From: Alphaproteobacteria bacterium
GTDB taxonomy: Bacteria; Pseudomonadota; Alphaproteobacteria; UBA6615
Length of the DNA: 64,000 nt
Assembly (NCBI GenBank): GCA_039980135.1
Contig: JBDXCV010000003.1
Span: 1,027,458-1,091,457, forward strand
Reading direction: 5' to 3'
The notes under the pieces are model-generated. The model did no database searches. It was not told the DNA's origin and saw nothing but the letters and a program-made list of their open reading frames with translations. This document shows, one piece after another, positions 1 through 64,000 of this stretch; positions within the stretch are counted from its first letter, which is position 1; every line of letters begins with the position of its first letter. The position numbers and the translations under genes were made by a program.

Positions 1-154
1 TCTCGCCGAGATGCTGGGCGACTTCGAGGATCAGGCGGTTGCCGTGGTTATCGGATTCTAGGGCGTTCAGGATCGGTGGCAGTTCGCTGTCGAACTGAAC
101 GTCGACGACGGCGCCGAGTACCTGGGTGATCTTGCCGACAATATTCTTGGACAT
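1..154 (-). CDS. atpD: F0F1 ATP synthase beta subunit, N-terminal fragment (gene continues beyond window start)
   Basis: Reverse-strand translation from ATG at 152-154 reads [51 protein letters not shown], a typical AtpD N-terminus. Sits upstream of atpG in operon order. GGAGAA RBS present. Confidence 0.85.
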
Positions 155-187
155 AGTGTTCTCCTCGCCCTTTTTGAGCCGAGTGGT

Positions 188-1090
188 CTAGAGCGCTTCC
201 GCGCCAGAGATAATTTCGATGAGTTCCGTGGTGATCGCCGCCTGGCGTGTGCGGTTGTACTGGATGGTCAGCTTGTTGATCATATCGCCCGCATTTCGTG
301 TCGCGCTGTCCATGGCCGTCATCCGTGCACCCTGTTCCGAGGCGAAGGATTCGAGCATCGCGCGGAAGACCTGAACCGACAGGTTGCGCGGCAGCAGATC
401 CGTGAGGATCTCTTTTTCGTCGGGTTCGTACTCGTAGGCCGCATTGCTCGCGACATCCGAGCTGTCATCCGCCGCCTCCGATTCGTCGGCCTCGGGCAGC
501 GCGAACGGAATCAGCTGCTGCGGCGTGACATCCTGAGTCAGCGCGGAAATGAACTTGTTATAAACGATCGTGCAGACATCGATCTCGCCTGCCTCGAACA
601 TGGTGCGGACGCGCTGTGCGATCTCGACGGCGGTCTCGAAGCGGGGCGCGGGACGCGCCGTATCCTCAAGGGTATCGATGATCATGCTGTCGAACTCGGC
701 GCGCAGAATGCCGCGACCCTTGCGGCCGACCATGAGTATCTTGACCTCCTTGCCGTCGGCGCGAAGAGCCAGAATTCGTTGGCGGGCCCACCGGGTGACG
801 CTGCCATTGAAGCCGCCGCACAGGCCGCGATCAGTCGTCATGATCACGAGCAGGTGGACGTTGTCCTTGCCGCTACCCGCGAGCAGCGGCGGTGCATTGC
901 CCGACGCCGCGGCACTCTCCGCGAGCGAGCCGAGCATACGCTCCATGCGCTCGGAATAGGGCCGCGCCGCAATTGCTTCTTCCTGGGCGCGGCGCAGTTT
1001 GGCAGCCGCGACCATCTTCATCGCCGACGTAATACGCTGCGTCGACTTCACGGACGCAATTCGGACTCTGAAATCCTTGAGGCTGGCCAT
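188..1090 (-). CDS. atpG: F0F1 ATP synthase gamma subunit
   Basis: 300 aa. N-terminus [37 protein letters not shown] and C-terminus ...[12 protein letters not shown] are hallmark AtpG. Lies between atpA and atpD. Confidence 0.95.
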
Positions 1091-1119
1091 CGTCTTGTCT
1101 TTACGCTCTCTGGCGGGTG

Positions 1120-2649
<1,530 letters not shown>

Positions 2650-2652
2650 CCT

Positions 2653-3210
2653 CTACGCTCCCTTCATGGCGTACTGCAGGCGCTGAAGCTTGGTTTTCAG
2701 CGATGCATCGATCATCCGCGAACCAACCCGGACCACCAGCCCGCCAATGAGCGAGGGATCCACTTTCGGTTCGACGGCTATTTTTCCACCTAGTTTTGCA
2801 CGCAGGCTCTCGGTGAGCTGCTGCAGTTGTTCATCATTCAGCGTGCGGGCGGACGTCACCTCGGCGGTGATTTCGCCGCGCCGGCGCGCGAGTTCGGCCA
2901 GATAGGCATCGATCATGGCGGCCAGCGCGAACAGCCGGTTGTTTCCGGCAGCCACACCGACAAATCGCCGGGTGAGTTCGTTCGCGGCGCCTTTTTCGAG
3001 GATCACCGTCATTGCCCGCGCCTTGTCGTCGCGGTCGATCAACGGCGAACGCAGGAGCTTCGTCAGCTCTTCGCTGTCCGCAATGAGTTGTTTCAGGTCT
3101 GCGAGGTCGCCGGCCACGTCGTCGAGGCACTTGGCCTCGTCCGCGAGCTCGTACAATGCGAGCCCGTAGCGTTCCGCGATATCACCGACAACACTTGTAT
3201 CTGCCGCCAC
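2653..3210 (-). CDS. atpH: F0F1 ATP synthase delta (OSCP) subunit
   Basis: 185 aa with OSCP-like sequence. GTG start at 3208-3210. First gene of the atpHAGD block. Confidence 0.9.
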   Translation of the reverse strand: MAADTSVVGDIAERYGLALYELADEAKCLDDVAGDLADLKQLIADSEELTKLLRSPLIDRDDKARAMTVILEKGAANELTRRFVGVAAGNNRLFALAAMIDAYLAELARRRGEITAEVTSARTLNDEQLQQLTESLRAKLGGKIAVEPKVDPSLIGGLVVRVGSRMIDASLKTKLQRLQYAMKGA

Positions 3211-3266
3211 TGTGCGACTGCCCCCCGGAGCCCGTTTTTGCTTGCGCGAGTAGTTGTAACCGATTG

Positions 3267-3280
3267 ATATCTATAGATAT
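3267..3280. promoter_or_regulatory. Perfect 14-bp AT palindrome ATATCTATAGATAT in the atpH upstream region
   Basis: Seen directly in the sequence. Lies 57-70 nt upstream of the atpH start in an otherwise GC-rich genome. Candidate operator or promoter element. Confidence 0.4.
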
Positions 3281-3484
3281 TTTTCGGCTGCCGATTGGCG
3301 GGAAGAGACCCGTCAACGAGGCAGCCGCTTGGTAGCATACGCCTCGGGGGCTGGCAAGCGTACCGCAGTGCAAAAAACCGGAGAAAAACGCCGGGTTTTC
3401 GGTGGTTCGCATCGGGGGTTCGCTGCGGCGGCGTTTCGTCGCGCGTCGCCAACGTGATCGGTCGGTTGGGCGACAGGGCGTTTT

Positions 3485-5701
3485 TTAGAGAAAGCTGTAG
3501 GGATCGATGTCCACGCGTACCCGTGCGCCGGAGGGAACCCTGACCTGCGCCAGCCATGCCCGGACAAGGCCCTGGATCGGCTGGTCCAGCCCGGCTTTGA
3601 GCAGGAGCCGCCGTCGATGCTGGCCGCGCAAAAGCGAAAGCGGGGCCGGTGCGGGGCCGAGCACCCGAACGCCGGGGGCGTCGGGCGCGCAGCGCGCCAG
3701 CGCGCGCGACAGATCGTCGGCAACCCGCGGATCGCGGCTTGACACGATAATGGCGGCCAGGCGCCCGAAGGGAGGCCAGGCGCCGGTGCGCCGGGCGTCT
3801 GTCTCGAGCGTCATGAAACCGTCCCGGTTCCCGGTGGCCAGGGCCTGCATGACCGGGTGGTCGGGCTGGAAGGTCTGTATAAGCACCCGGCCCGGGCGTT
3901 CGGCGCGCCCGGCTCTGCCCGATACCTGCTGCAGGACCTGGTATGTCCGTTCGGCCGCGCGCAGGTCCCCGCCGGCGAGGCCCAGATCCGCATCGACGAT
4001 TCCCACGAGAGTGAGGTTGGGGAAATGATGTCCCTTGGCCACCATCTGTGTGCCGATCAGGATGTCGATTTCCTGATTCTCGACCGAATGTACCAACCGC
4101 TGCGCGGCCACCGGGCCCCGCATGGTATCGCTGGTCATGATTTCCAGGCGCGCCTCGGGCAACAACGTTCTGACCTCTTCGGCGATGCGCTCGACACCCG
4201 GACCGCATGCCACCAGCGTGTCGGCCTTGTCGCAGGACGGGCAGTTCGTCGGGATCGGCACTTCGTATCCGCAATGGTGGCATTGCAGCCTTTTTCGGAA
4301 CCGGTGCTCGGTCAGCCAGGCGCTGCAGCTCGGGCAGGCGAAGCGGTGGCCGCAGGTCCGGCACAATGTCAGCGGGGCATAGCCCCGACGGTTCAGGAAC
4401 AGGAGGGCCTGTTCGCCGTCGGCCATGTTCGCGGTCAGTGCGTTTACCAATGGTTCCGACAGGAACCGGTCGGCGCGCATGTCGCCGTCGCGCATGTCGA
4501 TCGTCTCGATCGTCGGCAGCGCCGACAGGCCGAAACGCTCGGGAAGCGCGATCGACTTGTAGCGTTCGCGTTCGACGTTCACACGCGTCTCCAGAGACGG
4601 GGTCGCGGAGGCAACGATGATCGGGCAATCGGCGATCCGGGCGCGTACCACGGCCATGTCGCGACCGTGATACGCCACGCCGTCTTCCTGCTTGAAAGCG
4701 GATTCATGCTCCTCGTCGACGACCACCAGGCCCAGTTCGGGAAACGGCAGGAAAAGTGCCGACCGGGCGCCGACCACGACCCGGGCCTCACCGTCGGCCA
4801 CCGCGCGCCAGGTCTTGCGGCGACGGACCTGTCCGAGGTCCGAATGCCAGACCGCGGGTGCCACACCGAACCGGCGTTCGAACCGGTCGAGCCATTGCGG
4901 TGTCAGGGCGATCTCGGGCAGCAGCACGAGCACTTGCCGGCCGGTCGTCAGGGCGGCGGCGAGCGCCTCGAAATAGACTTCCGTCTTGCCCGAGCCCGTC
5001 ACCCCGTCCAGCAGCGTGACCGCGAAGCAAGCCGCCGCGACGTCCTCGCAAAGCGTATGCGCGGCTCGCGCCTGATCGTCCGACAAGGCCATGCCCGGCC
5101 GGGAGACGTCCGGTGCCGCGAAGGCGGGAGGTGGCGCCAGTTCGATTCTTTCGAGGGCACCCGCATCGGCCAGCCCCTTGATGACGCTTTGCGTGACGCC
5201 GGCCTCGGTCGCCAGGTCGCGTGCTGTCAGGGGTGGCCCGTCGCGCAGCACATCGAGGACCCGTGTCCGCGCCGGAGTCATCCGCAGGCCTTCCGGCAGT
5301 CCCGCCGCCAGATAGGCCGTCACGGGCTTCGGCGGAGCCAGCGCATCGGGAGAGCGCATCGCCATGCGCAGCACCGCGCCAGGCGCGCTGAGCGTATAGG
5401 CGGCGACCCAGTCGACGAAGCGGCGCAGTTCCTCGGGTAGCGGGCGGGTGTCGATCCGGTCGGTGATCGGCCGTAACTTTTTCTCGTCCACATCGCCGGC
5501 GGCCGGGCCCCACACCACACCCGTCATCTCCCGCGAGCCCAGCGGCGCATGCACGAAGTCACCGGGTTGCACGGCCATGCCCGGCGGCACGGTGTAGTCA
5601 TACGGCCCGGCGACCGGCAGCGGCAGCAAAACGCTGATCGTTTCGCCGTCCGCGTCGGTCCGGTCGTCATGTCCGGGTGTAGTGGTGTCGGTCAGGGGCA
5701 T
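3485..5701 (-). CDS. priA: Primosomal protein N' (replication restart helicase PriA)
   Basis: DEAD/DEAH helicase motifs ([12 protein letters not shown]), a Cys-rich zinc-binding region ([13 protein letters not shown]...CHHCGYE...CPSCD) and a C-terminal helicase domain. ATG at 5701 chosen; the ORF track extends to a TTG at 5737. Confidence 0.9.
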
Positions 5702-5811
5702 CGGGTACACTTTATCCGGCGACTCGCAACGGGCCAACGCATGGCGCAGGTGATTGCGGGAACAGAATCCTGGCGCTTCGAAAACACGGCGCAGAAGAAG
5801 GAATTCGGGGA

Positions 5812-6501
5812 ATGAAGTTTTTTGTGGATACCGCCGATCTGGCGGAAATTCGCGATCTGGCCGACACCGGCCTGCTGGATGGGGTCACGACCAACCCCTC
5901 CCTGATCGCCAAGTCGGGGCGCAACATGCTCGATGTGATCGCCGAGATTTGTGATGTGGTTCCCGGCCCGGTCAGTGCCGAGGTCACCGGCACGGATGTC
6001 GAAACCATGCTGGCCGAGGCCGATGTGCTTGCGGCCGTAGCGTCGAATGTAGCGATCAAGGTGCCGCTGACACCCGCCGGCCTGAAGACATGCAAGACGC
6101 TGCGTGATCGCGATATCATGGTCAACGTGACCCTTTGTTTCTCGGCCGCGCAGGCGGTCCTGGCGGCCAAGGCCGGCGCGAGCTTCATATCGCCGTTCGT
6201 CGGGCGTCTCGACGACATGGGATTGCGCGGCCTCGATCTGATCGAGGATATCGTCGAGATCTATGCCCAGTATGATAATTTCGAGACTGAAGTCCTCGTC
6301 GCCTCGATCCGCGGCCCGGCGCATGTGGTCGAATCGGCCATGGCCGGCGCGCATGTCGCGACCTTGCCGCCGAACGTCTTGCGTCAGCTCTATCAGCATC
6401 CGCTGACCGATAAGGGGCTCGCCGCATTCATGAAGGATTGGGAAGCGACGGGGCAGTCGATCCTGGAACAGGCGAATGACCGGAAGAATGCCGCAGAATA
6501 G
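5812..6501 (+). CDS. tal: Transaldolase / fructose-6-phosphate aldolase family (short Tal type 3B)
   Basis: 229 aa. [16 protein letters not shown]...[11 protein letters not shown] motif. Active-site Lys context (AIKVPLT). Confidence 0.9.
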
Positions 6502-6504
6502 AGA

Positions 6505-7257
6505 TTGTTTCGTGAGGGTCGGCCCGTGAGCACCAAGGCCCCGCGCCAGGATGCGCCGGCACCGATTGAGCTGAGCGAAGGCCAGGTCACCGGTTTCTTG
6601 CAAGCCAACCCGGATTTCCTGAAGCGTCATCCCGAACTTCTGTCGGTTCTCGAGGCGCCGGAACGGGCGTTCGCCGACGTCGACCCGGCGGGCGGTGAGG
6701 TGGTCGATCTGCAGGACGCCATGCTCGGGCGGGTGCGTGCGGATCTCGAGAAACAACGCGAGCAGTGCACCGACCTTATTGATGCCAGCCGTTCGAACCT
6801 GCAGAGCCAGAACCGAATCCATGCCGCCGTCGTCGCGTTGCTCAAGGCACGTTCCCTCGATCATCTGATCGAAATACTGACAATTGACCTTGTCGGGCTT
6901 TTGCATGTCGATGCGGCCGCGCTGTGTCTCGAGGGCGGCACCGTCGCCCCGGGCAACAGCCAGGGCGTGCGTGTGGTCCCCGTCGGGACCATCGAACGGC
7001 TCGTCGATATATCGCGCGCGGTGACGCTGCGCGAAGACATCGAGGGCGATCGCAGGCTGTATGGCGAAGCCGCCGGCCTCGTGCGTTCCGAAGTATTATT
7101 GCGGCTGACGGTACGCCAGGACGCGCCGGTCGCGTTGCTGGCACTCGGAAGCCGCGACCCGCAGCGTTTCCATGCCGGGCAGGGATCTGAACTCCTGGTG
7201 TTCCTGGCGGCCATCATGGAACACAGCATCCGCACATGGCTCGACCTGCCACGCTAA
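6505..7257 (+). CDS. DUF484 family protein (GAF-like), conserved partner of xerC
   Basis: 250 aa. Sits immediately upstream of xerC and overlaps it by 22 nt, as is usual for DUF484. Start may be the GTG at 6526. Confidence 0.7.
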   Translation: MFREGRPVSTKAPRQDAPAPIELSEGQVTGFLQANPDFLKRHPELLSVLEAPERAFADVDPAGGEVVDLQDAMLGRVRADLEKQREQCTDLIDASRSNLQSQNRIHAAVVALLKARSLDHLIEILTIDLVGLLHVDAAALCLEGGTVAPGNSQGVRVVPVGTIERLVDISRAVTLREDIEGDRRLYGEAAGLVRSEVLLRLTVRQDAPVALLALGSRDPQRFHAGQGSELLVFLAAIMEHSIRTWLDLPR

Positions 7258-8207
7258 AGACCTTCGACCCCGCGACGGTACCCGCTGCACATGACCTGTG
7301 TGACGCGCTGGAAAATTGGCAAGCCCTGCTTCTCACCGAACGCCGTGCGTCGGAGCACACGGTGCAGGCCTATCTCCGCGACGTTTGTGCGTTTCTGGAT
7401 TTCCTGTCCGAGCATGGCGGCGGGGCCGTATCGCTTGCGAGTCTTTTCGCGCTCAAACCCGGCGACTTTCGGGCCTGGCTGGCGATGCGCAGCACGACGG
7501 GATATGCCCGCAGCTCGACATCCCGGGCGCTTTCTTCCGTGCGCATGTTGTTCCGGTATCTCGATCGCGAAGGGCTCGGGCATAACCCCGCCATCGGGGC
7601 GGTGCGTGGCCCGCGCTTGCCGCGCGCGGTCCCCAAGGCACTGAGTCGGCCCGAAACGGAAGACCTGTTGCAGGCTTTGGACCAGGGGGCGGCGGCGCCG
7701 GCATGGGTCACCGCGCGGGACATGGCGGTAATCCTGTTGCTCTACGGGTGCGGGCTGCGAATCTCGGAGGCGCTGGAACTCAACAACCGCGACATGCCCC
7801 GCGACGGTAGCCTGACGGTCGTCGGCAAGGGCGGGAAGACCCGGATGGTTCCCGTGCTGCCGGCCGTTAGTGAGGCGCTCGAGACGTATCTGTCGACATG
7901 CCCCCACCCGCTGACGCCGAACGGTCCGCTGTTCGTCGGGGCCCGGGGTGGCCGGCTCGGCGCCCGGGTGGTGCAGAAGCGGGTGCAGGCGTTGCGCCTC
8001 GCACTCGGGCTTCCCCGTGAGACCACGCCGCATGCGCTGCGTCATTCATTCGCGACTCATCTCCTCTCGGCCGGTGGCGATCTGCGTGCCATCCAGGAGT
8101 TGCTCGGACACGCGTCCCTCTCGACGACCCAGCGCTATACCGATGTTGATAGTGCGCGTTTGCTTGATGTCTACAGCAAGGCGCACCCCCGTGCGCAGAA
8201 ACGCTAG
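7236..8207 (+). CDS. xerC: Tyrosine recombinase XerC
   Basis: 323 aa. Phage-integrase fold with catalytic R...HxxR...Y (C-terminal HASLSTTQRYTDV). Typical N-terminal core-binding region. Confidence 0.9.
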   Translation: MARPATLKTFDPATVPAAHDLCDALENWQALLLTERRASEHTVQAYLRDVCAFLDFLSEHGGGAVSLASLFALKPGDFRAWLAMRSTTGYARSSTSRALSSVRMLFRYLDREGLGHNPAIGAVRGPRLPRAVPKALSRPETEDLLQALDQGAAAPAWVTARDMAVILLLYGCGLRISEALELNNRDMPRDGSLTVVGKGGKTRMVPVLPAVSEALETYLSTCPHPLTPNGPLFVGARGGRLGARVVQKRVQALRLALGLPRETTPHALRHSFATHLLSAGGDLRAIQELLGHASLSTTQRYTDVDSARLLDVYSKAHPRAQKR

Positions 8208-8920
8208 TCGCGAAAACAGACGACGTCATATTCCAGCATCCGCCCGTAATGCCGGCTCCAGTAGCCCGGGATCACGAGATGGGGACGCAGCCCCAGCGTC
8301 GCCAGTTGCTCCAGAAGCGGCAGGTGATCCGGCTGGCCTTCATAGATGGGCTGGATGGAGAGCTCGAGCTGAACGCCGGTGATCCGGTCCCAGCAACCCG
8401 CCGCACCCGACAGCACCTGGGCTTCGAAGCCCTGGGTATCGGATTTCAGAAATATGTGCCCCTGGCCGGTGACATGGGCCGCAAGCGCGTCGGCCACGGT
8501 GGTGACCGGCACTGTTTCGACCCCCGTCGCGCGCGTGCTGGCCAGTCGTTCCTGCGCGGTGGCATCCAGGGGAAGTATCGAACTCATATCGGATTCCGGC
8601 GAGACGTGGATATCCGTCTCGCCGGGCGCGGCACCGACCGCCGCGCGCGGGGCCACGTCCCAATCTGCGTCCCCGGCGGCCCGCACCTTGAGCTGATCAT
8701 ATGCGGAGGAAAGTGGCTCGAATGAAATGATCCGGCCCGGATACCCGTTCTGCCGGAGCGCGTTCGCGTACTGGCCCACATTCGCACCGATATCGAAGAC
8801 ACAGTCGATTTCGTGGCCGTCGAGCAGCGATACGATCTGCGACCAGTGTCTCGCACCGCCGGGGAAGGGCGCGATGTCATAGCCGAAGCGGCGGGCGATC
8901 CTGCGTGTGAATCCGACCAT
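8204..8920 (-). CDS. FkbM family SAM-dependent methyltransferase
   Basis: 238 aa. FDIGANVGQYA motif (Methyltransf_21). Convergent with xerC, overlapping it by 4 nt. Confidence 0.75.
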   Translation of the reverse strand: MVGFTRRIARRFGYDIAPFPGGARHWSQIVSLLDGHEIDCVFDIGANVGQYANALRQNGYPGRIISFEPLSSAYDQLKVRAAGDADWDVAPRAAVGAAPGETDIHVSPESDMSSILPLDATAQERLASTRATGVETVPVTTVADALAAHVTGQGHIFLKSDTQGFEAQVLSGAAGCWDRITGVQLELSIQPIYEGQPDHLPLLEQLATLGLRPHLVIPGYWSRHYGRMLEYDVVCFRD

Positions 8921-9089
8921 GGAGTATGTGCCAAGCGGTTATCGGTATGTCGGCTGCGCCGGGGGCGCAGGAACTTGAGGCTACCATCGAATCGTCAGGA
9001 ATCGCACAGATGCTGTGATGGCATCGCGGGTTTGCCCGTGGCGGCGAGGGGCGTTAGCTTGCGAGGCTGTACCCGGAGAGGGTGTCCCC

Positions 9090-10778
9090 ATGACGAATTC
9101 AGATGTTCCGTCGCGTAGCTTTGAAGCCAAGGTTTTTTGGCGGCTCGTGACGCCGTTTGTCCTCGCGGTCCTGATCGTCACGGCATCGGCGGCGTTTGTC
9201 ATCAATCTCTCCGCACGCGCGCAGGACCGGATGGCGGCCGAATCGTCCCGGACTCTCGTTCGCGCGCTTGTGTCGGGTTTCGAGCGGGATCTCGATCTGC
9301 TCGTTTATGACAATAGCTGGTGGAATGTGGCCTTCGAAAACCTCGTCGAGACGCTGGACAAGGATTGGGCGGACGACAACATCGGGACCTATGCCGCCGA
9401 CACCCACGGATTGTCGGAATCCTTCGTCCTGTCGCCGAATAACAAGACGAAGATCGCCTATGTCGACGGAGTCCCGTCCCTCGAGGATGCGCGGTCCTAT
9501 TTCGGACCGGCGCTTGATCGCCTGGTCCAGGAGACCCGTGCATCGTCCATGTTCGAACCGGTGCCGGCGTCGGGCTATTTCCTGCGCGACGGAGAGTTGC
9601 ACCTGGTCTCGGCGAGTGCGCTTACCCTGGAAAACCCGATGGGGGTCGAAACGGAACGGCATGTCCGCCACGTCCTGGTATACGGGAAGCAACTTTCGGC
9701 GACGTTGCTCGACGAGCTATCAGCCGGGTTCGGGGTCGACAATCTGCACATCGTTTTCGACCCGCCGCCGGCCGAGCCTTCCCGGCTTTCCGCATCCCTT
9801 GCCGGACCCCGGGGCGCCGTTGTTGCCTGGTTGACCTGGAACGCGCCGCGTCCCGGCAGCGATTTGCTTGCGCCCCTTCGCATCTGGCGGGCCGTTGCGG
9901 TGGCTGTGGTTGTGGCGCTGAGTCTCCTGTTTGTGCGCCAGGTGCTTCGCATGGCCCGGCGGGTTGCGGACCATAGCCGCCAGCTGGCCGAGAAAGACCA
10001 TCAGCTCGCGCAGTCGAGCAAACTGGCATTGCTGGGGGAAATGGCCGCCGGTGTGGTGCATGAGTTGAACCAGCCGCTCAACATCATCCGCATGGCAACA
10101 GAGCAGACCCGGATCAAGTTTCGCGCCGCTGATGCCGGACCCGAAGGTCAGAAGATCGAAAGTCAGCTTGAAATCATCGCCGGACAGACCGAACGCATGG
10201 CCGAGACCGTTCAGTCGATGCGGATTTTCAGCCGCGATGACTATGGGCGCAAGCTCGCATTTGACCCGACCCGCTCGGTCGCGCAGGCGGTGGATTGGTT
10301 GCGGCCCGACTTCGAGGAGCGTGGGGTCGTACTCGATATCGGGATGCCGGCGCAGTGTGGCCGCGTTTTCGGGGAGCCGTCGCGCTTCGAACAGGTGATC
10401 GTCAATTTGTTGATCAATGCGCGTGATGCCGTCGAAGCGAACGCCGACGGGTCCGTCACATCGGATCCGTCGCGGGTTGTCCGCGTCACGGTATCCGACG
10501 ATCCGGCGCGCGAGATGGTGAACATTGCGGTTCGGGACAACGGTCAGGGCATCCCGGTCGAGCATATCGACCGTGTGTTCGAACCCTTCTTTACCACCAA
10601 GGAACCCGGGGCCGGCACGGGCCTGGGCCTTTCGATCTCCTACGGCATCGTGAGCGGCATGAATGGCACATTGCTGGCGGAGAACACCGGAGATGGTGCC
10701 GAATTCCGCATCGAATTGCCGCGAATCATGCCGGCCGATGTTGCAGGTGCATCCGCGGCGTCGATGGAACTAGAATAG
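9090..10778 (+). CDS. Sensor histidine kinase with a large periplasmic sensor domain (two TM helices, HisKA + HATPase_c)
   Basis: TM1 near aa 20-40, a ~230-aa extracytoplasmic domain, then TM2 (LAPLRIWRAVAVAVVVALSLLFV). H-box HELNQPLNIIRMATEQ. N/G1/G2 boxes (NLLINARDAV, RDNGQGIP, GTGLGLSIS). ATG at 9090 preceded by GGAGAG RBS. Confidence 0.85.
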   Translation: MTNSDVPSRSFEAKVFWRLVTPFVLAVLIVTASAAFVINLSARAQDRMAAESSRTLVRALVSGFERDLDLLVYDNSWWNVAFENLVETLDKDWADDNIGTYAADTHGLSESFVLSPNNKTKIAYVDGVPSLEDARSYFGPALDRLVQETRASSMFEPVPASGYFLRDGELHLVSASALTLENPMGVETERHVRHVLVYGKQLSATLLDELSAGFGVDNLHIVFDPPPAEPSRLSASLAGPRGAVVAWLTWNAPRPGSDLLAPLRIWRAVAVAVVVALSLLFVRQVLRMARRVADHSRQLAEKDHQLAQSSKLALLGEMAAGVVHELNQPLNIIRMATEQTRIKFRAADAGPEGQKIESQLEIIAGQTERMAETVQSMRIFSRDDYGRKLAFDPTRSVAQAVDWLRPDFEERGVVLDIGMPAQCGRVFGEPSRFEQVIVNLLINARDAVEANADGSVTSDPSRVVRVTVSDDPAREMVNIAVRDNGQGIPVEHIDRVFEPFFTTKEPGAGTGLGLSISYGIVSGMNGTLLAENTGDGAEFRIELPRIMPADVAGASAASMELE

Positions 10779-10782
10779 GTCC

Positions 10783-11151
10783 ATGACCGGCGCCCACATC
10801 CTTGTTGTCGATGATGAACCGCTTGCGGCCGAACAGGTTGCGCGTTTCCTCGAAGGGCCGTCCGTGCGGACCAGTACCGCCGGGAGCGGGCGGAGCGCTC
10901 TGGCCCTGCATACAAGCGATCCGGCCGACATGATCGTGACCGATCTGCGTATGCCGGATGGCGATGGGGTGGAGTTGATCCACGCCATACGGTCGCGCGA
11001 TACCGAACTGCCGATAATCGTCGTGACGGGTCAGGTCTTGCGCGAAGCCGAAGCGGAAGCCCTCGATGCGGGCGCCACGGTATTGTTGCGCAAGCCGCTT
11101 GATCTGGGTGAACTCGCCGCAGCGTTCAGCGCCAATCTGAAGGCCGGCTGA
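10783..11151 (+). CDS. Single-domain response regulator (CheY-like receiver)
   Basis: 122 aa. ILVVDDEP...MIVTDLRMPDGDG...IIVVTG receiver motifs. 4 nt downstream of the kinase. Confidence 0.85.
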   Translation: MTGAHILVVDDEPLAAEQVARFLEGPSVRTSTAGSGRSALALHTSDPADMIVTDLRMPDGDGVELIHAIRSRDTELPIIVVTGQVLREAEAEALDAGATVLLRKPLDLGELAAAFSANLKAG

Positions 11152-11171
11152 CAACCGTCTTCAGTGCAAAC

Positions 11172-12584
11172 CTAGATGTGTATGGTGCGTTTCGCGACGG
11201 CGAGCGCGGCTTCCTTGACCGCTTCGGCCAGGGTCGGGTGACCATGACAGGTCCGCGCGATGTCTTCGGCCGACGCCCCGAACTCCATCGCCACGACGAT
11301 CTCGTGAATCAGGTTGCCGGCATCCGGTCCGATGATATGCGCGCCGAGAACCCGGTCGGATTTCGCATCCGCCAGGATTTTCACGAAACCGTCGGTTTCG
11401 TTGGCGGCCCGGGCGCGGCCGTTGGCGGAGAAGGGAAAGGTGCCGGCGTTGTAGGCAATCCCATCCTCTTTGAGCTGTTCCTCGGTCTTGCCCACTGCCG
11501 CGACCTCGGGCCAGGTGTAGACGATGCCCGGGATGGTTTCGTAGTTCACATGCCCGGTTTCGCCGGCGATGACCTCGGCCGCCGCGACACCCTCATCCTC
11601 GGCCTTGTGGGCGAGCATCGGGCCCGGCACGCAGTCGCCGATGGCAAAGATGCCCGCCACATTGGTCTGGAAATTTTCATCGATCCCGATGAACCCCCGG
11701 TCGTCGGTCTTGACGCCGGCATTGTCCAGTCCGAGGCCGTCGGTATAGGGGCGGCGTCCGATCGCCACCAGGACGGTATCGCAATCGAGGGTCTCGGTGT
11801 CGCCACCCGCGGCGGGTTCGACCGAGAGCTTGATCTTGGTCTTCAGTGTTTCGGCGCCGGTGACCTTGGTGCCCAGTTTGAGGGTCATTCCCTGTTTCTT
11901 GAGGATGCGCTGGAATGTCTTGGCGACTTCGCCATCCATGCCGGGCGTGATGCGGTCGAGAAACTCGACCACGGTGACCTTGGCACCGAGCCGGGCCCAG
12001 ACAGACCCCATCTCGAGGCCGATATAGCCACCGCCGATCACCACCAGATGTTTCGGAACGCTCGCGAGTTCCAGTGCGCCGGTGGAGCTGACGATGCGCT
12101 TCTCGTCGACCTCGACACCGGGCAGGGGCATGGAGTCCGATCCCGTCGCAATCAGAACGTATTTGGTCTTGAGGGTTTGCGGTGCGCCGTCCGCTGGCGT
12201 CACCACGACCTCCTGGGCACTCTTGATTTCTGCGGCGCCGAAGACCGACGTGACCTTGTTTTTCTTGAACAGGAACTCGATACCTTGCGTGTTGTCGTCC
12301 ACCACCTTGGTCTTGTGGGCCATCATGGCTTTCAGGTCGAACGAGACCTTGCCGACTTTGACGCCATGGGCACCCAGTCCGTGTTGCGCATGCGTGTAGT
12401 GCTCGGAAGACTGCAGCAGCGCTTTCGAGGGAATGCAGCCGACGTTGAGACAGGTGCCGCCGAGAGTGGCGCGCTTTTCCACGCATGCCACGTTGAGGCC
12501 CAGTTGCGCGGCGCGGATGGCCGCCACATAGCCGCCCGGTCCGGCGCCAATCACGACGAGGTCGAAACTCTGGTCGTCTGCCAT
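11172..12584 (-). CDS. lpdA: Dihydrolipoyl dehydrogenase (E3)
   Basis: 470 aa. FAD motif GAGPGGY. Redox-active disulfide GGTCLNVGCIPSK. Last gene of the suc cluster. Confidence 0.95.
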   Translation of the reverse strand: MADDQSFDLVVIGAGPGGYVAAIRAAQLGLNVACVEKRATLGGTCLNVGCIPSKALLQSSEHYTHAQHGLGAHGVKVGKVSFDLKAMMAHKTKVVDDNTQGIEFLFKKNKVTSVFGAAEIKSAQEVVVTPADGAPQTLKTKYVLIATGSDSMPLPGVEVDEKRIVSSTGALELASVPKHLVVIGGGYIGLEMGSVWARLGAKVTVVEFLDRITPGMDGEVAKTFQRILKKQGMTLKLGTKVTGAETLKTKIKLSVEPAAGGDTETLDCDTVLVAIGRRPYTDGLGLDNAGVKTDDRGFIGIDENFQTNVAGIFAIGDCVPGPMLAHKAEDEGVAAAEVIAGETGHVNYETIPGIVYTWPEVAAVGKTEEQLKEDGIAYNAGTFPFSANGRARAANETDGFVKILADAKSDRVLGAHIIGPDAGNLIHEIVVAMEFGASAEDIARTCHGHPTLAEAVKEAALAVAKRTIHI

Positions 12585-12591
12585 TTTGTTC

Positions 12592-14211
12592 CTATACCTC
12601 GATCAGAAGACGTTCCGGGTCCTCAATCGCCTGCTTGATCCGGACCAGGAAGGTCACCGCCTCGCGTCCGTCGATGATCCGATGGTCATAGCTCAACGCC
12701 AGATACATCATCGGGCGGATGACGATCTCGTCATCGATTACGACCGGCCGCTTGACGATATTGTGCATGCCAAGAATGCCCGACTGGGGCGGGTTCAGGA
12801 TCGGCGTCGAGAGCATCGAGCCGAAGATGCCGCCATTGGTGATCGTAAACGTGCCGCCCGTCAGTTCCTTCATGGTCAGCTTGCCGTCGCGCGCGCGTTG
12901 GCCGTATTCGGCGATCTGGCTCTCGATTCCGGCGAAGCTCTGCTTGTCGGCGTCGCGCAGGACCGGAACGACGAGGCCCTGTTCGCCGCCGACCGCGATC
13001 CCGATGTCGTAATAGTTCCGGTAGACGATCTCATCCCCGTGGATTTCGGCATTGACCGACGGCAGCTCCTTGAGCGCATTGATCGCGGCCTTCACGAAGA
13101 TGCTCATGAAACCCAGTTTCACGCCGTGCTTTTTCTCGAAATCGTCACGGTAGCGGGCGCGCAAATCCATCACGCCCTGCATGTCGACCTCGTTGAAGGT
13201 GGTCAGCATGGCGGCGGTGTTTTGCGCCTGCTTGAGGCGGGTGGCGACGGTCTGACGCAGTTTGGTCATCCGCACGCGTTCCTCGCCGCGCGGGTCTTCG
13301 GCACGCTCCGGCAGGTCGCCTGCCGATACGAAGCCGGCGGGTGTCGCCGGCGCTGCTGCGGCGGGCGCTGCCGTGCCGCCCGATGCCGGTGTGTCGAGAT
13401 GGCGCATCACGTCACCCTTTGTGATGCGTCCGTCGCGACCGGTGGCCGGAATGGCCGAGGGGTCGAGGCCGTTCTCGTCGACCAGCTTCTGTACGGCCGG
13501 GGAGAGGGGGTAGTCCAGATTTGCGCTCGCACCGGCGGCCGGCGCGGGGGCCTCTGCCGGTTCCGCCGCGGCGGGTGGCGTGTCGGCCTGCGCGGCCGCT
13601 GCCGGGGCTTCGCCCGTCGTGAAGCGGCCGACGACCGCGCCCACCTCCACGTCGACGCCCTCGCCGGCGATGATTTCGGTCAGGGTGCCGGCGCTGGGGG
13701 CTGGCAGTTCCGCGGTGACCTTGTCGGTTTCGATTTCGACCAGCGGTTCGTCGGCAGCGAAGCTTTCGCCAACCTGTTTCAGCCAGCGGGCGATGGTCCC
13801 TTCGGTGACGGACTCGCCCAGTTCCGGAACAGTTACATCCATGGTCTCGCCGCTTGTCGCAGCCGGGGCGGCGGCTGGTTCGGCGGACGCTGCTTCCGCG
13901 GGTTTATCCGCGGCCGGCGCGCTTTCCGTTTCCGTTGGTGTTTCCTCTGCTGCGGGGGCCGCCGTGGCGGTCGCATTCTCATCGATGGAGCCGATCACGG
14001 TGCCGACCTCGACATCCACACCCTCGTCGGCGCCGATCTCCGTGAGCACGCCCGTGCCCGGTGCAGGGACCTCGACCGTGACCTTGTCGGTCTCGATCTC
14101 GACCAGGGGTTCGTCGGCGGTGACGGCCTCACCGATCGCCTTGAACCAGCGCGCAACTGTGCCCTCGGTCACGGACTCGCCCATGTCGGGCACTTTGATC
14201 TCGATGGTCAT
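12592..14211 (-). CDS. sucB: Dihydrolipoamide succinyltransferase (E2 of 2-oxoglutarate dehydrogenase) with two tandem lipoyl domains
   Basis: Start taken at the internal [13 protein letters not shown] (ATG at 14209-14211); the upstream extension in the track is Arg/Pro-rich junk. Two lipoyl-lysine motifs (IETDKV x2), an E3-binding domain, and a catalytic DHRIIDG motif. Confidence 0.9.
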
Positions 14212-14239
14212 CTCGTAATCCCCGTTGTGGTCGGCTGGC

Positions 14240-17200
14240 TCAGACGGTGAGCGCTTCGTCGACCAATTTTTCCTGTTCGCGCCGGTGACGTGCGGCATTG
14301 CCCGTGGCAGGCGAGGCCGATTCGACGCGGCCAACATATCGCGGCCGTGTGTGTTCGGCGGCGATTTCCTCGAGGACGGCCTCGAGCCTGCGATCGACAA
14401 AGGTCCAGCCGCCCATGTTCTCGGGCTCTTCCTGGCACCAGACCATCTCGGCATGCTTGAAGCGCGAAAGTTCCTCGATCAGCGCCTTGCGCGGGAAAGG
14501 GTAGAGCTGCTCGAGCCGCAGGAAGAAGACATCCTTGAGGTCGCGTTTTGCCCGCTCTTCATACAGATCGTAGTAGACCTTGCCCGAACACAGCACGACC
14601 CGTTTGACGTCCTTGTCGTCGCACAGTTTCTCATTGTCATAGAGGACGCGGTGGAAACTGGTCCCCGGTCCGAAATCCTCGAGTTTCGAGACACAGAGCT
14701 TGTGCCGAAGCAGGGATTTCGGGGTCATCACGATCAGCGGTTTGCGGAAGTTGCGCCGGATCTGGCGGCGCAGTGCATGATAGTAGTTCGCTGGCGTCGT
14801 GATGTTGCAGACTTGCATATTGTCGTCACCGCACAGCTGCAGATAGCGCTCCATCCGGGCCGAGGAATGTTCCGGACCCTGACCCTCGAACCCGTGGGGC
14901 AGAAGCAGGACCAGTCCGGACATGCGCAGCCATTTGGATTCGCCCGAGGCGATGAACTGATCGATGATGACCTGCGCACCGTTGGCGAAGTCGCCGAACT
15001 GCGCCTCCCAGAGCACGAGCGCATGGGGCTCGGCCTGGCTGTAGCCATATTCGAACCCGAGTACGCCGAACTCCGAAAGTGGGCTGTCGATCACCTCGAT
15101 CGGCGCCTGGCCGTACCGAATATTCGCCAGCGGCAGATATTTTTCCTCATGGGTCTGATCGACCAGGACCGCGTGGCGCTGCGAAAAGGTGCCGCGCCCC
15201 ACATCTTCGCCTGATAGCCGGACGGGCGTGGATTCACAGAGCAGTGTCCCGAACGCCAGCGCTTCGCCGGTCGCCCAGTCGATGCCTTTGCCGGTCTCGA
15301 TCATTTTGCGCTTGTTCTTGAGCTGGCGGAGGATCTTCGAATTCATTTCGAGACCCTGCGGGGGCTCGGAGATGGCGTGCCCGACCTCGTTCAGGAGTTC
15401 ATTGTCCACGGCCGTCTCGCCGCGGCGTTCATCGCCTTCCGCCATGCCGATATCGGCCCAGCGGCCCTCGAGCCAGTCGGCCTTGTTCGGCTTGTAGCTC
15501 TGGGCGGCCTCGAACTCCTGCTCCAGATGGGCCTGGAACTCCTCGACCATGCGATCGCCGCCACCCGCCTCGATCACGCCCTCTGCTTCGAGTTGTTGGG
15601 CGTAGAGGGCGCGCGTGGTCGGCTGTTCGGATATGGATTTGTACATCCGGGGCTGGGTGAAGGCCGGTTCATCGGATTCGTTATGTCCCGCGCGGCGATA
15701 GCCCCACAGATCCATGACCACATCGGCCTTGAACCGGTAGCGATACTCGGTCGCGATGCGCGCCACATGGACAGCCGATTCCGGATCGTCGCCGTTTACA
15801 TGGAAGATCGGCGACTGGATCATCTTGGCGACGTCCGACGAATAGGGTGAAGAGCGCGCCGCCGTCGGGTTGGTCGTGAACCCGATCTGGTTGTTGACGA
15901 TCAGGTGGAACGTGCCGCCGGTGCGATAGCCGCGCAGCTGGGACAGGTCGAGCGTTTCGGCCACGAGGCCCTGGCCGGCGAAGGACGCATCGCCGTGCAT
16001 CAGCAGGCCCATGACCTTGTCACGTTCGGAATCATTGCGCAGTTGCTGCTTGGCCCGCACCTTGCCCAGAACGACGGTGTTGACCGCCTCCAGGTGGCTC
16101 GGGTTCGGTGTCAGCGAGAGATGCACGTTGTTCCCGTCGAAGGAGCGGTCCGACGAGGTGCCGAGATGGTATTTCACATCGCCGGAGCCCATCACGTCGT
16201 CCGGGTTCGGCGAGTTTCCCTCGAACTCCGAAAACATGGCGCGAAACGGCTTGTCCAGGAAGTTGGCCAGCACGTTCAGCCGCCCGCGATGGGGCATGCC
16301 GATGACGAGTTCGCGCAAGCCCAGCTGGCCGCCGCGTTTGACCAGCTGTTCGAGCGCCGGAATCAGGGTCTCGCCCCCTTCCAGACCGAACCGCTTGGCG
16401 CCGGTGTATTTCTTGTCGAGAAATTGCTCGAAGATTTCCGCGCGTGTCAGCGCGCCGAGGATGGCCTGTTTGCCCTGCTCGGTGAATTCGGTGTGATTGC
16501 GCACGCCCTCGATGCGTTCCTGGATCCAGGCCTTCTCTTCCGGCCCCTGGATATGCATGAACTCGATGCCGATGTTACCGCAATAGGTTTCACGCACCAC
16601 ATCGATAATCTGGCGCATGGTCGCGGTTTCGAGGCCGAGCACATAGTTGATGAAGATCGGTCGATCGAGATCTGAATCCGCGAAACCGTAAGTGCGCGGG
16701 TCGAGTTCCGGATGGGCGTCGGGCTTCACCAGGCCTAGCGGATCAAGGCGCGCTTCCAGGTGACCGCGCACCCGGTAGGCGCGGATCAGCATCAGCGCGC
16801 GAATGGAATCGAGGGTCGCCCGTCGAACCTGGTCGGGCGATGCCTGGGAATCGCCGCCCGCGCCATATGAGAGGGGCGCGCCTTTCAGCGGTGCGCCGTT
16901 TGCGGCAGGAGAGATGGCCGGGGCCGCGTGGCCGTTTCCGGGGTGCGCGCCACTGGCGCCGTTTGGTCCGGCGCCGCCGTTGCCACGGTCCTCACCGATC
17001 ACGCGCGTGTCGCTGGGGGCCCAACTGGCACCGCGCAGATCTTCGAGCAGGGCGCGGGCGTCGTCATGCAATGTGGCGAAGAACTCTCCCCATTCGGGAT
17101 CGACGCTGTCCGGTTGCTCGAGATAGTTCGCGTACAGTTCCGCAACAAATGTTGCGTTGGCGCCATTCAGAAAAGAGGAGTGGCCGATATAGCTGTTCAT
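14240..17200 (-). CDS. sucA: 2-oxoglutarate dehydrogenase E1 component
   Basis: 986 aa. N-terminus [23 protein letters not shown]. ThDP-binding regions. Canonical position between sucD and sucB. Confidence 0.95.
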
Positions 17201-17278
17201 GTCCTAGCCGCGGTACGAGGCTGCGGTCCCTGGTTGCAAAGCGTTGGCGTCCCCCTCACCAACAGATCGGTGACCTAC

Positions 17279-18154
17279 CTAGCCCTTCATTGCCTTCATC
17301 ATCGTGGTGCCGAGCGCCGACGGCGACTCTGCGACCAGTATGCCCGCGGATTTCATGGCGTCCATTTTTGCATCCGCAGTGCCTTTACCGCCCGAAATGA
17401 TAGCGCCGGCATGGCCCATGCGTTTTCCGGGAGGTGCCGTGACGCCGGCGATGAACCCGGCGACCGGTTTTTTGATCTTCGACGATTTCAGGAAATCGGC
17501 GGCGTCTTCCTCGGCCGAACCGCCGATTTCGCCGATCATGATGATGCCCTCGGTCTCATCGTCCTCCAGGAACAAATCCAGGCAGTCGATGAAGTTGGTG
17601 CCGTTCACGGGGTCACCACCGATGCCGATGCAGGTGGTCTGGCCGAGCCCGACAGCGGTCGTCTGCGCGACGGCCTCGTAGGTCAGGGTGCCGGAACGCG
17701 AGACGATGCCGATATTGCCGCGCCGGTGAATATGGCCCGGCATGATGCCGATCTTGCATTCGTCCGGCGTGATGACGCCCGGGCAGTTCGGGCCGATCAG
17801 GCGTGTGTCGGAGCCGCTCAACGCGCGCTTGACGGCGACCATGTCGAGGACCGGGATGCCTTCGGTGATGCACACCACCAGCTCGACGCCTGCGTCGATG
17901 GCTTCGAGGATCGCGTCACCCGCGAACGGCGGCGGCACATAGATGACGGAGGCATTCGCGCCCGTCGTGCTGACGGCTTCGTCCACCGTGTTGAAAACAG
18001 GCAGATCGAGATGCGAGGTGCCGCCCTTGCCCGGCGTCACGCCGCCGACCATCTGGGTGCCGTAGGCGATGGCCTGCTCGGAATGAAAGGTGCCCTGGGC
18101 TCCGGTGAAGCCCTGGCAGATGACTTTGGTGTTTTTGCCGACGAGTACGGACAT
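17279..18154 (-). CDS. sucD: Succinyl-CoA synthetase alpha subunit
   Basis: 291 aa. CoA-binding N-terminus. Phosphohistidine loop GHAGAII. Confidence 0.95.
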
Positions 18155-18158
18155 GGCG

Positions 18159-19355
18159 TCAGGCTGCCTCCTTCACGGCGTTGACGATTTTTTCGGCCGC
18201 ATCCCCGAGATCGTCCGCAGAGACGATCGGGAGGCCTGACTCAGCAAGGATCTTCTTGCCGAGATCGACGTTTGTGCCTTCGAGGCGAACCACCAGCGGA
18301 ACGTGCAGGGATACTTCGCGCGCCGCGGCGACGATACCTTCGGCGATGACATCACAACGCATGATGCCGCCGAAGATGTTGACCAGAATACCTTCGACAT
18401 TCGGATCGGAGAGAATGATCTTGAAAGCTGCGGTGACCCGCTCCTTGGTGGCGCCGCCACCGACATCCAGGAAATTGGCCGGCGCACTGCCGTGCAGCTT
18501 GACGATGTCCATCGTCGCCATCGCCAGGCCCGCACCATTCACCATGCAGCCGATCGAGCCGTCGAGCTTGATGTAGTTGAGCTCATGCTTCGAGGCCTCG
18601 AGCTCCATCGGGTCTTCTTCGTCTTCGTCGCGCAGCGCCTCGACATCGGCCTGACGGTAAAGCGCGTTGTCGTCGAAGTTCATCTTCGCGTCGAGCGCGA
18701 TCACATCGCCCGCACCCGTCACCACGAGAGGGTTGATCTCGACCATTGAGGCGTCGAGTTCGAGGAATGCCTTGTACATCGCCGACAGGAATTTTGCGGC
18801 GCTCTTGATCTGGCTGCCCTCAAGACCGAGCCCGAAGGCGATTTCGCGGGTGTGGAAGGGCATGATGCCGGTCACCGGGTCGATGGCCACCTGGGCGATC
18901 TTTTCCGGGGTTTCCTCGGCCACGGTCTCGATATCCATGCCGCCTTCGGTCGATGCCACGATGACGATCCGGGAGGTCTCGCGGTCCACGAGCAGGCTCA
19001 GATAAAGCTCACGCGCGATATCACAGCCTTCCTCGACGTAAATGCGCTTCACTTCCTTGCCGTCGGGGCCGGTCTGCTTGGTGACCAGTGTCTGGCCAAG
19101 CATGGCCTCGGCATGGGCGCGGACTTCGTCGTCGCTCTTGGCGAGGCGCACACCGCCGCCGCCATCGGGGTTCTCGGCGAAATGCCCGGCACCGCGGCCG
19201 CCGGCATGAATCTGGGATTTCACGACCCAGATCGAGCCGCCGAGGTCCTTCGCCGCCTTGCTGGCCTCGTCGGGCGTATATGCAACCGCGCCGCGGGGCA
19301 CGGAGACGCCGAACTTCGCCAGCAGGCCTTTTGCCTGATACTCATGAATGTTCAT
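18159..19355 (-). CDS. sucC: Succinyl-CoA synthetase beta subunit
   Basis: 398 aa. [20 protein letters not shown]-grasp N-terminus. Confidence 0.95.
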
Positions 19356-19554
19356 TGACGCTTGGTTCCGAAAGACAGATGAGGTGAGCAGCGGTGACGA
19401 TGAACGTCCGGGATTACCGTATGATTAATTTTTTCGTCCGCCGTCGCGATTGAGGCCCGGTTCATGGGGCCGAATATGGTTAACGAGGCTCGACTTTAAC
19501 ACTCATGTTGCACTGCGCAACCGGGTCGTAAGCCGGGACTGGTATGTGCGGTGG

Positions 19555-20601
<1,047 letters not shown>

Positions 20602-20645
20602 TCAAGGCGTGGACCCCGCAAGGATTTGTGCCGCCGGGCACAGAA

Positions 20646-21611
20646 TCAGTCTTGCGAGCTTGCCTCGCGGACAAGCTTGTACTGCACGTCCATCGCCGAC
20701 AGGCGCCGATAGAAATTCAGCAGGTCGCGCGCCGGGTTGATCATGCGCTCATAGCCGGAGATGAAGGCCACGATCGTGCCGATCTCGCTGTGGCCCCGGA
20801 TCACCATCCAGCCGCCCACGAGAAGAATGCTGAGCGGCCCGATCTGGCCGATCAGGTTGTTGATGAATTTCATGAAATACTTGAGCAGGAAGATCCGAAT
20901 GCGAATGTCATAGATGGACTCGATAAGCCCTTCCGCCTTGTCCGTGTTTTCGTCTTCCAATGCCATGGTGCCGAGCTCGCGGGTTTTCTTTGTTCGCGTC
21001 TCGGCCAGTTTGTTGACCTTGCCTTGTATCAGGGGGACCACGAACAGGGACGGGAGGAAGAAGCCGATCGCGACAGCCGCGACCACGGGTTCGATGATCA
21101 GCATGTAGCCTGCGACGCTGACCACGATTCCGGCCTGGAGCAGCGGGAAGGACACGCTCTCGCCGACAAACGCGCCCAGTTTCTCCGCCTCGGCGGCGAT
21201 GATGGACTGGCGGGTGCCGTCATCCGAATCCGCGCCGTAATCTTCATGGTTGAGCGTGCGTCGTCGGAGCAGCCGCGTGACCCCTTCGGCCGCCCGGTTC
21301 TGGTATACGTTGCGCACATATTTGAGTCCGCCATGCGCGAGCAGGACGGCCAGATAGAGGCCGCCCAGGAGCATCAGCAGGTCGGTTGCCCCCTTGAGAA
21401 TCGCGTCGTCGATGATGCGTCGCTGCAGTTCCAGCGGCGCGAGTGACAGGGGGAAGACCAGGATCGTCATCAGGCAGAGGCGAACCTGCTGGGCCGCGCT
21501 GATCTTCCAGACATAGGTGTAGAGCCGCCGGGGCATCTTTTGCAGCGGCTGCCCCCCGACCGAGGGCAGCGCCATGAAGTAGAATTCGGCGGTCAGCGGG
21601 TTTTCAGCCAA
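20646..21611 (-). CDS. ABC-transporter-type transmembrane domain protein without a fused ATPase (orphan ABC TMD)
   Basis: 321 aa with about 6 predicted TM helices. Resembles the ABC_membrane domain of exporter half-transporters. No NBD follows, and no adjacent ABC ATPase gene. Confidence 0.5.
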   Translation of the reverse strand: MAENPLTAEFYFMALPSVGGQPLQKMPRRLYTYVWKISAAQQVRLCLMTILVFPLSLAPLELQRRIIDDAILKGATDLLMLLGGLYLAVLLAHGGLKYVRNVYQNRAAEGVTRLLRRRTLNHEDYGADSDDGTRQSIIAAEAEKLGAFVGESVSFPLLQAGIVVSVAGYMLIIEPVVAAVAIGFFLPSLFVVPLIQGKVNKLAETRTKKTRELGTMALEDENTDKAEGLIESIYDIRIRIFLLKYFMKFINNLIGQIGPLSILLVGGWMVIRGHSEIGTIVAFISGYERMINPARDLLNFYRRLSAMDVQYKLVREASSQD

Positions 21612-21681
21612 CGACGTCGCTCCGTGCCAACGACCCGGATGTCTGCACCCTTTGCCTAGCGGACAATTATAACGCAGACGC

Positions 21682-22824
21682 TCAAGGCGTGTGCGGGCTG
21701 TTCAGATAGTCCTCGGCCTGCATCTCCATCAACCGCGACACCGTGCGTTGAAACTCGAACGCCGTATCGCCCTTCATGTAGAGCTCGCCCGGCTCGCCGT
21801 CGGCGCTGGCGAACAGGTTCACATGATGCTCATAGAGCGAATCGATCAGCACCACGAACCGCTTGGCGGCGTCGCGCTCGCGCTCGTCGAGGATGGGAAT
21901 ATTGTCGATCATCACGGTGTGAAACTGGGTCGCAATCGCCAGGAAATCGGAGGCGCCGCGCGGTTTGTTGCACAGTTCGTCGAACGTGAAACGCGCGATC
22001 CCGCGCGCCGCCTGGCGTGCCTCGATGCTGCGTCCCTGGACCTCGATTTCAAACGGCAACGGGTCCGCATTGTCGGTCAGGGTCGCGAAGGCCGCGTCGA
22101 GCTGGGCGGTCGCGGCCCGTCCGATCGGGGTGTGCCAGATCGGCTCGCCCTTGAGCCGGTCGAGGCGGAAGTCCGTGCCCGCACCGATATCGAGGACATC
22201 GAGCTTTTCGAGGATCAGGTCGATGAAAGGCAGGAACCGGTCGCGCTGCAGGCCGTCTTTATACAGATCGCGCGGGGCGACGTTGGACGTGGCGATGACG
22301 ACCACGCCGTGATCGAAGAAGGCCTGGAACAGGCGGCCCAGGATCATCGCGTCAGCGATGTTCACGACATGGAACTCGTCGAAACACAATAACCAGCTCT
22401 CGTCGGCGACATCCGCGGCGACCTGCATCAGCGGGTCGGCGCGTTTCTCGTGTTTGCGCAGCTCGTTGAGGCGTTGCTGGATCTCCAGCATGAAGGCGTG
22501 GAAATGCACCCGCCGCTTGCGCTCGACCGGCGCGGTGTCGAAGAAAAGGTCCATCAGCATCGATTTGCCGCGCCCGACCGGTCCGTAGAGGTAGAGCCCC
22601 ATCGGCGGTTCTTCGCTGCGCCGCCCGAGGCCGAAGCGATCCTTCCAGCCCGACAGGAAGCCTTCGCCGGCGGGCTGATACCCCTTCAGGGCATGATGCA
22701 GGCTCTGCAGTTTCTCGACGGCGAGCTTCTGCGTGGGGTCGCGCATCAGCTCGTTCGCCTCGCGCATGGTGCGATAGAGGTCGAGCGGCGTCGGCAGTTT
22801 CGAATCGAGGATTTCGTCAGGCAT
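21682..22824 (-). CDS. zapE: Cell division protein ZapE (AFG1-like ATPase)
   Basis: 380 aa. Walker A GPVGRGKS. Walker B LLCFDEFHV. AFG1 family architecture. Confidence 0.9.
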   Translation of the reverse strand: MPDEILDSKLPTPLDLYRTMREANELMRDPTQKLAVEKLQSLHHALKGYQPAGEGFLSGWKDRFGLGRRSEEPPMGLYLYGPVGRGKSMLMDLFFDTAPVERKRRVHFHAFMLEIQQRLNELRKHEKRADPLMQVAADVADESWLLCFDEFHVVNIADAMILGRLFQAFFDHGVVVIATSNVAPRDLYKDGLQRDRFLPFIDLILEKLDVLDIGAGTDFRLDRLKGEPIWHTPIGRAATAQLDAAFATLTDNADPLPFEIEVQGRSIEARQAARGIARFTFDELCNKPRGASDFLAIATQFHTVMIDNIPILDERERDAAKRFVVLIDSLYEHHVNLFASADGEPGELYMKGDTAFEFQRTVSRLMEMQAEDYLNSPHTP

Positions 22825-22885
22825 TGCGGCGGTTAACTAGGCCAGCTGGCGGCGGCGTGCAACCGGACGGGGCGCATCGGGCGGT

Positions 22886-24241
22886 TTACTGAGCCGCCGC
22901 GGCGGCCGGAGCGGCGAACATGGCCTCCATATCACGGCGCACCTGCACGGCCTGGATATTGGGGTCGATGTCCACATCGGCCCAGCCGACCGGCTGGTCC
23001 TTGCCCACGGCGTTCTTGAGTGTCACCCCGTGGGCCAGCCCGATGGGAAGTCCGCCCGCAGCGAGGCTGGCCGCGGCCGGCATGAGTTTGCCGTAAACGG
23101 TGAAACCGCCCTCGCCATCCAGCGCATCACCGGGTTTCAGGTCGCGCTTCGCGGTGGCCACCGCATCCCCGCGGAACCCGGTGGGAGACCCGGTCGGTTC
23201 GTTGCGCAATGCCGCGCTCGCGACGGAGATGCCGAGCTCCAGCCCGATCAGGTGATAGGGCTTCCACTGGGCGGCGTAGTTGCCCGATACATCGGTCACC
23301 AGTCCGTATTCGTCAAAACACGTACGGACATAATCGCTCGGGGCCTCGAACACCACATAGACACCCCAGCGCAGATCGCCGGTGACATGGCGGCCGTCGC
23401 GTTCCTCGGAGCTGATCACCTCGACCTGTCCCTTGTGGTGCAGTTGGCCGCCCTCGGACTTCGGGCGCATCACATGCGGCAGATCGTGGACACCGCAGGC
23501 CGGAAAGGCCAGCCCGTCGGGGGCGGGGCTCAGCCCCGTAGCGTTGGCCACGGCGGCCATCTCGATCGCCGACTTGGTCCCGTCGAGGAAAGAATTGAAC
23601 ATCTGCGGGTTCATACCGCCGGCTGCAGCCTGTTCGGCCGTCAGCCCGTAATGCTCCCAGACATCGTCCGGCGTCACATAGTGATAGCCGTCGAGATACT
23701 TGGTGCCCTTGCCCGCCGCGATGACATCGAGGCCGCAGGCCCGCGCCCAGTCCACTTGCTCATGAATCAGCGCCGGCTGGTCGCCATAGGCCAGCGAATA
23801 GACGATGCCCGCCTGGCGTGCACGTTCGGCCAGCAGCGGCCCGGCCAGAACGTCAGCCTCGACATTGACCATCACGATATGCTTGCCGTGTTCGCAGGCC
23901 GCGAGCGCGTGGGCGATACCTGCGGCGGGGCTGCCGGTCGCGTCGATCACCACGTCGATCCCGCCGGCGGCGACCAGCGCCATCGAATCTTCGGTCAGGT
24001 GGGTGTTGCCCCGGGACAGGGCGGTATCGAATGTCGCGGCAGACGGGTCCAGCCCGCCGACCCGCGCGCAGGCATCCCGGGCGCGTTCCGGATCCAGGTC
24101 GGCGATGGCCATGACGTGAATGCCGGGTGTGCGGGCGGCCTGGGACAGATACATGGTGCCGAACTTGCCCGCGCCGATCAGGCCCACCCGGACCGGTTTC
24201 CCGTCTTCGGCGCGCCGGCCAAGCATCGCGTGGAGGTTCAT
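22886..24241 (-). CDS. NAD(P)-binding oxidoreductase with C-terminal SAF-like domain (COG4091 / predicted homoserine dehydrogenase-like family)
   Basis: 451 aa. N-terminal Rossmann GLIGAGKFG. C-terminal Gly-rich SAF-like region. Family assignment is from memory of the domain architecture, not a database search. Confidence 0.5.
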   Translation of the reverse strand: MNLHAMLGRRAEDGKPVRVGLIGAGKFGTMYLSQAARTPGIHVMAIADLDPERARDACARVGGLDPSAATFDTALSRGNTHLTEDSMALVAAGGIDVVIDATGSPAAGIAHALAACEHGKHIVMVNVEADVLAGPLLAERARQAGIVYSLAYGDQPALIHEQVDWARACGLDVIAAGKGTKYLDGYHYVTPDDVWEHYGLTAEQAAAGGMNPQMFNSFLDGTKSAIEMAAVANATGLSPAPDGLAFPACGVHDLPHVMRPKSEGGQLHHKGQVEVISSEERDGRHVTGDLRWGVYVVFEAPSDYVRTCFDEYGLVTDVSGNYAAQWKPYHLIGLELGISVASAALRNEPTGSPTGFRGDAVATAKRDLKPGDALDGEGGFTVYGKLMPAAASLAAGGLPIGLAHGVTLKNAVGKDQPVGWADVDIDPNIQAVQVRRDMEAMFAAPAAAAAQ

Positions 24242-24318
24242 TGCGCTGTCCTTTTCATTTCCCGCTATTCTATCGGTGCAGCCTACTACGAATTGCGAAC
24301 AGAATCCGGAGGGGAACC

Positions 24319-24876
24319 ATGACCGACTACAACGAAAATGCCCGTGTACCGCATGTGTCGCGGGATGCGTTTCCCGCCGATCAGGTCGGTATCTACGACC
24401 ACATCATGGAAACCCGTAAGCTCGAATTCATGGCCGAACTCTTCGCCCGGATGGCCAGCAGCCCGGGCGCGCTCGAAGCGGTGGCGTCGGTCGGCGAGCA
24501 TGTCCGTTTCCACAGCGTGTTCGATGAGGTTCTGCGCGAGATGATCATCTGCACGGTCTCGAAGGAGGTCGGCAACTGGTACGAATGGACCCATCACATT
24601 CACCGGATGCCCGACGATATGCGCGCGGTGTGCGGCACGCCGGCTGCCGAGGATCTGCCCGCGCCCGTCGGCCCGGTTCTGCGTTTCTCCCGGATCGTCG
24701 CCGGCAACGGCAAGGCCGATGACGCGCTGATCGGGGAAATCCGTGCCACTCTGGGAAATCAGGGCCTCGTCGATCTGACGGTGATGGTCGGCTACTACCA
24801 GCTCATCGGCACCTTCTGCACGACGTTGCATGTGCCGATCGAAGACTCGATCGAACGCACGCCGATGCCGGACTGA
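24319..24876 (+). CDS. Carboxymuconolactone decarboxylase (AhpD-like) family protein
   Basis: 185 aa from ATG 24319 with GGAGGGG RBS; the track ORF extends further upstream. CMD-family fold with a conserved His (EWTHHIH). Confidence 0.6.
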   Translation: MTDYNENARVPHVSRDAFPADQVGIYDHIMETRKLEFMAELFARMASSPGALEAVASVGEHVRFHSVFDEVLREMIICTVSKEVGNWYEWTHHIHRMPDDMRAVCGTPAAEDLPAPVGPVLRFSRIVAGNGKADDALIGEIRATLGNQGLVDLTVMVGYYQLIGTFCTTLHVPIEDSIERTPMPD

Positions 24877-24892
24877 ACGATTCCAAACAGTT

Positions 24893-24985
24893 CGTCATAC
24901 GCGGGCTTGACCCGCGTATCTCGTGCGTCGCTGGACGGAAAACCAGAAGAGATGCCCGGAACAAGTCCGGGCATGACGGTGAAAG
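24893..24985. repeat. Intergenic double-hairpin repeat element, copy 1 (family with invariant ATGACGGTGAAAG)
   Basis: CGTCAT-[ACGCGGG cttgac CCGCGTAT]-CTC ... GAGATG-[CCCGGA a CAAGT CCGGG]-CATGACGGTGAAAG. Lies between convergent CMD and PhyH genes. Near-identical architecture recurs at 53352-53433. Confidence 0.7.
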
Positions 24986-24997
24986 GGCGGAAAACCC

Positions 24998-25801
24998 TTA
25001 CTCAGCCGCCGCGGTGTTTTCCCGGGCCAGCGCCAGCAGGCAGTCATCGTCGAGCGGTTCGATCGGCGCGAAGTCGCGGTGGGCGATCCATTCCTCGCGC
25101 TTGAACTGGCGGATGTGATTGTCCACATGGCACAGGCTGAGATAGACGATCACCCGGCCCCAGGGGCTGATGTTCGGCGCCGAAGCGTGCACCAGGTTCG
25201 AATGGAACAGCAGGACCGAGCCCGGCTTGCCTTTCGGCGCGATCATCCCGCCTTCGTCGGCGAGTCTGGCGACGGTTTCCTTGTCGAGGGTCCACAGCGG
25301 GTAGGAGGTGGTTTGCAGATCATGCCCGGCCTCGATCACGCCGCCCTTGTGGCTGCGGGGAATCAGGTAGAGCGGGCCGTTGAACTCGGTCACCTCGTCG
25401 ATGAACAGCGCGATGTTCATGGCGCGGGCCTTGGGCATCTTGTCGTCGCGCGCCCAGGTCCCGTAATCCTGATGCCATTGCCAGACGTCGCCGTCGAACG
25501 CGGCCTTTCCGTTTATCTTGTACTGGTGCATGTAGACGTTGCCGTCGAGCAGCTGCATTACCGGTTCGATCAGGCGGGGATGGCGGCCCAGGCGACGGAA
25601 CGCCTCATTGTAATAATGCGCGGCAAATGCGGTACGCACGGCCTCGCCGTTAGATTCGCGCCACACCTCGTCCCGGTCCATTGCGAAAATCGTCGGCAAT
25701 TCGGCCGCGAGGACATCCATTTCCGCCTGGCTGAAGACCTCGGGGAGGAACACCCAGCCCTCGGTGTCGAACTGTTCGAGTTGGTCCTTGGTCAGTTCCA
25801 T
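24998..25801 (-). CDS. Phytanoyl-CoA dioxygenase (PhyH) family Fe(II)/2-oxoglutarate dioxygenase, ectoine-hydroxylase-like
   Basis: Start at the internal MELTKDQLEQF (ATG 25799-25801). WQWHQDYGTWARDDKMP resembles the EctD signature WHSDFETWHxEDGMP. Several His/Asp metal ligands. Confidence 0.7.
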   Translation of the reverse strand: MELTKDQLEQFDTEGWVFLPEVFSQAEMDVLAAELPTIFAMDRDEVWRESNGEAVRTAFAAHYYNEAFRRLGRHPRLIEPVMQLLDGNVYMHQYKINGKAAFDGDVWQWHQDYGTWARDDKMPKARAMNIALFIDEVTEFNGPLYLIPRSHKGGVIEAGHDLQTTSYPLWTLDKETVARLADEGGMIAPKGKPGSVLLFHSNLVHASAPNISPWGRVIVYLSLCHVDNHIRQFKREEWIAHRDFAPIEPLDDDCLLALARENTAAAE

Positions 25802-25913
25802 GGCGCCGCTCCCGGCCAATGTGAGTTGTCTGCCCGGACTATAGCCCGCCCGACTGGTGACGCGGCACATTTAACGTTAGGTTCGCTTGGTTTTTCAACC
25901 GCCGGGTCGACTG

Positions 25914-26264
25914 ATGCTGTCCTATCTGAATCTTGCCCTCGAACTCACAGCGAGCCCGATTGCGCTGGCCGGCTATATCGGGCTGGGCGTTTATGCCACG
26001 ACCAGTTGGCGGGCTTTCAAATATGCGTTTCTTTGGGGAATGGCGGTTCAGATTTTTGCCCTGGCGCTGGGCAAGGTCTCGTTCCTCGATCTCGAGGGGC
26101 TCGTCGCCCAGACGATATTGCGCCTGATCGGTGCATTGATCGTCACGATCGGCGTCTACTATCTGTACCGCTTCATGCGCGGGCGTTCGGGCGGCAAAGG
26201 CCCGCACGACAGCGGGCCGCCGAAGCAGGACCGCAAGCCGCCGCATCTGCGCCGGGTGAAATAG
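25914..26264 (+). CDS. Small hypothetical membrane protein (3-4 TM helices, basic C-terminal tail)
   Basis: ORF track 25887-26264. Hydrophobic segments LALELTASPIALAGYIGLGVYA, FLWGMAVQIFALAL, ILRLIGALIVTIGVYYLY. No family recognised. Confidence 0.4.
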   Translation: MLSYLNLALELTASPIALAGYIGLGVYATTSWRAFKYAFLWGMAVQIFALALGKVSFLDLEGLVAQTILRLIGALIVTIGVYYLYRFMRGRSGGKGPHDSGPPKQDRKPPHLRRVK

Positions 26265-26270
26265 CACGCG

Positions 26271-26894
26271 TCAGTCGGCGCGTGACCGCATCAGTGCGGC
26301 CAGGTCTCTTTCAGTCTCGCGCGCGCTTTCGGCCAGCTCGTTCGAAACATTGGCACGGTCCCCTTCGGGCCGGTTCTGGCTCAGCTTGAACTTGCCCTCG
26401 AGCCGCCCGATCGGCATTTCGAAGGCGGTGACACCCCGCAGCATTCCCTCGATATAGCGCTCTGGCTGACCATCCATTGTCCAGGCCGCGGGGCCGGTGC
26501 CCTCGAAGGCCCGGATGAGCGCCGCCTGTTGGGCCCGGACCTTCTCTATGTCCGTCACCTCCTGCGCCGTGCCATAGGCATGCACGACGGCGTAGTTCCA
26601 GGTGGGCACGGCGTCGCCGGGCGCATACCAGCGGGGCGAGATATAGGCATGGGGGCCCTCGAAAATCGCCAGCAAACTGGACTTGCCATCGAACATTTCG
26701 CCATGGGGGTTGTTCCGCGCGACGTGGGCGACGAGCGTACCGTTCACCCCGGCCGCCGGGTCGAGCATGAACGGGATATGGCTCGCGAAAGGGGCGTCGT
26801 CGCGTTGTCCGATCAGAATACCGAACGGGTTGGCCGCGATCAGGTCGTGCAGGATTCCGACGTCGGTTTCGCGAAAATGTTTCGGTACGAACAT
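26271..26894 (-). CDS. paiB: FMN-binding negative transcriptional regulator PaiB family
   Basis: 207 aa. N-terminus MFVPKHFRETDVGILHDLIAANPFG typical of PaiB. Confidence 0.75.
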   Translation of the reverse strand: MFVPKHFRETDVGILHDLIAANPFGILIGQRDDAPFASHIPFMLDPAAGVNGTLVAHVARNNPHGEMFDGKSSLLAIFEGPHAYISPRWYAPGDAVPTWNYAVVHAYGTAQEVTDIEKVRAQQAALIRAFEGTGPAAWTMDGQPERYIEGMLRGVTAFEMPIGRLEGKFKLSQNRPEGDRANVSNELAESARETERDLAALMRSRAD

Positions 26895-26921
26895 GGCGCG
26901 GCCTCCGGGATCACGCGTGTT

Positions 26922-27839
26922 TCAGGGCGAGGCCGGGGTCAGCGTGAAACGGCAGGTGCCGCGCGCGATGCTCCGAAACTCGATCGGCGCGCCGGGCGCA
27001 GGCAGGACGGCCTCGAACAGGTCGGACGCCTGATCCGGCACGTCGATCGTCGGCGCGGCGCCGGCATTCTCTGTGACCTGAGCGAAGCGCTGTTCGTTCG
27101 AGACCATGTAGATGCGCATGTCACCCAGGGTGCCGAACACCGCCAGCCGGTCGTCGATAACCCCTTCGAGAATAAAGTCCTTCTGCGCCAACGCGACATT
27201 GCCTTCGGGCACGGCGCATGTGCCGGTCGTCGCCAGGTCGTAATCGCCCGCCAGCGCGCGCGCCGTAGATTCGTCGCGCATGCGTTCGCCCGCGCCGACC
27301 ACGCTCAGGGAATGCACTGCGGCGGCCAGCAGCACCGGTAATTCGATGGCCTCGCCGTTCGGCAACTGCATGTTCGTCCGCGCGTTCTGAAACATCTGTC
27401 CGAAGTTCGGGCTGGTCCGGGCCAATGCCTGCATAAAACCGGCCTGCACCACGATCGAAAAAGTGCCTTCGATGCTCGTCGCGACGGTATGCGCCAGTTC
27501 GTCCCGGCTGCTGTCGGCCACGCCGTTCTCGATTCCGGCCCGAACCGTTTGCATGGTCCTGGCGGTCTCCGCGCTCTGCGCCGTCATCGTATTGAGTGCC
27601 GCATTGAGGCCCTCGATGCGGGCCGGGTCGGTGGTGCCGTCGTAATACAGGAAGACGGCGCCGGGCTTGAACATGTTGGCGGGGCCGGCGGGAAATCGCT
27701 CGCTCTGGGCCTGCGCGGGACCGGCGACCGAAAACGCGAGCGCCGCGGACAGAGCCGCGGCGTTGCGCAATTTCGAAACAGGCTTGCCGACCGGGTACGT
27801 GCGCCCGACGGATGTTTCGCGATGGAAGATGCTGTTCAA
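26922..27839 (-). CDS. Uncharacterised secreted/periplasmic protein, translationally coupled to sdhB
   Basis: Signal peptide [21 protein letters not shown]|QS. Ala-rich, two Cys, no recognised domain. TTG start at 27837-27839 overlaps the sdhB TGA; an alternative TTG lies at 27770. Confidence 0.55.
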
Positions 27840-28615
27840 ACCCGGCGTTCCACCATCATCTTCTTGATTTCCGCGATCGCCTTGGCCGGGTTGAGATGCT
27901 TCGGGCAGGTGCGGGTGCAGTTCATGATGGTGTGGCAGCGATACAGGCGGAACGGATCCTCGAGCTGGTCGAGGCGGTCACCTGTCGCCTCGTCGCGGGT
28001 GTCGGCGAGCCAGCGATAGGCCTGCAGCAGGATGGCCGGGCCGAGATAGCGGTCCTCGTTCCACCAATAGCTCGGACAGGATGTCGAGCAGCAGGCGCAC
28101 AGGACGCATTCCCACATGCCGTCGATCTTGGCCCGATCTTCGGGGCTCTGCAGGCGCTCGCGCTCGGGCGTCTGGCTGTCGGTCTTGAGCCAGGGTTCGA
28201 TCTGCCGGTACTGGGCAAAGAAATGGGTCTGATCGGGCACCAGATCCTTGATCACCGACTGATGGGGCAGGGGGTAGACCCGTACATCGCCCTTCGCGTC
28301 GGCGATATATTTGGTGCAGGCCAGCGTGTTTCCGCCGTCAATGTTCATCGCGCAGGACCCGCACACGCCCTCGCGGCACGACCGTCGGAAGGTCAGGGTC
28401 GGGTCGACCTCGTTCTTGATCTTGATGAGCGCGTCGAGGACCATCGGTCCGCAATCGTCGAGGTCGAGATGATAGGTGTCGACCCGGGGATTGTCGCCGC
28501 TGTCCGGGGACCAGCGGTAAATCTTGAAGGCCTTTGTATTGGTCGCGCCCTCGGGCTTGGGCCACTCCTTGCCTTCGGTCACTTTCGAATTCTTCGGCAG
28601 CGTAAACTCAGCCAT
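27836..28615 (-). CDS. sdhB: Succinate dehydrogenase iron-sulfur subunit
   Basis: 259 aa. 2Fe-2S, 4Fe-4S and 3Fe-4S Cys clusters ([38 protein letters not shown]). Confidence 0.95.
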
Positions 28616-28646
28616 ATCGTAAATTCTCCTCGTCGCCGGGATCGGC

Positions 28647-30440
28647 CTAGTAGGACCGCACCTTGGGCGGGAAGCTCTGGACTTCGTTGGTCATTGTCTG
28701 GAGGTGTACCGGGCGATATTTGAGGTCGACTTTGCCCTTCTCGTCGACCCAGGCAAGCGTGTGCTTCATCCAGTCATCGTCGTTTCGGTCGGGGAAGTCT
28801 TCGCGTGCATGTGCGCCCCGGCTTTCCTCGCGCTCTTTCGCGCCATTGATCGTGATCACCGCCTGCATCATCAGATTTTCGAGCTCGAGAGTCTCGACCA
28901 GGTCGGAGTTCCAGATGAGTGAGCTGTCGGACACGTTCAGATCGTCGCGCGCACCCCAGAGTTCGTCGAGTTTGTTCGCGCCTTCCTGCAGGACCTCACC
29001 GGTGCGGAACACGGCGCAGTTGTTCTGCATCGTGCGCTGCATTTCGAGGCGCAGTTTCGCGGTCGGTGTGCTGCCCGAGGCGTGGCGAAGCTTGTCGAAG
29101 CGCGCGAGTGCTTCATCGCCGGCATTGTCCGGAAGCGGTTCGTGCGGTGTCCCCGGCGTGACCAGCTCGGCAGCGCGAAGTGCGGCAGCCCGGCCGAACA
29201 CGACTAGGTCGAGCAGCGAGTTCGAACCCAGACGGTTGGCACCATGTACCGAAACGCTCGCGGCCTCGCCGATGGCCATCAGGCCCGGCGTGACGGCTTC
29301 GGGATCGTCCTCGGTCCAGGTCCGGACTTGGCCCTGATACGTCGTGGGAATGCCACCCATATTGTAGTGACAGGTCGGCAGGACCGGGATCGGCTCCTTG
29401 GTCACGTCGACGCCGGCGAAGATGCGTGCCGTCTCGGAGATGCCCGGCAGGCGCTGGGCCAGGACGGCGGGGTCGAGATGTTCGAGATGGAGATGGATAT
29501 GGTCTTTCTCGTCGCCGACGCCACGGCCTTCGCGCATCTCGATGGTCATTGACCGGCTGACAACATCGCGGCTGGCCAGATCCTTGGCCGACGGGGCATA
29601 GCGTTCCATGAAACGCTCGCCTTCTGAATTGGTCAGATACCCACCTTCGCCGCGCGATCCTTCGGTGATCAGCGCACCGGCGCCATAGATGCCGGTGGGA
29701 TGGAACTGAACGAACTCCATATCCTCCAGCGGCAATCCGGCGCGCGCAACCATCGCGTTGCCGTCGCCCGTGCAGGTATGCGCGGAGGTGGCCGAGAAGT
29801 AGGCCCGGCCGTAGCCGCCCGTCGCCATGCATACGAGGTGCCCGCGGAAGCGGTGCATCGTGCCGTCGGCCAGATTCCAGGCCATGACGCCCCGGCACTT
29901 GCCGTCTTCCATGATCAGGTCGAGGGCAAAATACTCGATGAAGAACTCGGCGTTGTAGCGCAGCGACTGCTGGTAAAGCGTATGCAGGATCGCGTGGCCG
30001 GTGCGGTCGGCCGCCGCGCAGGTGCGCTGGGCCGTCCCTTCGCCGTAATTCGTGGTCATGCCGCCGAAGGGCCGCTGGTAGATCTTGCCTGCTTCCGTGC
30101 GGCTGAACGGCACGCCCTGATGCTCGAGCTCGATGATCGCCGGGATCGCCTCGCGGACCATGTATTCGATCGCGTCCTGATCGCCCAGCCAGTCCGACCC
30201 CTTGACGGTGTCATACATGTGCCAGCGCCAGTCATCCTCGCCCATATTGCCGAGTGCGGCCGAAATGCCGCCCTGCGCCGCCACTGTGTGGGAGCGTGTG
30301 GGAAACACTTTCGAGATGCAGGCCGTTTTCAGGCCCTGGTTCGCCATGCCGAATGTGGCACGCAATCCGGCACCACCCGCGCCCACGACGATAACGTCAT
30401 AGTCATGGTCGATGATTTCATAATCGCCGTTGGTCGCCAT
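28647..30440 (-). CDS. sdhA: Succinate dehydrogenase flavoprotein subunit
   Basis: 597 aa. FAD-binding VVGAGGAGL. Covalent-FAD His region [10 protein letters not shown]. Confidence 0.95.
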
Positions 30441-30450
30441 CGTTAACCCC

Positions 30451-30828
30451 TTAATTCAATGCGATTGCGATCACGGCGTAGACCGAGGCGACGCCAAGGA
30501 AAATGGCCGCGCCTTTGACCGCGATGATCAGGCCCACTTCGAGCCAGCGTGTGTGGATGTAATCCTCGATCACGACCTGCAGGCCGAGTTGGCCGTGGTA
30601 GAAGGTGGCGACGATCAGGAGGATCAGCAGAACGGAATTGATCGGGCTGCTGATGAATTCGACGGCGGCCGCGTGGTCGGCGCCGGTCACGATGATCATG
30701 GACACGACGAACCAGATCACGAGCGGGATCAGGGCCAGTGCCGTCAGCCGCTGCATCCACCAATGGTCGGTGCCGCTCTTGGCCGATCCGAGGCCGCGCG
30801 CGCGGCTCAGGGGGGAGCGCATGTTCAT
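30451..30828 (-). CDS. sdhD: Succinate dehydrogenase hydrophobic membrane anchor subunit
   Basis: Start at the internal MNMRSPL (ATG 30826-30828) with GGAGGG RBS. 125 aa, 3 TM helices. The track ORF over-extends upstream. Confidence 0.85.
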
Positions 30829-30830
30829 CT

Positions 30831-31226
30831 CTATAGCCCTCCGAGGCTGGCGTATCCGGCGACCCAGCTGATGACAGTCAGGACTGCCGCAGCAATGACG
30901 ACCAGCCAACCCGAGGCAAACGCGGTGCTCAGTTCGAAGCCCTTGCCGGCGTCCCAGACCAGATGCCGGATGCCGTTGCAGAGGTGATAGTAGAGCGCGA
31001 AGCTCCAGGCCAGCAGCAGGATCCGTCCGACGACCGAGCCGATGAAGTTCTGCACGGCCGCGAATTCGGTCGGGCCCGCGGCGGCGGCGATCAGCCACCA
31101 GACCAGGAGCAGGGTACCGACGGCGAGGCCGATGCCCGTGATTCGATGAAGAATCGACAGCACCGATGTGAATTGCGGGCGATAGACCTGAAGGTGCGGT
31201 GATAGCGGTCTGTTGTCGGTCGCCAT
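30831..31226 (-). CDS. sdhC: Succinate dehydrogenase cytochrome b556 subunit
   Basis: Start at the internal MATDNRPLSPHLQVYRPQ (ATG 31224-31226). 131 aa. Typical SdhC N-terminus and heme-ligand His. Confidence 0.85.
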   Translation of the reverse strand: MATDNRPLSPHLQVYRPQFTSVLSILHRITGIGLAVGTLLLVWWLIAAAAGPTEFAAVQNFIGSVVGRILLLAWSFALYYHLCNGIRHLVWDAGKGFELSTAFASGWLVVIAAAVLTVISWVAGYASLGGL

Positions 31227-31499
31227 GTGGCCCCCTGACGTGGCTGCAAAGCCGGAACACGGGAAATGGTTCCGGTGGGTTTTCCGTGTGCCACGCGCCG
31301 TTGAACGGTCGTTCATGCCGGTCGCGTGGGTACGAATATCTACGAAGCAGATTTAGCCTCCCACCGCCCGTTTCGTCAATGACACAGCCCCGCGCAAGAG
31401 CTTGGATCGCCGGGCACAGGCTCTCATTGAAGCAAAGCGTGTGGAAAACCTGTGGAGGAGTTGTGATCTACCGGTCGAGTTTTGCACAGGAAACTGTTT

Positions 31500-32135
31500 G
31501 TCGGCCGCGATTGGACATTGCCGCCTTGGGGGTGGCGGCGGAACATGTCCGCGCACGCTTTGGCGTGTCGACGGGTTTCTGTCGCGTCCGATCCTCCGCT
31601 CTGCGGCTGGCTCGGGCAGGTCCGGGGCGCTCACCAGGGGGCGAGACGGATCGGCGGGAACCGAACGCCGGACCACGGGGGTCGCCGCAAGGCGATGCCG
31701 GGTCGGGCGGGAAAGTCGGCGGATGGACATGATCCTTCGGGATCGATCGCCTCGGTGGATGTCCATTCATGTGCACGGTCCGGCATGTGGGCAACCACGC
31801 GCCGGGTGCCGGGCACGGCCGGGCGGCCAGACGGACATGGGCTTCCTCGGAAGGGCATGATCAGAGGCCGGCCGGTAAGGAAGGTGCCGTTGCGCAGACC
31901 AGCGGTCTTTCCGGTGGCGCGAACCCTTCGGGGCCCGCGCGCCGCCCTGATGTCCGCTTCGGTGGGCCCCGGGGCGAAGGAAGGATGGCGGCGTTTCGTG
32001 ATCCAGGCTCTCGCCGGCCAGGAATTCGGAACGACGGCCGGGCGGAAACCGGGGCTCTTCGGAGTTGCGGGGACCAACCGGGCGGGTTTGAGGAAAGGTT
32101 GCCGACCTTAGGCTTCGACCCCTTCGGGGGCGGCA
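31500..32135 (+). ncRNA. Candidate large structured RNA of unknown class
   Basis: A 1.37-kb gap between divergent sdhC and pdxK holds only Arg/Pro/Gly-rich spurious ORFs. Five C(UUCG)G-type hairpins lie at 31731-31744, 31924-31933, 31954-31965, 32054-32065 and 32119-32130. Nested long stems: GGACAT...ATGTCC at 31513-31550, and ATGGACAT...ATGTCCAT enclosing the first UUCG hairpin. Strand inferred from the UUCG loops. Boundaries approximate. Confidence 0.4.
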
Positions 32136-32603
32136 TGGAACGTGTCAAAGCGGACGATGCCGGATAAGCGAAGCGCGCTGGACGACGTATCGGCCAGGGG
32201 TGCGTCCCACGCGCGGAGCGACGAGAAGCTGAACGTCAAGGTGGGTATTGGGTCGAAGCCGGCGGGGCGCAAGCCTCGCGGGTGGGGATCCGAAGGGTCT
32301 GAAGTCCAGGGGGCAACTCCGGGATCGGAAGATCGAGGAAGGCGTCAGGCGTTACGGGCTCCGCGTCCATGCACCTGGCGCCTTCTTCATTTCCGGAGAC
32401 TTTATGCGACCCTTGCCAGAAGGTGATCCGTGCGCCGGGCATGAAAAGAACCCGGCGCTTTCGCACCGGGCTCTTTCTCAGGCGTCTAAAGCCGGGCCCC
32501 GCATCCAGGCAGATCAATATTCGAGAGGTATCAACGGCGTTTCGCGTCGGTCAAACGAATTCTTGTGCCGGGGCGGCGACGAAGGCAAAACCGGTCCCCA
32601 GCG

Positions 32604-33482
32604 ATGAATATTCTCTCCATACAGTCTCAGGTCGTGTTCGGCCATGTCGGTAGCTCGGCGGCCGTATTTCCGCTTCAGTGTCTCGGACATGAGGCCTGGT
32701 CCGTCCCCACCGCGATCCTCTCCAACCATGCCGGCTATCCGGATGTTGGTGGTCATGCGATGCCGCCGGACACAGTCCGCGACCTGCTCGACGGGCTCGA
32801 GCGTCGCGGCGCCTTTCCCAGTTGTAACTTGCTGATCAGCGGCTATCTCGGCAGTGCGGCGCTCGCCGCGCTGGTCACCGACACGGTCGGCCGTGTGCGG
32901 GCGGTAAACCCGGACCTGATCTATTGCTGCGATCCGGTGATGGGCGATGAGGGATCGGGATTGTATGTGCAGGCGTCGCTGCCCGAGCATTTTCGCACCT
33001 CGGCGCTGCCGGTCGCGGACCTTATAACCCCCAACCTGTTTGAACTCGCGCTGTTGTGTGGATGCGATTTCGGGGCGTTGAAGGCGGCGTCGGCGAGCGA
33101 GATCGTCGCGGACGGCCGCAAGCTTCTGGCGCACATGCGGCCGGGTGCCAGTGTCATGGTGACCAGCGCCGACCATCGTGATCTTGACCCGGGGCGCGTG
33201 GCGGTCATTGCGTTCAACGATTCGCAGGCCTGGTCCTTGGAAACGCCGCGGCTTGCGTTTCGATCGGATCCGCATGGGGCAGGTGACCTGCTCAGCGCCC
33301 TCTTCGCGGCGGCGATGACGGATCACCGCGGCCTGGCCCGTGCACTGGAAGATAGTGTTGCCAGGGTCTTTGCCGTTCTTTCGGAAACCCGGCGGCGGTC
33401 AGGCGCCGAACTCGAACTGGTCGCGGCGCGCGATGTGATCGTGTCGCCGGCGCAATACTTCTCGGCGGTTTCGGTCGCCTGA
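32604..33482 (+). CDS. pdxK: Pyridoxal kinase (PdxK/PdxY family)
   Basis: Start at the internal MNILSIQSQVVFGHVGSSAAVF (ATG 32604). Ribokinase-like fold. GDEG...YV and C-terminal GAGD motifs. Confidence 0.8.
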   Translation: MNILSIQSQVVFGHVGSSAAVFPLQCLGHEAWSVPTAILSNHAGYPDVGGHAMPPDTVRDLLDGLERRGAFPSCNLLISGYLGSAALAALVTDTVGRVRAVNPDLIYCCDPVMGDEGSGLYVQASLPEHFRTSALPVADLITPNLFELALLCGCDFGALKAASASEIVADGRKLLAHMRPGASVMVTSADHRDLDPGRVAVIAFNDSQAWSLETPRLAFRSDPHGAGDLLSALFAAAMTDHRGLARALEDSVARVFAVLSETRRRSGAELELVAARDVIVSPAQYFSAVSVA

Positions 33483-33579
33483 CGCCGCGCGGTTTTTTAC
33501 CGTGCGCGTAATCTGCTAAGAACCACCCTGGGATGGCACGCCGCCCGGCGCGCATATCGGGGAACAGGAACCCAGTATT

Positions 33580-34236
33580 TTGGCCGTAACTGATTTCATT
33601 CTCATCCAGGGCATCGTGTTTGGTTTCTTCCTCGCACTGCCGGTTGGACCGGTCGGAGTATTGTGCGTTCAGCGCACCCTGTCGCAGGGGCGCATGCATG
33701 GCCTCATTTCGGGCCTTGGTGCGGCCTTCGGAGACGCGCTCTACGGTGCGGTGGCGGCGTTCGGAATATCCGCGGTCGAAGACTGGATCACTGGACATCA
33801 GGGCGGGTTGCGCCTGGCCGGCGGTGTGATTCTGTTGTTGCTGGCGCTGCGCACCGTGGCCGCGATGGTTCGTGCACATCCGGTTACCGACGGGTCCGAC
33901 GAGAAAATTCAGCGGCGGATCGAGACCCACAGTCTGGTGAAGGATTTCCTGTCCACCTTCATGTTGGCGATCACCAACCCGATTACCTTTGTCGCGTTTG
34001 CCGGCCTGTTGGCGACACTCGGCTTTACCGAGGCGGGCCGCTCGATCGGCAATGCCTCGATCCTGGTCGCCGGTGTGTTTGCCGGATCGGCGCTCTGGTG
34101 GATCGCGCTGTCGACGACCGCGAGCCTGTTCCGCCCGATCGTCGATGGGTCGTATCAACTCTGGATGGACCGTATTGTCGCGTTGGTGCTGGCCGGGTTC
34201 GGGACCTACGCGTTGCTGACGTCGTTCCTCTACTAG
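33580..34236 (+). CDS. LysE/RhtB family amino-acid efflux translocator
   Basis: 218 aa, about 6 TM helices. LysE-type N-terminal motif (ALPVGPVG). TTG start per track. Confidence 0.7.
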   Translation: MAVTDFILIQGIVFGFFLALPVGPVGVLCVQRTLSQGRMHGLISGLGAAFGDALYGAVAAFGISAVEDWITGHQGGLRLAGGVILLLLALRTVAAMVRAHPVTDGSDEKIQRRIETHSLVKDFLSTFMLAITNPITFVAFAGLLATLGFTEAGRSIGNASILVAGVFAGSALWWIALSTTASLFRPIVDGSYQLWMDRIVALVLAGFGTYALLTSFLY

Positions 34237-34249
34237 CGCCGGGTGCCGT

Positions 34250-34852
34250 TCAGGCCTCCGGGTCGGTGGCCGTCATGGAAGGTCGCGCCGCGAAGGCGTC
34301 GAACCACGCGGCGAGTTTCGGCCGGCCACCGCGCCAATCGGCGTCGGCGAATCTGAAATCCCGATAGCCGAGCGCGCAGGCGACCGCGATCTGTCCGATC
34401 GTGACCGGCCCGCTCAGGTCGCCGGCCTCGGCCTCGAGCTGGTCCAGGGCTGCGTTGACGGACAGTTCCTGCCGGTCGATGAGTTTGGCCGACGCGGCGG
34501 CGCCCTCATGGAACATGCCTTCCATCCGCTCCAGGACCGACGCATCCAGGATACCGTCCGCTGCGGCGAGCTGGCGCAACGCGGTCCAGCGGGCGGGGCC
34601 GGGGTCGGGGTAAATTCTGGTCGAGCCCTGCGAATCGAGATACTCGCAGACGAGGTTCGACTGATAGAGCGGCGGGCCGTCGTCGCGCACAAGGGTCGGC
34701 ACCTTGCCGACCGGATTGATGTCGCGGAAGCCGGCTGGGTCTTCCCACGGGTTGATCGCGTCCATTTCGAGCTTGTCGCCGACGCCGGATTCGATGGCGG
34801 CGATACGCGCCTTGCGCGCATAGGGGGAAGCGGCGGAGTAGATAAGCTTCAT
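34250..34852 (-). CDS. Glutathione S-transferase family protein
   Basis: Start at the internal MKLIYSAASPYARK (thioredoxin-like GST N-terminus with SPY). 200 aa. The upstream ORF extension is low-complexity. Confidence 0.75.
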   Translation of the reverse strand: MKLIYSAASPYARKARIAAIESGVGDKLEMDAINPWEDPAGFRDINPVGKVPTLVRDDGPPLYQSNLVCEYLDSQGSTRIYPDPGPARWTALRQLAAADGILDASVLERMEGMFHEGAAASAKLIDRQELSVNAALDQLEAEAGDLSGPVTIGQIAVACALGYRDFRFADADWRGGRPKLAAWFDAFAARPSMTATDPEA

Positions 34853-34974
34853 GACTTTCTCGCTTTTTTTCGGTGTCTGATGGCTGAGAGTACACGCGAA
34901 CCCGAACGAACTGAATTGTGTTCGAAACGGTGCCGCCGCCCGCACCGCCGACACCCTGTGTTAACGTCGCGGCC

Positions 34975-35835
34975 ATGATTCTCGATGTTATCGACCTGCG
35001 CGATTTCTACGCTTCCAGCCTGGGTTCCGTTGCCCGGCGCATGATCCGCCGGCAGGTGCGCGCCCTCTGGCCGGACGTGCGCGGCATGCGCGTTCTGGGG
35101 TTCGGTTACGCGACCCCTTATCTGACGCCATTCGTCGACGAGGCGGAGCGTGTGGCGGCGGTGATGCCGACGCGCATGGGGGTGTTGGCATGGCCGGAGC
35201 GGATCACCGAGGAACGCAACCTCGCCCTGGTCGCCCATGAAGACGAGATTCCGCTGCCGGACCTTTCCGTTGACCGGATTCTGCTGGTGCATGGATTGGA
35301 GTACAGCGAGAACGCCCATCTGATGCTGCGGGAGATGTGGCGTATTCTTGCAGATGGTGGCCGCCTGATGGTCGCCGTTCCGAACCGCCGCTCGATCTGG
35401 GCCCGCACGGATCACACGCCGTTCGGTCACGGGCACCCATTCTCCACCGAGCAGCTCAACAAGGCCTTGCGACAATCCATGTTCACGCCGGTTCGCGATG
35501 CGCGCGCGCTGTTTTTCCCGCCGTCCCGGCGCCGGTTCTGGCTTTCTGCCGCGCCGGCCTGGGAGCGTATGGGTCTGCGTTGGCTCAACCCCGTCGGCGG
35601 CGTCACGATTGTCGAGGCGACGAAGCAGATCTATGGCGGCGCGCTCGCGGGCGAAAAACTCCGCCGCCGTTTCTATGTCGCGTTGCCCGAAGGCGGGGCG
35701 GCGATGTCGCCCGCGATATCACCCGAGCTGTCGGCTAGCTCCGGCCGATCAGGAAAATCGCCTGCTCGGTTAACAGGTTCGTCCAGTGCCCGATCTGTTT
35801 CTGCGACTTCGCCTGACCACGATGATCGATCGTAA
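34975..35835 (+). CDS. Class I SAM-dependent methyltransferase with a low-complexity C-terminal tail
   Basis: MILDVIDLRDFY start. Motif I VLGFGYATPYL. The final ~50 codons are Ser/Ala/Gly-rich and overlap the convergent metW by ~100 nt, so the true stop is uncertain. Confidence 0.55.
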   Translation: MILDVIDLRDFYASSLGSVARRMIRRQVRALWPDVRGMRVLGFGYATPYLTPFVDEAERVAAVMPTRMGVLAWPERITEERNLALVAHEDEIPLPDLSVDRILLVHGLEYSENAHLMLREMWRILADGGRLMVAVPNRRSIWARTDHTPFGHGHPFSTEQLNKALRQSMFTPVRDARALFFPPSRRRFWLSAAPAWERMGLRWLNPVGGVTIVEATKQIYGGALAGEKLRRRFYVALPEGGAAMSPAISPELSASSGRSGKSPARLTGSSSARSVSATSPDHDDRS

Positions 35836-36367
35836 TGATCTGCTGGGCGGTGAGGTCCAGTTCGTCCAGAAGATTCAGGAAATCGGTCAGGGTGAAGAAC
35901 CGGATGTTCGGCGATTCATACCAGGCGTTGGGCAGGTTTTCCGATATGGGGCTGCGGCCGCGAAAGAGCAGGTCCGTGCGCACGCGCCAGTATCCGAAAT
36001 TGGGAAAGCTGACGACGGCGCAGCGCCCGATGCGCAGGAGTTCCCGCAACACGCCCTTCACATCGAAAATCGCCGGCAATGTCTGTGACAGAAGGGCGAA
36101 ATCGAATGCGTCGTCGGGGTAGTTGTGCAGATCGGTCTCGGCGTCGCCCTGCACCACGGCCAGCCCGCGCGCGACACAGGTGTTCACGCCCTCCTGGCTG
36201 AGCTCGATGCCGCGCCCGTCGACCTGGCGGTCCCGCACGAGCAGGTCCAGCAGCACGCCGTCACCACAGCCGACGTCGATGAGCCGGCTGCCGGGTGTCA
36301 CCATGTCGGCGATCAGTTTCTGATCGACGCGAATGCGCGCGGTCGCGGTGGTTTCCTGTCGGTTCAT
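35735..36367 (-). CDS. metW: Methionine biosynthesis protein MetW
   Basis: 210 aa. Methyltransferase-like fold, VGCGDGVLL. Immediately downstream of and overlapping metX by 4 nt, the canonical metXW arrangement. Confidence 0.9.
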
Positions 36368-37575
36368 GGGCCGGCCTCGATCGTCGTTCGAGCATACTGA
36401 TCGGCCGCGCCGCTCAGGAAGCCCGACAGAATTCGGAAGAATTCCGGCTCCTCGAGAAGGAACGCGTCATGTCCGGAATCGGTCTCGATCTCAACGAAAC
36501 TCACCGACGCGGCCACGGCATTCAGCGCATGGACGATCTGGCGTGACTCCGCCGTCGGGAACAGCCAGTCGGACGTGAAGCTGACGAGGCAGAACCGGAC
36601 CGGGGAGCCTTCGAACGCCGCCGGCAACTGGCCGTCATGCTCTGCGGCCAGGTCGAAATAATCCATCGCCCGGGTGATGTAGAGATAGGAGTTCGCATCG
36701 AAGCGTTCGACGAACGAGCGGCCTTGATGGCGCAGATAGCTCTCGATCTGGAAGTCCGCGTCGAAGCCAAACGTGATTTCCTGCCGATCCTGTAGGTTGC
36801 GCCCGAATTTCCGATGCAGCGCGGAATCGGAAAGATAGGTGATGTGCGCGGCCATGCGCGCGACGGCGAGGCCGCGTTCGGGGTCGACATCCTCGCCGTA
36901 ATAGGCCCCCCCGCACCAGTTCGGATCGGCCATGATTGCCTGGCGACCGACTTCGTGGAACGCGATGTTTTGAGCTGAATGACGTGCGGCGCCGGCGATC
37001 GGAATCGCGCAGTACACCATCTCGGGATTGCGTGACGCCCATTCCAGCGCCTGCATTGCCCCCATGGAACCGCCGATCACCGCAAACAGCTTGGCGATGC
37101 CCAGATGCTCGATGACGCGTTTCTGGGCGGCAACCATGTCGGCGATTGTGATGACCGGGAAATTCAGCCCGAACGGCCCGCCGGTACGGGGGTCGATATC
37201 CTTGGGGCCGGCGGTACCCATGCAGCCGCCGAGCACGTTGATGCAGATGACGAAATAGGTGTCGGTGTCGATCGTGCGGCCCGCCCCGACGATGCTTCCC
37301 CACCAGCCTTCCTTGCCGGTTATCGGATGGGTTTCCGCGACATATTGATCGCCGGTCAGGGCATGGCAGACGAGAATCGCGTTCGACTTGTCTGCGTTGA
37401 GGGTGCCGTAGGTCTGATAGGCCACCGTGAACGGCCCCAGCATTTGACCTGACGCCAGCCGCAACGGCGTGTCGGCGCCGAGGACAAGCGTATGGCCCGG
37501 AAGGTCGTTGACCGCCGGTTCGACTGCGATTGCATCGCCGGCGTTCTGCGCGCCACCTGGTTCGTGCTTTGTCAT
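36364..37575 (-). CDS. metX: Homoserine O-acetyltransferase
   Basis: Alpha/beta hydrolase with the MetX signature [26 protein letters not shown] and catalytic GGSMG(A)MQALEW. ATG at 37575 chosen; an in-frame GTG at 37620 is the alternative. Putative sigma70 promoter TTGACA-N18-TAGCTA at 37635-37663 (minus strand). Confidence 0.85.
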
Positions 37576-37720
37576 TGTCTGGGCATGGTTTGAAGCCGGT
37601 GATGTGGGGGAAAACGCCACCGCATCGGGCGCATAGCTATGTGGGGCCGAGGAGGGGTGTCAACGTTTTCTTTGCCAAATTCCCGGGGGAGCGATACATA
37701 TTCGCCCGCTATTTTCCCGG

Positions 37721-38602
37721 ATGAGTGAGACCATGAGCCCCGCGCCAGACGACCTGGCGGCGCTGCGCCGCGAGATCGATTCCATCGATGAGCAGCTGCA
37801 CGACCTGCTGGTGCGGCGCGGCGAAGTCGTGTCTGAAATCGGGAGTCGCAAGGCGGCTGACGGCCAGGTCACATTCCGCCCGGCACGCGAGGCCCAGTTG
37901 CTGCACCGGCTTCTCGGGCGTGATCGCGGTGCGCTTTCGCAACAATCGATCGTCCGGCTCTGGCGCGAGATCATTGCCGCGTCGATCCGCATTCAGGGGC
38001 GGCTGACGGTCGGGTATTGCCCCATAGAGGGGCATGGCTCCGCGCTGCGCCTGGCCAACGGACATTTCGGCCTCGATACGCCGACGGTACGGTTTGAATC
38101 GGCCTCTCATGTGGTCTCGGCGGTACATCGTGGCGAGGTTTCGGTCGGCCTGGTGCCGCTCCCCGAAGCCGCCGAGACGCCTGGCTGGTGGGGTGATGTT
38201 CGCGACGCATCTGATGTGTATGTGGTGGCTCGTTTGCCCTGGTATGACGACGCGGCCAGCGGCGCCGGTGCGTCGGTCGGCGCGCTGGTGCTGGCCCGGG
38301 GGGTGCCCGAGAAATCGGGTGATGACCTCAGCTTGCTGATGTTTACCTGCCCGAAGCCCGTGAGCCGCGCGCGGGTGGGTGACGTCTGCGCCGAACATGG
38401 CCTCGCGGTCGCCGGGCAGGCGGTGACGGACGATCCCCATGCGGTCGATGAACGTATTCACATCGTCGAGCTGGATGGTTTCATCGACGCAGACGACGCC
38501 CGTATCCGTGCTGTCGCCGCGACGCTTGAGGCCTCGAATATCCGATTGCTCGGGGCGTTTGCCCGCGCCTATATGGCTGCGGATACAGCAGGAGCGAAGT
38601 AG
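37721..38602 (+). CDS. Chorismate mutase (AroQ) fused to a PDT-like periplasmic-binding-fold domain lacking an ACT domain
   Basis: N-terminal AroQ helix-bundle motif LAALRREIDSIDEQLHDLLVRR...RLWREIIA. Followed by a ~200-aa domain resembling prephenate dehydratase. Upstream of hisC-tyrC, as in many alphaproteobacteria. Confidence 0.7.
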   Translation: MSETMSPAPDDLAALRREIDSIDEQLHDLLVRRGEVVSEIGSRKAADGQVTFRPAREAQLLHRLLGRDRGALSQQSIVRLWREIIAASIRIQGRLTVGYCPIEGHGSALRLANGHFGLDTPTVRFESASHVVSAVHRGEVSVGLVPLPEAAETPGWWGDVRDASDVYVVARLPWYDDAASGAGASVGALVLARGVPEKSGDDLSLLMFTCPKPVSRARVGDVCAEHGLAVAGQAVTDDPHAVDERIHIVELDGFIDADDARIRAVAATLEASNIRLLGAFARAYMAADTAGAK

Positions 38603-39694
38603 GTGGCACCGCCAAAGGCCAAACCCGGTGTGCTCCGGATCACGCCCTACGCCGGCAGCGATGTCGGCTCGGGCGGCGCGGACCGCATTGTCATCAGTTC
38701 GAACGAAAGCGCGTTCGGGCCGTCCTGGCGCGCAATGGAAGCCTATTCGGCGACCAGTGAGGAGATGCACCGCTACCCCGAAATCGATGCGCGCAGTCTG
38801 CGTCTGGCGCTCGCGGCCCATCATGGGCTTGAGGTCGAGCGCATCATCTGTGGTTGCGGCTCCGATCAGCTCATCGATCTGATTGCGCTGGCCTATGCCG
38901 GGCCGGGCGACGAGACGATCTACAGCGAACATGGTTTCACCATGTATCCGATCGCCACGCTCGGGGTCGGCGCGACCCCCGTGGCGGCGCCCGAAACCGA
39001 CCTGACCGCCGATGTAGACGCCATCCTCGAGCGTGTGAACGCGCGCACGAAGATCGTGTTTCTCGCCAACCCGAACAACCCGACGGGTTCCTATCTGGGG
39101 AATGACGAATTGCGGCGTCTGCATGCCGGCCTGCCGGAAGACGTTTTGCTCGTCCTCGATGCGGCCTATGCGGAATATGTCACGGTGTCCGACTACGACC
39201 CGGGCATCGCGCTGGTGCGCGAGGCATCGAACGTGATCATGACGCGGACCTTCTCGAAAATATACGCGCTGGCCAGCTTGCGTATCGGCTGGGCCTATGG
39301 TCCTGCCGAGATCATCGAGATCCTCGATCGGGTGCGCCCCCCTTTCAATGTGTCCACGCCGGCGATCGCGGCCGGCATCGCCGCACTCGAAGATACAGAA
39401 CACACGGCGCGCTCGCGCGATTTGAATGCCGAGCTCTTGCCGTGGTTCACGTCCGAAGTCGAGGCGCTGGGCCTGACGGTAAATCCGTCGGTCGGCAATT
39501 TCGTGATCATCCGGTTCGATCCGGAGACGGACCGGAATGCCGAAGCGGCCTACCGGTTCCTGTTCGAGCGCGGGATCGTGACCCGCCGGGTGGGCGGCTA
39601 CGGGCTGCCCGAATGGGTGCGCATGTCCATCGGCACACGCGATGAAATGAACGACGTCGTCGGCGCCCTGCGTGCCTTCGTAGAGGGCGTATGA
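38603..39694 (+). CDS. hisC: Histidinol-phosphate aminotransferase
   Basis: 363 aa. GTG start with GGAGCG RBS. Class II aminotransferase with PLP-lysine region FSKIYALASLRIGW. Confidence 0.9.
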   Translation: MAPPKAKPGVLRITPYAGSDVGSGGADRIVISSNESAFGPSWRAMEAYSATSEEMHRYPEIDARSLRLALAAHHGLEVERIICGCGSDQLIDLIALAYAGPGDETIYSEHGFTMYPIATLGVGATPVAAPETDLTADVDAILERVNARTKIVFLANPNNPTGSYLGNDELRRLHAGLPEDVLLVLDAAYAEYVTVSDYDPGIALVREASNVIMTRTFSKIYALASLRIGWAYGPAEIIEILDRVRPPFNVSTPAIAAGIAALEDTEHTARSRDLNAELLPWFTSEVEALGLTVNPSVGNFVIIRFDPETDRNAEAAYRFLFERGIVTRRVGGYGLPEWVRMSIGTRDEMNDVVGALRAFVEGV

Positions 39695-40659
39695 GCACAA
39701 CACGGATATTCGAACGCGTGGCGATCATCGGGGTCGGCCTGATTGGTTCATCGGTCGCGCATGCAATCCGCGCGAACGGACTGGCGGATCATGTGGCTTT
39801 GCATGATGCAGATGCCGACGTGCGCGCGCGGGCCGAGGCGCTCGATATCGCCGACAGTATCCATGCGGACATCGGTGATGCGGTGTCCGGGGCCGGTCTC
39901 GTGGTGGTCGCGACCCCGGTGGGCGCGTGCGGCGCGGTCGCGGAGGCCATCGGGTCGCATCTGCAAACCGGCGCCATCGTCACCGATGTCGGCTCGGTCA
40001 AGGGTTCGGTCATCGCCGCGATGACGCCGCACATCCCTGACGGGGTGCATCTGGTGCCGGGCCATCCGGTGGCGGGCACCGAGCATTCCGGGCCTGAATC
40101 CGGTTTCGCCGAACTGTTCCAGAACCGTTTCTCGATCCTGACCCCGCCGCCGGGCGCTGACGCGGTCGCCGTCGCGAAGCTCGAGGCGCTCTGGCAGGGC
40201 ATGGGTGCGGATGTGGAGATCATGGATGCCGAGCATCACGATCGGGTGCTGGCGATCACCAGCCATCTGCCCCATCTGATTGCCTACACGATCGTTGCGA
40301 CCGCTGCCGATCTGGAGACCGAACTCGAGGCCAAATCGCGCGACGATGAAGTGGTCACGACCCGCGAGGTGATCAAATACTCGGCCGGCGGCTTTCGCGA
40401 CTTCACCCGCATCGCGGCGTCCGACCCGGTGATGTGGCGCGATGTGTTCCTGCTGAACAAGGATGCGGTATTGGAGATGCTCGGCCGCTTTGACGAGGAT
40501 CTTACCGCGCTCCAGCGCGCAATCCGCCACGATGACGGGGATGCGCTGTTCGAGCTGTTTTCCCGTACCCGCGATATCCGCCGGGGTGTGATCGAGGCCC
40601 GTCAGGCCGGCCGGTTCCAATACACCGAGAACGGCAAGGCGTCCGACGACGAATCCTGA
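39691..40659 (+). CDS. tyrC: Prephenate/arogenate (cyclohexadienyl) dehydrogenase
   Basis: 322 aa. Rossmann VAIIGVGLIGSS. TyrA-family catalytic His region. Overlaps hisC by 4 nt. Confidence 0.85.
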   Translation: MSTTRIFERVAIIGVGLIGSSVAHAIRANGLADHVALHDADADVRARAEALDIADSIHADIGDAVSGAGLVVVATPVGACGAVAEAIGSHLQTGAIVTDVGSVKGSVIAAMTPHIPDGVHLVPGHPVAGTEHSGPESGFAELFQNRFSILTPPPGADAVAVAKLEALWQGMGADVEIMDAEHHDRVLAITSHLPHLIAYTIVATAADLETELEAKSRDDEVVTTREVIKYSAGGFRDFTRIAASDPVMWRDVFLLNKDAVLEMLGRFDEDLTALQRAIRHDDGDALFELFSRTRDIRRGVIEARQAGRFQYTENGKASDDES

Positions 40660-40672
40660 CCGGTTCCGGTTC

Positions 40673-41746
40673 CTAGTTCCAGCTGATGACCGGCAGCCGC
40701 AGCAGCGTTATCGGGCCGATCGATAGCTGGCGGTCCTGGATCGAGACAGGCACCCGGGCCTGCGGTGATCCGCCGTTGGCCGGCGCGCGGGTCAGCACCG
40801 CCAACGCAATTCGCGCGATCGCGGCCTGTTGCGGGCGCATCCGGCCGGTTGTCTCGAGCAGATCAACGAGCCGGTCGAGGCCCGCGATCTGTGCTGTGAA
40901 GGCGCCGACGGGTTGCAGGTTGGCATCCACGGCCAGGGTGCCGTCCCCAACAACTTGCAGCGGCCCCCAGACAAGGGAGAAGTCCTCCAGCTCAAGGGTT
41001 CCGCCCGCATCGCGCCAACGTGCCATGCCGCCCGGCGACAGGTCGGTCGGGTCGAGCGCACCGCGAACCGACAGTTGACCGGCCAGTTGGTCGAGCTTGT
41101 GTCCGAGGACGTCGACGAGGTTCGGGTCGAGGCGGGCGGCCGCGAGCGAAACGCCGGACAACGCGAATGTCAGCTCCTGGCCGCCCGGGGCGGGATGGAT
41201 CGCTTCGGGGTTTTCGGCCCCCGTGGACAGGATCCAGTCGACCGCCGCGCTGTCGAGGGTCGAGACGGGTTGCCGGTCGATCTCGATGTCGAGGCCGGTG
41301 GCCAGTCCGCGCAGGCCCGTGAGATAGCCTTCATTGTTGAAATTCATACGGCCGCTGAGGCCGATATTGTCGGCTTCGATCGCACGCCGTGCGGCGGGGC
41401 CGGCGCCGCCGTCAAACAGGAAGCTGTGTACACCTGGTGCGCTGAACGAGACGGTGCGCCCGAAGTCGGTGAAGAATTTCAGGGTCGTGGCGGGACCCGC
41501 CCAGCGGATCTCCCCGTCCGGGCCCGACCATGCGCCGCGCGGGGCCGCGATGTGTGTGAACAGCCGCGTCGGATAGCCCGTGATTTCAACGGACTCCCAG
41601 GATACCGCAACGGGGCCGTCCGACTGCTGGTCGGCAAATGTCTGCAGGCCGGTCCGGATTTCACCGGCGAACCAGAACCAGCCGAGCGTCCAGACGGCCA
41701 CGAGCAGGGCCACCACGCCGATGGGAATTAAATACTTTCGCTGGAT
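40673..41746 (-). CDS. DUF2125-like alphaproteobacterial hypothetical protein with N-terminal membrane anchor
   Basis: Start at the internal MIQRKYLIPIGVVALLVAVWTLGWFWF (single TM). Remainder predicted periplasmic. Family assignment from memory; low certainty. Confidence 0.45.
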   Translation of the reverse strand: MQRKYLIPIGVVALLVAVWTLGWFWFAGEIRTGLQTFADQQSDGPVAVSWESVEITGYPTRLFTHIAAPRGAWSGPDGEIRWAGPATTLKFFTDFGRTVSFSAPGVHSFLFDGGAGPAARRAIEADNIGLSGRMNFNNEGYLTGLRGLATGLDIEIDRQPVSTLDSAAVDWILSTGAENPEAIHPAPGGQELTFALSGVSLAAARLDPNLVDVLGHKLDQLAGQLSVRGALDPTDLSPGGMARWRDAGGTLELEDFSLVWGPLQVVGDGTLAVDANLQPVGAFTAQIAGLDRLVDLLETTGRMRPQQAAIARIALAVLTRAPANGGSPQARVPVSIQDRQLSIGPITLLRLPVISWN

Positions 41747-41862
41747 CATAAGCAGCCAGTTGCCTAAGTAGTTGCCGATCAACCTAGTCGGGGTTCGCGG
41801 CGGCGTCGAGACGAGCCGCATGAATTCGCCCCGTCACCCGCACCGGAACAGATCCTGCCGCC

Positions 41863-42510
41863 ATGTCGATGTTGAAGGAACAGCCCGATCTCCGTCATCT
41901 CACCGACCAGTATGAGCTGACCGAGGACGAACTGGATTGGACCTTGCGGGCGGTCATGGAGACCCATCCGCCCGGTGAGGATCTCTGGATCTTCGGCTAT
42001 GGCTCGCTGATGTGGCGGCCCGATTTCCCGTTCGTCGATCGCGCGCGGGCGCTGGTGCATGGCTATCATCGTTCGTTCTGCGTGTACTCCCATGTCTATC
42101 GCGGCACCAGGGAACGGCCGGGCCTCGTGCTGGGGCTCGACAATGGCGGCAGTTGCAGCGGCGTGGCCTACCGGGTCGCCGCCGAACATGCGAGCAGCGC
42201 CGTGGAGTATCTGATCCGCCGGGAGATGGTGACACGGGTCTATATGCCGCGCTGGGTGACGGCCCGGATCGGCGACAAGACGGTCAGGGCCCACACCTAC
42301 ACGGCGGCGCATAATCATGTTCAGTATGCCGGTCGCTTGTCGGAGGACGAGGCGTTACGCCTGATTCTGCAGGGACATGGCCGAAGCGGGCCCAACACCG
42401 AGTATTTGAGCAACACGGTCGAACATCTCGACGCGCTGGGAATCGCCGACCGGCCCCTGCGCCGTCTGCACAAACGGGCGGCGCAAAACGCACCCGACGG
42501 GCCGGTATAA
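41863..42510 (+). CDS. chaC: ChaC family gamma-glutamylcyclotransferase
   Basis: 215 aa. IFGYGSLMWRPDF signature. Catalytic Glu context. Confidence 0.8.
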   Translation: MSMLKEQPDLRHLTDQYELTEDELDWTLRAVMETHPPGEDLWIFGYGSLMWRPDFPFVDRARALVHGYHRSFCVYSHVYRGTRERPGLVLGLDNGGSCSGVAYRVAAEHASSAVEYLIRREMVTRVYMPRWVTARIGDKTVRAHTYTAAHNHVQYAGRLSEDEALRLILQGHGRSGPNTEYLSNTVEHLDALGIADRPLRRLHKRAAQNAPDGPV

Positions 42511-42576
42511 CCCCCACTTGCTAATATCTGAATAATTGCAACCGGTTCCGCCGGGAGATGTGGGCCGGTCGATGGT

Positions 42577-42585
42577 TTATCCACA
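42577..42585 (+). promoter_or_regulatory. Perfect DnaA box TTATCCACA inside an AT-rich intergenic island
   Basis: Exact 9-mer match to the high-affinity DnaA box. Sits in a 340-bp segment of ~50% GC between convergent chaC and plsC. A second identical 9-mer at 42868-42876 lies within the plsC 3' coding end. Confidence 0.4.
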
Positions 42586-42778
42586 GAACGTTAATGAGAG
42601 CCCGTGTAGCGGTTTCGGGGATGTACTGCGGGCCGAATATCAGCGTTCCCGGTCACCCGCGAAGCGAAAAGCGCGGTATTTTCCGATGTTTCACGTTTGG
42701 CTGAAAAGGAAAGTGAGCGCGCTATTGCGGCAGATGAGAAATATAACTGAAATATCGAAAGAATATGGACGCAACTCC

Positions 42779-42812
42779 GCCTGCCGGTTCTCGCAGGCAT
42801 CGATATTTACTC
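42779..42812 (+). terminator. Putative intrinsic terminator-like hairpin (GCCTGC cggttctc GCAGGC followed by ATCGATATTTACT)
   Basis: 6-bp GC stem followed by a T-rich tract on the + strand. Could terminate chaC or an unannotated + strand small transcript arising after the DnaA box. Confidence 0.3.
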
Positions 42813-42851
42813 GCGCCGTATTAGCCGTCCGCTTGGCATTCCTGCGGGCGG

Positions 42852-43610
42852 TCAGTCTTCCACAACTTTATCCACAGCCCGTCGACCATTCAAGTCAGCG
42901 GTTGTCGCAGCGCTTTCCCGATACAACCGTTCCGCCGCAGCTTCGATCGTCGTTTCAAGCTTTTTGATGAATTCGCGTCTTGGAATATCTTCGGCCAGCG
43001 GCGGCAAGAACTCGATTGTGATGACCCCGGGACGAAGCTTGAGCGAGCGTCGTGGCCAGAATAATCCGGAATTCAGCGCCACCGGGACGACAGGCACATC
43101 TAGGGCGCCATGCAGGGCCGAAATACCGGCATGGTACGGCTGCTTCGCGCTCGGCGCGACCCGGGTTCCTTCGGGATAGATTACGATCGGGCGCCCGTCG
43201 GCGAGCGCGGCCCGCGCCATCTTGACCATGCCGCGCAGCGCCGACATGCCGCCGGCCCGGTCGATGGCGATCTGGCGCGTGCGGATCAGACACCAGCCGA
43301 ATAGTGGAATCCAGGTGAGTTCCCGCTTCAGCACAATGGCGGCGTCGCGGACGATCAGATTGATCGCCAGCGTGTCCCAGGCCGACTGGTGTTTGACCGC
43401 GAACAGCGCCGGTCCGTTGGGGATGTTCTCGCGTCCCACGACCCGGTGCGACAGCCCGACGGTGATGCGCAGTAGCCAGAGCGCACCGCGAATCCACAAC
43501 CGGCTATAGGCCATCACCGGGCGGGGTGGCCCGAGCAGGAGCGGCAGCACCAGGAAGCCCGCGAGGGTGGTCCACCCGTAGAACAGGATGGTGAACAGGA
43601 CCGGTCGCAT
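42852..43610 (-). CDS. plsC: 1-acyl-sn-glycerol-3-phosphate acyltransferase
   Basis: 252 aa. Acyltransferase H(X)4D motif KHQSAWD. PEGTR motif. Confidence 0.85.
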   Translation of the reverse strand: MRPVLFTILFYGWTTLAGFLVLPLLLGPPRPVMAYSRLWIRGALWLLRITVGLSHRVVGRENIPNGPALFAVKHQSAWDTLAINLIVRDAAIVLKRELTWIPLFGWCLIRTRQIAIDRAGGMSALRGMVKMARAALADGRPIVIYPEGTRVAPSAKQPYHAGISALHGALDVPVVPVALNSGLFWPRRSLKLRPGVITIEFLPPLAEDIPRREFIKKLETTIEAAAERLYRESAATTADLNGRRAVDKVVED

Positions 43611-43617
43611 GTCGGGG

Positions 43618-44235
43618 TCAGCCCCTTTCCAGTATTTGGGCGGCGAAGACCCGCAGACGGGCTGCCAGATACTTGTTGTATTCCCCGGCCAGCAGGAATG
43701 CGGTGCCGGGCCAGCGCCACCAACGTGTCAGGTGCACATTCTCCGATGTGACCGGGTCAGGCACGATTTTCACGTCGGGCAGGCGCGAATGAAATTCGAG
43801 CAGGCTGCGCGGCATGTGAAAGTCGGCGGTGACGAGGCGCAGGCTGGTGACGCCGTTCGCGGCGACCCACCCGGCCGCCTCGACGGCATTCTCGCGCGTG
43901 TTGCGGGCGGCTCGGCCCAGGGTGACACAGCAATCCAGGGTGTTGGTTTCAAGCTGTGCGGCCGGGATCACGTCGCGCGGTGCCACATTCGGGCCGACAC
44001 CCGAGATCAGCATCTTCCGTGCCGCAGATTGCGCCAGCAAATTTGTGCCGTGCTCAACCCGGCCGCGGCCGCCGGTCAGGACGACGATGGCATCGGTACG
44101 AAGGGCGTCGTCCCGGTCGCCGCTCAATGCCGGGATGCGCTCGACGAACACGAACAGGCCGAACGCCCAGATGAAGATCAGCAGCCCCGCCAGGATGAAG
44201 ATGCGCCGCCAGCGGCGATGTCGCTTGCGGGCCAT
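43618..44235 (-). CDS. DUF218 (YdcF/ElyC-like) domain protein
   Basis: Start at MARKRHRRWRRIFILAGLL (ATG 44233-44235), overlapping the ftsX stop by 1 nt. N-terminal TM. VVLTGGRGR DUF218 core. Confidence 0.7.
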   Translation of the reverse strand: MARKRHRRWRRIFILAGLLIFIWAFGLFVFVERIPALSGDRDDALRTDAIVVLTGGRGRVEHGTNLLAQSAARKMLISGVGPNVAPRDVIPAAQLETNTLDCCVTLGRAARNTRENAVEAAGWVAANGVTSLRLVTADFHMPRSLLEFHSRLPDVKIVPDPVTSENVHLTRWWRWPGTAFLLAGEYNKYLAARLRVFAAQILERG

Positions 44236-45107
44236 CACGGCATGCGGGCGAGCGCGCGCAGGACGGTCAGTCGTGCCGTGAGCATTGCGATGACCACCGC
44301 ACCGGCAGGGACGATCAGGAGTGCGAGCCATTCGCCGATGGTCAGGGTGACGGGCGGGAGGAAGGCCGCGTCGATGCCGCGCCCGACCCATGCGAAGATC
44401 AACAGGACGATGCCCGCCGCCGCCGCGCCGGCGATTCCGCCACGCAGTGACAATTTCATCGCCTGAATCTGGAATTGCCTCGCGATATAGGTGTCGTGGG
44501 CGCCCATCTGGTGCAGCAATTCGATAATGGCCGCGTGGACCGCCAGGCCGCTACGGGTCGTGAAAATCACCGCGACGATGGCTGCCGAGGCGATCAGCGC
44601 CAGGATGACGAAGGCGAGAATTTCAACGGTCCGGCCCAGGTTGATGAGCGCGGAAAGCCACGCCCGGTGGTCGTCGACGGTCGTGCCGGGGACCAATTGA
44701 GACAGCCGGGCCGCAAGCAGGCCGGCATCGAGGCGGGCACCGGCGGACAGTTCGATGTCGATCAGCGCGGGTATGGGAAGTCCGGAATCCACAACTTCTT
44801 CGCCCAGCCACGGAATGAGCAGCGCGCGCGCTTCGCGTGCCGGAACCGGCCGGACGGCGGCGACGCCGGGCGTCGCGTCAAGCAACGTGACCAAACTCTC
44901 GATTTCCGGACCGGTGGCGGAATCCTGCGGCACCTGGACCGTCATCCGTCCGGTCAGGGTGCTGTCCCAACTGTCGATGGTGTCGGAGACGATCAGCGCG
45001 CCGGCGAACATCAGCGCGCCGAGAAAGACCATCAACGCCACGATCCAGGGAAGGAACCGCGTGGACTGGTCGCGCTCGAACGGCAGGTCGGTCCGATGTC
45101 CGAGCAC
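44235..45107 (-). CDS. ftsX: Cell division ABC transporter permease FtsX-like
   Basis: 290 aa. 4 TM helices with a large periplasmic loop. GTG start overlapping the ftsE stop. Confidence 0.8.
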   Translation of the reverse strand: MLGHRTDLPFERDQSTRFLPWIVALMVFLGALMFAGALIVSDTIDSWDSTLTGRMTVQVPQDSATGPEIESLVTLLDATPGVAAVRPVPAREARALLIPWLGEEVVDSGLPIPALIDIELSAGARLDAGLLAARLSQLVPGTTVDDHRAWLSALINLGRTVEILAFVILALIASAAIVAVIFTTRSGLAVHAAIIELLHQMGAHDTYIARQFQIQAMKLSLRGGIAGAAAAGIVLLIFAWVGRGIDAAFLPPVTLTIGEWLALLIVPAGAVVIAMLTARLTVLRALARMP

Positions 45108-45817
45108 TAGGTTGCTTCCGCGTTGGACGTGCCGCCTGCCGAAGCAGACGACGCCACGGTGTGGCGGACGACCAGCTCGCCATCGTCAAGCTGCAGCACC
45201 GGGTGCCCGAACTCCTCCAGCAGCGCATGGTTATGGGTCGCGATGACGATGGTCGTGCCGGCCTTGTTGAGTTCCTCGAACAGATGCATGAGGCGCACCG
45301 CGATATGGTCGTCCACATTGCCGGTGGGTTCATCGGCCAGCAGGAGGCGTGGCCGGTTGATCACGGCGCGCGCGATGGCCACGCGCTGTTGCTGGCCGCC
45401 GGACAATGTCGACGGGCGGGCATCGAGCCGGTCGCCGAGCCCGACCCAGCGCAGCAGTTCGCGCACATGGGTGTCGATCTCGTTGTGCCGCCCACCGTTG
45501 ACGCGCAGGGGCAAGGCGACATTCTCTACGGCTGTCAGATGGTCGATCAGCCGAAAATCCTGAAACACCACGCCGACGCGCCGACGCAGCGCCGGCAGAT
45601 CGCCGCGCGGGGTCACGGATATGTCCTTGTCGAACAGGTGGACCAGTCCGCGCGTGGGACGCAAGGCGAGATACATCAGCTTGAGCAAGGTGGTCTTGCC
45701 GGCGCCGCTGGATCCGGTCAGGAAATGGAACGATCCCGGCGCGAGCGCGAAGCTGACATCGCGCAAAACCTCCGGCCCGATGCCGTAGCGCATTCCGACA
45801 TTTTCGAAGCGCAACAC
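45107..45817 (-). CDS. ftsE: Cell division ATP-binding protein FtsE
   Basis: 236 aa. Walker [13 protein letters not shown] signature LSGGQQQR. Walker [10 protein letters not shown]. Confidence 0.9.
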
Positions 45818-46019
45818 GAAAAGGCGCCTCCGGTTGGGACGGGGGGACCGGGAAATATGCAGATTTCGACTCGGCCCTGTTCACCGATCACGTTGGCATG
45901 ATGGCACCCGGGGGTAAAGCCATGGGGCGGCGGGCAAATACGGATTCGCGATCCGCGTCTGTGAATCGTTTATACTCGGTCTTCAATGTTGATTTACCTG
46001 TGACGGCGATAACCAGACG

Positions 46020-46682
46020 ATGATCCTGAGTTGCCCCGACTGCCACACGCGATTTGCGATCGACGCGGCGCATCTAGCGCCCGATGGCCGACGCGTGAAA
46101 TGCGGCAAGTGTGCCCATGTCTGGTACGAATCGATGCCGGAAGCGGAAGAAGAATCGCCGATTCCCATTGAAGTGACCCCCTATGACCCGGAAGAGGAGT
46201 CCGGGGGCGGCCGGCGCAACGTGCCGGCCCTCCGCCAACTCCGGCCCGGCCGCGGCGCGCGCACGGCCTGGATGGTGTCGGCAGTGCTGCTGGTGGCGAT
46301 TCTGGCCGTTCTCTGGTTTGGCCGCGGGCCGATCGCGCTCGCAGTGCCGCAGGCCGAGGCGTTGTATGCGAGCGTCGGTATCGACGCCTTCCCGCCGCCG
46401 GGGGAAGGGCTTGAAGTGGAGTTCAACGTCTCTGCCGAGGATGGCAAGCTGGCGCTGAAGGGCGAAGTGATCAATGTCGCCAACGGCGTGCGTGACATTC
46501 CCGTGCTCTATGTCCTGATTTCGGATGGCGAGAAAAACACCCTCAAGACATGGTCCTTCACAATCGACACACGGCGTCTCGGCCCCGGTGAACGGGCTTC
46601 GTTTACCTCGCAGACCGGGGAAATACCGGCGAATGCGGCAAACGTTAGTGTTTTGTTTACCAATCCCGACGAAAATCCCTGA
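46020..46682 (+). CDS. MJ0042-type zinc-ribbon protein with TM segment and DUF3426-like C-terminal domain
   Basis: N-terminal CPDC...CGKC zinc ribbon, acidic linker, one TM helix (AWMVSAVLLVAILAVLWF), periplasmic C-terminal domain. Confidence 0.65.
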   Translation: MILSCPDCHTRFAIDAAHLAPDGRRVKCGKCAHVWYESMPEAEEESPIPIEVTPYDPEEESGGGRRNVPALRQLRPGRGARTAWMVSAVLLVAILAVLWFGRGPIALAVPQAEALYASVGIDAFPPPGEGLEVEFNVSAEDGKLALKGEVINVANGVRDIPVLYVLISDGEKNTLKTWSFTIDTRRLGPGERASFTSQTGEIPANAANVSVLFTNPDENP

Positions 46683-46743
46683 CACGTGATCGTCACTCCC
46701 TCCGCCGTCGCGGAGCCTGCCCTGGTGATAGACGATCCAATTC

Positions 46744-46768
46744 CTTGCCCGTGGCGAAGACGGGCAAG
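46744..46768. other. Perfect 9-bp stem hairpin CTTGCCCGT ggcgaag ACGGGCAAG between the zinc-ribbon gene and cpdR
   Basis: Seen directly. No U-tract follows. Possible attenuator or protein-binding site. Confidence 0.3.
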
Positions 46769-46827
46769 ATCGGGGAGGACATCGCAGGCATCGACATGTC
46801 CGTGATGATGAGGGGGTGGAGACAAAA

Positions 46828-47217
46828 ATGGCACGAGTTCTGATAGCTGAAGATGACGGTGCGGTGCGCGAGTTTGTGCGCCGCGCGCTGGTCCATGGCG
46901 GGCATGAGGTGGCGACGGCCAATGACGGTCTCGACGCGCTCGATACGCTGGACGTGGACGAGAATTTCGATTTGCTCATCACCGACATCGTGATGCCGGG
47001 TCTGGATGGCATCGCCCTGGCGCTGAAGGTTGCCAAGGAGCATCCGAAGACGGCCATCCTGATGATGACCGGATATGCCGCCGAACGGCAGCGCGCCCAT
47101 AATCTCGAAGAGCTTATCCACGAGGTGATCGCCAAGCCGTTCAGTCTGAAGCAGATATGCGATGCCGCGGAAGAAGCGATGTCGCAAAGAGGATCGCGAA
47201 GCCGCACGACGCACTGA
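46828..47217 (+). CDS. cpdR: Single-domain response regulator, CpdR-like
   Basis: MARVLIAEDDGAVREF...DLLITDIVMPGLDG...ILMMTGY receiver domain. GGGGGTGGAG RBS. Typical alphaproteobacterial CpdR length and tail. Confidence 0.75.
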   Translation: MARVLIAEDDGAVREFVRRALVHGGHEVATANDGLDALDTLDVDENFDLLITDIVMPGLDGIALALKVAKEHPKTAILMMTGYAAERQRAHNLEELIHEVIAKPFSLKQICDAAEEAMSQRGSRSRTTH

Positions 47218-47252
47218 ACGGGCGCCGCGACGGCACACCGGCCCTCTGGTTC

Positions 47253-49724
47253 CTAGAAGCGGCGCAACAAGCGTTCGAGATAATTCCGCTCGAGCGTCGG
47301 GCGCGTCTGGTCGAGGGCGCGGCTCCGCAATTCGTCGAGAATCTCCAATGCACGGCGGGCCTGCTCGCCATCGCCGATTCCCTGCCGGCCGCTATCGACC
47401 CCGAACGGCTGATCCTCGTTTTCACCCGGCAGGCGGCGCCCCAGCGGATCGAAGCCTTCCTCGCCGGGTTGGGCGAGCCCCTGTTGTTGCCCCTGGCCCT
47501 GACCGGGGCCCTGGCCGGGTTGTGGCAGCAGTTGGAGCGCCATGCTCTGGGCACCCTGTTGAAGCTCGGCCAGCGCGCGCGCCTGATCGCCCAGCGCGCC
47601 GGAAAGGTCGCCGTCCTGGAGCGCGCCTTCGGCATCGCCCATCGCGTCTTCGGCATTGCCCAGATTCTCGGGTATCTGATCCGTCATCTCGCCGAGCCGG
47701 CGCATGACTTCGCCGAGCTGGCGGCGAATTTCATTCTGCGCCTCGCGCAGGCGCTGGGCCTCTTCCTCGGACAGTCGCTCGCCGCGCTGGTTGCGCTGGA
47801 AGACGTCGTCCTGCAGTTCCTGCTGGCGGCGCACCACGTCCTGAAGATCGCGGAGCATCTCCTGCGCCGGTGAATTGCCCTGCTGCTGGAGCTGGTTGGG
47901 GGCGTCGCGCAGGGCCTGAAGCATCTGCTGCATGCGTTCGAGAAGCTGTTCGACGCTTTCCGCGTCACCGAGGCGTGCCATCTGCTCAAGCTGCCGGAGC
48001 AGTTCCTGGATGGCTTGCTGGTCGATGATATCGAGCTCTTCGCCGGCCTCGGGCAGCAACGACAAGTCCATGCCTTCGAGCGCCTGGGAGAGATTCTGCG
48101 CGAGCGCCTCCAGATACCGGTCGAGCGCGGCCCGCAACTCTTCCATGAGCGCCTGGATTTCCTCGTCGCCGGCGCCATTCTCGATCGCCTGGCGCAACTG
48201 CTCCTGGACGTTGGCGAGCTCGCGCTGGGTCAGCGAAAGCGCCCCGTCTTCCAGCCGCAGCGCCGTGTCCCAGAGTTGCGACAGAATGGGTGTGGTGTCG
48301 CTTGTTGCGGGGGCGTGGACCAGCCGTGACCGGGCGGACATCAACGACAGGAAAACCACGACATCATTGTCGAAACGCTGGGGGAAGCTGCCGATATTGT
48401 GGAGCGAACGTGCCACCTCGCGCCGGCTGTCCGGCGAGAGCGCCAGCACACGCCGCTGTTCGACGATTTCGCGCGCCACGGGGTGGTTGAAGCTGCGTTC
48501 CGGTAGCAGCACCGAAAGCCGGTCCGTCTGTCCGGTCTGGCCGCGGCCGTCGGTCGCGGTGAGGCGCACATCGACTTCGAGGCCCGCCCACGGATGTTCC
48601 GTCAGATCGTGAACGCTCACCGCGCTGCCCTCGCGCGGGTCGGGCCGGGGCCGCGGCAGTTCGATGGCGACCGGCCGGAACGACGGCCCGTCGGCCACGC
48701 CGGGCCAGGTGATCTCGGCCGTGACCCCGACGATCCCGTGATCATCCGTGCCGTCATAGCTGAGCTGCAGGGTGTTGCTGGTCGTTCCCTGGGGAGATTC
48801 GACGAAGGTGATTTCCGGTGCGGTGTCCGGCAGGACGTTAATCCGCCATTCGCCGATCGTCCGTCCCGATGCGTTCACCTGCATCGGTTGCGGCCCGATC
48901 CGGTCGAGTGACGCCTCGGTCCGCCAGCTATTCTCCGAGACCGACGTCAGGTCCTGACTTGTGTCGCCGATTTGCAGGGTCGGTGCGCGGCGTGCGTGGC
49001 TGACCTGTGCCAGAAGGGTGCTGCCGACCGGAACCGTGATTTCACCCCCGCCGCTCGTGTCGGGCGCAGAGGCCGCGCCGGGGTCGGCGCTGGCGAGCAG
49101 GCGCGGCGGCAGGTTGGTGTAGTCAGGCGGCGTGATCCAGAGTTCAAGGCTCGCCGAGGGGCCGCTCGCCAGCCCCTGCAAATCCGGCGAGAAGGCCCGC
49201 GCCAACCGGTTGGACGCATCGCTGCCCGCGGCCACCACGCCGATGATGAGTAGCACCCCGAGCCCGATCCGCAGGGCATAGGGGTCGCGACCGGCCAGAT
49301 TCGGATGCGGCCAGCGCAGATGGATATTGCGCGCGGCCGCGGCCGCCTGTGCCAGATGCAGGCGCCAGAGCCGGTCGGTCTCGGGGTCGATGACGCCGAC
49401 GGCCGGTTTGTCGACCATGACCGTCAACGGGCGATGGGGGAGGTTGGAGTCGGTTTCCAGCCGGCGGGTCGCCTCGGCGCCCGTCGGCGGTACGATTCGG
49501 CGGATGCCGCGCCAGGCCTGCAGGGCAAAAACAATGGCGAAACCCAACAGAAGCAGCCCGTGGAGCCAGCCCGGCAGAGCGGCCGGCCCGCCGAGCAGCG
49601 CGAGGGCGAGAAACAGGCCCGCCACCCCGACGGCAGGCCAGAGCGCCGGCCAGGCGCGTTCCCAGAGCATCGCGGCCCGTGCGATGGCGCGCCGCAGACC
49701 GAGGCGCGCGGGGGCCGCCGTCAT
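47253..49724 (-). CDS. DUF4175 / TIGR02302-type large alphaproteobacterial protein (N-terminal TM helices, long Gln/Glu-rich coiled coil)
   Basis: Start at the internal MTAAPARLGL (ATG 49722-49724). 823 aa. Two to three N-terminal TM segments, a long central region, then an extended E/Q/R/L-rich coiled coil and a GQGPGQGQGQQQG low-complexity stretch. Confidence 0.6.
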   Translation of the reverse strand: MTAAPARLGLRRAIARAAMLWERAWPALWPAVGVAGLFLALALLGGPAALPGWLHGLLLLGFAIVFALQAWRGIRRIVPPTGAEATRRLETDSNLPHRPLTVMVDKPAVGVIDPETDRLWRLHLAQAAAAARNIHLRWPHPNLAGRDPYALRIGLGVLLIIGVVAAGSDASNRLARAFSPDLQGLASGPSASLELWITPPDYTNLPPRLLASADPGAASAPDTSGGGEITVPVGSTLLAQVSHARRAPTLQIGDTSQDLTSVSENSWRTEASLDRIGPQPMQVNASGRTIGEWRINVLPDTAPEITFVESPQGTTSNTLQLSYDGTDDHGIVGVTAEITWPGVADGPSFRPVAIELPRPRPDPREGSAVSVHDLTEHPWAGLEVDVRLTATDGRGQTGQTDRLSVLLPERSFNHPVAREIVEQRRVLALSPDSRREVARSLHNIGSFPQRFDNDVVVFLSLMSARSRLVHAPATSDTTPILSQLWDTALRLEDGALSLTQRELANVQEQLRQAIENGAGDEEIQALMEELRAALDRYLEALAQNLSQALEGMDLSLLPEAGEELDIIDQQAIQELLRQLEQMARLGDAESVEQLLERMQQMLQALRDAPNQLQQQGNSPAQEMLRDLQDVVRRQQELQDDVFQRNQRGERLSEEEAQRLREAQNEIRRQLGEVMRRLGEMTDQIPENLGNAEDAMGDAEGALQDGDLSGALGDQARALAELQQGAQSMALQLLPQPGQGPGQGQGQQQGLAQPGEEGFDPLGRRLPGENEDQPFGVDSGRQGIGDGEQARRALEILDELRSRALDQTRPTLERNYLERLLRRF

Positions 49725-49806
49725 CGACGGTGGGTCGCGGTCCGGGTTCCGGTCGTTCCTGTCGCTCAATTCGGCCCCTGATCCGGCCGTCAATCGGGAC
49801 GGCGCT

Positions 49807-51078
49807 TTACACGGTTTGCCAGTCTGCCAATGTTTCCTGCGCCAGCATTGCGGCGATATCCTGGCGCGCACGTACGACGCTGAAGCCGGCCCCGCGAACG
49901 AGCACTTCGGCGATCAGCGGACGGCTATTGTAGCCTGATGCCATCACGGCGCCATAGGCACCTGCATCGCGGATCACGACAAGTTCACCCGCCGCCAGGG
50001 CCGGTAGATCGCGCTGGGTGGCGAAGGTATCCCCGGTCTCGCACACGGGTCCGACGATATCGTAGCTGTGGGTCGCGTCGCCGGTACCCGATTCACGCAC
50101 CGGCAGCACCTCGTGATGGGCGTCATACATCGCCGGTCGGACCAGGTCGTTCATGGCCGCATCGACGATGGCGAAGCTGCGGGTCTCGGCTTCCTTGATG
50201 TAGATGATTTCCGTCAGCAGGACGCCGGCGGGCCCGGCCAGGTAGCGGCCTGGTTCGAACACGAGCGTGCAGCCCAGGCCGCCCACGGTGTCGGCCACGA
50301 TGGCCGCATAGTCGCGCGGGTCGGGCGGCGCGTACAGGCCGTAGTCGATCCCCAGCCCGCCGCCGAGATCGAGCTTGGTGATGTTGTGGCCGTCCGCGCG
50401 CAGTTCTTCCACCAGCGTGGCGACGCGCGTGAACGCCGTGCGAAAGGGCGTGAGATCCGTCAGCTGGCTGCCGATATGCACCGCCACCGCAATCGGCGCG
50501 ATTCCCGGCAATGTCCCGGCGTGGGCATAAACCTCGCGCGCCCGATCGATGTCGATGCCGAACTTGTCATGGTGGCGCCCGGTCGAAATCTTGTGATGGG
50601 TGTCCGCGTCCACGTCGGGGTTCACGCGTACCGCCACATTGACGCTCGCGGCCGATGCGTCTGCGACCGCCGAGAGCCGTTCGAGCTCGGGGATGGATTC
50701 GACGTTGAACTGGCCGATCCCCGCCGCGATCGCCTGACGCATTTCCTCGCCTGTCTTGCCGACGCCGGAGAACACGATCTCGGCCGGGTCGACACCGGCG
50801 GCCAGCGCGCGGGCGAGCTCGCCACCGGAGACCACGTCGGCGCCCGCGCCGCATGCGGCAAGCGCCCGTACCACGGCCAGGTTCGAGTTGGCCTTCATGG
50901 CGTAGCAGACCCGCGCGTCCAGGCCGGCATCGGCAAGCGCGCCCGCGAAACGCCGATAGGCATCGGTCAGCGCCGTCTCGGAATAGACATAGACGGGCGT
51001 CCCCACGGCCTCGGCGATGCGCGACAGGGGCACGTCCTCGGCATACAGCTCGCCGTCTCTATAGTTGAAGTGGCTCAT
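49807..51078 (-). CDS. lysA: Diaminopimelate decarboxylase
   Basis: 423 aa. PLP-lysine region (YAMKANSN). Fold-III decarboxylase motifs (GGGLGI, EPGR). Confidence 0.9.
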   Translation of the reverse strand: MSHFNYRDGELYAEDVPLSRIAEAVGTPVYVYSETALTDAYRRFAGALADAGLDARVCYAMKANSNLAVVRALAACGAGADVVSGGELARALAAGVDPAEIVFSGVGKTGEEMRQAIAAGIGQFNVESIPELERLSAVADASAASVNVAVRVNPDVDADTHHKISTGRHHDKFGIDIDRAREVYAHAGTLPGIAPIAVAVHIGSQLTDLTPFRTAFTRVATLVEELRADGHNITKLDLGGGLGIDYGLYAPPDPRDYAAIVADTVGGLGCTLVFEPGRYLAGPAGVLLTEIIYIKEAETRSFAIVDAAMNDLVRPAMYDAHHEVLPVRESGTGDATHSYDIVGPVCETGDTFATQRDLPALAAGELVVIRDAGAYGAVMASGYNSRPLIAEVLVRGAGFSVVRARQDIAAMLAQETLADWQTV

Positions 51079-51125
51079 GACTTTGTCTCAAGGCTGACGG
51101 TTTTCGGGCCGTCATCCGGTCGTGT

Positions 51126-51272
51126 TCAGCGGGTCGGATAGGTGCGTGGGTAGGTGACTTCCTCGCCCTCGGGCGGTTTCGGCGGACCCTTCTTGCCACA
51201 CGCGCTCAGCGCCACCGCCAGAACCAGGGCGACGAGAACGTGACGCGATGTCGTTTTTACCAGCCGCTGCAT
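51126..51272 (-). CDS. Small lipoprotein (lipobox LSAC), 48 aa
   Basis: Internal start MQRLVKTTSRHVLVALVLAVALSACGKKGPPKPPEGEE. Upstream ORF extension is Ser/Arg/Pro junk. Sits between argH and lysA, a common position for a tiny lipoprotein. Confidence 0.5.
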   Translation of the reverse strand: MQRLVKTTSRHVLVALVLAVALSACGKKGPPKPPEGEEVTYPRTYPTR

Positions 51273-51273
51273 C

Positions 51274-52695
51274 TCACTCTCCCGCCCGGGACTTGATGAA
51301 CCGCGCCCGCGCTTCGGTGACGGCCGCGCGGACATTGTCCGGCGCGGTGCCCCCGAAGCTGGTCCGGCTGGCGACCGAGGCCTCGACCGTGAGGACATCG
51401 AAGACATCGGCGCTGATCCGCGCGTCCACGCCCTGCATGTCGTCGAGCGAGAGCTCGGCCAGCGTCACACCCTTTTCGTCGGCCAGCGCCACGACGGATC
51501 CTGTGATCGCGTGGGCGTCACGGAACGGTACGCCGGCGGCCCGGACCAGCCAGTCGGCCAGGTCCGTGGCCGTGGAATGGCCCTTGCCCGCCGCGGCGCG
51601 CATGTTTTCCGGCTGGGCTTGCATGTCGCCCACCATGCCGGTGATCGCGGCGAGTGCCAACGCGATGGAATCCGCCGCATCGAAGACCGGTTCCTTGTCT
51701 TCCTGCATGTCCTTGGAGTAGGCCAGCGGCAGGCCCTTCATGACCGTGAGGAGGCCGATCAGCGCGCCGTATACCCGGCCCGTCTTGGCCCGCGACAGTT
51801 CGGCCGCATCCGGATTGCGCTTCTGGGGCATCATCGAGCTGCCGGTCGTGTAGGCATCGCTCAGCGCGATGAACCGGAACCCGTCACTGCACCAGATCAC
51901 CAGCTCTTCGGCGAACCGCGAGACATGGGTCGTGCAGATCGCGGCGGCGGCAAGAAACTCAAGCGCGAAGTCCCGGTCCGACACCGCGTCCAGCGAATTG
52001 GCCATGGGCCGGTCGAAACCGAGGTCCGATGCTGTCGCGGCCCGGTCGATGGGAAAGGACGTCCCGGCGAGGGCGCCCGCACCCAACGGCGACTCGTTCA
52101 GCCGCGCCCGGGCATCCGCGAACCGGCCCCGGTCGCGCCCGAACATCTCCACATAGGCCAGCAGATGATGGCCGAAGGTGACCGGCTGGGCCGTCTGCAG
52201 ATGGGTGAAGCCGGGCATGACGGTGTCGGCATGGGCCTCCGCCTTGTCAATCAGCGCGGCCTGCAGCCCCGCGAGCTGTGCGTCGATCGCATCGATCTCG
52301 TCACGCACCCAAAGCCGGAAATCGGTCGCGACCTGGTCGTTGCGCGAACGCGCGGTGTGCAGCCGCCCGGCCGCATCGCCCACCAGCTCGCGCAGCCGTG
52401 ACTCGATGTTCATATGGATGTCTTCCAGCGCCACCTTGAACTCGAAGCTGCCCGCCGCGAGGTCTCGCGAAATCGTGTCTAGACCGTCGTTAAGGGCCTG
52501 CCCATCTTCAGCGGATAGGATGCCCTGTTCGACAAGCATCCGGGCATGCGCGCGCGACCCGGCAATATCCTGGGCGAAAAAGCGCTGGTCAAAGCCGATG
52601 GACGCATTGATGCGTTCCATGACCTCCGATGGTCCGGAGGTGAATCGGCCACCCCATTGCGCATTGGCTGGCTTGCGTGTGTCGTTTGGGCTCAT
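51274..52695 (-). CDS. argH: Argininosuccinate lyase
   Basis: Start at [18 protein letters not shown] (ATG 52693-52695). 473 aa. Fumarate-lyase signature [12 protein letters not shown]. Confidence 0.9.
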
Positions 52696-52735
52696 GGCTT
52701 TCGGGCTCGCATTACTGGGAGCGACGTTTAACGAT

Positions 52736-53323
52736 ATGATACGCCGGATGAAAGTTTTTCTGTTCACGACCTTCGCCACACTCGCGCTTGTGATCATGGC
52801 ACCATTGGGCCTGCAGACGGGTGCGGCCGCCGATTCCGGGCCCCCGATCGAGGGTCAGGTTCAGAATTACGAGCCGTTGCCGGCCCCTCTGGTGGTCCCC
52901 GATGTGACCGTTCTGGCCCAGAAAGACGGGCCGATCACGCTCGACCGGTTCAAGGGCAAGTTCGTGGTCCTGAACTTCTGGGCGACCTGGTGCGGGCCGT
53001 GTATTCGCGAGCTGCCGTCGCTGGACCGGCTGAATGCCGAGCTGGGCGGCGAGACGGCGCAGGTGGTTCTGATCAGCCAGGATCGCGGCGGTTTCAAGCA
53101 GACCGACCGGTTCCTGAAGAAACTCAAGGTCGATTTTCCGGATAACTTCATCGATGAGCGGCTGAAATTCTCCCGCGCGATCGGGGTGGTGTCCCTGCCG
53201 ACGACCATCCTGATCGGGCCCGACGGCAAGGAATTGGGGCGCCTGGTCGGCTCTGCCGAGTGGGATTCACCCGAAGCCCTCGACCTGGTCAACTGGTACA
53301 GGGACAAGGCTGGCGACAGCTAG
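52736..53323 (+). CDS. tlpA: TlpA-family periplasmic thiol:disulfide oxidoreductase
   Basis: [10 protein letters not shown] signal/anchor. Thioredoxin motif WATWCGPC. Divergent from argH as in Bradyrhizobium tlpA. The track ORF is over-extended upstream. Confidence 0.8.
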
Positions 53324-53351
53324 GAAGCTTGCCTGGCAAGGCCACCCCAGT

Positions 53352-53433
53352 CGTCATGCCCTGGCTCGACCCGGGCATCTCTTTATCGGCGTGTATGAGA
53401 TGGCCGGATCAAGTCCGGCCATGACGGTGAATG
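53352..53433. repeat. Intergenic double-hairpin repeat element, copy 2
   Basis: CGTCAT-[GCCC tggctcgac CCGGGCAT]-CTC ... GAGATG-[GCCGGA t CAAGT CCGGC]-CATGACGGTGAATG. Same architecture as copy 1 with compensatory stem substitutions. Between convergent tlpA and hbd. Confidence 0.7.
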
Positions 53434-53442
53434 TTTTTCTGC

Positions 53443-54315
53443 CTACCGCGTCGGGACCGGCTCGTCGCCCGAATAGTCGTAGAAGCCTCGGCCTGTCTTG
53501 CGGCCCAGCCAGCCGGCCTCGACATATTTCACCAGCAGCGGGCAGGGGCGGTACTTCGAATCCGCCAGCCCTTCATACAGCACCTGCATGACCGCCAGGC
53601 AGGTGTCGAGGCCGATGAAGTCGGCGAGTTCGAACGGGCCCATCGGGTGGTTCGCGCCGAGCTTCATGGACTTGTCGATCGAGTCCACATTCCCGACACC
53701 CTCATACAGGGTGTAGACCGCCTCGTTGATCATCGGCAGCAGGATGCGGTTGACGATGAAGGCCGGGAAATCTTCCGAAATGGTGCCGGTCTTGCCGAGC
53801 TTCTTCGTCAGTTCCTGAACTTCCGTGAAGGTATGGTCGTCCGTCGCCAGCCCGCGGATCAGCTCGACCAGCTTCATCATCGGCACCGGGTTCATAAAAT
53901 GCATGCCCATGAACTTCTCCGGCCGGTCGGTGGCCGTCGCCAGGCGGGTGATCGAGATCGACGAGGTGTTCGATGCGATCAGTGCGCTGTCTTTCAGATG
54001 CGGACAGAGGCTTTCGAAGATCTTGACCTTCGTGTCCTCGTCTTCCGTCGCGGCCTCGATCACGAGGTCGCAGTCCGAAAAGGCATCGAGCCCGGTGCTG
54101 GTCGCGATGCGGGCCAGCGCAGCCGCCTTGTCTTCTTCCGCGATCAACGTCCGCTTGACCTGACGATCCATGTTGCCGTCGATCCGGCTGAGTGATTTTT
54201 CGAGCGCGTCTGCGTCGATATCAACGATGACCACGTCATGTTCCGCGAGCGCGCAGACATGGGCGATGCCGCTGCCCATTTGGCCGGCGCCGATGACGCC
54301 TATCTTGTTCAGCAT
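53443..54315 (-). CDS. hbd: 3-hydroxybutyryl-CoA dehydrogenase
   Basis: 290 aa. IGVIGAGQMGSGIA Rossmann. 3HCDH N- and C-terminal domains. Confidence 0.9.
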   Translation of the reverse strand: MLNKIGVIGAGQMGSGIAHVCALAEHDVVIVDIDADALEKSLSRIDGNMDRQVKRTLIAEEDKAAALARIATSTGLDAFSDCDLVIEAATEDEDTKVKIFESLCPHLKDSALIASNTSSISITRLATATDRPEKFMGMHFMNPVPMMKLVELIRGLATDDHTFTEVQELTKKLGKTGTISEDFPAFIVNRILLPMINEAVYTLYEGVGNVDSIDKSMKLGANHPMGPFELADFIGLDTCLAVMQVLYEGLADSKYRPCPLLVKYVEAGWLGRKTGRGFYDYSGDEPVPTR

Positions 54316-54356
54316 TTTGATGTGTCCTGGGTGGTTCGTGTTGCCGGTCGTTCGTG

Positions 54357-55310
54357 TCAGCCCTGCTTCTCAAGCTCGGCGTCGAGCTCGGGCAGTGCCT
54401 TGAACAGGTCGGCGACCAGACCGTAGTCGGCGACCTGGAAGATCGGCGCTTCCTCGTCCTTGTTGATCGCAACGATCACTTTTGAATCCTTCATCCCCGC
54501 GAGATGCTGGATCGCGCCGGAAATTCCGACCGCGATATACAGTTCCGGCGCCACGACCTTGCCGGTCTGCCCGACCTGCCAGTCATTCGGCACGAAGCCC
54601 GCATCGACGGCGGCCCGCGAGGCGCCCATGGCGGCCCCGAGCCTGTCGGCGATGGGCTCGATCAGGGCGTAGTTTTCGCCCGACGCCATGCCACGCCCGC
54701 CGGAGATGACAACCCGCGCGGCGGTCAGTTCAGGCCGGTCGCCACCCGATTCCTCACGGCTGACGAAACGTGACAGTCCCGAATCCGCGGCGCCTGTAAC
54801 GGCCTCGACGGCGGCATTGCCGGCTGTCGCGGTCGCGGCATCGAAGGTGGTGGTGCGCACGGTGATGATCTTGGTTGCGTCGGATGATTTGACGGTGGCC
54901 AGCGCGTTGCCGGCATAGATCGGCCGCACGAACGTGTCGGCATCGACCACGGCGCTGATTTCAGAGATCTGCTGCAGATCAAGCGTGGCCGCGACCCGGG
55001 GCATGAAGTTCTTGCCCGACGTGGAGGCCGGTGCCAGCAAGTGGGAATAGTCTCCGGCCAGACCGGTCACCAGCGCGGCGAGATTCTCCGCGAGCCCGTG
55101 TTCATACCCGGCATCGTCGGCGACCAGTACTTTTGCGACGCCGTCGATGGCGGCGGCGGCTTCACCGACCGCGGCACATCCCGACCCGGCGACCAGCACG
55201 GTGATATCGCCGGCGCCGGCATCGGACAGCTGGCGCGCCGCCATGACCGTGTTCAGAGTCGAAGGTTTGAGAGCCGAATTGTCATGTTCGGCAATGACGA
55301 GAATGGCCAT
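54357..55310 (-). CDS. etfA: Electron transfer flavoprotein alpha subunit
   Basis: 317 aa. FAD-binding C-terminal domain ([15 protein letters not shown]). Confidence 0.9.
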
Positions 55311-56059
55311 CAGATGACCCTCGCTTCGTTCTTGAGCTTGTCGACGAGTTCGGCGACGGTCTCGACCATCACGCCGGCCTCGCGTTTGGCCGGTTCCTCG
55401 ACCTTGAGCGTGGTCAGGCGGGGCGCGATATCGACGCCGAGTTCTTCGGGGGTCAGCGCGTCGATCGGCTTCTTCTTCGCCTTCATGATGTTCGGCAGCG
55501 AGGCGTAGCGCGGCTCGTTGAGGCGCAGATCCGTGGTCACGATCGCCGGCAGGTTGATGTCGATGTTCTCCAGCCCGCCGTCGATCTCGCGGGTCACCTT
55601 GGCGGTACCGTCGCCGAGCTCGATCTCCGAGGCGAAGGTCGCCTGGGGCCAGCCCAGCAGCGCGGCGAGCATCTGGCCGGTCTGGTTGGAATCGTCGTCG
55701 ATCGCCTGCTTGCCGAGGATCACCAGCTCGGGAGATTCCCGCTCGACCAGCGCCATGAGAAGCTTGGCCACGGCCAGCGGTTCCAGTTCGTCATCGCTCG
55801 CCACATGGATGCCGCGGTCGGCGCCCATCGCCAGTGCGGTCCGGATCGTCTCCTGGCACTGGGCCACGCCCAGCGACACCGCGATGACCTCTTCGGCCTT
55901 GCCGGCTTCCTTCAGGCGCACGGCCTCTTCCACCGCGATTTCATCGAAAGGGTTCATCGACATCTTGACGTTGGATGTCTCGACGCCGGTGCCGTCGGAT
56001 TTGACCCGCACCTTGACGTTGTAGTCGATAACCCGCTTGACGGGGATCAGCAGTTTCAT
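55310..56059 (-). CDS. etfB: Electron transfer flavoprotein beta subunit
   Basis: 249 aa. [20 protein letters not shown]-terminus. Overlaps etfA by 1 nt. Confidence 0.9.
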
Positions 56060-56085
56060 GGGTGTATCCGCTTGTTATATGGCCC

Positions 56086-56125
56086 GTGACATTGCGGGGA
56101 TGACGGTGAAAGCCCCGTCTGTCAT
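56086..56125. repeat. Degenerate copy 3 of the ATGACGGTGAAAG repeat family
   Basis: GTGACA ttg CGGGG ATGACGGTGAAAG CCCCG tc TGTCAT. The invariant 13-mer sits here in a hairpin loop. Between etfB and the ADH gene. Confidence 0.55.
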
Positions 56126-56211
56126 GGCGTTTCCTCTTTTTTCGCACTGCAACATGCCGAACCGCCGAGAGCGAGTCAATTCATCTGCGGGGCGTTCTCA
56201 CACGGTGAGCG

Positions 56212-57249
56212 CTAGCCGATGAGAAGTGCGGCCCGGCCCGTGACTTCCCCACCTTCGACCCGCGCGTGAAGCGCCTCGGCCTCGGTCCAGGGTCGGATGT
56301 CCGTCACCAGCGGCCAGACCTCGCCGCGGGCGACGATGTCGAGCGTTTCCTTGAGGTCGCGGCGCGAGGCGTAGCGGCTGCCGAGGATGACTTTCTCCTT
56401 GTACAGCATGTCGGATGCCGACAGCTGGAAGGTTTTTGCCCCGCCACCCAGGATCACCAGCCGTCCCCGCCGGCCGAGTGCCGCCGCCGCCGTTTCAAGC
56501 GTTGTGTCGCTCGAAACATAGTCGATGGCGACATCGACGCCGCGGCCGTCCGTCATATCCAGCAGCGCCTCGGCGACATTGCCGTCCGCCGCGTCGACCA
56601 CGGCGTCGGCGCTGGCCTTGCGGCAGGCGTCGAGCTTCTCGGTGCCGAGATCGACAGCGATGACCCGGGTCTGCGCTCTTTTTGCCATCATGACCTGATG
56701 AATACCGACGCCGCCGCCCGCCCCGAAGACGGCGACGGTCTCACCGGCCTTGACACCCGCCCTGCCCAGTACCTTGTAGGGGGTCGTGAGCGCGTCGGTG
56801 ATCACGCCGATTTCGGCCGGATGGGCCCGGTGGTTCAGGCCTTCGGGAAGTTTCACGAAGATATGTGCAGGCAGCTTGATGTATTCGGCATAGCCCCCGT
56901 CGCAGGTCATGCCGATGATCCCGACATCGGCGCTGCTCTCGCACAGGGGTTCGAGATCGTTCCGGCACCAGTTGCAGGTGCCGCAGACCAGCATGCCGTA
57001 GACGGTGACGGCATCTCCAACGGCAACATCGGTGACACCGGTACCCACCTCCACGATTTCCGCGGTGATCTCGTGGCCGATGATGCGGGGAAATTCGACC
57101 GGTATGCGCCCGGCCTTGACGTGCTGGATGGTCAGACCGGAGCCGCATGCCAGGACCCGGGCCACGGCTTCGCCCGGTCCGGCGACCGGGTCGGGGACAT
57201 CACGCATCTCGAACGGCGCATTCGGTTGATCGAGTATCAGGGCTTTCAT
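56212..57249 (-). CDS. Zinc-dependent alcohol dehydrogenase family (MDR) oxidoreductase
   Basis: 345 aa. Catalytic Zn ligands (CGSG...H...E). Structural Zn Cys cluster CGTCNWC. GAGGGVG NAD motif. Confidence 0.85.
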   Translation of the reverse strand: MKALILDQPNAPFEMRDVPDPVAGPGEAVARVLACGSGLTIQHVKAGRIPVEFPRIIGHEITAEIVEVGTGVTDVAVGDAVTVYGMLVCGTCNWCRNDLEPLCESSADVGIIGMTCDGGYAEYIKLPAHIFVKLPEGLNHRAHPAEIGVITDALTTPYKVLGRAGVKAGETVAVFGAGGGVGIHQVMMAKRAQTRVIAVDLGTEKLDACRKASADAVVDAADGNVAEALLDMTDGRGVDVAIDYVSSDTTLETAAAALGRRGRLVILGGGAKTFQLSASDMLYKEKVILGSRYASRRDLKETLDIVARGEVWPLVTDIRPWTEAEALHARVEGGEVTGRAALLIG

Positions 57250-57272
57250 GCCGCGTTCCCCCGCGTCGTTTG

Positions 57273-57857
57273 TCAGCCTCGGGTCTGGCCGGGCTCCCAG
57301 AGAATGTCGGCCTTGCCGCCGTCATTCAGTTGGCGCGCGAGGACAAACAGGTGGTCCGACAGGCGATTGGCATATTTGAGCGCGTGGGCGTTGACGGCCT
57401 CGCGGGACGCGAGTTCCGTCAACAGCCGTTCGGCCCGGCGCACGATGGTGCGCGCCACATGCAGATGCGCCGCGGCGGGGCTGCCGCCGGGCAGGATGAA
57501 CGAAGTCAGCGGCGCCAGATGCGCGTTGATGGCGTCGATCTCCTGCTCCAGCCGCGTCACCTGTTCAGCGACAATGCGCAGCGCGCCCTCTGATTTGCCG
57601 GCCGCGCGGGCGTCACTCTCCGGCGTGCACAGGTCGGCGCCGAGATCGAACAGGTCGTTCTGAATGCGCGCGAGCATGGCGTCGGTTTGCGGGTCGCCGC
57701 CGGTGTGCAGCCGGGCCAGCCCGATCACCGCATTGGCCTCGTCCACCGTGCCATAGGCCGCCACCCGCAGGTCATGCTTGGCCACGCGGTCGCCCGAGCC
57801 GAGCGAGGTATCGCCGCTGTCGCCGCCGCGGGTATAGATCTTCGTGAGCTGGACCAT
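57273..57857 (-). CDS. ATP:cob(I)alamin adenosyltransferase, PduO/MMAB type
   Basis: 194 aa. MVQLTKIYTRGGDSGDTSL N-terminus and helical bundle typical of the PduO-type ATR. Confidence 0.8.
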   Translation of the reverse strand: MVQLTKIYTRGGDSGDTSLGSGDRVAKHDLRVAAYGTVDEANAVIGLARLHTGGDPQTDAMLARIQNDLFDLGADLCTPESDARAAGKSEGALRIVAEQVTRLEQEIDAINAHLAPLTSFILPGGSPAAAHLHVARTIVRRAERLLTELASREAVNAHALKYANRLSDHLFVLARQLNDGGKADILWEPGQTRG

Positions 57858-57882
57858 GTCCGTGCCGCCTGTTCTCGATGGA

Positions 57883-58095
57883 CTAGTCGCCGGTGCTCGC
57901 CGCCAGCACGAAGAGCAGGAACAGCACGATCGCCAGCCCCTGCATCGCCACGCGCGCGCGCATCAGCTTGTTGCCGTATTTGCGGTTGAACTCGCCGCCG
58001 CGCGCCATGGCGACCAGGCCGACAATCAGGACCAGAACAACGCCGGCCAGTGCGATGGCGAGAAGAATGGCGAGGGTTTTCATGGCGTCGATCAT
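57883..58095 (-). CDS. Twin transmembrane helix small protein (~70 aa)
   Basis: Internal start MIDAMKTLAILLAIALAGVVLVLIVGL...RARVAMQGLAIVLFLLFVLAA. Two TM helices. The upstream ORF extension is junk. Confidence 0.5.
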   Translation of the reverse strand: MIDAMKTLAILLAIALAGVVLVLIVGLVAMARGGEFNRKYGNKLMRARVAMQGLAIVLFLLFVLAASTGD

Positions 58096-58258
58096 ATCGA
58101 CCCCGCCTGCCGAAGACGAGGGGGCGTGACGGGTGATTCGACGTAATTGTTGACGGTGGAAGCGCGGATTTGTAGGTTCCGCGCCATGAACGGAATGCGG
58201 ACCATTCTTATTGACGGCCCGGCGTACGCCCGACTTACGGGGCGGCGGCCGGGAGCGC

Positions 58259-58606
58259 ATGTCTACGCCACGTCAATTCAAATGGAGTCCGTTCACGATG
58301 TCCTTACACAATCACTCGCATACTCAATCTGAACAACAATCCCGTGCGGTTCACTGTTTCTCGGTCCGGGCTGTCGCCGATCCGGGTATGATGCCGCGCT
58401 TGATGGAACTTTGGGCGAAGCGTGGCCTGGTGCCCGATCGGTGGCATGGTGCGCGCGACGCGACGAGTGGGACCCATGTCGACATCGATATCGAATCCGG
58501 CGAGATCGATCAGATGCTCGCCACGCAGATGGCCGCGGCGATGCGGGCGATGTTCGGCGTCTCTCAGGTTCTGGTCTCCGAAAAACGCCGCGCGGCCTGT
58601 GCCTGA
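58259..58606 (+). CDS. Hypothetical small protein (~115 aa), unannotated-looking ORF in a 535-nt gap
   Basis: ORF track 58211-58606. ATG at 58259 after GGGAG. Protein-like composition (…MPRLMELWAKRGLVPDRWHGARDATSGTHVDIDIESGEIDQMLATQMAAAMRAMFGVSQVLVSEK). GC3 ~75%. No family recognised. Confidence 0.35.
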   Translation: MSTPRQFKWSPFTMSLHNHSHTQSEQQSRAVHCFSVRAVADPGMMPRLMELWAKRGLVPDRWHGARDATSGTHVDIDIESGEIDQMLATQMAAAMRAMFGVSQVLVSEKRRAACA

Positions 58607-58630
58607 TTCCGGGCCGCAGGGCTGACCCTG

Positions 58631-59482
58631 ATGGGCTTCTACGACCATATCGAGGCGTGCAACGCCCACAGCTTCGACGACAAGGTACCGTTCAATGTGG
58701 GCGGCGTGCAGGTCGGCTGGGCGCGCCGTGACCTTGCCGGTCTGATGACCCGCTGGAATCACTATTTCAAGATCACCGATACCGAGATTTCCATCCTCGA
58801 AAGCCTGAAGGATGTAGAGGAGCGTTCGAAGGCGCTGGCGGAGGCCGGCGCGGCGCTGGTCGTCAAGCAGGCGTTGCCGCGCAACCGCAAGGAGCTCTGC
58901 CCGGTGATGGAGCATTTCGGCGGCGACGTGAAGATACGCATCGATCGCGCCTGGCTCGAATCATACGGGGTCGTTTCCTACGGGGTTCACGTCAACGGTT
59001 ATGTGGACACCCCGGACGGCCCCGAATTGTGGGTCGGGGTCCGTTCCAGGAGTTGCGAGGTCGCGCCGGGCAAGCTCGACAACATGGTTGCGGGCGGCCT
59101 GCCGGTTAATCTGAGCCTGGCCGAGAATGTCATCAAGGAAGCGGCCGAGGAGGCCGCCGTGCCGGAAGATCTGGCGCAGACGGCCCGGCCCGCCGGTGTG
59201 GTTACCTACATGCTCGATACCAGGAACGGCATGCGGCGCGACATGCTGTTCGTCTATGACCTCAAGCTGCCGGCGGACTTCGAGCCCGTGAACACGGATG
59301 GCGAGGTCAGCGGTTTCGTCAAATGGCCAGCCCAGCAGGTTTTGCGGGTGGTCGATGAGACCGACGAGTTCAAGTTCAACGTCAATCTGGTGATCATCGA
59401 TTTCGCGATCCGGCATGGCCTCATCGCGCCCGAGCATCCCGACTATGCGCGGCTGGTGCAGGGATTGCGCGCCTGGGCCTAG
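58631..59482 (+). CDS. NUDIX-family hydrolase-like protein with N-terminal DUF4743-like region
   Basis: 283 aa. Degenerate Nudix box around GGLPVNLSLAENVIKEAAEEAAV. Assignment tentative. Confidence 0.5.
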   Translation: MGFYDHIEACNAHSFDDKVPFNVGGVQVGWARRDLAGLMTRWNHYFKITDTEISILESLKDVEERSKALAEAGAALVVKQALPRNRKELCPVMEHFGGDVKIRIDRAWLESYGVVSYGVHVNGYVDTPDGPELWVGVRSRSCEVAPGKLDNMVAGGLPVNLSLAENVIKEAAEEAAVPEDLAQTARPAGVVTYMLDTRNGMRRDMLFVYDLKLPADFEPVNTDGEVSGFVKWPAQQVLRVVDETDEFKFNVNLVIIDFAIRHGLIAPEHPDYARLVQGLRAWA

Positions 59483-59494
59483 AAAGGCGTCGGC

Positions 59495-60400
59495 TCAGAA
59501 CTCGTTGGCGCTCGCGGCACCGCGGGCGATTTGCCGAATGGCCATCGCCCAGATTTCGTCCGGGTCCGTGCCCGCCTCACGCATCGCGCGCAGCGTGAAG
59601 GCCTTGTCCCGCTTGGCGAGCCGTTCGCCGTCGCTGTTCGCCAGCAGCGGGGTGTGGTGCCATTCGGGCACAGCGAGACCGAGCAGCGCCTGGAGCAGCC
59701 GATGGATATGTGTCGCGGCAAAGAGGTCCGTGCCGCGGGTGACGAGGCTGACATCCTGGGCCGCGTCGTCGACGGTCACCGCCAGGTGATAGCTGGTCGC
59801 CACGTCCTTGCGGGCGAGCACGACGTCGCCGAAGATTTCCGGCTCGGCGCTTTGTTCGCCGCGTGAGCGATCGTGCCAGGTGAGCGCCCCGGCCCGGGCG
59901 ATGGCGGCGTCCATGTCGAGGCGCAGGGCGTGGGGTTCACCGTCGTTGATTCTTGCCGCGCGGGTTGCCGCGTCGAGCGATTTGCAGATGCCGGGATAAA
60001 TCGGCCCATCCGGGCCGTCATGGGCATGGTGCGGCGCCGCGCCGGATTGGGCGATCTCGGCGGCGATGTCCTTGCGGGTGCAGAAACACGGATAGAGCAG
60101 GTCCATTTCGGCCAGCTTCGCGAGCGCGGCGGCATATTCATCCATGCGTTCCGACTGGCGCCAAACCGGCTGGACCCATTCCAGACCCAGCCAGGCCAGG
60201 TCCTCGATGATCGCGTCCTCGAACTCCGGGCGGCAGCGGCCCGGATCGATGTCCTCGATGCGGAGGATGAACCGGCCCCCGGCGGCACGGGCCAGCCGCC
60301 CCGCGAACAATGCGGAATAGGCATGGCCCAGATGCAGGAGGCCGGTCGGCGAGGGGGCGAACCGGGTGACGAGTTTCTCGGCGGGCGTTGGGTCACTCAT
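59495..60400 (-). CDS. gluQ: Glutamyl-Q tRNA(Asp) synthetase
   Basis: Start at the internal MSDPTPAEKLVTRFAPSPTGLLHLGHAYSA (HIGH motif). ~300 aa truncated GluRS catalytic domain. KMSKS-like LAKRD. The track ORF over-extends by 96 codons. Confidence 0.85.
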   Translation of the reverse strand: MSDPTPAEKLVTRFAPSPTGLLHLGHAYSALFAGRLARAAGGRFILRIEDIDPGRCRPEFEDAIIEDLAWLGLEWVQPVWRQSERMDEYAAALAKLAEMDLLYPCFCTRKDIAAEIAQSGAAPHHAHDGPDGPIYPGICKSLDAATRAARINDGEPHALRLDMDAAIARAGALTWHDRSRGEQSAEPEIFGDVVLARKDVATSYHLAVTVDDAAQDVSLVTRGTDLFAATHIHRLLQALLGLAVPEWHHTPLLANSDGERLAKRDKAFTLRAMREAGTDPDEIWAMAIRQIARGAASANEF

Positions 60401-60479
60401 CTGACGGGATTCATCCGGGGTCCGGGTTGATCTTGGCCGTGCAATCGGGGTCAATGCGCGGTGGCTGAAGGATGATGCG

Positions 60480-61097
60480 ATGAAAACACGCAAACGGCTA
60501 GAGGCGGGGCTCGAAGAACTGGCCGCGCTCGACCCGCGCATGGGTGCGCTGTGGGCACACACGGGCACCCCCGGCCCGCGCGCGCGCCCACCCGGTTTCA
60601 CCACCCTGTTGCGGGTGATCGTCGGCCAGCAGCTTTCGACCCACGCCGCCGCCGCCATCTGGAAGCGGATGGAGACGGCGGGCATCACGAAGGACCCGGC
60701 CGCCTTTGTCGTCCAGCAAGACGACGACCTCCGCGCCTACGGGCTCAGCCGGCAGAAGATCGTCTACGCGCGGGGCCTCGCGGAGGCGATCCTGTCCGGG
60801 GGGCTCGATCTCAACGGACTTCGAAAACAGGATGACGACACGGCGATCGACGCGCTGGTCGCGCTCAAGGGTATCGGTCGTTGGAGCGCCGAGGTCTATC
60901 TGCTGTTCGCGCTCGGTCGGCCCGATATCATGCCGGCGGACGATCTGGCGCTGGTCGCCTCGGCGGGCAAGCATCTGGGGGACGGCACGCGCTGGACGCC
61001 CGGGCAGCTGCGCAAGGAGGCGGCACAGCATTGGCGGCCCTGGCGCAGTGCCGCCGCACGGCTCCTCTGGCACGCCTACCGCATCGAGGCGATATGA
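60480..61097 (+). CDS. DNA-3-methyladenine glycosylase II family (HhH-GPD, AlkA-like)
   Basis: 205 aa. HhH-GPD motif LVALKGIGRWSAEVYLLFALGRPD. Catalytic Asp (PADDLAL). Confidence 0.8.
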   Translation: MKTRKRLEAGLEELAALDPRMGALWAHTGTPGPRARPPGFTTLLRVIVGQQLSTHAAAAIWKRMETAGITKDPAAFVVQQDDDLRAYGLSRQKIVYARGLAEAILSGGLDLNGLRKQDDDTAIDALVALKGIGRWSAEVYLLFALGRPDIMPADDLALVASAGKHLGDGTRWTPGQLRKEAAQHWRPWRSAAARLLWHAYRIEAI

Positions 61098-61140
61098 CGG
61101 GCGATAGGATGCGCCGGTCCCTGCAGGAAAGAGAGAGAAC

Positions 61141-61803
61141 ATGACCGCACCGCAACTGATCGGACCGAGCTACGGCCCCGCATCGGGCAACCCGCCCAAA
61201 CAGCTCGTCGTGCTGCTGCACGGGCGCGGCGCGGACGGAAACGACCTGATCGGCCTGGCGCCGATGCTCGCCGGGGAACTGCCCGACGCCTTGTTTCTCG
61301 CCCCCGACGCGCCGAACCCGTGCGAGGGCGCGCCGTTCGGGCTGCAATGGTTCAGCCTGACGGATCGCTCACCGGAGAATATCGCGGCGGGTGTGCGCGC
61401 CGTGGCCCCGATGATTGACGCATTTCTGGATTATCATCTGGCGCGGCACGGTCTGACCGACGCGGATCTGGCCCTGTTCGGGTTCAGCCAGGGCTCGATG
61501 ATGGCCTTGCATGTGGGCCTGCGGCGGTCGGCGGCACCCGCCGCCGTGCTCGGCTATTCGGGCCTGCTCGCGGCGGCCGACAGCCTCGCCGATGAGATCA
61601 CCGTACGACCGCCCGTCCTGCTGGTGCATGGCGAGGCCGACGAGGTCGTTCCCCACGCCGCGCTGGCGATGGCCGAGACGGCGCTGCGTGATGCGGGGGT
61701 GTCCGTCGAGGCCGTCTCGCGTCCCGGCCTGGGGCACGGCATCGACGATGACGGGGTGGCGCGCGCCATCGCGGCATTGTCCGCCGCATTCGGTGATGGG
61801 TGA
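61141..61803 (+). CDS. Alpha/beta hydrolase, phospholipase/carboxylesterase family
   Basis: 220 aa. VVLLHGRGADG. Nucleophile elbow GFSQGSM. Catalytic D...H (LLVHGEADEVVP...GHGI). Confidence 0.8.
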   Translation: MTAPQLIGPSYGPASGNPPKQLVVLLHGRGADGNDLIGLAPMLAGELPDALFLAPDAPNPCEGAPFGLQWFSLTDRSPENIAAGVRAVAPMIDAFLDYHLARHGLTDADLALFGFSQGSMMALHVGLRRSAAPAAVLGYSGLLAAADSLADEITVRPPVLLVHGEADEVVPHAALAMAETALRDAGVSVEAVSRPGLGHGIDDDGVARAIAALSAAFGDG

Positions 61804-61940
61804 ACTGGACATGCGCCGACAGAGGTGTGACAGTATCGTTACAAGCTATTGGGATTACTGAATAAAATTTTGAACTGAATCGAAAAACTCGGTTACATTT
61901 TATCTGCGGTTAGTGACGATTTAGCCCGGGGAGGGGATGG

Positions 61941-62501
61941 ATGGACGTCGCGCTGGAAAACTGTCCGGCCCTCGTACTCAACGCGGATTTCCGCCCGCTG
62001 AGCTATTTCCCGTTGTCGGTCTGGCCCTGGCAGGACGCCGTGAAGGCCACCCTGATGGGCCGGGTCAACACGGTCGCCGAATACGACCGGGTGGTCCGTT
62101 CGCCCAATCTCGAAATGCCCCTGCCCAGCGTCGTCTCCCTGAAGGAGTATATCCGCCCGGCCGAGCGCCCGGCCTTCACCCGTTTCAACGTTTTTCTGCG
62201 TGACCGGTTCACCTGCCAGTATTCCGGCCAGCGCCTGCCCGCCCACGAACTGACCTTCGACCATGTGATCCCGCGCTCGCGCGGCGGGCGCACATCATGG
62301 GAGAACGTTGTGACCGCGTCGGGTGCGTATAATCTGGCGAAGGCGAACCGCACCCCGGAAGAGGCGGGGATGCACCTGCTGAGCAAGCCGCGCCAGCCCG
62401 ACACCTGGGAATTGATCGAGAACGGCCGCGCCTTCCCGCCGAACTTCCTGCACGAAAGCTGGGGCGACTATCTCTACTGGGACAGCGAGCTGGACGAGTA
62501 G
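61941..62501 (+). CDS. HNH endonuclease family protein (conserved alphaproteobacterial type)
   Basis: 186 aa. CQYSGQRL...FDHVIPRSRGGRTSWENVVTAS HNH motif. Preceded by an unusually AT-rich 137-bp leader/promoter region. Confidence 0.75.
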   Translation: MDVALENCPALVLNADFRPLSYFPLSVWPWQDAVKATLMGRVNTVAEYDRVVRSPNLEMPLPSVVSLKEYIRPAERPAFTRFNVFLRDRFTCQYSGQRLPAHELTFDHVIPRSRGGRTSWENVVTASGAYNLAKANRTPEEAGMHLLSKPRQPDTWELIENGRAFPPNFLHESWGDYLYWDSELDE

Positions 62502-62506
62502 GCGTT

Positions 62507-63082
62507 CTAGATCCGCGTCGACAGCCAGATGGCCGCGCGTGTGCCGGTCTTGATGAACTCCGACATCACCCGATAGCCCGGCGTCGCTTCCGCGTTGTGG
62601 GCGAGCCCGGTTTCCTTGTGCTCGATTTCCTCGGCGCGGAATTCGTCGATCAGGTCGCGCAGCTCGGCCTCGTCCTCGCCGAGCCTTTCGGACTGGTCGG
62701 CATAATGCTCCTGGATGACATCCTCGACCGCGACGGTACAGGCCATGGCGGCCTTTTCGCCCATGGCCGCCGTGGCGGCACCCAACGCAAAGCCGGCCGC
62801 GTGCCAGACCGGCGATAGCAGGGTAGGGCGCACGCGTCGCGCGACGATCAGTTCGTCGAAGGCCTCCAGATGTTTCTTTTCCTGCTCGGCCATGTGGCGG
62901 ATCGTGTCGCCGACCGGGTGTTTGCCCAGCACCGCGAGCTGGCCGGCATAGATACGCGCCGCGCCATACTCACCGGCATGATCGACCCGGATCATCCGCT
63001 CGATCAGGGTCTCGCGATCCGGGTCGCCGGGCAGGCGATCGTCGCCTGTCTTCCTGGGATGCTTTCTCTCGGTTTCGCTCAT
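62507..63082 (-). CDS. coq7: Demethoxyubiquinone hydroxylase Coq7 family (di-iron)
   Basis: Start at the internal MSETERKH (ATG 63080-63082). Ferritin-like di-iron motifs EQEKKHLEAFDEL and EEIEHKETG. Confidence 0.8.
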   Translation of the reverse strand: MSETERKHPRKTGDDRLPGDPDRETLIERMIRVDHAGEYGAARIYAGQLAVLGKHPVGDTIRHMAEQEKKHLEAFDELIVARRVRPTLLSPVWHAAGFALGAATAAMGEKAAMACTVAVEDVIQEHYADQSERLGEDEAELRDLIDEFRAEEIEHKETGLAHNAEATPGYRVMSEFIKTGTRAAIWLSTRI

Positions 63083-63612
63083 GCCGTCTTTCGCCAGAAA
63101 CCCTGTGCCGCCCATGCGGATGCCACCGCGAGGATCACGGAGATGATCAGATTATAGCCTGCCATCGAAATTCCGAAGAGGGACCATGCCACGTCGTCGC
63201 ACCGCACCAGCGGCGTGGCGAGGATTTTTGCCTTCAGCTCGGCGATGGACATGTTGGGGTCGTCGAGCCCGCCGCTGCCGCAGGTGGAAAGTCCCTCCCA
63301 CCAATGCTGCTCGACCCCGACGTGAAAACCGGCCACGCCCGCGCCCGCCAGGAAAATCAGCCCGCTGATCGCGGCGAACACCGCCAGCGCGCCCGGCCCC
63401 AGCCGCCGCCCGGCCAGCACGGCCAGGCCCGCGAATCCGATCACGATCCAGTAGGGCCAGCGCTGGTAAATACACAGCGCGCAGGGCTGCAGGCCGCCGA
63501 AAATCTGGAAGGCCCAGGCGCCGCCGAGCATGGCGACGCTCGCGGCCAGGGTGAGCGTGGGCCAGGTCGCCGGGCGCCGGCGAAGCGTGGTGTGAATATC
63601 GGATGCGGCCAT
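63079..63612 (-). CDS. dsbB: Disulfide bond formation protein B-like
   Basis: 177 aa. 4 TM helices. Cys pairs CALC and C...C (CGSGG, RCDD) in periplasmic loops. Overlaps the coq7 start by 4 nt. Confidence 0.75.
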   Translation of the reverse strand: MAASDIHTTLRRRPATWPTLTLAASVAMLGGAWAFQIFGGLQPCALCIYQRWPYWIVIGFAGLAVLAGRRLGPGALAVFAAISGLIFLAGAGVAGFHVGVEQHWWEGLSTCGSGGLDDPNMSIAELKAKILATPLVRCDDVAWSLFGISMAGYNLIISVILAVASAWAAQGFWRKTA

Positions 63613-63635
63613 GAGCGGAATATGGGTCGTTGTTG

Positions 63636-63977
63636 CTAGAAGACGAACTTGATCAGCACGAACCCGCCGATCAGCAGAACCACGAAGGCGAGCGCCACCC
63701 AGCCGAGATAGCGCTCCACGAAGGCGCGGATCGGCGGCCCGAAATACCAGATCAGCGCGGCGACCAGGAAAAAGCGCAGGCCACGCGCGGCAGCCGAGGT
63801 GATGCCGAACACCACGGGATCGAGCTGGGTCACGCCGCTGGCGATGGTCACCACCTTGTAGGGGAAGGGTGTGACGCCGAAGGTGAAGACGATCCAGGCG
63901 CCGAACTCGTTATACTTCGCGGTGAAGGCCTCGAAGGCCTGTTCCATATGGTAGAACGCGATGACCGGCTCGCCCAC
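63636..63977 (-). CDS. YqaA/DedA-like small membrane protein (N-terminus may extend to or beyond the window end)
   Basis: 113+ aa, hydrophobic (IVFTFGVTPFPYKVVTIASGV...). GTG start per track; possibly partial. Confidence 0.5.
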   Translation of the reverse strand: MGEPVIAFYHMEQAFEAFTAKYNEFGAWIVFTFGVTPFPYKVVTIASGVTQLDPVVFGITSAAARGLRFFLVAALIWYFGPPIRAFVERYLGWVALAFVVLLIGGFVLIKFVF

Positions 63978-64000
63978 GGCCTCGAACAGGGTCAGGCCGA

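Follow-up and report, generated by a model that had tools for sequence, protein, structure and literature searches.

Double-hairpin repeats between convergent genes of an alphaproteobacterium resemble CGTC-tagged REP dimers

Results

Two double-hairpin repeats lie between convergent genes

The window analyzed here, a 64-kb stretch of alphaproteobacterial DNA with a GC content of 64%, contains two double-hairpin elements, which we termed dimer A (24893-24978, 86 nt) and dimer B (53352-53426, 75 nt). Both are located between convergent genes, as an earlier reading of this DNA from its letters alone (the sequence-only reading) had stated for two of its copies. Dimer A is found between a plus-strand ORF ending at 24876 and a minus-strand ORF of the PhyH family with its stop codon at 24998. 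The plus-strand ORF shows a weak match to the CMD family (E = 0.047) and has a coding-type GC3, unlike the antisense ORF that overlaps it. Dimer B separates an ORF of the redoxin/AhpC type (plus strand, stop at 53323) from a 3-hydroxyacyl-CoA dehydrogenase ORF (minus strand, stop at 53443), both of which have strong Pfam matches. The gaps between the dimers and the four stop codons measure 16, 19, 28 and 16 nt.

All four units of the two dimers follow the same plan of about 30 nt, which consists of CGTC, AT, 7 nt, a 5-nt loop, 7 nt, AT and CTC (Table 1). Three of the 9-bp stems are perfect and the fourth carries a single T-C mismatch. In both dimers the tags point outward and the CTC tails inward. 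The architecture described by the sequence-only reading for its copies 1 and 2 is present in both; across the family, the spacer between the units varies in length and sequence. Perfect CGTC-tagged hairpins occur three times in the window and 0.0 times in shuffled windows, and the pattern CGTCAT-N19-ATC has five matches compared with 0.81 expected. The compensatory changes between the copies, which had been taken as a sign of a maintained structure, are real. Hairpin 2 has a C-G pair in one copy where the other has G-C, and hairpin 1 differs at two pairs on both sides and by one change that breaks a pair.

Table 1. Coordinates of repeat units, spacers and flanks in the window, and of related dimers in fetched loci (L numbers). 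Bit scores refer to the covariance model described in the text.
Feature	Position	Strand	Composition and remarks
Dimer A, unit 1 (probable REP unit)	24893..24922	+	CGTC / ATACGCGGG / CTTGA / CCCGCGTAT / CTC; perfect 9-bp stem; 50.5 bits, E 4e-15
Dimer A, spacer	24923..24948	.	26 nt; predicted fold with a small CTGG...CCAG hairpin
Dimer A, unit 2 (probable REP unit)	24949..24978	-	CGTC / ATGCCCGGA / CTTGT / TCCGGGCAT / CTC; perfect stem; 50.0 bits
Dimer A, 5′ flank of unit 2	24979..24985	-	CTTTCAC (minus), GTGAAAG (plus); the non-tag part of the 13-mer
Dimer B, unit 1 (probable REP unit)	53352..53381	+	CGTC / ATGCCCTGG / CTCGA / CCCGGGCAT / CTC; one T-C stem mismatch; 45.3 bits
Dimer B, spacer	53382..53396	.	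15 nt
Dimer B, unit 2 (probable REP unit)	53397..53426	-	CGTC / ATGGCCGGA / CTTGA / TCCGGCCAT / CTC; perfect stem; 50.8 bits
Dimer B, 5′ flank of unit 2	53427..53433	-	CATTCAC (minus)
Third 13-mer site (doubtful; possible decayed single unit)	56076..56112	-	CGTCAT, 19 nt, AT spacing kept, stem lost, CTTTCAC flank; exact 13-mer
Bosea loci with spacer hairpin (examples)	L036 7359-7440; L039 5903-5984; L052; L068; L087; L092; L117		
Dimers outside Proteobacteria	L051 2408-2493; L059 4626-4717; L060, L086, L142; L061 218-312		Bacteroidetes MAG (L051); Hymenobacter (L059); Rikenellaceae (L060, L086, L142); Chloroflexota (L061)

The shared 13-mer consists of the tag and a variable flank

The sequence-only reading had based its repeat family on an invariant 13-mer, ATGACGGTGAAAG. 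This string is indeed found three times in the window, without mismatch at 24973-24985 and 56100-56112 and with one mismatch at 53421-53433. Its recurrence exceeds chance, with three matches at no more than one mismatch compared with 0.08 expected and none of 100 shuffles reaching three. However, the 13-mer is no family core: it is the reverse complement of CGTCAT, that is, the tag and the first stem pair of the right-hand unit, joined to 7 nt of flank. Calling it invariant was an overstatement: CGTCAT is the tag of the whole family, whereas the flank GGTGAA (TTCAC in unit orientation) occurs in only two of 252 units gathered regardless of their flanks (see below), both of them the window's own. 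In this set, the 8 nt preceding the tag show no conserved position. In metagenomes, a hairpin together with ATGACGGTGAA was found in at least 120 contigs, and a scan for CAAGNCCGGNCATGACGGTGAA returned at least 120 loci; the matches listed for the latter are mostly full dimers of a CCA-tailed type (...CATCCACGTC...GACGTGGATG...). The TTCAC flank is thus shared by some members of the wider family, and it marks one type of unit in this genome. The 17-mer CCGGNCATGACGGTGAA was discarded as a specific marker, since it has 33 matches in viral contigs that show no recognizable repeat context and are apparently coding.

Of the three copies that had been counted, two are complete elements, while the third site (Table 1) shares only the 13-mer and the spacing and is thus incomplete. 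Aligned without gaps, it matches a right arm with 69% identity, forms no hairpin, and folds no better than shuffled sequences (z = -0.5). A covariance model built from 147 distinct units detects the four true units at 45-51 bits and does not report this site at E≤10, so we did not accept it as a member of the family; it may be a decayed unit. The site is situated between two minus-strand genes, downstream of a Zn-ADH-like gene and 16 nt upstream of the start codon of an etfB-like (ETF-beta-like) gene. In this ETF-beta-like leader, at 56095-56127, a small CGGGG...CCCCG hairpin has the 13-mer as its loop, and the sequence CCGTCTGTCAT after this hairpin is an interrupted complement of ATGACGG.

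Hairpin stems covary in related repeats across phyla

We scanned species-representative genomes for the pattern CGTCAT-N19-ATCTC-N(5-35)-GAGAT-N19-ATGACG, in which only unpaired and terminal letters are fixed and both hairpins are left free. This pattern matched at least 120 genome loci. Most of the matches listed derive from Bosea and other Hyphomicrobiales (Microvirga, Xanthobacteraceae and unclassified Rhizobiales); others come from MAGs of Rickettsiales and Rhodospirillaceae, from Hyphobacterium, Thiomicrorhabdus, Thiohalocapsa and a betaproteobacterium and, outside the Proteobacteria, from Bacteroidota (Hymenobacter, Rikenellaceae) and a Chloroflexota MAG. Related genomes contribute at least several loci each to the matches listed, and the window alone holds four units in 64 kb.

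The 126 dimers analyzed comprise 252 units, whose stems have 75 different cores of 7 nt. At the seven unconstrained pairs, Watson-Crick pairing amounts to 94.2% in these units, compared with 58.5% if the 3′ halves are permuted among units, and 187 of the 252 stems are perfect. In a gapless alignment (A2) of the 147 distinct units, 95.8% of the cells are paired versus 70.3% after shuffling, a level not attained in any of 500 shuffles. Two-sided changes occur at each of the seven free pairs (281 cells, 78 expected), and sliding the partner by 1-3 columns reduces pairing to 24-42%. The inference of selection on a hairpin structure, drawn by the sequence-only reading from two copies, is therefore borne out by the family alignment, for the single unit. 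CTTGA and CTTGT are the commonest loops among the 252 units. The stem starts with AT in 283 of 287 units of the fetched loci, most of which were retrieved by a pattern that fixes CGTCAT.

From the complementarity of the outer and of the inner blocks, a four-way, cloverleaf-like fold had been proposed for the whole element. The blocks are complementary, but this follows automatically wherever units that share tag and tail stand in inverted orientation, so the CGTC/GACG and CTC/GAG pairings carry no independent information and the four-way form is not the selected fold. When dimers were folded alone, the minimum-energy structure was a long arm-to-arm hairpin in 109 of 127 cases, including both window dimers, and two local hairpins closed by an outer helix were obtained for only 14 of the 127. 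Copy 1 switched to a branched form when folded with its flanks, indicating that the alternative folds are close in energy. The arm-to-arm pairing is itself not preserved by evolution, as only 14 of 126 dimers have arms with identical stems; the remaining 112 are heterodimers, and the arms typically agree at 4-6 of 7 positions. Because the covariation supports only stems within a unit, we rejected the cloverleaf as the selected structure: the conserved object is the unit hairpin.

The arrangement of two inverted arms of about 30 bp in a dispersed intergenic element of 75-86 bp would also suit a MITE of the conventional type, which derives by deletion from an insertion sequence, has terminal inverted repeats and is moved by a DDE transposase. 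Around the 126 dimers, however, no target-site duplication of 2-8 nt was found beyond the permutation expectation, a result more in keeping with a single-strand mechanism than with a DDE transposase. Moreover, 112 of the 126 dimers are heterodimers, yet each arm is complementary to itself, and single units as well as pairs with tags inward also exist among the fetched loci. We consider such a MITE very improbable. Among orthologous fetched loci, a search for presence/absence junctions yielded eight indels, none of which is a clean insertion of a unit or a dimer. The nearest of the fetched loci belong to unclassified Rhizobiales, with about 70-78% nucleotide identity over syntenic genes. The intergenic region 17201-17283 of the window lacks a dimer, and three relatives (L127, 1939-2075; L109; L063) carry one at this place. 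This is a difference by gain or loss whose junction cannot be read at such divergence.

Two further observations concern subfamilies (Table 1). In Bosea, the spacer contains a conserved third hairpin, ATGACCAG-N-CTGGTTTCC or its complement, and a TCTCGGG arm is paired with a GGTCGGG arm; the same locus was obtained from different Bosea species, with the fetched DNA running in one direction or the other. Outside the Proteobacteria, dimers of the form CGTCAT...ATCTC / GAGAT...ATGACG differ considerably in stem and loop sequence, as in TGCGAGG-CTTTG-CGAAGCA and GTCGAGC-GTTAG-TCGAGAC, and they illustrate how broadly tag, tail and spacing are retained.

The repeats are positioned at gene 3′ ends

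In a rough survey of GC-rich loci, divergent gene contexts, which contain promoters, were found for 3 of 89 dimers compared with 21% of all neighboring gene pairs; the crude, home-made GC3 gene caller used for this survey mis-called both window cases as tandem, and from its orientation counts only the depletion of divergent contexts can be quoted. The description as a dispersed intergenic repeat of the REP/BIME-like kind, positioned at gene 3′ ends, is supported.

This position suggests an RNA-level element of the 3′ untranslated region as an alternative, in which transcribed hairpins would terminate transcription or block 3′ exonucleases and selection would act on the RNA structure. Both dimers lie 16-28 nt past the stop codons of convergent genes, the predicted folds are stable (z-scores of -2.3 to -5.6), divergent contexts are depleted as far as the crude caller can tell, and many REPs have been argued to be transcribed (Di Nocera et al. 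2013; PMC3733652). On the other hand, the full 9-bp stems of the window units have no T-run directly behind them, so that the GC-rich hairpin followed by a T-run typical of intrinsic terminators is not seen. The terminator consensus gave only marginal matches, which arise from partial stems and the T-rich CTC-TT tails of two units. In addition, the conservation of tag, loop and tail extends over several phyla although an RNA hairpin barrier does not need them, every dimer holds units in both orientations, and the related Neisseria motif is bound by its nuclease as single-stranded DNA and not as RNA (Chenal 2025; PMC11893778). The terminator role that had been considered is therefore not supported. 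At gathering thresholds, Rfam has no match anywhere in the window, and an E-value search around copy 1 returned only chance-level matches. An RNA element is thus an unlikely explanation for the repeats as such, while an RNA-level role could coexist with the explanation given below. A sub-threshold Rfam match to SorX, a Rhodobacter sRNA, lies over the right-hand unit of dimer A (24947-25017, minus strand; 16.8 bits compared with a gathering threshold of 46.6, E 0.068) and is probably a chance hairpin match.

The dimers correspond to a published class of tagged repeats

A superfamily of CGTC-tagged REPs has been described by Di Nocera, De Gregorio and Rocco (2013, BMC Genomics 14:522; PMC3733652). 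Its members carry a CGTC tag (or TGTC/CCTC), stems of 8-9 bp that start with AT, loops of 4-5 nt of a few major types, and an unpaired 3-nt tail with the consensus CCA. They mostly form HH dimers with spacers of mostly 20-100 bp, and heterodimers prevail in families CGTC-2 and CGTC-3. The superfamily shows a bias for Alphaproteobacteria with outliers in other phyla, has no associated transposase, and is found between convergent and same-direction genes near 3′ ends. Intergenic repeats of Neisseria as well as RPE-4/6 of Rickettsia were placed in the same class (PMC3733652).

The window repeats match this description in all four units, with the CGTC tag, a 9-bp stem whose first two pairs are A-T and T-A, a 5-nt loop and a 3-nt tail, and also at the level of the dimers, which are HH heterodimers in an alphaproteobacterial host, placed at 3′ ends and with no transposase nearby. 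They differ in their short spacers (15-26 nt compared with 20-100 typical of the superfamily) and in the tail CTC instead of the commonest CCA, a variant that does appear among the metagenome matches. The 9-bp stem combined with a 5-nt loop points to a correspondence with families 3 and 4; judged by stem and loop length alone, the window units appear to resemble CGTC-3/CGTC-4.

The same class has been reached from the side of its nuclease. In Neisseria, the 94-aa single-domain GIY-YIG protein SsnA binds the repeat NTS (CGTCATTCCCGCGMAVGCGGGAATCYRG) only as single-stranded DNA and in a single orientation; its cut falls a few nucleotides upstream of the motif, and RNA and double-stranded DNA are not substrates (Chenal 2025, Nat Commun 16:2388; PMC11893778). 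The C directly after the palindrome is most critical for binding by Ssn; the three nucleotides that precede the palindrome act mainly on cleavage (PMC11893778). NTS was generalized to Ssn-related motifs (SRM), described by a string made by hand from 29 genomes that matches 71% of the regions around ssn homologs, which are single-domain GIY-YIG genes of the cd10448 type (PMC11893778). The window units share the plan CGTCAT, palindrome, AT, C with these motifs, and all four keep the critical C 3′ of the palindrome and the GTC 5′ of it. The SRM string HGTCWYN(0-2)YYVSBRHN(0-5)WNVSBRGN(0-2)RNCYNB matches exactly only one of the four (24978-24948, minus strand), and the other three miss it on stem letters and not on architecture. 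NTS itself has a shorter stem and loop and is CGTC-1-like, and a role in natural transformation has been demonstrated for Neisseria alone. Di Nocera et al. and Chenal et al. also assign RPE-4/RPE-6 and the Neisseria dRS3 repeats to the CGTC/NTS class. Unlike the window copies, which are GC-rich and intergenic, these repeats are AT-rich, and the RPEs are often located inside genes.

We conclude that the double-hairpin repeats of the window probably are CGTC-tagged REP units in HH inverted heterodimers with the tags outside, and that they share one class with the Neisseria NTS and the Ssn-related motifs. Dimers A and B are genuine repeats, and their class is already published: every feature by which the sequence-only reading had defined a new family fits the CGTC-tagged REP superfamily (PMC3733652), which equals the NTS/SRM class (PMC11893778). 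That reading was right in spirit in seeing a structured, REP/BIME-like repeat; it erred in taking the family as new, the 13-mer as invariant and the fold as a cloverleaf.

The comparison with the GTAG-tagged REPs of Gammaproteobacteria (BIMEs and the REPIN-RAYT system) raises a further alternative, a classical REPIN, in which a REP doublet is mobilized by a RAYT, a Y1 transposase of the IS200/IS605 type. Both kinds of repeats are short tagged palindromes in inverted doublets that can form one long hairpin and accumulate in 3′ intergenic regions, and in both the hairpin is recognized as single-stranded DNA by a small dedicated nuclease. The short spacer, the arm-to-arm hairpin as the minimum-energy fold of 109 of 127 dimers and the lack of target-site duplications would all be compatible with a REPIN. 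Yet the tag is CGTC and not GTAG, the enzyme family differs (GIY-YIG instead of HUH/Y1), no Y1 transposase gene flanked by CGTC units is present in CGTC-bearing species (Di Nocera et al. 2013; PMC3733652), and the gene bracketed by units in our fetched loci encodes a GIY-YIG nuclease (see below). Mobilization by a RAYT is thus highly unlikely.

Small GIY-YIG genes adjoin units in related loci

The 64-kb window contains no Ssn-like gene detectable by tblastn. By contrast with the window, a small GIY-YIG ORF was identified by motif and tblastn searches in six of the loci that had been fetched purely by repeat patterns, and Pfam PF01541 confirmed two of them (L097, E 1e-14; L070, E 3e-13). In five of these six loci, units lie within about 55 nt of the GIY-YIG gene. 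In L097 (Rhodospirillaceae MAG JABIVD010000029.1, 1236-1785), a gene for 96 amino acids (1335-1622, minus strand) lies between a plus-strand unit (1298-1327) and a minus-strand unit (1650-1679). L211 (664-1141) shows the same order, with a unit at 748-777 (plus), the GIY-YIG gene at 818-1102 and a unit at 1112-1141 (minus). In both, the gene takes the place of the spacer of a tags-out dimer. GIY-YIG genes bracketed by such units are seen in L097, L211, L234, L161 and L170; in L234 (2377-2995) an Ssn-like gene of about 95 aa is located between a plus and a minus CGTC unit, and L097, L211 and L234 carry further units just outside the bracketed gene.

The units of L097 and L070, with ATGCCCGGA and ATACGCGGG/ATACGCGGA stems and with CTC tails, hardly differ from those of the window. 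L070 contains the same ACGCGGG/GCCCGGA heterodimer as dimer A, and the core of unit 1 of dimer A is identical to one of its units. Searches of NCBIfam and PDB placed the GIY-YIG ORFs of L097 and L070 no finer than the GIY-YIG domain; among solved structures, UPF0213 GIY-YIG proteins come closest, with an E-value of only 5e-5. The loci with the order unit, gene, unit look like the autonomous counterpart of the gene-less dimers.

A model for the repeats and their nuclease

Based on these observations, we propose the following working model. As shown above, selection acts on the single hairpin, including the unpaired CGTC tag, a loop of the CTTGA type and a tail that begins with C; the stem letters change freely as long as complementarity stays. 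By analogy to the Neisseria protein and its Wolbachia homologs in the literature, an Ssn protein (a single GIY-YIG domain of ~95 aa) may bind the single-stranded hairpin in one orientation and, in this genome too, would cut a few nucleotides 5′ of the tag, acting neither on double-stranded DNA nor on RNA. The cognate Ssn would be encoded elsewhere on the chromosome, and the dispersed dimers could be gene-less relatives of SRM-ssn-SRM units. They would persist mainly in 3′ intergenic DNA, where they are presumably least harmful, and could modulate the recombination of incoming or exposed single-stranded DNA. Any effect of a 3′ RNA stem-loop on the flanking convergent transcripts would then be secondary.

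One may go a step further and regard the dimers as non-autonomous derivatives of an IS-like element of the form CGTC unit - ssn - CGTC unit, copied or moved by the GIY-YIG nuclease via a single-stranded intermediate. This idea is derived from the ssn-like gene at the spacer position (L097, L211), the lack of target-site duplications and the TTCAC flank at the Ssn cut location, and we regard it as doubtful; whether the coincidence of the flank with the reported cut location is meaningful is a matter of speculation. If true, it would represent a transposition chemistry new for the GIY-YIG superfamily and would answer the question of the "missing transposase" that Di Nocera raised for the CGTC repeats.

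The class was published in 2013 and a partner nuclease was identified in 2025; the window holds no decisive evidence on how the repeats spread or on the role of Ssn outside Neisseria. For the window itself, the assignment averts a mistaken call of a new RNA family, and REP dimers explain the short spurious ORFs and the strong hairpins of the two convergent intergenic regions. It also joins two papers in which one kind of repeat appears under separate names (CGTC REPs and NTS/SRM). Two published claims were reproduced independently: the covariation of the hairpins over several phyla, with the stems left unspecified at retrieval, and the presence of small GIY-YIG genes adjoining the units.

The window also contains a 220-nt direct repeat of 71% identity (13627-13846 and 13990-14209), whose copies are spaced 363 nt (121 codons) apart. 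It falls within a long ORF, either 12592..14454 (minus strand) or 12586..14250 (plus strand), and is probably an internal domain duplication in a large protein.

Follow-up and report, generated by a model that had tools for sequence, protein, structure and literature searches.

The locus described here poses the question of why a gene for a secreted protein should begin on the stop codon of sdhB, and whether its product has any part in succinate dehydrogenase (SDH, or complex II). The gene, termed X below, occupies positions 26922..27839 on the minus strand of the 64,000-nucleotide stretch of alphaproteobacterial DNA that was analysed (hereafter the window). It encodes the 305-amino-acid precursor of an exported protein from an unannotated family, an assignment that draws on the ORF call, homologs, dN/dS and GC3. 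An earlier reading of this DNA, made from its letters (the sequence-only reading), had described an Ala-rich ORF of about 300 amino acids at this place and had regarded it as a fifth gene of the sdh operon. The composition (16.1% Ala, compared with 7-10% in SdhA and SdhB) and the cistron position are both borne out by our analysis. The locus thus departs from the ordinary sdhCDAB operon by one added gene, and on balance a function for X in SDH is judged unlikely.

An apparent fifth cistron in an sdhCDAB operon

All genes of the operon lie on the minus strand. The first, sdhC (30831..31226), was assigned from the ORF call and encodes a cytochrome b556 membrane anchor of 131 amino acids; its start was placed at an internal ATG (MATDN...), chosen to fit the 131-amino-acid PF01127 orthologs in three relatives (L001, L004 and L005). 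A gap of 2 nucleotides separates it from sdhD (30451..30828), which specifies a 125-amino-acid membrane anchor with 126-amino-acid orthologs that match PF01127. After a further 10 nucleotides comes sdhA (28647..30440), whose 597-amino-acid flavoprotein product is 86-99% identical to orthologs carrying PF00890 and PF02910, and 31 nucleotides beyond it is sdhB (27836..28615), the gene for the 259-amino-acid iron-sulfur subunit (Fer2_3, 3.6e-32; NF004616, 2.5e-112). Downstream of X, at a distance of 27 nucleotides, is a gene for a 207-amino-acid PaiB-like FMN-binding protein (FMN_bind_2; 26271..26894; PF04299, 1.1e-52). This gene has its own GGAGG site and is probably the last cistron of the sdh-X transcript.

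Gene order, subunit sizes (131, 125, 597 and 259 amino acids) and tight spacing are all shared with the canonical alphaproteobacterial or Escherichia coli-type sdhCDAB operon, which encodes a type C succinate:quinone oxidoreductase, but the operon in the window adds a fifth cistron for an exported protein over the sdhB stop. We know of no characterised sdh operon that includes a gene for a periplasmic protein, and a literature search on extra periplasmic genes in sdh operons returned nothing relevant.

The TTG start codon of X (27839-27837) and the TGA stop codon of sdhB (27838-27836) have two bases in common, and thus form the TTGA junction (27836..27839, minus strand) that the sequence-only reading had pointed out. 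The coding-strand sequence across it is ...GTG GAA CGC CGG GTT TGA ACA GC..., with the sequence GGTGGA located within sdhB about 10 nucleotides upstream of the X start, and we regard TTGA as a putative site of translational coupling. No other junction in the operon is as tight, the remaining gaps being 2, 10, 31 and 27 nucleotides. A scan for promoter-like or terminator-like sites between sdhB and X stayed at background level and revealed none. With its 4-nucleotide overlap and no intervening site, X would be expressed together with the sdh genes, and as judged from this arrangement it is the fifth cistron of sdhCDAB, with its start overlapping the sdhB stop.

Gene X is under purifying selection

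The length of the X reading frame proves nothing by itself, because this window, at 64% GC, has many long ORFs in antisense orientation. The GC3 value of the frame is 0.83, which equals that of sdhB, and 31 close homologs were found (E values from 6e-49 to 3e-192), all of which are annotated as hypothetical or left unnamed. Pairwise comparison with the three nearest relatives by the Nei-Gojobori procedure yielded dN/dS values of 0.22-0.29, at dS values of 0.68-0.86 for the two closest relatives, which are unsaturated, and of 1.07 for the third. X is a genuine gene under purifying selection. Two plus-strand ORFs that overlap X (26529-27341 and 27489-28019) were rejected as antisense artefacts of high GC content, given that conservation, GC3 and dN/dS favour the minus-strand frame.

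The overlapping start codon

Taken by itself, the overlap between sdhB and X is weak evidence, because three of the four possible bases before a TGA stop create an NTG codon. The same consideration lends something to the alternative that coupling is only apparent, wherein X would start at an internal TTG or be expressed independently and the overlap would be a by-product of TGA. Such an internal TTG exists in frame at codon 24 (MRNAAALS...), and a workable signal peptide is also possible from there. The overlapping start is nevertheless supported by its conservation, in that ATG, GTG or TTG occupies the overlap position in all 17 of the other distinct junctions, and in 16 of these the frame so started is open through to the signal peptide. 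The junction is TTGA in the window and in five relatives (L012, L013, L014, L015 and L020), GTGA in four others (L004, L009, L010 and L018), TGATG in L001 and L003, and TAATG in L008 and L019.

Several lineages therefore use canonical ATG overlaps (TGATG and TAATG), which argues against a mere by-product, as do the absence of room for a promoter, the absence in the window of an alternative ATG or GTG from the overlap to the hydrophobic region of the signal peptide, and an N-terminal extension (HRETS-GRT-P-G) that X shares with its homolog P0002. An internal start would in any case leave X co-transcribed with sdh. One lineage, that of P0027, does favour merely apparent coupling, since there the frame from the overlapping ATG meets a TAA stop after six sense codons and the protein is otherwise conserved. 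All told, we consider it quite improbable that the coupling is only apparent. A start codon placed over the upstream stop and conserved among orthologs is what is expected of a translationally coupled cistron, and re-initiation at this site is the mechanism that we would propose.

The P0027 lineage shows some further peculiarities. In its three loci (L005:3716-3835, and likewise L006 and L007) the short frame reads MTVETS*, and past the TAA both the hydrophobic core of the signal peptide and the mature protein are preserved. Translation in these genomes must begin in some other way, because the overlapping ATG frame stops early and yet the remainder of the protein is conserved; the start chosen by the gene caller, Met56, would give a product that lacks the signal peptide.

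An exported protein with two predicted domains

The product of X carries an N-terminal signal peptide (residues 1-44; 27708..27839, minus strand), as assessed by manual criteria, alignment and model confidence. By the manual criteria, its n-region has a net charge of +4 and is followed by a hydrophobic region of 12-13 residues (Kyte-Doolittle 2.0) and by an A-Q-A|Q site suited to signal peptidase I, and homologs have comparable regions. These features agree with the Sec signal peptide and the cleavage before QS (AQA|QS) that had been proposed from the sequence. The signal region varies in length and sequence among homologs, the 11-residue mature N-terminus is conserved, and residues 1-42 are disordered in the AlphaFold2 model (pLDDT below 50). 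There is no cysteine ahead of residue 208 and hence no lipobox for signal peptidase II, and the n-region lacks an RR pair of the twin-arginine type, which is only sporadic in homologs. The mature protein would comprise about 261 amino acids (27.6 kDa, pI 4.6).

The model, together with an alignment of 28 close relatives (alignment A1), indicates that the mature protein is built from two domains. Residues 54-190 (27270..27680, minus strand; pLDDT 81-96) form a domain of six helices, in which the alignment reveals a conserved D113-x-L-A116 motif and a motif at S122. Residues 198-302 (26934..27248, minus strand) are predicted to form an up-and-down antiparallel barrel of eight strands, which at the level of fold class would be calycin-like, and which bears the motifs Q-x-DF-xx-E, G-xx-G, NEQR[FY] and VPD-x-PSDLFE.

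Exactly two cysteines are present, as had been noted earlier. Both are encoded by TGC on the minus strand, Cys208 at 27216..27218 and Cys296 at 26952..26954, and both are invariant throughout the family (alignments A1 and A2, the latter described below). Because in the model Cys208 follows the first strand of the barrel and Cys296 opens the last, we infer that a disulfide staples these two strands together. Such a bond is consistent with the export of X.

A family that databases do not recognise

The sequence-only reading had recognised no domain in X, and systematic searches lead to the same result. X matches nothing in Pfam or NCBIfam at E<=0.1, a profile search of PDB sequences with the X family gave nothing beyond noise, and a Foldseek search of the X model against PDB and BFVD found nothing at E<1e-3. 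A profile search of 1.84 billion representative sequences yielded 71 clusters at 50% identity (E<=1e-3), mostly of 260-300 amino acids and with signal peptides or lipoboxes. Among the 28 sequences in alignment A1, 43 columns are invariant, including both cysteines. Alignment A2 holds 49 diverse members at a mean column identity of 25%, and in it no column except those of the two cysteines is invariant, with near-invariance at one Ala (the one in D-x-L-A), one Glu, two Gly, a P-D pair and one Leu. When these 49 members were themselves compared with Pfam and NCBIfam, there were only isolated matches at chance level, such as one weak match to DUF6801 (E 0.0021). Two members, P0055 (524 amino acids) and P0071 (518 amino acids), are longer at the C terminus, with about 240 additional amino acids beyond the barrel.

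Known proteins with calycin-type barrels of eight strands include avidins, bacterial lipocalins such as HP1028, GrlR, the barrel of Cap15 and the fatty acid-binding proteins (FABPs). The identity between X and its structural matches is 7-13%, with Foldseek E values of 0.01 or above, and X differs from these proteins in having an additional helical domain of about 140 residues and a cysteine pair and motifs of its own family. No Pfam match to lipocalins, avidins or YceI (PF04264) was found in X. X is not a member of any of these three groups at the sequence level, and at most it could be a periplasmic binder of the calycin type.

The known SDH assembly factors (SdhE/SDHAF2, the LYR proteins SDHAF1 and SDHAF3, and SDHAF4) act in the cytoplasm or mitochondrial matrix on SdhA or SdhB, and it is in the cytoplasm that SdhA acquires its flavin and SdhB its Fe-S clusters. 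Their genes serve complex II in an accessory role and sometimes lie near sdh. Profiles for SdhE/SDHAF2 (PF03937), LYR proteins and SDHAF4 gave no match to X in the Pfam and NCBIfam searches (E<=0.1), and a Sec-type signal peptide and an invariant cysteine pair do not suit a cytoplasmic protein. Because the sequence match is lacking and the compartment is wrong, X is not a known SDH assembly factor. A metal or haem chaperone, whether PCuAC-like or a cytochrome, was likewise ruled out, as there are no conserved His or Met residues and no CXXCH motifs.

Genomic associations among relatives

Among the loci of the closest relatives, L001-L011 were obtained by contig look-up and L012-L020 belong to GTDB species representatives. 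Their source genomes are marine metagenome-assembled genomes labelled as Alphaproteobacteria or Rhodospirillaceae bacterium, for example from the Tara Red Sea samples. In this close clade of uncultured, Rhodospirillaceae-like marine bacteria, sdhB is directly upstream of X in every locus whose upstream side can be read. The order pdxK-sdhCDAB-X-paiB-PhyH-DRL-AFG1-mdh-sucC is collinear across the clade, and the 15-kb region is syntenic. Because these are close relatives that share synteny across the whole region, the sdh-linked loci are not independent, and amount to approximately one or two inherited arrangements.

In most loci X is followed by an FMN_bind_2 gene at a spacing of 10-36 nucleotides, and PaiB is the second-fastest evolving protein of the cluster. 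These two observations would fit a separate X-paiB module that merely abuts sdh, joined in some genomes by a gene for a PEMT/ICMT-type methyltransferase. However, paiB is absent after X in two loci (L015 and L019) and the methyltransferase gene lies downstream of X in some loci only. Moreover, PaiB lacks a signal peptide and therefore is cytoplasmic whereas X is exported, and the distant relatives of X have no paiB neighbour. We give very little credence to a separate module of this kind. Because the downstream gene changes, with paiB sometimes missing, it is sdhB and X that constitute the invariant pair.

A sister group, about 30% identical to X, occupies the same position behind sdhB and includes tandem paralogs, one a lipoprotein (X') and the other a soluble form of X. 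The most complete arrangement, at L028:97-1934, consists of sdhB, a GTGA junction, X' (a 318-amino-acid lipoprotein with the lipobox VSGC), a 4-nucleotide overlap, the soluble X (P0039) and paiB. In two other loci (L027 and L029) sdhB is followed by X', and a further one (L022, 3-1843) reads X'-X-paiB-PEMT. The lipoboxes of X' are VSGC, SAGC and LAGC. This pairing suggests that X' and soluble X could possibly form a heterodimer.

The most distant members are found elsewhere. P0052 and its relatives are situated after gyrA-serS, away from sdh, in four loci (L023-L026) that were retrieved with a three-sequence alignment. P0038 belongs to a tandem pair of paralogs (L030; 7886-8623 and 9001-9786), both of which match the family HMM at E values of about 1e-90. 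This pair lies on a 174-kb contig beside Gln-synt_C, GATase_6/7, GXGXG, Glu_synthase and DAO genes, a setting unrelated to sdh. The check that the sequence-only reading had suggested, on whether the place next to sdhB is conserved in related genomes, comes out in its favour for the close marine clade and for the sister group; the most distant members (the gyrA-serS loci and L030) are not near sdh. Three of the gyrA-serS loci, on soil-type contigs, hold internally deleted remnants of 130-177 amino acids (L024:3118-3651, L025:5917-6309 and L026), and the copy in L023 is of full length. The remnants are a sign that the family decays easily.

Rapid evolution and probable loss of X

X is the fastest-evolving gene of the cluster. 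Comparisons with relatives give identities of 48-72% for X, as against 86-99% for SdhA and, where full-length sequences were compared, 90-98% for SdhB, and the PhyH and DRL proteins of the same relatives are 82-94% and 85-95% identical. When the window is compared with L013, SdhA is 99% identical and X only 71%. The corresponding omega values are 0.22-0.29 for X, 0.016-0.06 for SdhA and SdhB, and 0.05-0.08 for PhyH, DRL and AFG1, so that the value for X is 5-10 times that of its neighbours.

In two of the 10 GTDB species representatives, a degraded copy of X sits beside an intact sdhB (L014:5983-6936 and L018:5983-6849). An in-frame stop codon replaces Q132 in L014 and Y200 in L018, and at positions where the remaining 28 sequences show no variation the two copies have three and six substitutions, respectively, compared with zero to two in a leave-one-out control. 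Both copies are probably pseudogenes, which would mean that X is being lost in some lineages. Selenocysteine incorporation or readthrough was ruled out for these two genomes, because the stops replace Gln and Tyr rather than Cys and are accompanied by the substitutions at invariant columns.

An SDH subunit should be retained with its enzyme and be held under constraint like that of its partner subunits. X departs from this pattern in its decay in L014 and L018, in its omega values and in having family members that are not linked to sdh. The early TAA in the coupled frame of L005-L007 is another reason not to take the conserved position as proof of an SDH role. As far as can be read from these sequences, a family that duplicates and decays readily and that evolves quickly is behaving as a periplasmic accessory with a binding or protective role would, and not as a respiratory subunit.

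Possible roles of X

Given these characteristics, we lean towards the view that X is a lineage-specific binding protein of the periplasm, co-regulated with SDH but not essential for it, and that it is an add-on to the operon instead of a subunit of the enzyme. Binding is suggested by fold class alone, because Foldseek finds nothing at E<1e-3; barrels of the calycin type have repeatedly been used to bind small ligands. Under this proposal, a single transcript would cover sdhCDAB-X, and perhaps paiB as well, and ribosomes that finish sdhB would re-initiate at the overlapping TTG, such that X is made with complex II and roughly in proportion to it. The precursor would be exported by Sec, cleaved after AQA44 and oxidised at Cys208 and Cys296. 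The mature protein may then serve as a non-enzymatic binder in the periplasm, holding a small ligand inside the barrel or at its opening, with the helical domain perhaps acting as a lid. Its output would be tied to respiratory and TCA cycle activity, yet SDH would work without it, and no physical contact with SdhCD is envisaged.

Two features count against an add-on. The position of X is remarkably constant, with sdhB and X kept together where the downstream genes change, and L028 preserves two overlapped paralogs at about 30% identity, which goes beyond what is expected of a random passenger. These features suit an alternative in which X is a periplasm-facing accessory subunit of complex II, or a factor for its assembly or stability, made at about 1:1 by coupling and docking on the periplasmic loops of SdhC and SdhD; in the sister clade, docking could occur through the lipoprotein and soluble paralogs together. 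In favour of such a partner are the conservation of the sdhB overlap across TTG, GTG and ATG starts in every locus of the clade, the persistence of the linkage in the ~30%-identity paralogs (sdhB-X'-X in L028, sdhB-X' in L027 and L029), and the retention of sdhB-X despite the loss of paiB.

We know of only one precedent for an unexpected extra subunit in a bacterial SDH, namely SdhF. This 3-kDa membrane subunit of Mycobacterium smegmatis Sdh2 has a single transmembrane helix and was seen in the enzyme by cryo-EM (PMC7447783). SdhF illustrates that bacterial complex II can include a lineage-specific component that annotation did not predict. In contrast, X is predicted to be a soluble, exported, two-domain protein of 27.6 kDa.

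Against a partnership with complex II, the sdh-linked loci come from closely related, syntenic genomes and represent perhaps one or two independent observations, and omega is 0.22-0.29 for X compared with 0.02-0.06 for SdhA and SdhB. Furthermore, degraded copies of X accompany an intact sdhB in two of the 10 species representatives, and the family core (two Cys, E, G-x-x-G and PD) is kept in members far from sdh. Finally, SdhC and SdhD (131 and 125 amino acids) are of ordinary length and lack any extra periplasmic segment for docking. A role as an accessory subunit or as an assembly or stability factor thus appears unlikely to us. More specifically, X (with X' in the sister clade) could be a stoichiometric, periplasm-facing fifth subunit by virtue of its coupling to SdhB, and might hold a quinone- or isoprenoid-like ligand or connect SdhCD with a partner in the periplasm; this we judge to be improbable. 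The sequence-only reading had offered an assembly or regulatory factor and a lineage-specific passenger as options. For the former, position is the only argument, set against a gene that evolves faster than its neighbours, has decayed in two species that keep sdhB, and has distant members unlinked to sdh and close relatives that are not independent. A passenger, which is in keeping with the add-on that we favour, is the best-fitting of these options.

If X is a passenger, it represents one more small uncharacterised periplasmic family of about 70 clusters at 50% identity, which would be useful for annotation and of modest weight otherwise. Its combination of domains is unreported, and the family has no relative in Pfam, NCBIfam or PDB. 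If X does touch complex II, a periplasmic component would be added to an enzyme that is held to be fully described in Proteobacteria, and a true fifth subunit would be the first extracytoplasmic component of a bacterial type C succinate:quinone oxidoreductase. Alphaproteobacteria are the bacterial class closest to mitochondria. The locus is also a clear-cut case from nature in which a secreted protein would be coupled to a cytoplasmic Fe-S subunit via one overlapping stop and start.

Other features of the neighbourhood

A small convergent ORF for a membrane protein (25887-26264, plus strand) closes the unit. Beyond it are genes for a PhyH-family dioxygenase (24998-25870), a DRL-type oxidoreductase with a SAF domain (22886-24241) and an AFG1-family ATPase (21682-22824), all on the minus strand. 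This neighbourhood (21682-26264) is conserved, and in relatives mdh and sucC come next, such that TCA cycle genes are interleaved with the same uncharacterised genes throughout the clade. On the other side of the operon, a pyridoxal-kinase-like gene (32565-33482, plus strand) is divergent from sdhC. Scanning the window for Rfam families and tRNAs gave no hits. An interval of about 1.3 kb (31227-32564) that separates sdhC from the pyridoxal-kinase-like gene has no convincing gene and no Rfam match, and the matching region in relatives carries differing ORF calls without recognised domains (321 amino acids in L004, 182 in L010). This interval could contain the promoter or leader of sdh, or an unrecognised element.

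Follow-up and report, generated by a model that had tools for sequence, protein, structure and literature searches.

Bacterial RNAs as large and structurally complex as the one described here are very rare, and RNase P, group II introns, OLE, GOLLD and ROOL have each revealed catalysis, unusual ribonucleoproteins (RNPs) or RNA-only assemblies. The large RNA predicted between sdhC and pdxK resembles the OLE, GOLLD, ROOL, HEARO and raiA classes in that it exceeds 500 nt, is non-coding, and combines dozens of covarying helices with invariant unpaired nucleotides; it also shares with them lineage-specific peripheral domains, a narrow phylogenetic range and a genomic context without evident function. 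In contrast to those classes, whose Rfam models it does not match in sequence or structure and whose hosts are Firmicutes, phages and rumen organisms, it belongs to marine alphaproteobacteria and is chromosomal, single-copy and strictly syntenic beside sdhCDAB. To our knowledge, a dedicated convergent small RNA (sRNA) partner, such as the one proposed below, has not been described for any of the five classes. Oligomerisation is known for ROOL and GOLLD (PMC12286853).

The locus may also be compared with the trans-encoded type I pairs tisB/istR-1, shoB/ohsC and zor/orz, in which the antisense RNA stems from a local repeat, and with antisense control by kissing loops as in CopA/CopT and RNAI/RNAII, because its small RNA gene adjoins the presumed target and has about 15-25 nt of complementarity to it, derived from a duplicated segment and located in a hairpin loop of the target (UCCGC versus GCGGA). 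Unlike in those pairs, the target is a 1-kb structured RNA without a conserved ORF, pairing would take place at the hairpin of the 3' terminator instead of in a 5' UTR or at a ribosome-binding site, and the interaction is predicted from sequence. The reading to which we give a somewhat better than even chance is that the gap encodes two convergent RNAs, the larger of which would be an activator-driven, trans-acting RNA machine or RNP with its 3' end addressed by the sRNA.

Conservation and genomic context of the sdhC–pdxK gap

The gap between sdhC (Pfam Sdh_cyt) and pdxK (Pfam Phos_pyr_kin) occupies 1376 nt (31228-32603) of the window, by which is meant the whole 64-kb stretch of DNA analysed. 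It is as conserved as pdxK or more so: the nucleotide identity of the gap is 82-87% where PdxK proteins have 70-76% amino acid identity, and about 73% where PdxK proteins have 61-62%. The preliminary description had noted that the gap contains no credible ORF, and tests of periodicity, indels and shared ORFs agree that no frame is coding. Three-nucleotide periodicity of substitutions is absent anywhere in the gap, 1-nt indels are frequent in the aligned gaps, and no ORF of at least 15 amino acids is common to more than 17 of 43 copies. Mini-ORFs preceded by SD sequences gave no coding signal, and the frame across the invariant hairpin corresponds to only three spurious gene calls in 5.8 billion proteins.

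The earlier inability to match the gap to known RNA families held when cmscan was run against Rfam 15, which gave no match at the gathering threshold anywhere in the window. When the cutoff was relaxed to E<=10 for 31150-32700, the matches were limited to chance ones of 13-18 bits on the sRNA terminator (an ar35 match scored 14.6 bits against a gathering score of 45), and six other family members gave nothing consistent. The families covered included RNase P, tmRNA, SRP, 6S, riboswitches, group I and group II introns and alphaproteobacterial sRNAs, as well as OLE, GOLLD, ROOL, HEARO, raiA and IMES. No description was found in a full-text search of the literature, outside which lay about 1.4 million PMC manuscripts and subscription papers.

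The 3' hairpin of the large RNA is carried by 17 species genomes and 36 metagenome contigs. In all loci with a long enough flank, sdhC is divergent from the large RNA, and in most loci pdxK is directly downstream in the same orientation; eight loci without pdxK keep both RNAs, and the one of these that was checked (L107) has LysE in that place. The neighbours of the large RNA are sdhCDAB, pdxK and lysE, and because all genes around the locus are syntenic across the clade, no partner protein is singled out by co-occurrence. Within a single clade of Rhodospirillaceae-like marine alphaproteobacteria, the two predicted RNA genes are co-inherited. By its size and rich structure, the large RNA might be a mobile or selfish element, for instance a prophage remnant, a group II intron without an ORF, a retron-like RNA or a transposon-guide RNA. 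However, no intron or ribozyme model of Rfam matched even at E<=10, the RNA is single-copy and always at one syntenic site, viral contigs and plasmids contain no matches, and no reverse transcriptase, recombinase or transposase gene is adjacent, so that we give this origin only a minute chance.

The large RNA and its 5' marker

The candidate stand-alone RNA gene, previously uncatalogued, would extend over about 915 nt of the plus strand (31480-32394), with its 5' end placed to within about 10 nt and its 3' end at a U tract. The segment flagged in the preliminary description (31500-32135) lies inside the RNA, but the RNA is longer, running from about 31480 to about 32394 with a terminator of its own. 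That description mentioned neither the partner sRNA nor the TGTGG repeats, which are conserved, nor the invariant hairpin at the 3' end. Hints of a discrete transcript come from the conserved terminator and from a contig of 258x coverage, which is chimeric and of unstated sample type; it was the single high-coverage contig when short contigs were examined for transcript ends. Homologues comprise 43 distinct full-length copies. In every locus with a sufficiently long flank, the 5' repeat precedes the 3' hairpin, and the distance between these two end markers is 527-1056 nt (0.53-1.06 kb). These copies come from genomes of 40-68% G+C, and the fold is kept from 41% to 70% G+C.

The consensus fold of the 43 homologues consists of 219 pairs in 35 helices, and at least 30 helices covary. 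Of the cells in these pairs, 88.0% are paired, compared to 39-46% in slid controls; 128 pairs have double (compensatory) changes, compared to 66-88 when the partners are slid; and the covariation score is 0.354, compared to 0.09-0.12. None of 500 shuffles matched these values. Read on the plus strand, the alignment has 1493 GU/UG cells versus 257 AC/CA cells, and the alifold energy is -315 for the plus strand versus -221 for the minus strand. A blind search for more long-range pairings gave output too noisy to be of use. With more than 500 non-coding nucleotides, many covarying helices, conserved unpaired nucleotides (including invariant loop sequences) and lineage-dependent peripheral domains, this RNA belongs among the large ornate structured non-coding RNAs, which are a descriptive kind and not a homology family. 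Conservation, covariation, strand asymmetry and the absence of an Rfam match all favour the original suggestion of a new, lineage-specific, large structured RNA on the plus strand.

All five cUUCGg hairpins of the preliminary description are present at the coordinates given there, and each has covariation, hairpins 1, 3 and 5 in the 43 homologues and hairpins 2 and 4 in the 10 closest copies. The chance expectation first given for CTTCGG, about 0.1, was too low: the window contains 73 on both strands, compared to 49.5 in shuffles, and hence 0.25-0.36 are expected per 636 nt of one strand. Five on one strand still have a probability of about 1e-5 to 4e-5 by a Poisson estimate.

Near the 5' end, the stem GGACAT...ATGTCC (31513-31550) forms in the window and its closest relatives but not beyond them. 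The neighbouring hairpin GCACGC-UUUG-GCGUG (31553-31568), also anticipated, covaries in the 43 homologues, with its stem 97% paired and three pairs having double changes. Its loop (31559-31562) pairs with 32237-32240 in a long-range pseudoknot that spans about 680 nt and is 94% paired, with double changes in all four pairs (slid controls are 12-52% paired). Another stem of the preliminary description, ATGGACAT/ATGTCCAT, covaries in the 10 closest copies. Hairpin 1, GAUCC-UUCG-GGAUC (GATCC-TTCG-GGATC in DNA; 31731-31744), is helix 10 of the consensus and 99% paired, with pair types that include GC/AU/GU/CG, UA/CG/UG and CG/UA/UG; it sits in a peripheral domain (approximately 31575-31890) that is missing from a short variant (L017). 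Hairpin 2, CCC-UUCG-GGG (31924-31933), lies within the stem 31916-31920/31937-31941 and has changes between CG and UA in three of 10 close copies; helices 20 and 21 here are 72-73% paired, the weaker support being due to a class-specific insertion.

Hairpin 3, GUCCGC-UUCG-GUGGGC (31952-31967, containing CCGC-TTCG-GTGG at 31954-31965), is helix 22, in which five of six pairs have double changes (for example, GC in 14, AU in 11 and CG in three copies). It is followed by a central hairpin, UCC-A-GGCU-CUCGCC-GGCC-A-GGA (32002-32023), within the stem 31992-31998/32027-32033. The sequence GGC.CUCGC.G of this hairpin is invariant in 43 copies, and of the two flanking helices, helix 23 is 95% paired with five covarying pairs, and helix 24 is 93% paired with three. 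Hairpin 4, GCUC-UUCG-GAGU (32054-32065), was partly recovered as helix 25 in the 43-copy alignment, and five pairs have one- and two-sided changes in the 10 close copies (columns 664-668/673-677). Hairpin 5, CCCC-UUCG-GGGG (32119-32130), is helix 28, which is 89% paired with double changes in three of three pairs. Helix 31 is an invariant hairpin, ACGUAUC-GGCCAGG-GGUGCGU (32185-32205), with the loop motif CGGCCAGG in common with the central hairpin; GU.UCGGCCAGGG.U is invariant in 43 of 43 copies, AT-rich ones included, as is CGUAUCGGCCAGGGGU in 16 closer gaps, and the stem changes only between U.G and U-A and between G-C and G.U. The motif CGGCCAGG is frequent genome-wide, with 22 copies in the window, and therefore only its invariance inside the large RNA is meaningful.

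The 5' marker of the RNA gene is a triple direct repeat of 11-bp period, TGTGGAAAACC TGTGGAGGAGT TGTGA (31440-31466, plus strand), of the pattern TGTGG-N6-TGTGG-N6-TGTG, after which the RNA would begin. Positions 1-18 and 23-26 of the repeat are invariant in 43 copies. It is confined to RNA-bearing loci, and no further copies of the TGTGG repeat were found in the 64-kb window. The repeat probably binds an activator and takes the place of a -35 element; its 11-bp geometry suggests a site for an activator such as a response regulator or a DnaA-like binder. At activator-dependent promoters such as the pho boxes of PhoB and those of the OmpR family, direct repeats phased at 11 bp replace the -35 element. 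The resemblance extends to the number of repeats, three, and to their place just upstream of a -10-like TATAAT, which directly follows the third repeat in AT-rich members, although the repeat is TGTGG(A) and not the CTGTCAT of pho boxes.

Arrays of DnaA boxes are another parallel, since TGTGGAAAA-CC-TGTGGAGGA-GT-TGTGATCTA resembles three 9-mers with 2-bp spacers, of which only the first is close to a DnaA box (an 8/9 match to TGTGGATAA). With such 9-mers, and with flanking genes that diverge from it, the gap might act as DNA (a DnaA-box cluster, origin, regulatory site or attachment site) and not as RNA, which we regard as extremely improbable: the compensatory changes and G.U strand asymmetry indicate selection on RNA, the region is 59-70% G+C without an AT-rich unwinding element, and there is a single near-consensus DnaA box. 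An oriC or DnaA cluster was rejected because GC skew is positive over the entire 64-kb window and does not switch. The TGTGG repeats, as opposed to the body of the element, may well act as DNA.

The -35 element of a likely sdhC promoter is only about 60 bp from the TGTGG repeats. This putative promoter, which lies outside the RNA on the minus strand (31350-31379), has a -35 element TTGACG (31379-31374), a 17-nt spacer and a -10 element CTAAATC (31356-31350), in agreement with the alphaproteobacterial sigma-70 consensus (TTGACGS/GCTANAWC). Its plus-strand letters CGTCAAT and TTTAG are invariant in 16 aligned gaps and occur in all size classes; scans for sigma-70 promoters gave no signal above chance level. 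Such proximity, and the invariable position of the RNA next to and divergent from sdhC, would be expected if the RNA, or transcription through its promoter, regulated the sdhCDAB operon by shared upstream regulatory DNA, promoter interference or pairing in trans with sdh mRNA. We consider this unlikely, because adjacency is the sole evidence in a neighbourhood that is entirely syntenic in the clade, the sRNA is not complementary to the sdhC leader (its duplex energies are the same as for shuffled sequences, with z about 0), and a 1-kb ornate fold would be superfluous for promoter interference.

The terminal hairpin and the convergent sRNA

The large RNA ends with a hairpin of about 24 bp and a U-rich tail, UUCUUCAUUUCC (32335-32394), in which 32337-32359 pair with 32365-32386 around the loop UCCGC. 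Some 50 nt do not vary among the 43 copies, in eight of which one pair of the stem covaries between G-C and A-U; the G.U pairs are valid on the plus strand only, and the tail is U8 in AT-rich members. With its long stem, 5-nt loop and U tract, this hairpin qualifies as an intrinsic terminator, and it is proposed to be the docking site of the sRNA as well. A simple terminator scanner did not pick up 32335-32394, probably due to bulges in the hairpin or the composition of the tail.

The preliminary description had offered, as an alternative, an extremely long pdxK leader, and a cis-regulatory leader or riboswitch would be consistent with the orientation of the RNA and its position directly upstream of pdxK in most loci. 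This idea is rejected as highly improbable: between the RNA and pdxK lie the conserved terminator and the convergent sRNA gene, which has a terminator of its own on the minus strand, and the RNA persists along with the sRNA in the eight loci without pdxK. The linkage that does not vary is the one to sdhC, from which the RNA is always divergent.

The partner sRNA, a candidate trans-acting base-pairing sRNA, would be about 80 nt long on the minus strand (32440-32520, with a predicted transcription start) and consists of a conserved core, CCUGGAUGCGGGGCCCGG (32509-32492) followed by GACGCCU (32486-32480), and a terminator hairpin (32476-32445) followed by a U tract. It has 44 distinct copies, in every size class including the loci without pdxK, and a search with its covariance model gave a single copy in each of the RNA-bearing loci covered and no copy elsewhere; no more copies of the core were found in the window. 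In the terminator, 11 of 13 stem pairs covary, G.U pairs number 68 when read on the minus strand versus three on the plus strand, and the minus strand is the more stable in 35 of 44 copies. A likely sRNA promoter on the minus strand (32527-32554) has a -35 element TTGACC (32554-32549), a 16-nt spacer and a -10 element GATACC (32532-32527). The pattern TTGACC-N16-GATA(A/C)C is invariant, and TTGACCGA.GCGA and TT.ATA are invariant or nearly so in 34-44 copies, including those of loci without pdxK. That the two RNAs exist in the cell is predicted from sequence, as are their promoters and the 5' end of the larger one.

The terminal hairpin contains a segment complementary to the sRNA (32345-32369; UCAGGCGU at 32345-32352 and CGGGCUCCGCGUCCA at 32355-32369), which is a plus-strand direct repeat of 32478-32507 and provides about 9+15 bp. 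In 36 of 37 loci, the best RNAduplex site for the 5' part of the sRNA, out of the entire large RNA, is the terminal hairpin, and the sRNA covariance model also matches the antisense of 32328-32384 at 22.8 bits. This complementarity is automatic given the direct repeat, the two halves of which could instead be DNA sites bound by one and the same protein. In GC-rich genomes, the duplex energies are only modestly better than those of shuffles. Covariation between sRNA and hairpin cannot appear because the hairpin is invariant. Variants of the sRNA core are mixed, some being wobble-compatible (A->G, U->C) and others disruptive (U->A, G->A), and one locus (L084) has several changes.

Trans-encoded type I toxin-antitoxin pairs include tisB/istR-1, shoB/ohsC and zor/orz, and an adjacent sRNA gene with partial, repeat-derived complementarity resembles them. 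If the large RNA encoded a tiny protein, for instance a type I toxin, and the convergent sRNA were its antitoxin, the candidate would be a 15-codon GTG ORF that follows GGAGGA at 31463. Seventeen of the 43 copies have this ORF, the most widely shared one, and its variation is of a non-coding pattern that affects the first and second codon positions but not the third. The adjacent, partly complementary sRNA is found but a conserved small ORF with a ribosome-binding site is not, three-nucleotide periodicity is lacking, and the sRNA would pair with the 3' terminator instead of a ribosome-binding site; a toxin is very improbable.

Proposed mode of action and significance

The favoured model, of an RNA machine addressed by an sRNA, would operate as follows. 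Transcription of the large RNA would begin at a promoter in which the three TGTGG repeats of 11-bp period replace the -35 element, and would stop at the invariant 24-bp hairpin and U tract. Once folded, it would work in trans, either as an RNA machine or as the scaffold of an RNP, and would not be a leader for pdxK or for sdhC. The single-stranded 5' part of the sRNA (UGGAUGCGGAGCCCG ... ACGCCUGA) would pair with the terminal hairpin, at its apical stem-loop and its 5' arm, starting with a kissing-type contact in which the loop UCCGC meets GCGGA. This pairing may set the 3'-end formation or stability of the large RNA; conversely, the large RNA could titrate the sRNA.

Titration might even be the main role of the large RNA. 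The sRNA would then be the effector and the large RNA mainly a sponge or decoy (or the reverse), with a fold that serves only stability or regulated presentation of the 3' hairpin, as the near-universal complementarity of sRNA core and hairpin (36 of 37 loci) and the strict co-occurrence of the two genes would allow. We see an appreciable but minor chance of this. Known sponges carry repeated simple sites, whereas each RNA of about 1 kb here has a single site complementary to the sRNA, and a decoy would not require a pseudoknot, some 35 covarying helices or invariant loops at a great distance from the 3' end. Nor was another target of the sRNA found, the sdhC leader giving a z of about 0.

More tentatively, with chances that we place slightly short of even, the locus may represent a new class of ornate RNA of about 1 kb, as complex as RNase P, OLE or GOLLD, with a dedicated, co-inherited sRNA that docks on its invariant 3' hairpin: a two-RNA system restricted to an uncultured clade of marine alphaproteobacteria and wired to a regulator through TGTGG repeats beside the sdh operon of the TCA cycle. 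Such a system would be a ribozyme, RNP scaffold or RNA assembly. The large RNA offers two handles that most orphan RNAs do not have, namely a conserved candidate regulator site and a co-inherited sRNA complementary to the 3' hairpin. The 43 diverse copies, from genomes of widely different G+C content, and the pseudoknot make the large RNA directly usable for structure probing, cryo-EM and genetics. For the uncultured marine bacteria known from metagenome-assembled genomes, the locus indicates that "empty" spacers of 1 kb can hide RNA genes that are missed by annotation pipelines and by Rfam.

The sdhC-pdxK gap and its conservation

No gene is annotated in the publicly deposited record of this MAG (GCA_039982435.1) within the 1376-nt gap that separates the start of sdhC (Pfam Sdh_cyt; minus strand, 31227) from that of pdxK (Pfam Phos_pyr_kin; plus strand, 32604). 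The sequence of the gap agrees with its preliminary description, and all five cUUCGg hairpins reported there are present (31731-31744, 31924-31933, 31954-31965, 32054-32065 and 32119-32130). Because the hexamer CTTCGG occurs 73 times on the two strands of the window, compared to 49.5 times in shuffles, 0.25-0.36 copies are expected per 636 nt of one strand rather than the 0.1 first proposed; five copies remain well in excess of this. G+C content is 67-70% in this region, whose plus strand is G-rich, with skew reaching +0.26.

The view that the gap holds no credible ORF was borne out by the lack of 3-nt periodicity in substitutions across it, by the frequency of 1-nt indels in its alignments, and by the absence of any ORF of at least 15 aa common to more than 17 of 43 copies; an mRNA and a type I toxin were both rejected. 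Rfam 15 gave no match at the gathering threshold anywhere in the 64-kb window, whether to tRNA, rRNA, riboswitch or any other family, and only chance matches to a single hairpin at E<=10, so membership in an Rfam family was rejected, as the earlier failure to assign a known RNA had suggested. No published description was found in the non-subscription full-text literature or in the latest large GC-IGR survey.

Eighty related loci were retrieved with SdhC for comparison. The whole gap is 82-87% identical at the nucleotide level in six genomes with PdxK proteins just 70-76% identical, and approximately 70-73% identical in four further genomes, in three of which PdxK identity is 55-62%; conserved islands persist at more distant loci. 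The element is flanked by two invariant markers, a 5' motif (TGTGGAAAACCTGTGGAG) and a 3' block of approximately 50 nt (GGAAGGCGTCAGGCGTYACGGGCTCCGCGTCCATGCACCTGGCGCCTTC), both confined to the 17 closest of the 80 sdhC loci, which are also alike in SdhB (81% identity or more) and in neighbourhood synteny. Scanning for the exact patterns located 36 additional copies on contigs of marine metagenomes; viral contigs had none, and neither did plasmids in a blastn search. A mobile element was rejected on the grounds of single copy number, a fixed syntenic site, no neighbouring reverse transcriptase or recombinase, and no viral or plasmid matches. At all loci with enough flanking sequence, the 5' motif precedes the 3' block by 527-1056 nt, the distances falling into discrete size classes, with sdhC always divergent and approximately 210-250 nt farther upstream. 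Eight loci bearing the large RNA lack pdxK; at L107, the sole one of these homologous loci inspected, lysE takes its place.

Two other features of the sdh neighbourhood were noted. The 5' untranslated region of sdhC contains a minus-strand hairpin (CCGGAAC...GUUCCGG, 31252-31275), 25-50 nt upstream of the start codon, that is kept in the closest relatives only and was marked as terminator-like on the plus strand by the scanner. A 305-aa ORF without Pfam domains (26922-27839, minus strand), directly downstream of sdhB, occurs at some RNA-bearing loci only, with 51-71% identity, and at none outside the clade; it does not qualify as a consistent partner for the large RNA.

Fold, ends and periphery of the large RNA

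RNAalifold folded the ten closest copies into 291 pairs, with compensatory changes in 63, and a consensus fold of 35 helices (219 pairs) was tested on an alignment of all 43 distinct full-length copies. In this alignment, 88.0% of cells are paired, compared to 39-46% in controls with the 3' partners slid by 1-3 columns; both sides have changed in 128 pairs (66-88 in controls) and 948 cells (249-341), and the covariation score is 0.354 (0.09-0.12). None of 500 shuffles reached the observed structure values. The covariation predicted for the hairpins in related genomes is thus present, and some stems are supported individually: helices 10, 22 and 28 among the UUCG hairpins (the remaining two being supported in the ten closest copies only) and GCACGC-UUUG-GCGUG. 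The ATGGACAT/ATGTCCAT stem is supported in the ten closest copies, and conservation of the GGACAT/ATGTCC stem stops at close relatives. The placement of the RNA on the plus strand was supported by 1493 G.U versus 257 A.C cells within the structure and by folding energies of -315 versus -221 on the minus strand for the alignment, and -537 versus -445 kcal/mol for the region. The fold is kept across genomes of 40-68% G+C, the RNA itself ranging from 41 to 70%.

Nucleotides 31559-31562, the loop of the 5' hairpin, pair with 32237-32240; changes that compensate on both sides occur in each of the four pairs, and the proportion of paired cells is 94%, versus 12-52% in slid controls. The resulting pseudoknot would span approximately 680 nt, which indicates a compact global fold. 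The 5' hairpin (31553-31568) either forms locally or pairs through its loop and 3' arm with the distant strand 32235-32246; both pairings covary, and they may represent a pseudoknot or two alternative conformations.

The 5' end carries three invariant direct repeats recurring every 11 bp (TGTGGAAAACC / TGTGGAGGAGT / TGTGA), of which the window contains no further copies, and in AT-rich members TATAAT follows immediately after the third. From this arrangement we infer an activator-dependent promoter, with transcription starting near 31480; simple sigma-70 promoter scans gave results at chance level. The stretch 31440-31466 (TGTGGAAAA-CC-TGTGGAGGA-GT-TGTGATCTA) also resembles a DnaA-box array in geometry when taken as three 9-mers with 2-bp spacing, the first of them an 8/9 match to the DnaA box TGTGGATAA; alternatively, it can be taken as pho-box-like 7+4 repeats. 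A replication origin was rejected because GC skew never switches sign: it is positive throughout the window (1-64000), which therefore lies within a single replichore.

The invariant 3' block forms a hairpin of approximately 24 bp (32337-32359 / 32365-32386; loop UCCGC) with G.U pairs valid on the plus strand only and one G-C to A-U covariation in eight copies. A U-rich tail follows (U8 in AT-rich members), and together they are a predicted intrinsic terminator. The sequence invariance of this hairpin far exceeds what termination needs.

Size classes differ at the periphery: the class of approximately 854 nt lacks helices 32-33, and the classes of approximately 1034-1056 nt contain insertions. 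A natural short variant, L017:9176-9762 on a complete MAG chromosome (OZ244931.1), has 527 nt between end markers and no counterpart of approximately 31575-31890. This domain, which includes the first UUCG hairpin, appears dispensable, since L017 retains the 5' hairpin, core, terminal hairpin and sRNA. Large functional RNAs typically combine a constant core with a variable periphery.

A candidate partner RNA on the minus strand

The target of the weak Rfam matches, a hairpin at 32445-32476, is a minus-strand RNA hairpin, judging from 68 G.U pairs on that strand versus three on the plus strand in 44 copies, 35 of which are also more stable as minus-strand RNA. Covariation is seen in 11 of the 13 pairs of its stem, which is capped by a GAAA loop and followed by a U tract; at the homologous locus L093, the scanner reports a terminator here, on the strand that does not encode the large RNA. 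Upstream is an invariant promoter-like TTGACC, 16 nt and GATA(A/C)C (TTGACC-N16-GATACC here), and between lies a conserved core, UGGAUGCGGRGC ... GACGCCU. An unannotated gene of approximately 80 nt (32520 to 32440, minus strand; 32440-32554 with the promoter-like part), convergent with the large RNA and overlooked in the preliminary description, is therefore probable. It occurs in every size class, including pdxK-less loci; its covariance model finds precisely one copy per RNA-bearing locus searched; 35 sdhC loci that lack the large RNA gave none, as did the rest of the window. With this gene intervening, a putative terminator of its own, and retention at the eight loci without pdxK, the large RNA was rejected as an extremely long pdxK leader.

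The same covariance model has a weak match (22.8 bits) to the antisense of the terminal hairpin. Since 32345-32369 and 32478-32507 are direct repeats on the plus strand, the 5' part of the sRNA is complementary to this hairpin, with predicted pairings of UCAGGCGU with ACGCCUGA and of CGGGCUCCGCGUCCA with UGGAUGCGGRGCCCG. The best sRNA duplex over the whole RNA of approximately 1 kb falls on the terminal hairpin at 36 of 37 loci, the exception being L084. Variants of the sRNA core are partly wobble-compatible with this pairing and partly disruptive of it, and the invariance of the terminal hairpin precludes intermolecular covariation; the direct repeat behind the complementarity could instead be a feature of the DNA. 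Pairing between the two RNAs is put forward tentatively, as slightly less likely than not. L084 (5379-5492) and L085 (1181-1294) have near-identical large RNAs, with a diverged sRNA core of CCUAGCUGCGAAGCU in L084 versus the consensus CCUGGAUGCGGAGCC. No complementarity of the sRNA to the sdhC leader was found.

Two convergent non-coding genes

Comparative sequence evidence shows the gap to contain two co-inherited convergent genes predicted to be non-coding: a multi-domain structured RNA of approximately 0.9 kb on the plus strand, and a minus-strand RNA of approximately 80 nt complementary to its 3' hairpin. The first almost certainly exists, and the proposal of a new or lineage-specific structured RNA has held up in its conservation, covariation, G.U strand bias and lack of an Rfam match. 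A chimeric metagenome contig (L121; ENA ERZ4200917 NODE_21957, 1442 nt, coverage 258x) carries most of the large RNA at approximately 76-890, passing from unrelated sequence into the RNA at the equivalent of approximately 31569, continuing to ...CACCTGGCGCC within the terminal hairpin's 3' arm, and ending in an unrelated AT-rich gene; its coverage could hint, and only hint, at an abundant transcript.

The large RNA would be transcribed under regulation from the TGTGG-repeat promoter and, once folded, would act in trans as an RNP scaffold, an assembly or a catalyst; the sRNA would dock on the terminal hairpin and thereby govern formation of the 3' end, stability or mutual titration. Any specific function is unlikely to be the correct one. 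The large RNA has no homology to any catalogued RNA family and is of a kind with the few large ornate bacterial RNAs classed as orphans; host clade, strict linkage to sdhCDAB and a dedicated candidate partner sRNA set it apart from them.

Follow-up and report, generated by a model that had tools for sequence, protein, structure and literature searches.

An orphaned nrdJ control region as a putative DnaA-binding module between plsC and chaC in an alphaproteobacterial clade

The spacer between the convergent genes chaC and plsC in the stretch of alphaproteobacterial DNA analyzed here (64 kb in length, and referred to below as the window) appears to be a 300-bp DnaA-binding module that arose in the control region of nrdJ, a class II ribonucleotide reductase (RNR) gene, was orphaned by the loss of that gene, and is still maintained by selection; we place the probability of this reading at about 0.7. 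Comparison of the locus across related genomes shows that the module descends from the nrdJ control region, and that nrdJ was lost at the plsC-chaC locus in the clade to which the window belongs. The DnaA boxes at the two ends of the module look like real, selected sites, and the module probably still binds DnaA at all three of them.

Locus layout and the three DnaA boxes

The two genes converge on a spacer of 341 bp that extends from the chaC stop at 42510 to the plsC stop at 42852 (that is, positions 42511-42851). Its GC content is 53.7%, compared with a mean of 64.1% for the window; only 0.35% of all 341-nt windows in the 64 kb are as AT-rich, and the minimum among them (51.3%) is found at 42677-43017. 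An earlier note on this DNA had described an AT-rich island between convergent chaC and plsC, which these values confirm; the fall in GC content that it gave, to roughly 50% from roughly 66%, is essentially right and slightly too strong, given the values actually measured.

Table 1. Coordinates of features in and around the plsC-chaC spacer (positions in the window)
Feature	Position	Strand	Basis or remark
chaC	41863-42510	+	Pfam ChaC, E 1.7e-42
Block TTGCTAATATCTGAATAATTGCAA	42518-42541		Between chaC stop and box 1; closest subgroup only; outside the conserved module
143-codon ORF	42536-42967	+	No Pfam match; largely antisense to plsC
DnaA box 1	42577-42585	+	Perfect TTATCCACA, exact match
Module interior	42586-42855		Length conserved, sequence largely free; no gene
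69-codon ORF	42591-42800	-	No Pfam match
Clade-specific block GAAAAGGAAAGTGAGCGCGCTATTGCGGCAG	42703-42733		Conserved in subgroup A, partly in subgroup B; absent from nrdJ-bearing relatives
Small block TAACTGAAATA (AAGTAAAAC in subgroup B)	42744-42754		Alignment conservation
Hairpin GCCTGC-N8-GCAGGC	42779-42798	+	Sequence; genome-specific, outside the conserved element
AT-rich block TTTACTCGCGCCGTATTAG (TTTAYT-N7-TATTA)	42806-42824		Alignment conservation
plsC	42852-43610	-	Pfam Acyltransferase, E 1e-22
DnaA box 2a	42856-42864	+	TCTTCCACA, 7/9 match to TTATCCACA; upstream member of direct tandem pair
DnaA box 2	42868-42876	+	Perfect TTATCCACA; inside last plsC codons (AVDKVVED-stop)

Exact copies of TTATCCACA occur only twice in the window on either strand, at boxes 1 and 2, whereas dinucleotide-preserving shuffles of the window (n=100) average 0.10 copies per 64 kb, with two copies reached in 1 of the 100. 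Both are exact matches on the plus strand, as the earlier note had recorded, and its observation that the second encodes part of the plsC C-terminus (...AVDKVVED) likewise holds. The imperfect third box, box 2a, is absent from that note. Together, boxes 2a and 2 form the tandem pair TCTTCCACA-ACT-TTATCCACA (42856-42876), with 3 bp between the boxes and 12 bp from start to start, so that the module holds three boxes, two of them perfect, over 300 bp; further conserved weak boxes (with at most two mismatches) were not found in the module interior across 27 sequences. A metagenome search for TCCACAANNTTATCCACA returned 120 contigs from unrelated bacteria of 26-70% GC; oriC-like box arrays occur in some of them, and a plsC, nrdJ or chaC context in none. 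These matches show no more than that DnaA boxes are arranged at this tandem spacing generally.

Conservation of the boxes and of their spacing

Two sets of loci are distinguished here: the window clade, which comprises 22 related loci and the window itself (23 in all), and the closest set, which comprises 26 relatives (27 sequences with the window). In a few sequences that carry large insertions, an automatic alignment of the whole region misplaced box 1, for which an anchored alignment together with exact-match positions was trusted instead.

Both perfect boxes are present, in unchanged orientation, at all 26 of the closest loci, across which PlsC identity falls to 61%. The core of box 2a (TCCACAA) is almost invariant in the anchored alignment of 27 sequences, and 20 of these carry a box with at most two mismatches at that position. 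The distance from box 1 to box 2 is 291 bp in 17 of the 27 and 289-293 bp in 25; in the other two sequences it is reduced by 11 and 13 bp. The flank between the chaC stop and box 1, which serves as an internal control, ranges from 10 to 577 nt among relatives. In one relative (L025), that flank has acquired a gene.

Alignment of the 2.2-kb plsC-spacer-chaC region from 23 genomes further demonstrated that the only invariant runs of at least 6 nt are those of the tandem-pair boxes, with box 2 forming the longest run of the region and TGTGGA invariant at box 2a. Identity between subgroups is 33% in the interior of the module, compared with approximately 25% for shuffled sequence, and 95% in the box columns. 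The suggestion in the earlier note that the second box may be coincidental is contradicted by these results: it is part of the most conserved sequence of the region, and the tandem pair is kept where plsC reads VDKVVE, where plsC reads CG-stop, and where plsC stops earlier (that is, in two frames, overlapping a stop, and beyond one). The boxes are conserved as DNA without regard to coding, being perfect in 26 of 26 loci and kept both across the three plsC contexts and after the decay of nrdJ, and this pattern shows the last plsC codons in these genomes to be apparently shaped by a putative DNA-binding site rather than by protein function. Where the earlier note had considered that relatives might have the same spacer without AT-richness or a DnaA box, the opposite was found, in that all relatives have both boxes together with GC-poor spacers, at 7-14 GC points below the surrounding locus.

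These observations show that purifying selection acts on the boxes and on their spacing. The fact that the spacing tolerates only changes of up to 2 bp, or of about one helical turn, further suggests that the two ends may cooperate, through a DnaA-bridged loop or some other phased nucleoprotein complex.

Such retention is difficult to reconcile with a neutral relic, in which the spacer would be nothing other than the decaying 5' stump of nrdJ and its apparent conservation would reflect shared ancestry. A clear origin by deletion, a decayed nrdJ coding remnant, and the failure to find a gene, RNA or promoter inside the module are all features that a relic would display. However, 23 genomes with interiors of approximately 33% identity keep 9, 9 and 7 box positions essentially invariant, and the length of the module is fixed to within 2 bp beside a flank that varies by hundreds of nucleotides; neutral decay would have lost the boxes and allowed the length to drift, and raw counts point to boxes that change, by substitution and indel, far more slowly than the interior and fourfold-degenerate sites. 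We consider a neutral relic improbable.

Descent from the nrdJ control region

The origin of the module is evident from sister lineages in which the corresponding genes are still separated by an RNR gene. Four such loci (L021, L022, L024 and L026) contain, between plsC and chaC, a 757-amino-acid nrdJ whose product matches Pfam Ribonuc_red_lgC (E 1e-121), with the tandem pair at -217 relative to nrdJ and box 1 at nt 75-83 of the gene, corresponding to codons 25-27 (P-V-D-K/N); the equivalent of the module interior is the nrdJ promoter, its leader, and the first 24 codons. In the sequences compared, codons ending in T (CCT and, in the clade of L021, also GAT) make up part of the intragenic box, which we read as atypical for such GC-rich genomes. 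In the window clade, by comparison, the body of nrdJ is gone and the 300-bp module remains. A tblastn search of the 64-kb window for NrdJ gave no match, and the RNR gene that stands behind the boxes in relatives is absent from the window, where no RNR gene follows the module. What is left of the coding region contains an in-frame TAA three codons upstream of box 1, and is not conserved.

The plsC-nrdJ synteny is also widespread among distant relatives, where the two box elements tend to occur together: the tandem is found upstream of nrdJ at 21 of 39 nrdJ loci and TGTGGAYAA at nt 75-83 at 14 of 39, with the upstream tandem present at 12 of the 14 loci that have the intragenic box, and the intragenic box present at only 2 of the 18 that lack the tandem. 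At the more distant nrdJ loci the spacing is 297-348 bp, so that the constraint to 291 bp is specific to the clade. NrdJ homologues divide into the clade of L021, at 81-86%, and a second group at 71% or less; the three members of the latter that were checked come from other lineages, and in each of them nrdJ retains its ancestral place beside plsC, which suggests that nrdJ was lost rather than relocated in the window clade.

The spacer, which the earlier note had alternatively viewed as a remnant or insertion of foreign DNA, proved upon comparison of synteny to be ancestral: it is syntenic in 26 relatives and was left behind by the deletion of nrdJ. A horizontally acquired island is rejected, given its presence at the corresponding site in all 26 closest relatives.

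These comparisons allow the history of the locus to be traced. The ancestral order was ftsE-ftsX-DUF218-plsC-nrdJ, followed by convergent chaC, with the box pair 200-280 nt upstream of nrdJ and a single box in codons 25-27, such that promoter and leader were bracketed between them. By analogy with E. coli nrdAB, boxes in those positions would have allowed DnaA to tie deoxynucleotide supply to replication status. In the window clade, the part of nrdJ beyond box 1 was then deleted and the first 24 codons of the gene decayed, with the boxes and their spacing remaining nearly invariant as the DNA between them was randomized.

The interior of the module and its possible present role

The module would now act either as a chromosomal DnaA-binding site (for titration, or dependent on the state of DnaA) or as a DnaA-controlled promoter of a non-coding transcript. 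Three conserved blocks within the interior (42703-42733, 42744-42754 and 42806-42824) bear on this choice. The words GCTCACT and TCACTTT of the first block are found in 14-15 of the 23 clade members and in none of 36 nrdJ upstream regions, and the only interior motifs common to the window clade and the nrdJ upstream regions are DnaA-box words. The blocks show that DnaA is probably not all that has a target in this DNA, and they fit a promoter, or the site of another protein, about as well as they fit pure titration. Inspection by eye for CtrA-like (TTAA-N7-TTAA), NrdR-box, sigma-54, ECF-sigma, IHF and CcrM (GANTC) motifs revealed no consistent fit in the interior blocks across subgroups.

A working DnaA-controlled promoter, from which a minus-strand non-coding RNA would run antisense into the 3' end of chaC, or a clade-specific promoter that would drive a short RNA on either strand, is a variant of the general explanation in which the selected function is transcription rather than sequestration of DnaA; it is a possibility that we rate well below even odds. 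In the ancestor, this DNA served as promoter and leader, and it contains the clade-specific blocks described above. Moreover, the distance of approximately 66 nt that separates AGTAAA (minus strand, in the AT-rich block) from box 2 is kept in both nrdJ-less genomes and the nrdJ-bearing clade of L021, and transcripts may well cross the spacer, since neither chaC nor plsC has a recognizable intrinsic terminator.

Against such a promoter, a consensus scan of both strands of the spacer found no sigma-70-like promoter and no terminator. The missing promoter call is weak evidence, because the same scan also finds none in L021, although nrdJ there must have one; in L031 and L076 it called a sigma-70-like promoter between the tandem and the intragenic box. 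Searches for a transcript of recognizable type were equally negative: Rfam gave no match for the window at the gathering threshold, for 42400-42950 at E values up to 10, or for seven related loci; a tRNA/tmRNA scan found nothing; single-sequence fold z-scores are near zero (-0.08 and +0.02 for the two strands); and RNAalifold, applied to both strands of 12 close sequences, gave consensus energies of -1.6 and -7.5 kcal/mol for 270 nt, with no meaningful consensus structure and essentially without compensatory changes. The would-be transcript is, in addition, mostly unconserved.

The same results give no support to the small plus-strand sRNA that the earlier note had envisaged as ending at the hairpin, for which there is no Rfam match, fold signal, covariation, consensus promoter or terminator. 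The stem of that hairpin is indeed present; it is not terminator-like, having no T-run and not being called by the terminator scan, and is not kept in close relatives (L002-L004 and others).

The DnaA-binding or titration role is slightly preferred over the promoter, since the interior of the module conserves neither a promoter or terminator nor an ORF or RNA structure. Of the possibilities offered in the earlier note, a DnaA titration or regulatory site is the one that survives, in that the boxes look selected. A more specific proposal, to which we give less than even odds, would make the module an independent DnaA-binding element of marine Rhodospirillales-like Alphaproteobacteria that was co-opted from the nrdJ control region, outlasted nrdJ, and acts on DnaA by titration or through its nucleotide state, with DnaA at box 1 and at the tandem pair bridging a phase-locked 291-bp loop.

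Origin of replication and small proteins

A chromosomal oriC, or a secondary origin of the lineage, is very unlikely to be located at this site. The spacer is AT-rich, and perfect boxes stand at both of its ends, including a tandem pair of the kind seen in the oriC-like clusters of unrelated contigs; the alternation of conserved blocks with unconstrained sequence of fixed length also recalls the classic pattern of enterobacterial oriC. However, GC skew is positive on both sides, with no change of sign at 42.5 kb across the 64 kb (and is zero or positive in all 4-kb windows but one), most genes on either side lie on the minus strand, and the two flanking genes are transcribed toward the site, not away from it. 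The three boxes are accompanied by no conserved weak ones; inspection by eye revealed no DnaA-trio array or unwinding element (including beside the tandem pair) and no AT-rich 13-mer repeats, and there are no repeated AT-rich units at the site. The origin-linked genes dnaA, dnaN, hemE, parAB and gidAB are absent from the approximately 25 window genes scanned with Pfam (which include atpGA, priA, suc/sdh, argH and ftsEX-like genes) and from the listed neighbors. Finally, the module corresponds in sister lineages to the upstream region and start of nrdJ. The proximity to oriC that the earlier note proposed to check by GC skew is not supported by the skew, by the unswitched strand bias, or by the genes scanned.

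Least credible of all is a small protein encoded by either ORF of Table 1 (the longer of which does exist as the earlier note had listed it) or a shortened NrdJ N-terminal peptide: although an ATG-initiated frame passes through box 1 in one relative (L003, as read from the alignment), neither ORF has a Pfam match, the box-to-box distance and the spacer length differ by 1-2 bp among relatives and would break the frame, the nrdJ frame of the window is closed by the TAA ahead of box 1, the interior is only approximately 33% identical between subgroups, and a long plus-strand ORF that is largely antisense to plsC is a common artefact in GC-rich DNA.

Significance and comparison with known systems

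While DnaA boxes in front of RNR genes are already known, the unusual feature of this locus is that it represents a natural experiment, in which the regulated gene has been deleted. At least 22 diverged genomes keep the three boxes and their exact spacing under strong selection after that deletion, with the DNA between them changed, and such retention implies that a DnaA-DNA complex at the site would have a value of its own. If that value lies in control of the availability or state of DnaA, the module would be a first candidate, in Alphaproteobacteria, for an element of the datA-like or cluster-like kind, functionally equivalent to datA/DARS or to the DnaA-box clusters of Bacillus; to our knowledge, none is known in this class, in which regulation of DnaA is otherwise ascribed to HdaA, proteolysis and CtrA. 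The spacing, fixed at 291 bp, leads to a testable prediction on the cooperation of distant DnaA boxes and, for purposes of annotation, the 3' codons of plsC in these genomes appear to reflect a putative DNA-binding site.

Several known systems invite comparison. DnaA/DnaA-box complexes block transcription of the E. coli asnC and mioC transcripts, and the putative sites described here similarly lie at the ends of two convergent units without recognizable intrinsic terminators; unlike a pair of such roadblocks, however, both perfect boxes share one orientation and so face the two incoming transcripts oppositely. The E. coli datA locus is a non-origin site of DnaA-ATP hydrolysis and titration with perfect TTATCCACA boxes, at which the intervening DNA must be bent for the bound DnaA molecules to interact; it has at least five boxes, together with an IHF site that is essential. 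Work by Kasho and Katayama from 2013 is cited in PMC8203912. The module resembles datA in being a non-origin chromosomal site with perfect TTATCCACA boxes set apart. It differs in that no IHF site stood out by eye, and belongs to a different phylum-level lineage without homology to datA.

Regulation of RNR genes by DnaA provides the closest parallel for the ancestral state. E. coli nrdAB is regulated by DnaA via three boxes, and similar control has been proposed for the RNR genes of C. crescentus and B. subtilis, the logic being that dNTP synthesis is tied to the status of the initiator (PMC8203912). In the sister lineages, too, high-affinity DnaA boxes are set upstream of an RNR gene; here they bracket the promoter and leader of nrdJ. 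Unlike the situation at nrdAB, the RNR is of class II (nrdJ) rather than class Ia, one sister-lineage box is inside the coding region (codons 25-27), the two ends are approximately 290 bp apart at fixed spacing, and the regulated gene is gone in the window.

For the present state, the nearest likeness is found in Bacillus, where convergent gcp and ydiF flank a conserved group of DnaA boxes, a stable DnaA-binding site for which a transcriptional role is not apparent (PMC2533591); its position was described as 'uncharacteristic for transcriptional regulation', and its role as unclear or tied to control of available DnaA (PMC2533591). There, 8 boxes (4 perfect) are packed into approximately 50 bp, compared with 3 (2 perfect) spread over 300 bp at fixed spacing here. 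Three boxes are indeed few in comparison with known titration loci such as datA or the Bacillus clusters, with 4-8 boxes, and fall below the density of at least 4-5 by which such loci are recognized; the location, by contrast, is of the expected kind, outside promoters and conserved across species, in that it lies between convergent genes at 22 loci with the same arrangement. In both systems, consensus boxes are found at the 3' ends of convergent genes and are conserved across species; the module described here differs in belonging to Alphaproteobacteria, and in having an origin that can be traced to the control region of a gene.

A conserved module between chaC and plsC

The convergent chaC and plsC genes of this marine alphaproteobacterial MAG (whose relatives carry the labels Rhodospirillaceae or Alphaproteobacteria) are separated by a 341-bp spacer. 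Its GC content is 53.7%, whereas the window as a whole averages 64.1%, and the minimum over all 341-nt stretches of the window (51.3%) overlaps both that spacer and the end of plsC. The earlier note had reported an AT-rich island with two perfect DnaA boxes there, and both observations were confirmed: the boxes are exact matches to TTATCCACA, and are the only two found in 64 kb when both strands were searched (0.10 expected). A third, imperfect box (TCTTCCACA), overlooked in that reading, precedes the second perfect box by 3 bp, which makes the right end of the module a direct tandem pair.

Features of the window and of related loci (L-numbers) discussed in the text
Feature	Position	Strand	Remark
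chaC	41863-42510	+	Pfam ChaC
Box 1	42577-42585	+	perfect
Interior blocks	42703-42733, 42744-42754, 42806-42824		clade-specific conservation
Hairpin	42779-42798		
PlsC tail	42852-42880		equivalents in L002-L027
plsC	42852-43610	-	Pfam Acyltransferase
Box 2a	42856-42864	+	imperfect
Box 2	42868-42876	+	perfect
ORF	44235-45107	-	no Pfam match at E up to 1e-5
ORF	56266-57663	+	465 aa; no Pfam match at E up to 1e-5
P-loop ORF	L025:5054-5599	-	181 aa (GGASGSGKT)
P-loop ORF copy	L023, ~4913-5302		shorter, apparently degraded
Box row	L045:2773-2830		Stellaceae MAG

No recognisable intrinsic terminator was found after chaC or plsC (41822-41862 and 42511-42851 of the window). AT skew is positive (at most +0.06 in 4-kb windows) only at about 40-48 kb and negative elsewhere in the window, with no accompanying sign change in GC skew; the orientation of the local genes probably accounts for this. 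The minus-strand ORF beyond plsC occupies the position of an unannotated 266-295-aa gene found between an ABC ATPase and DUF218 in relatives, and is presumably FtsX-like.

A PlsC scan, using one genome per species, yielded 80 loci, and in all of the 26 closest (PlsC identity 61-91%) an exact search recovered both perfect boxes in unchanged orientation. The TCCACAA core of the third was nearly invariant. Boxes 1 and 2 were separated by 291 bp in 17 of the 27 sequences (window included) and 289-293 bp in 25, with the two outliers being 11 and 13 bp shorter, or approximately one helical turn. Such fixed length is not general to the region: the flank that leads from the end of chaC to box 1 ranges from 10 to 577 nt across the same genomes. 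The sequence between the boxes is nearly free: interior identity between the two main subgroups was 33% (versus approximately 25% when shuffled), as compared to 95% in the box columns. When plsC, spacer and chaC from 23 genomes were aligned over 2.2 kb, no invariant runs of at least 6 nt were seen other than the two boxes of the pair; this alignment misplaced box 1 in a few sequences that carry large insertions, and box 1 was exact in all by direct search. These counts show strong purifying selection, in the window's clade, acting on the boxes and on the distance between them. In L025 a P-loop ORF has been inserted between chaC and box 1, and L023 contains a shorter copy that appears degraded; the insertion leaves the adjoining 291-bp module intact.

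The suggestion that the second box is a coincidence of plsC coding did not hold, since the pair is kept in every plsC frame and stop context (as VDKVVE, as CG-stop in another frame, or past the end of the gene), and it is therefore the DNA, rather than the peptide, that is conserved. Close relatives differ in how long the PlsC tail is and in its frame, and it terminates before, within or after the pair (the box TAA serves as the stop codon in L021, L022, L024 and L025), so that the last PlsC residues seem to be dictated by the DNA site.

Ancestry of the module

Four sister loci (L021, L022, L024 and L026) carry, between plsC and chaC and on the plsC strand, a 757-aa gene for a class II, B12-dependent ribonucleotide reductase, nrdJ (Ribonuc_red_lgC, E 1e-121; also lgN and TSCPD domains). 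In these loci the nrdJ start codon is 217 nt downstream of the tandem pair, and box 1 occupies nrdJ nt 75-83 (encoding P-V-D-N/K), with the spacing to box 2 again 291 bp. Many more distant relatives share the order ftsE-ftsX-DUF218-plsC-nrdJ, in many cases with a convergent chaC next to it, and this order is therefore the ancestral state. Among 39 nrdJ loci, a tandem TGTGG-N7-TGTGG was found 200-430 nt upstream in 21, and TGTGGAYAA at nt 75-83 in 14; 12 of those 14 carry the tandem, whereas only 2 of the 18 loci that lack the tandem have TGTGGAYAA. A sigma-70-like promoter is predicted between both elements in L031 and L076.

Two further features were observed upstream of nrdJ. L045 displays four DnaA-type boxes in a row approximately 160-207 nt upstream (a perfect TGTGGATAA repeated at an interval of 12 bp, followed by TGTGGATTA and TGTGGACAA), which is an expanded tandem pair. 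A conserved word, (A)ACATAACA(A/G)GAACA, precedes the -35 of the predicted nrdJ promoter by approximately 10-30 nt in the distant relatives L031, L034, L053, L071, L073 and L076; it is absent from the window, and may be a site for another regulator.

In the window's clade (the window and 22 related loci) nrdJ is absent from the plsC-chaC site, while the 300-bp module is retained; the former first 24 nrdJ codons have lost their conservation, and a stop interrupts them in the window. The island is thus the remainder of a deletion, rather than an insertion or the foreign-DNA remnant considered in the earlier note. NrdJ homologues form two groups, at 81-86% (the L021 clade) and at most 71%; three members of the latter all belong to other lineages and retain the ancestral gene order, which hints that nrdJ was lost from the window's clade and not relocated.

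Alternative identities

The main rival to a DnaA-centred role is that a surviving interior promoter drives a DnaA-controlled non-coding transcript, which would run antisense into chaC. The clade-specific interior blocks, for which no match to a known site was found, indicate that something besides the boxes is also read there. The small RNA gene postulated in the earlier note found no support: Rfam returned no match even at E up to 10, folding energies equalled those of shuffles, the consensus fold of 12 close sequences reached -1.6 and -7.5 kcal/mol for 270 nt with no real covariation, and the hairpin is private to the window genome and lacks a T-tail. The reading of the site as oriC, or as lying near it, was likewise rejected: to either side the GC skew is positive (zero or positive in all but one 4-kb window), genes on either side are mostly minus-strand, chaC and plsC point towards the site, it contains three boxes only with no unwinding repeats found, and the approximately 25 window genes scanned (atpGA, priA, suc/sdh, argH, ftsEX-like) include no dnaA, hemE or parAB. 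A small protein is rejected, as Pfam gave no match and differences of 1-2 bp in module length among relatives would break the frame.

Proposed function and precedents

On sequence grounds, the module is best read as the DnaA-box control region of a ribonucleotide reductase gene, which has outlived that gene. In the ancestral arrangement, the promoter between the two elements would be controlled by DnaA bound upstream of nrdJ and near its 5' end, and deoxynucleotide synthesis would thereby be coupled to initiator status. We infer such control from position and from analogy with E. coli nrdAB, where it has been demonstrated, and with C. crescentus and B. subtilis, where it has been proposed (PMC8203912).

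A need for the two module ends to face each other is suggested by the tolerance of the spacing (2 bp either way, or approximately one helical turn), and a DnaA-bridged loop or other phased nucleoprotein complex would account for it. The DnaA-site reading stands as a candidate, based on conservation of boxes and spacing, and a DnaA-centred role, as a putative binding or titration site, is favoured, although three boxes are a low number for titration. Its nearest known parallel is the Bacillus DnaA-box cluster between convergent gcp and ydiF, which is conserved and was described as "uncharacteristic for transcriptional regulation" (PMC2533591).

Follow-up and report, generated by a model that had tools for sequence, protein, structure and literature searches.

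The closest described system to the element studied here is the CGTC superfamily of REPs, reported by Di Nocera, De Gregorio and Rocco in 2013. As set out in that description (PMC3733652), its units are palindromes with an unpaired terminal CGTC (or TGTC/CCTC) at one end, stems of 8-9 bp that almost always open with complementary A-T and T-A pairs, loops of 4-5 nt that fall into a few major types, and an unpaired 3-nt tail, mostly CCA, at the untagged end. The units are dispersed in tens to thousands of copies, mainly in Alphaproteobacteria, and are mostly joined head to head into dimers whose tags face outward; in two of the four families the majority of dimers are heterodimers. They adjoin 3' ends, between convergent or unidirectional ORFs, and the source reports no associated transposase gene. 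The Neisseria repeat dRS3 and the Rickettsia repeat RPE-6 are assigned there to CGTC-1, and RPE-4 to CGTC-4.

Other systems of similar architecture are also known. REPINs and GTAG REPs (PMC3116915, PMC2817692) are likewise GC-rich palindromes with an unpaired 4-nt tag, dispersed as inverted doublets in intergenic DNA, with subtypes that differ by complementary stem changes; they differ from the present element in their GTAG tag and their RAYT, since here the tag is CGTC, the arms are usually mismatched and a RAYT was not found. Escherichia coli BIMEs and related mosaics (Neisseria dRS3, Rickettsia RPE-4 and RPE-6) are patchworks of different REP subtypes that alternate in direction and are joined by linkers of varying form, as seen here. 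The BIMEs of E. coli, however, are of the GTAG type, with gyrase and IHF binding and a RAYT, and the present element stands as a single doublet per site, without clusters. Br-REP1 of Bradyrhizobium japonicum (PMC5082802) is a three-stem-loop repeat that lies in the overlapping 3' UTRs of convergent genes and is transcribed on both strands. Judged from its published consensus, its core CCGGAATCTCGAGATTCCGG has the ...AT-CTC/GAG-AT... junction that a pair of inverted units would give; the tails of Br-REP1 abut to form a palindromic junction, whereas 15-26 nt of unrelated spacer separates the tails of the dimers described below.

In this study, we analysed a 64-kb stretch of DNA (the window) in which a 75-bp block at 53352-53426 lies between a TlpA-like gene and hbd. 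This block is very probably one copy of a CGTC-tagged REP in the form of a head-to-head heterodimer. It shares with the CGTC-3 and CGTC-4 types the CGTC tag, a 9-bp stem beginning with A-T and T-A, a 5-nt loop and a 3-nt tail, and with CGTC REPs generally the head-to-head heterodimeric arrangement, an alphaproteobacterial host, the 3' location and the lack of a neighbouring transposase. The structural agreement extends to every published feature except one, the tail, which is mostly CCA in the published families and CTC in the window; between CGTC-3 and CGTC-4 the element is left unassigned. The window spacers of 15 and 26 nt correspond to the short end of the published range of 20-100 bp, and Bosea-like hosts are absent from the strain list of the source. 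The element is thus a new member, a CTC-tail variant from a Bosea-like host, of a known repeat superfamily, and the block should be annotated as a CGTC-type REP dimer and not as a novel structured RNA.

Structure and position of the two dimers

The window holds two dimers (four units) 28 kb apart, termed copy 1 and copy 2 (Table 1). The plus strand of copy 2 reads CGTC, ATGCCCTGG-CTCGA-CCCGGGCAT, CTC, TTTATCGGCGTGTAT, GAG, ATGGCCGGA-TCAAG-TCCGGCCAT, GACG, and that of copy 1 reads CGTC, ATACGCGGG-CTTGA-CCCGCGTAT, CTC, a 26-nt spacer, GAG, ATGCCCGGA-ACAAG-TCCGGGCAT, GACG. Within a copy, the right half repeats the left in inverted form, so that one kind of unit stands as an inverted doublet, with the tags outside and a left stem unlike the right stem. 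All four stems are 9 bp long with AT at start and end, and three of the four are perfect; on the unit strand the loops are CTCGA, CTTGA, CTTGA and CTTGT. The initial annotation had placed copies of one repeat family at these two sites, in one block order and with a shorter spacer in copy 2 (15 vs 26 nt), and all of this was borne out.

Table 1. Positions of the repeat features and flanking genes in the window
Feature	Position	Strand	Evidence or remark
CGTC tag, unpaired, outer end of left REP unit (copy 2)	53352..53355	+	sequence; model R1 match 53352-53381 (+), 44.6 bits
Left REP hairpin, stem ATGCCCTGG / CCCGGGCAT, loop CTCGA	53356..53378	+	9 pairs, T·C mismatch at pair 7
CTC tail, inner end of left unit	53379..53381	+	sequence
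15-nt spacer TTTATCGGCGTGTAT	53382..53396	.	shows no clear likeness to the spacer of copy 1 (26 nt)
Right REP unit (copy 2)	53397..53426	-	model R1 match 53397-53426 (-), 50.0 bits
Right unit CGTC tag	53426-53423	-	GACG on +
Right unit hairpin ATGGCCGGA / TCCGGCCAT, loop CTTGA	53422-53400	-	perfect 9-bp stem; loop TCAAG on +
Right unit CTC tail	53399-53397	-	GAG on +
GTGAA flank	53427..53431	+	sequence; common to copy 1 (24979-24983)
Copy 1 dimer	24893..24978	+	units 24893-24922 (+) and 24949-24978 (-); 26-nt spacer; model R1 49.1 and 50.1 bits
Copy 1 left CGTC tag	24893-24896	+	
Copy 1 right CGTC tag	24978-24975	-	
TlpA-like thioredoxin-fold gene, upstream flank	52178..53323	+	Pfam Redoxin 7.8e-19, AhpC-TSA 4.9e-18; start codon uncertain
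3-hydroxyacyl/butyryl-CoA dehydrogenase gene (hbd), convergent flank	53443..54315	-	Pfam 3HCDH_N 1.6e-61, 3HCDH 3.5e-35

Four stem differences separate the two copies. From copy 1 to copy 2, hairpin 1 changes from A-T to G-C at position 3 and from G-C to C-G at position 5, and hairpin 2 changes from C-G to G-C at position 4, each of these being mirrored on the partner arm. At position 7 of hairpin 1 the change from G-C to T·C is unmirrored and leaves a mismatch in copy 2. The earlier statement that each substitution is mirrored is therefore right for three of the four differences and wrong for the fourth.

Short palindromes are abundant in GC-rich genomes, and 630 inverted pairs are listed in the window, so that the likeness of the two copies might be thought a chance pairing of GC-rich inverted repeats. 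The probability of this is practically nil. Degenerate patterns for either half of the element matched at these two places only, with zero matches expected (100 shuffles), and besides the four units the 64 kb holds no hairpin of the form AT-N7-N5-N7-AT with one mismatch or none. A covariance model built independently from foreign units only (R1) scored the four window units at 44.6-50.1 bits (E of about 1e-12 to 1e-13), the next-best match in the window reaching 15.6 bits, and at least 120 loci in other genomes have the identical architecture. The chance explanation is refuted by the shuffles, the foreign loci and the model together. A repeat search also returned a candidate third, degenerate copy at 56076-56110, with a 13-mer in common; its stem is out of register, and even at E values up to 10 it was missing from the matches of model R1, so we rejected it as a recognisable unit.

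Copy 2 occupies most of the 119-bp gap between two converging stop codons, 28 nt after the stop of the TlpA-like gene and 16 nt from that of hbd, in agreement with the convergent tlpA-hbd setting first given for it, both ORFs being supported by Pfam. Upstream of hbd on the same strand are etfA and etfB, the next two ORFs having ETF domains. Copy 1 also lies between converging ORFs, a plus-strand ORF ending at 24876 and a minus-strand ORF of the PhyH family ending at 24998, at 16 and 19 nt from their stops.

Distribution of the family in other genomes

Other genomes, one per species, were scanned with the pattern CGTCAT-N19-ATCTC-N5-35-GAGAT-N19-ATGACG, in which the 19-nt hairpin body is free and the tag and tail are fixed, so that the constancy of tag and tail in the main sample is set by the search. 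At least 120 loci holding at least 125 dimers were recovered, against about 2 matches expected by chance according to our own estimate. Among the matches listed, most came from Bosea, Microvirga, Xanthobacteraceae and other Alphaproteobacteria and a minority from Rickettsiales, Gammaproteobacteria, Bacteroidota and Chloroflexota, with several loci each from related genomes. The gene order of the window is common to several loci of Bosea-like Hyphomicrobiales, at 72-79% nucleotide identity, and by this synteny the window derives from a related member of that order. A further 71 AT-N7-N5-N7-AT hairpins lay outside the pattern matches, and 50 of them carried CGTC, which demonstrates that the tag is no artefact of the search pattern; among their tails CTC was the commonest (22 cases), and CCA occurred in 12.

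On Skermanella plasmids, stretches of 28-30 nt are 100% identical to the right unit of copy 2. In the plasmid collection as a whole, only short unannotated matches were found, on two Skermanella plasmids, without depositor annotation naming the element, and a full-text literature search with four 12-13-mers of the unit returned no paper.

Conserved structure of the units

For analysis of structure we used 254 units from 127 dimers, 125 from the matches listed and the two of the window, whose stems the search had left free. At the seven variable positions of the stem, 94.3% of pairs were Watson-Crick, compared with a mean of 58% and a maximum of 60% after the 3' arms were shuffled. Such pairing was maintained across 77 distinct 5' arms, with three or four pair types at each of the seven positions. 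In a set of 130 distinct units, which had been pre-filtered for at least 8/9 pairs so that only measures of variation are informative, the covariation score was 0.629, versus 0.129 for shuffled arms and at most 0.125 when the partners were slid. These results support a palindromy constraint on the family as a whole, and in this respect the structural constraint claimed in the initial annotation holds.

Pairing within each unit was far better kept than pairing between the left and right arms of a dimer (94% vs 72% in 127 dimers), and only 8 of the 127 dimers were homodimers. What the family conserves is therefore a pair of independent hairpins, in keeping with the initial annotation. The tag, tail and loop are conserved with fixed polarity: on the unit strand CTTGA was the commonest loop (118 of 254 units) and CTTGT was found in 43 of 254, the orientation of the loop being fixed with respect to the tag. 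Mismatches of the G·T and A·C kinds were equally frequent both overall (21 vs 20) and, where the context was unidirectional, on the sense strand (5 vs 6); this equality, in small numbers, gives no RNA-specific wobble signal.

Folding gave a different picture. Relative to dinucleotide shuffles, both copies folded more stably on both strands under RNA and DNA parameters alike, with z-scores of -3.0 to -5.7. When the RNAs were folded in isolation with RNAfold, however, the minimum free energy structure was one long imperfect hairpin in three cases, namely copy 2 on either strand and copy 1 on the plus strand, and on all four strands the unconstrained fold was better by 4-14 kcal/mol than the fold restricted to local pairs. 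Thermodynamics alone would mislead about the conserved structure of the dimers.

This long hairpin is what a strict REPIN would be expected to form, that is, a dimer copied whole by a single-copy RAYT (HUH Y1) whose gene lies elsewhere in the genome. Such a reading suits the head-to-head arrangement of the doublet, and non-orthologous Bosea dimers, for example L003 and L023, have the same whole architecture down to a structured spacer. Even so, we consider it decidedly improbable. Left-right pairing lags well behind local pairing, 119 of the 127 dimers are heterodimers with non-matching arms, and the tag is CGTC and not the GTAG cleaved by RAYTs. In addition, tblastn with four RAYT/TIRYT proteins gave no hit against the window and about 1 Mb from the at least 120 loci listed, and ORFs between clustered units at two of these loci (L070 and L064) encoded a DNA ligase, an HHH protein, a cyclase and an AAA ATPase, with no transposase among them. 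Few Y1 transposases are known from Alphaproteobacteria (PMC6006769), and no RAYT gene flanked by CGTC units is reported in the literature (PMC3733652).

Genomic context and searches for known RNAs

Across the loci listed, dimers lay in 55 unidirectional, 25 convergent and 5 divergent contexts, against a background of 372 unidirectional, 114 convergent and 113 divergent pairs among all genes of these loci; divergent contexts thus make up 6% for dimers and 19% for the background, in rough counts that depend on a crude composition heuristic for gene calling (GC1 > GC2). This heuristic misses the TlpA-like gene and wrongly labels both window copies unidirectional. By the same heuristic calls, the median distance from the upstream stop to the dimer was 28 nt in the loci listed. 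The counts agree with the published distribution of CGTC REPs, and CGTC dimers are seldom seen between divergent genes and are tolerated almost exclusively a few tens of bases past a stop codon.

A position close behind stop codons might suggest that the element is mainly a functional RNA, whether a 3'-UTR stabiliser, a bidirectional terminator or attenuator, or a source of small RNAs, maintained by selection on RNA structure. Copy 2, at 28 and 16 nt from converging stops and filling most of their gap, and the bias of the whole family to sites just after stop codons and against divergent gaps would suit this explanation, as would the stability of the hairpins, with z-scores down to -5.7. Related Bradyrhizobium repeats give rise to complementary small transcripts in convergent 3' UTRs (PMC5082802), and E. 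coli REPs are reported to stabilise mRNA and attenuate transcription. We nevertheless regard this explanation as unlikely. No Rfam family matched the window at the gathering threshold, and with E values up to 10 the locus returned generic miRNA-like hairpins only, the best being mir-4904 (17.7 bits against a threshold of 100). A search for intrinsic terminators yielded weak matches only, which were inconsistent between the copies: in copy 2 they lay over the left hairpin on the plus strand, in copy 1 there was one over an alternative stem across the junction of spacer and right unit on the minus strand, and no U-tract followed the units consistently. With consensus-scan matches as weak and inconsistent as these, we rejected the terminator reading of the dimers. 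Furthermore, G·U pairs are not enriched over A·C, whether the whole set or the sense strand is counted, a stabiliser needs no conserved CGTC tag, CTC tail or loop sequence although all three are conserved, and the uneven copy numbers published for related strains argue against a general host function. An RNA-level cause is not indicated.

Subtypes and change at orthologous sites

The stems of the window units are of four types, ACGCGGG, GCCCGGA, GCCCGGG-like and GGCCGGA, and each recurs in other genomes. Since all four recur elsewhere, the mirrored differences between copy 1 and copy 2 are mostly differences between old subtypes, and the two copies are paralogous dimers built from these four unit types.

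Change in place was followed in 12 orthologous dimer pairs, in which both flanks matched and were 84-97% identical. The stems of these pairs differed at 5.1% of sites and the loops at 17.5%, and in several pairs the spacer was wholly different while the units were identical or nearly so; the units are constrained relative to the spacers. The stem changes comprised five uncompensated singles and six compensated doubles, and all six doubles came from one locus (L076 compared with L030 and L094) at which the spacer had been replaced too. The coincidence of the doubles with the replaced spacer suggests that the element was replaced or converted as a whole there. Stepwise compensation of stems in place was seen in none of the 12 orthologous dimer pairs. 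Copy 2 had been offered as direct evidence of compensatory evolution; given the recurrence of the subtypes elsewhere and the uncompensated singles in place, this claim is not supported in that form, the comparison of the two copies speaking to it only indirectly, and the 'compensatory' differences of copy 2 are not to be taken for RNA evolution in place.

L030, L094 and L076 carry a dimer at an orthologous intergenic site that is empty in the window (near 17240-17290). This fits gain or loss of whole elements, and polymorphism of this kind would also be expected of a REPIN. The flanks at this site are too diverged to define its boundaries, and loss instead of insertion could explain the difference.

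Conservation of orthologous units beside drifting spacers would be compatible with a functional RNA, and also with a DNA-level site kept by the host for a protein of its own, for instance gyrase, a nucleoid protein or one that acts in recombination, that reads the tag together with a cruciform or hairpin. Palindromy equally good on both strands, unpaired tags and loops conserved across orders, the replacement of spacers around units that stay in place, and the very lack of a known transposase for the family would all agree with such a site. However, these data identify no such protein, and both the presence and absence at orthologous sites and the 5-8-fold variation in copy number reported among strains fit parasitic or neutral DNA better. 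A host-maintained site of this type is very unlikely in our estimation.

Possible origin and maintenance of the elements

We give about an even chance to the proposal, made by analogy with GTAG REPs, that the CGTC family spreads, or once spread, as DNA. A putative enzyme would recognise the hairpin together with the CGTC tag in single-stranded DNA, as RAYTs do with GTAG REPs, and the copying of palindromic units only could produce the 'compensatory' pattern between subtypes. Against this proposal count the negative tblastn result for the window and the loci listed and the literature, which reports no enzyme dedicated to the family. In addition, both strands may be transcribed into copy 2, at somewhat less than an even chance, which would make its hairpins part of the 3' UTRs of the TlpA-like gene and hbd alike. 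In that position, like the REPs of E. coli, they might serve as barriers to 3'-to-5' exonucleases or dampen read-through. Any such RNA effect at copy 2 would be a by-product and not the reason for the existence of the element.

Spread as DNA may also be set beside a different proposal, that CGTC units are not relics of a transposon but are kept in place by selection as sites for a putative, widely distributed protein. Such a protein may recognise a 9-bp hairpin by its unpaired CGTC tag, its CTC or CCA tail and its CTTGA loop. The proposal would explain why orthologous units are nearly unchanged while their spacers are replaced, why the same tag, tail and 19-nt body length occur from Alphaproteobacteria to Bacteroidota, and why no dedicated transposase has been found for CGTC REPs; we consider it improbable all the same.

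CGTC REPs are a large REP superfamily that is still without a known mobilising enzyme. The local hairpins, the conserved tag, tail and loop, the turnover of spacers and the lack of a G·U bias sharpen the question of what mobilises them and do not answer it, and copy 2 is no privileged place for settling what mobilises or maintains them.

A minor similarity between the two window copies lies just outside the right tag, where both are followed by GTGAA. This pentamer is no general feature of CGTC dimers in other genomes, and it may be part of the unit subtype or a chance identity.

Turnover of dimers at orthologous sites

Comparison of orthologous CGTC dimers between other genomes (loci prefixed L, from the stem-agnostic scan; coordinates in the table below) showed that units and spacers diverge very differently. 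In three pairs, the two units were identical or nearly identical, while the spacers were unrelated in both sequence and length at 84–87% flank identity. Constraint or homogenisation is far stronger on the units than on the spacers. Three Bosea-like genomes carry a dimer where the orthologous site in the window is empty, which represents a whole-dimer presence/absence polymorphism; the divergence of the spacer DNA is too great for its boundaries to be placed. Among these three, the flanks of L076 are ~93% identical to those of L030 and L094, yet both unit stem types and the entire spacer differ, which suggests element replacement or gene conversion rather than gradual change. All of the "compensated" changes among orthologues came from this one locus.

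Coordinates of the dimers, matches and repeats compared
Feature	Position	Strand	Sequence
Orthologous pair	L035:3023-3105; L087:1025-1106
Orthologous pair	L034:1795-1872; L092:1761-1842
Orthologous pair	L068:3083-3177; L086:6153-6244
Bosea-like dimers	L030:386-467; L094:1979-2060; L076:1560-1640
Empty orthologous site	window ~17240-17290
Flank of copy 2	window 53427-53431		GTGAA
Flank of copy 1	window 24979-24983		GTGAA
Skermanella plasmid matches	NZ_CP067422.1:340271-340300; NZ_CP086108.1:18035-18062
Degenerate match near etfB	window 56076-56110	+	TATATGGCCCGTGACATTGCGGGGATGACGGTGAAAG
Direct repeats	window 13627-13846; 13990-14209

Unit subtypes and a distant subfamily

Two Skermanella plasmids carry 28–30-nt matches that are 100% identical to the right-hand unit of copy 2, the window dimer at 53352-53426; this unit matched five places on each plasmid, none of them annotated. 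Skermanella belongs to Rhodospirillales, a different order, and identical unit subtypes are therefore present in another order and on plasmids. A minority of the matches listed (L018, L026, L027, L049, L053, L085 and L109), with hosts including Bacteroidota and a Betaproteobacteria MAG, among others, share the CGTCAT...ATCTC flanks and 19-nt body length of the other matches, but their dimers form long inverted repeats that are perfect or nearly so. At pairs 10-22 and 11-21, which are Watson-Crick in other units, these half-units have G·A/A·G (for example, CGTCATCCTGAGCCGAAGGCGAAGGATCTC). The loci constitute a separate subfamily that carries the same ends in phyla far apart.

Both window dimers, copy 2 and copy 1 (24893-24978), have GTGAA directly outside the right-hand tag. 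Dimers in other genomes do not generally have this flank, so it may be the mark of a preferred target or of a unit subtype specific to this genome.

Other repeats in the window

A 13-mer, ATGACGGTGAAAG, is common to the right end of copy 1 and a sequence lying 17 nt upstream from where etfB starts (56059, − strand), with a roughly estimated chance expectation of ~0.002 per 64 kb. The stem there lacks in-register pairing, and the unit covariance model, run to E values of 10, gave no match to the sequence, which may represent either a unit that has decayed or a flank motif common to both places. Two direct repeats of 220 nt, separated by 363 nt and with 71% identity, probably reflect an internal duplication inside a coding region and are unrelated to the REP family.
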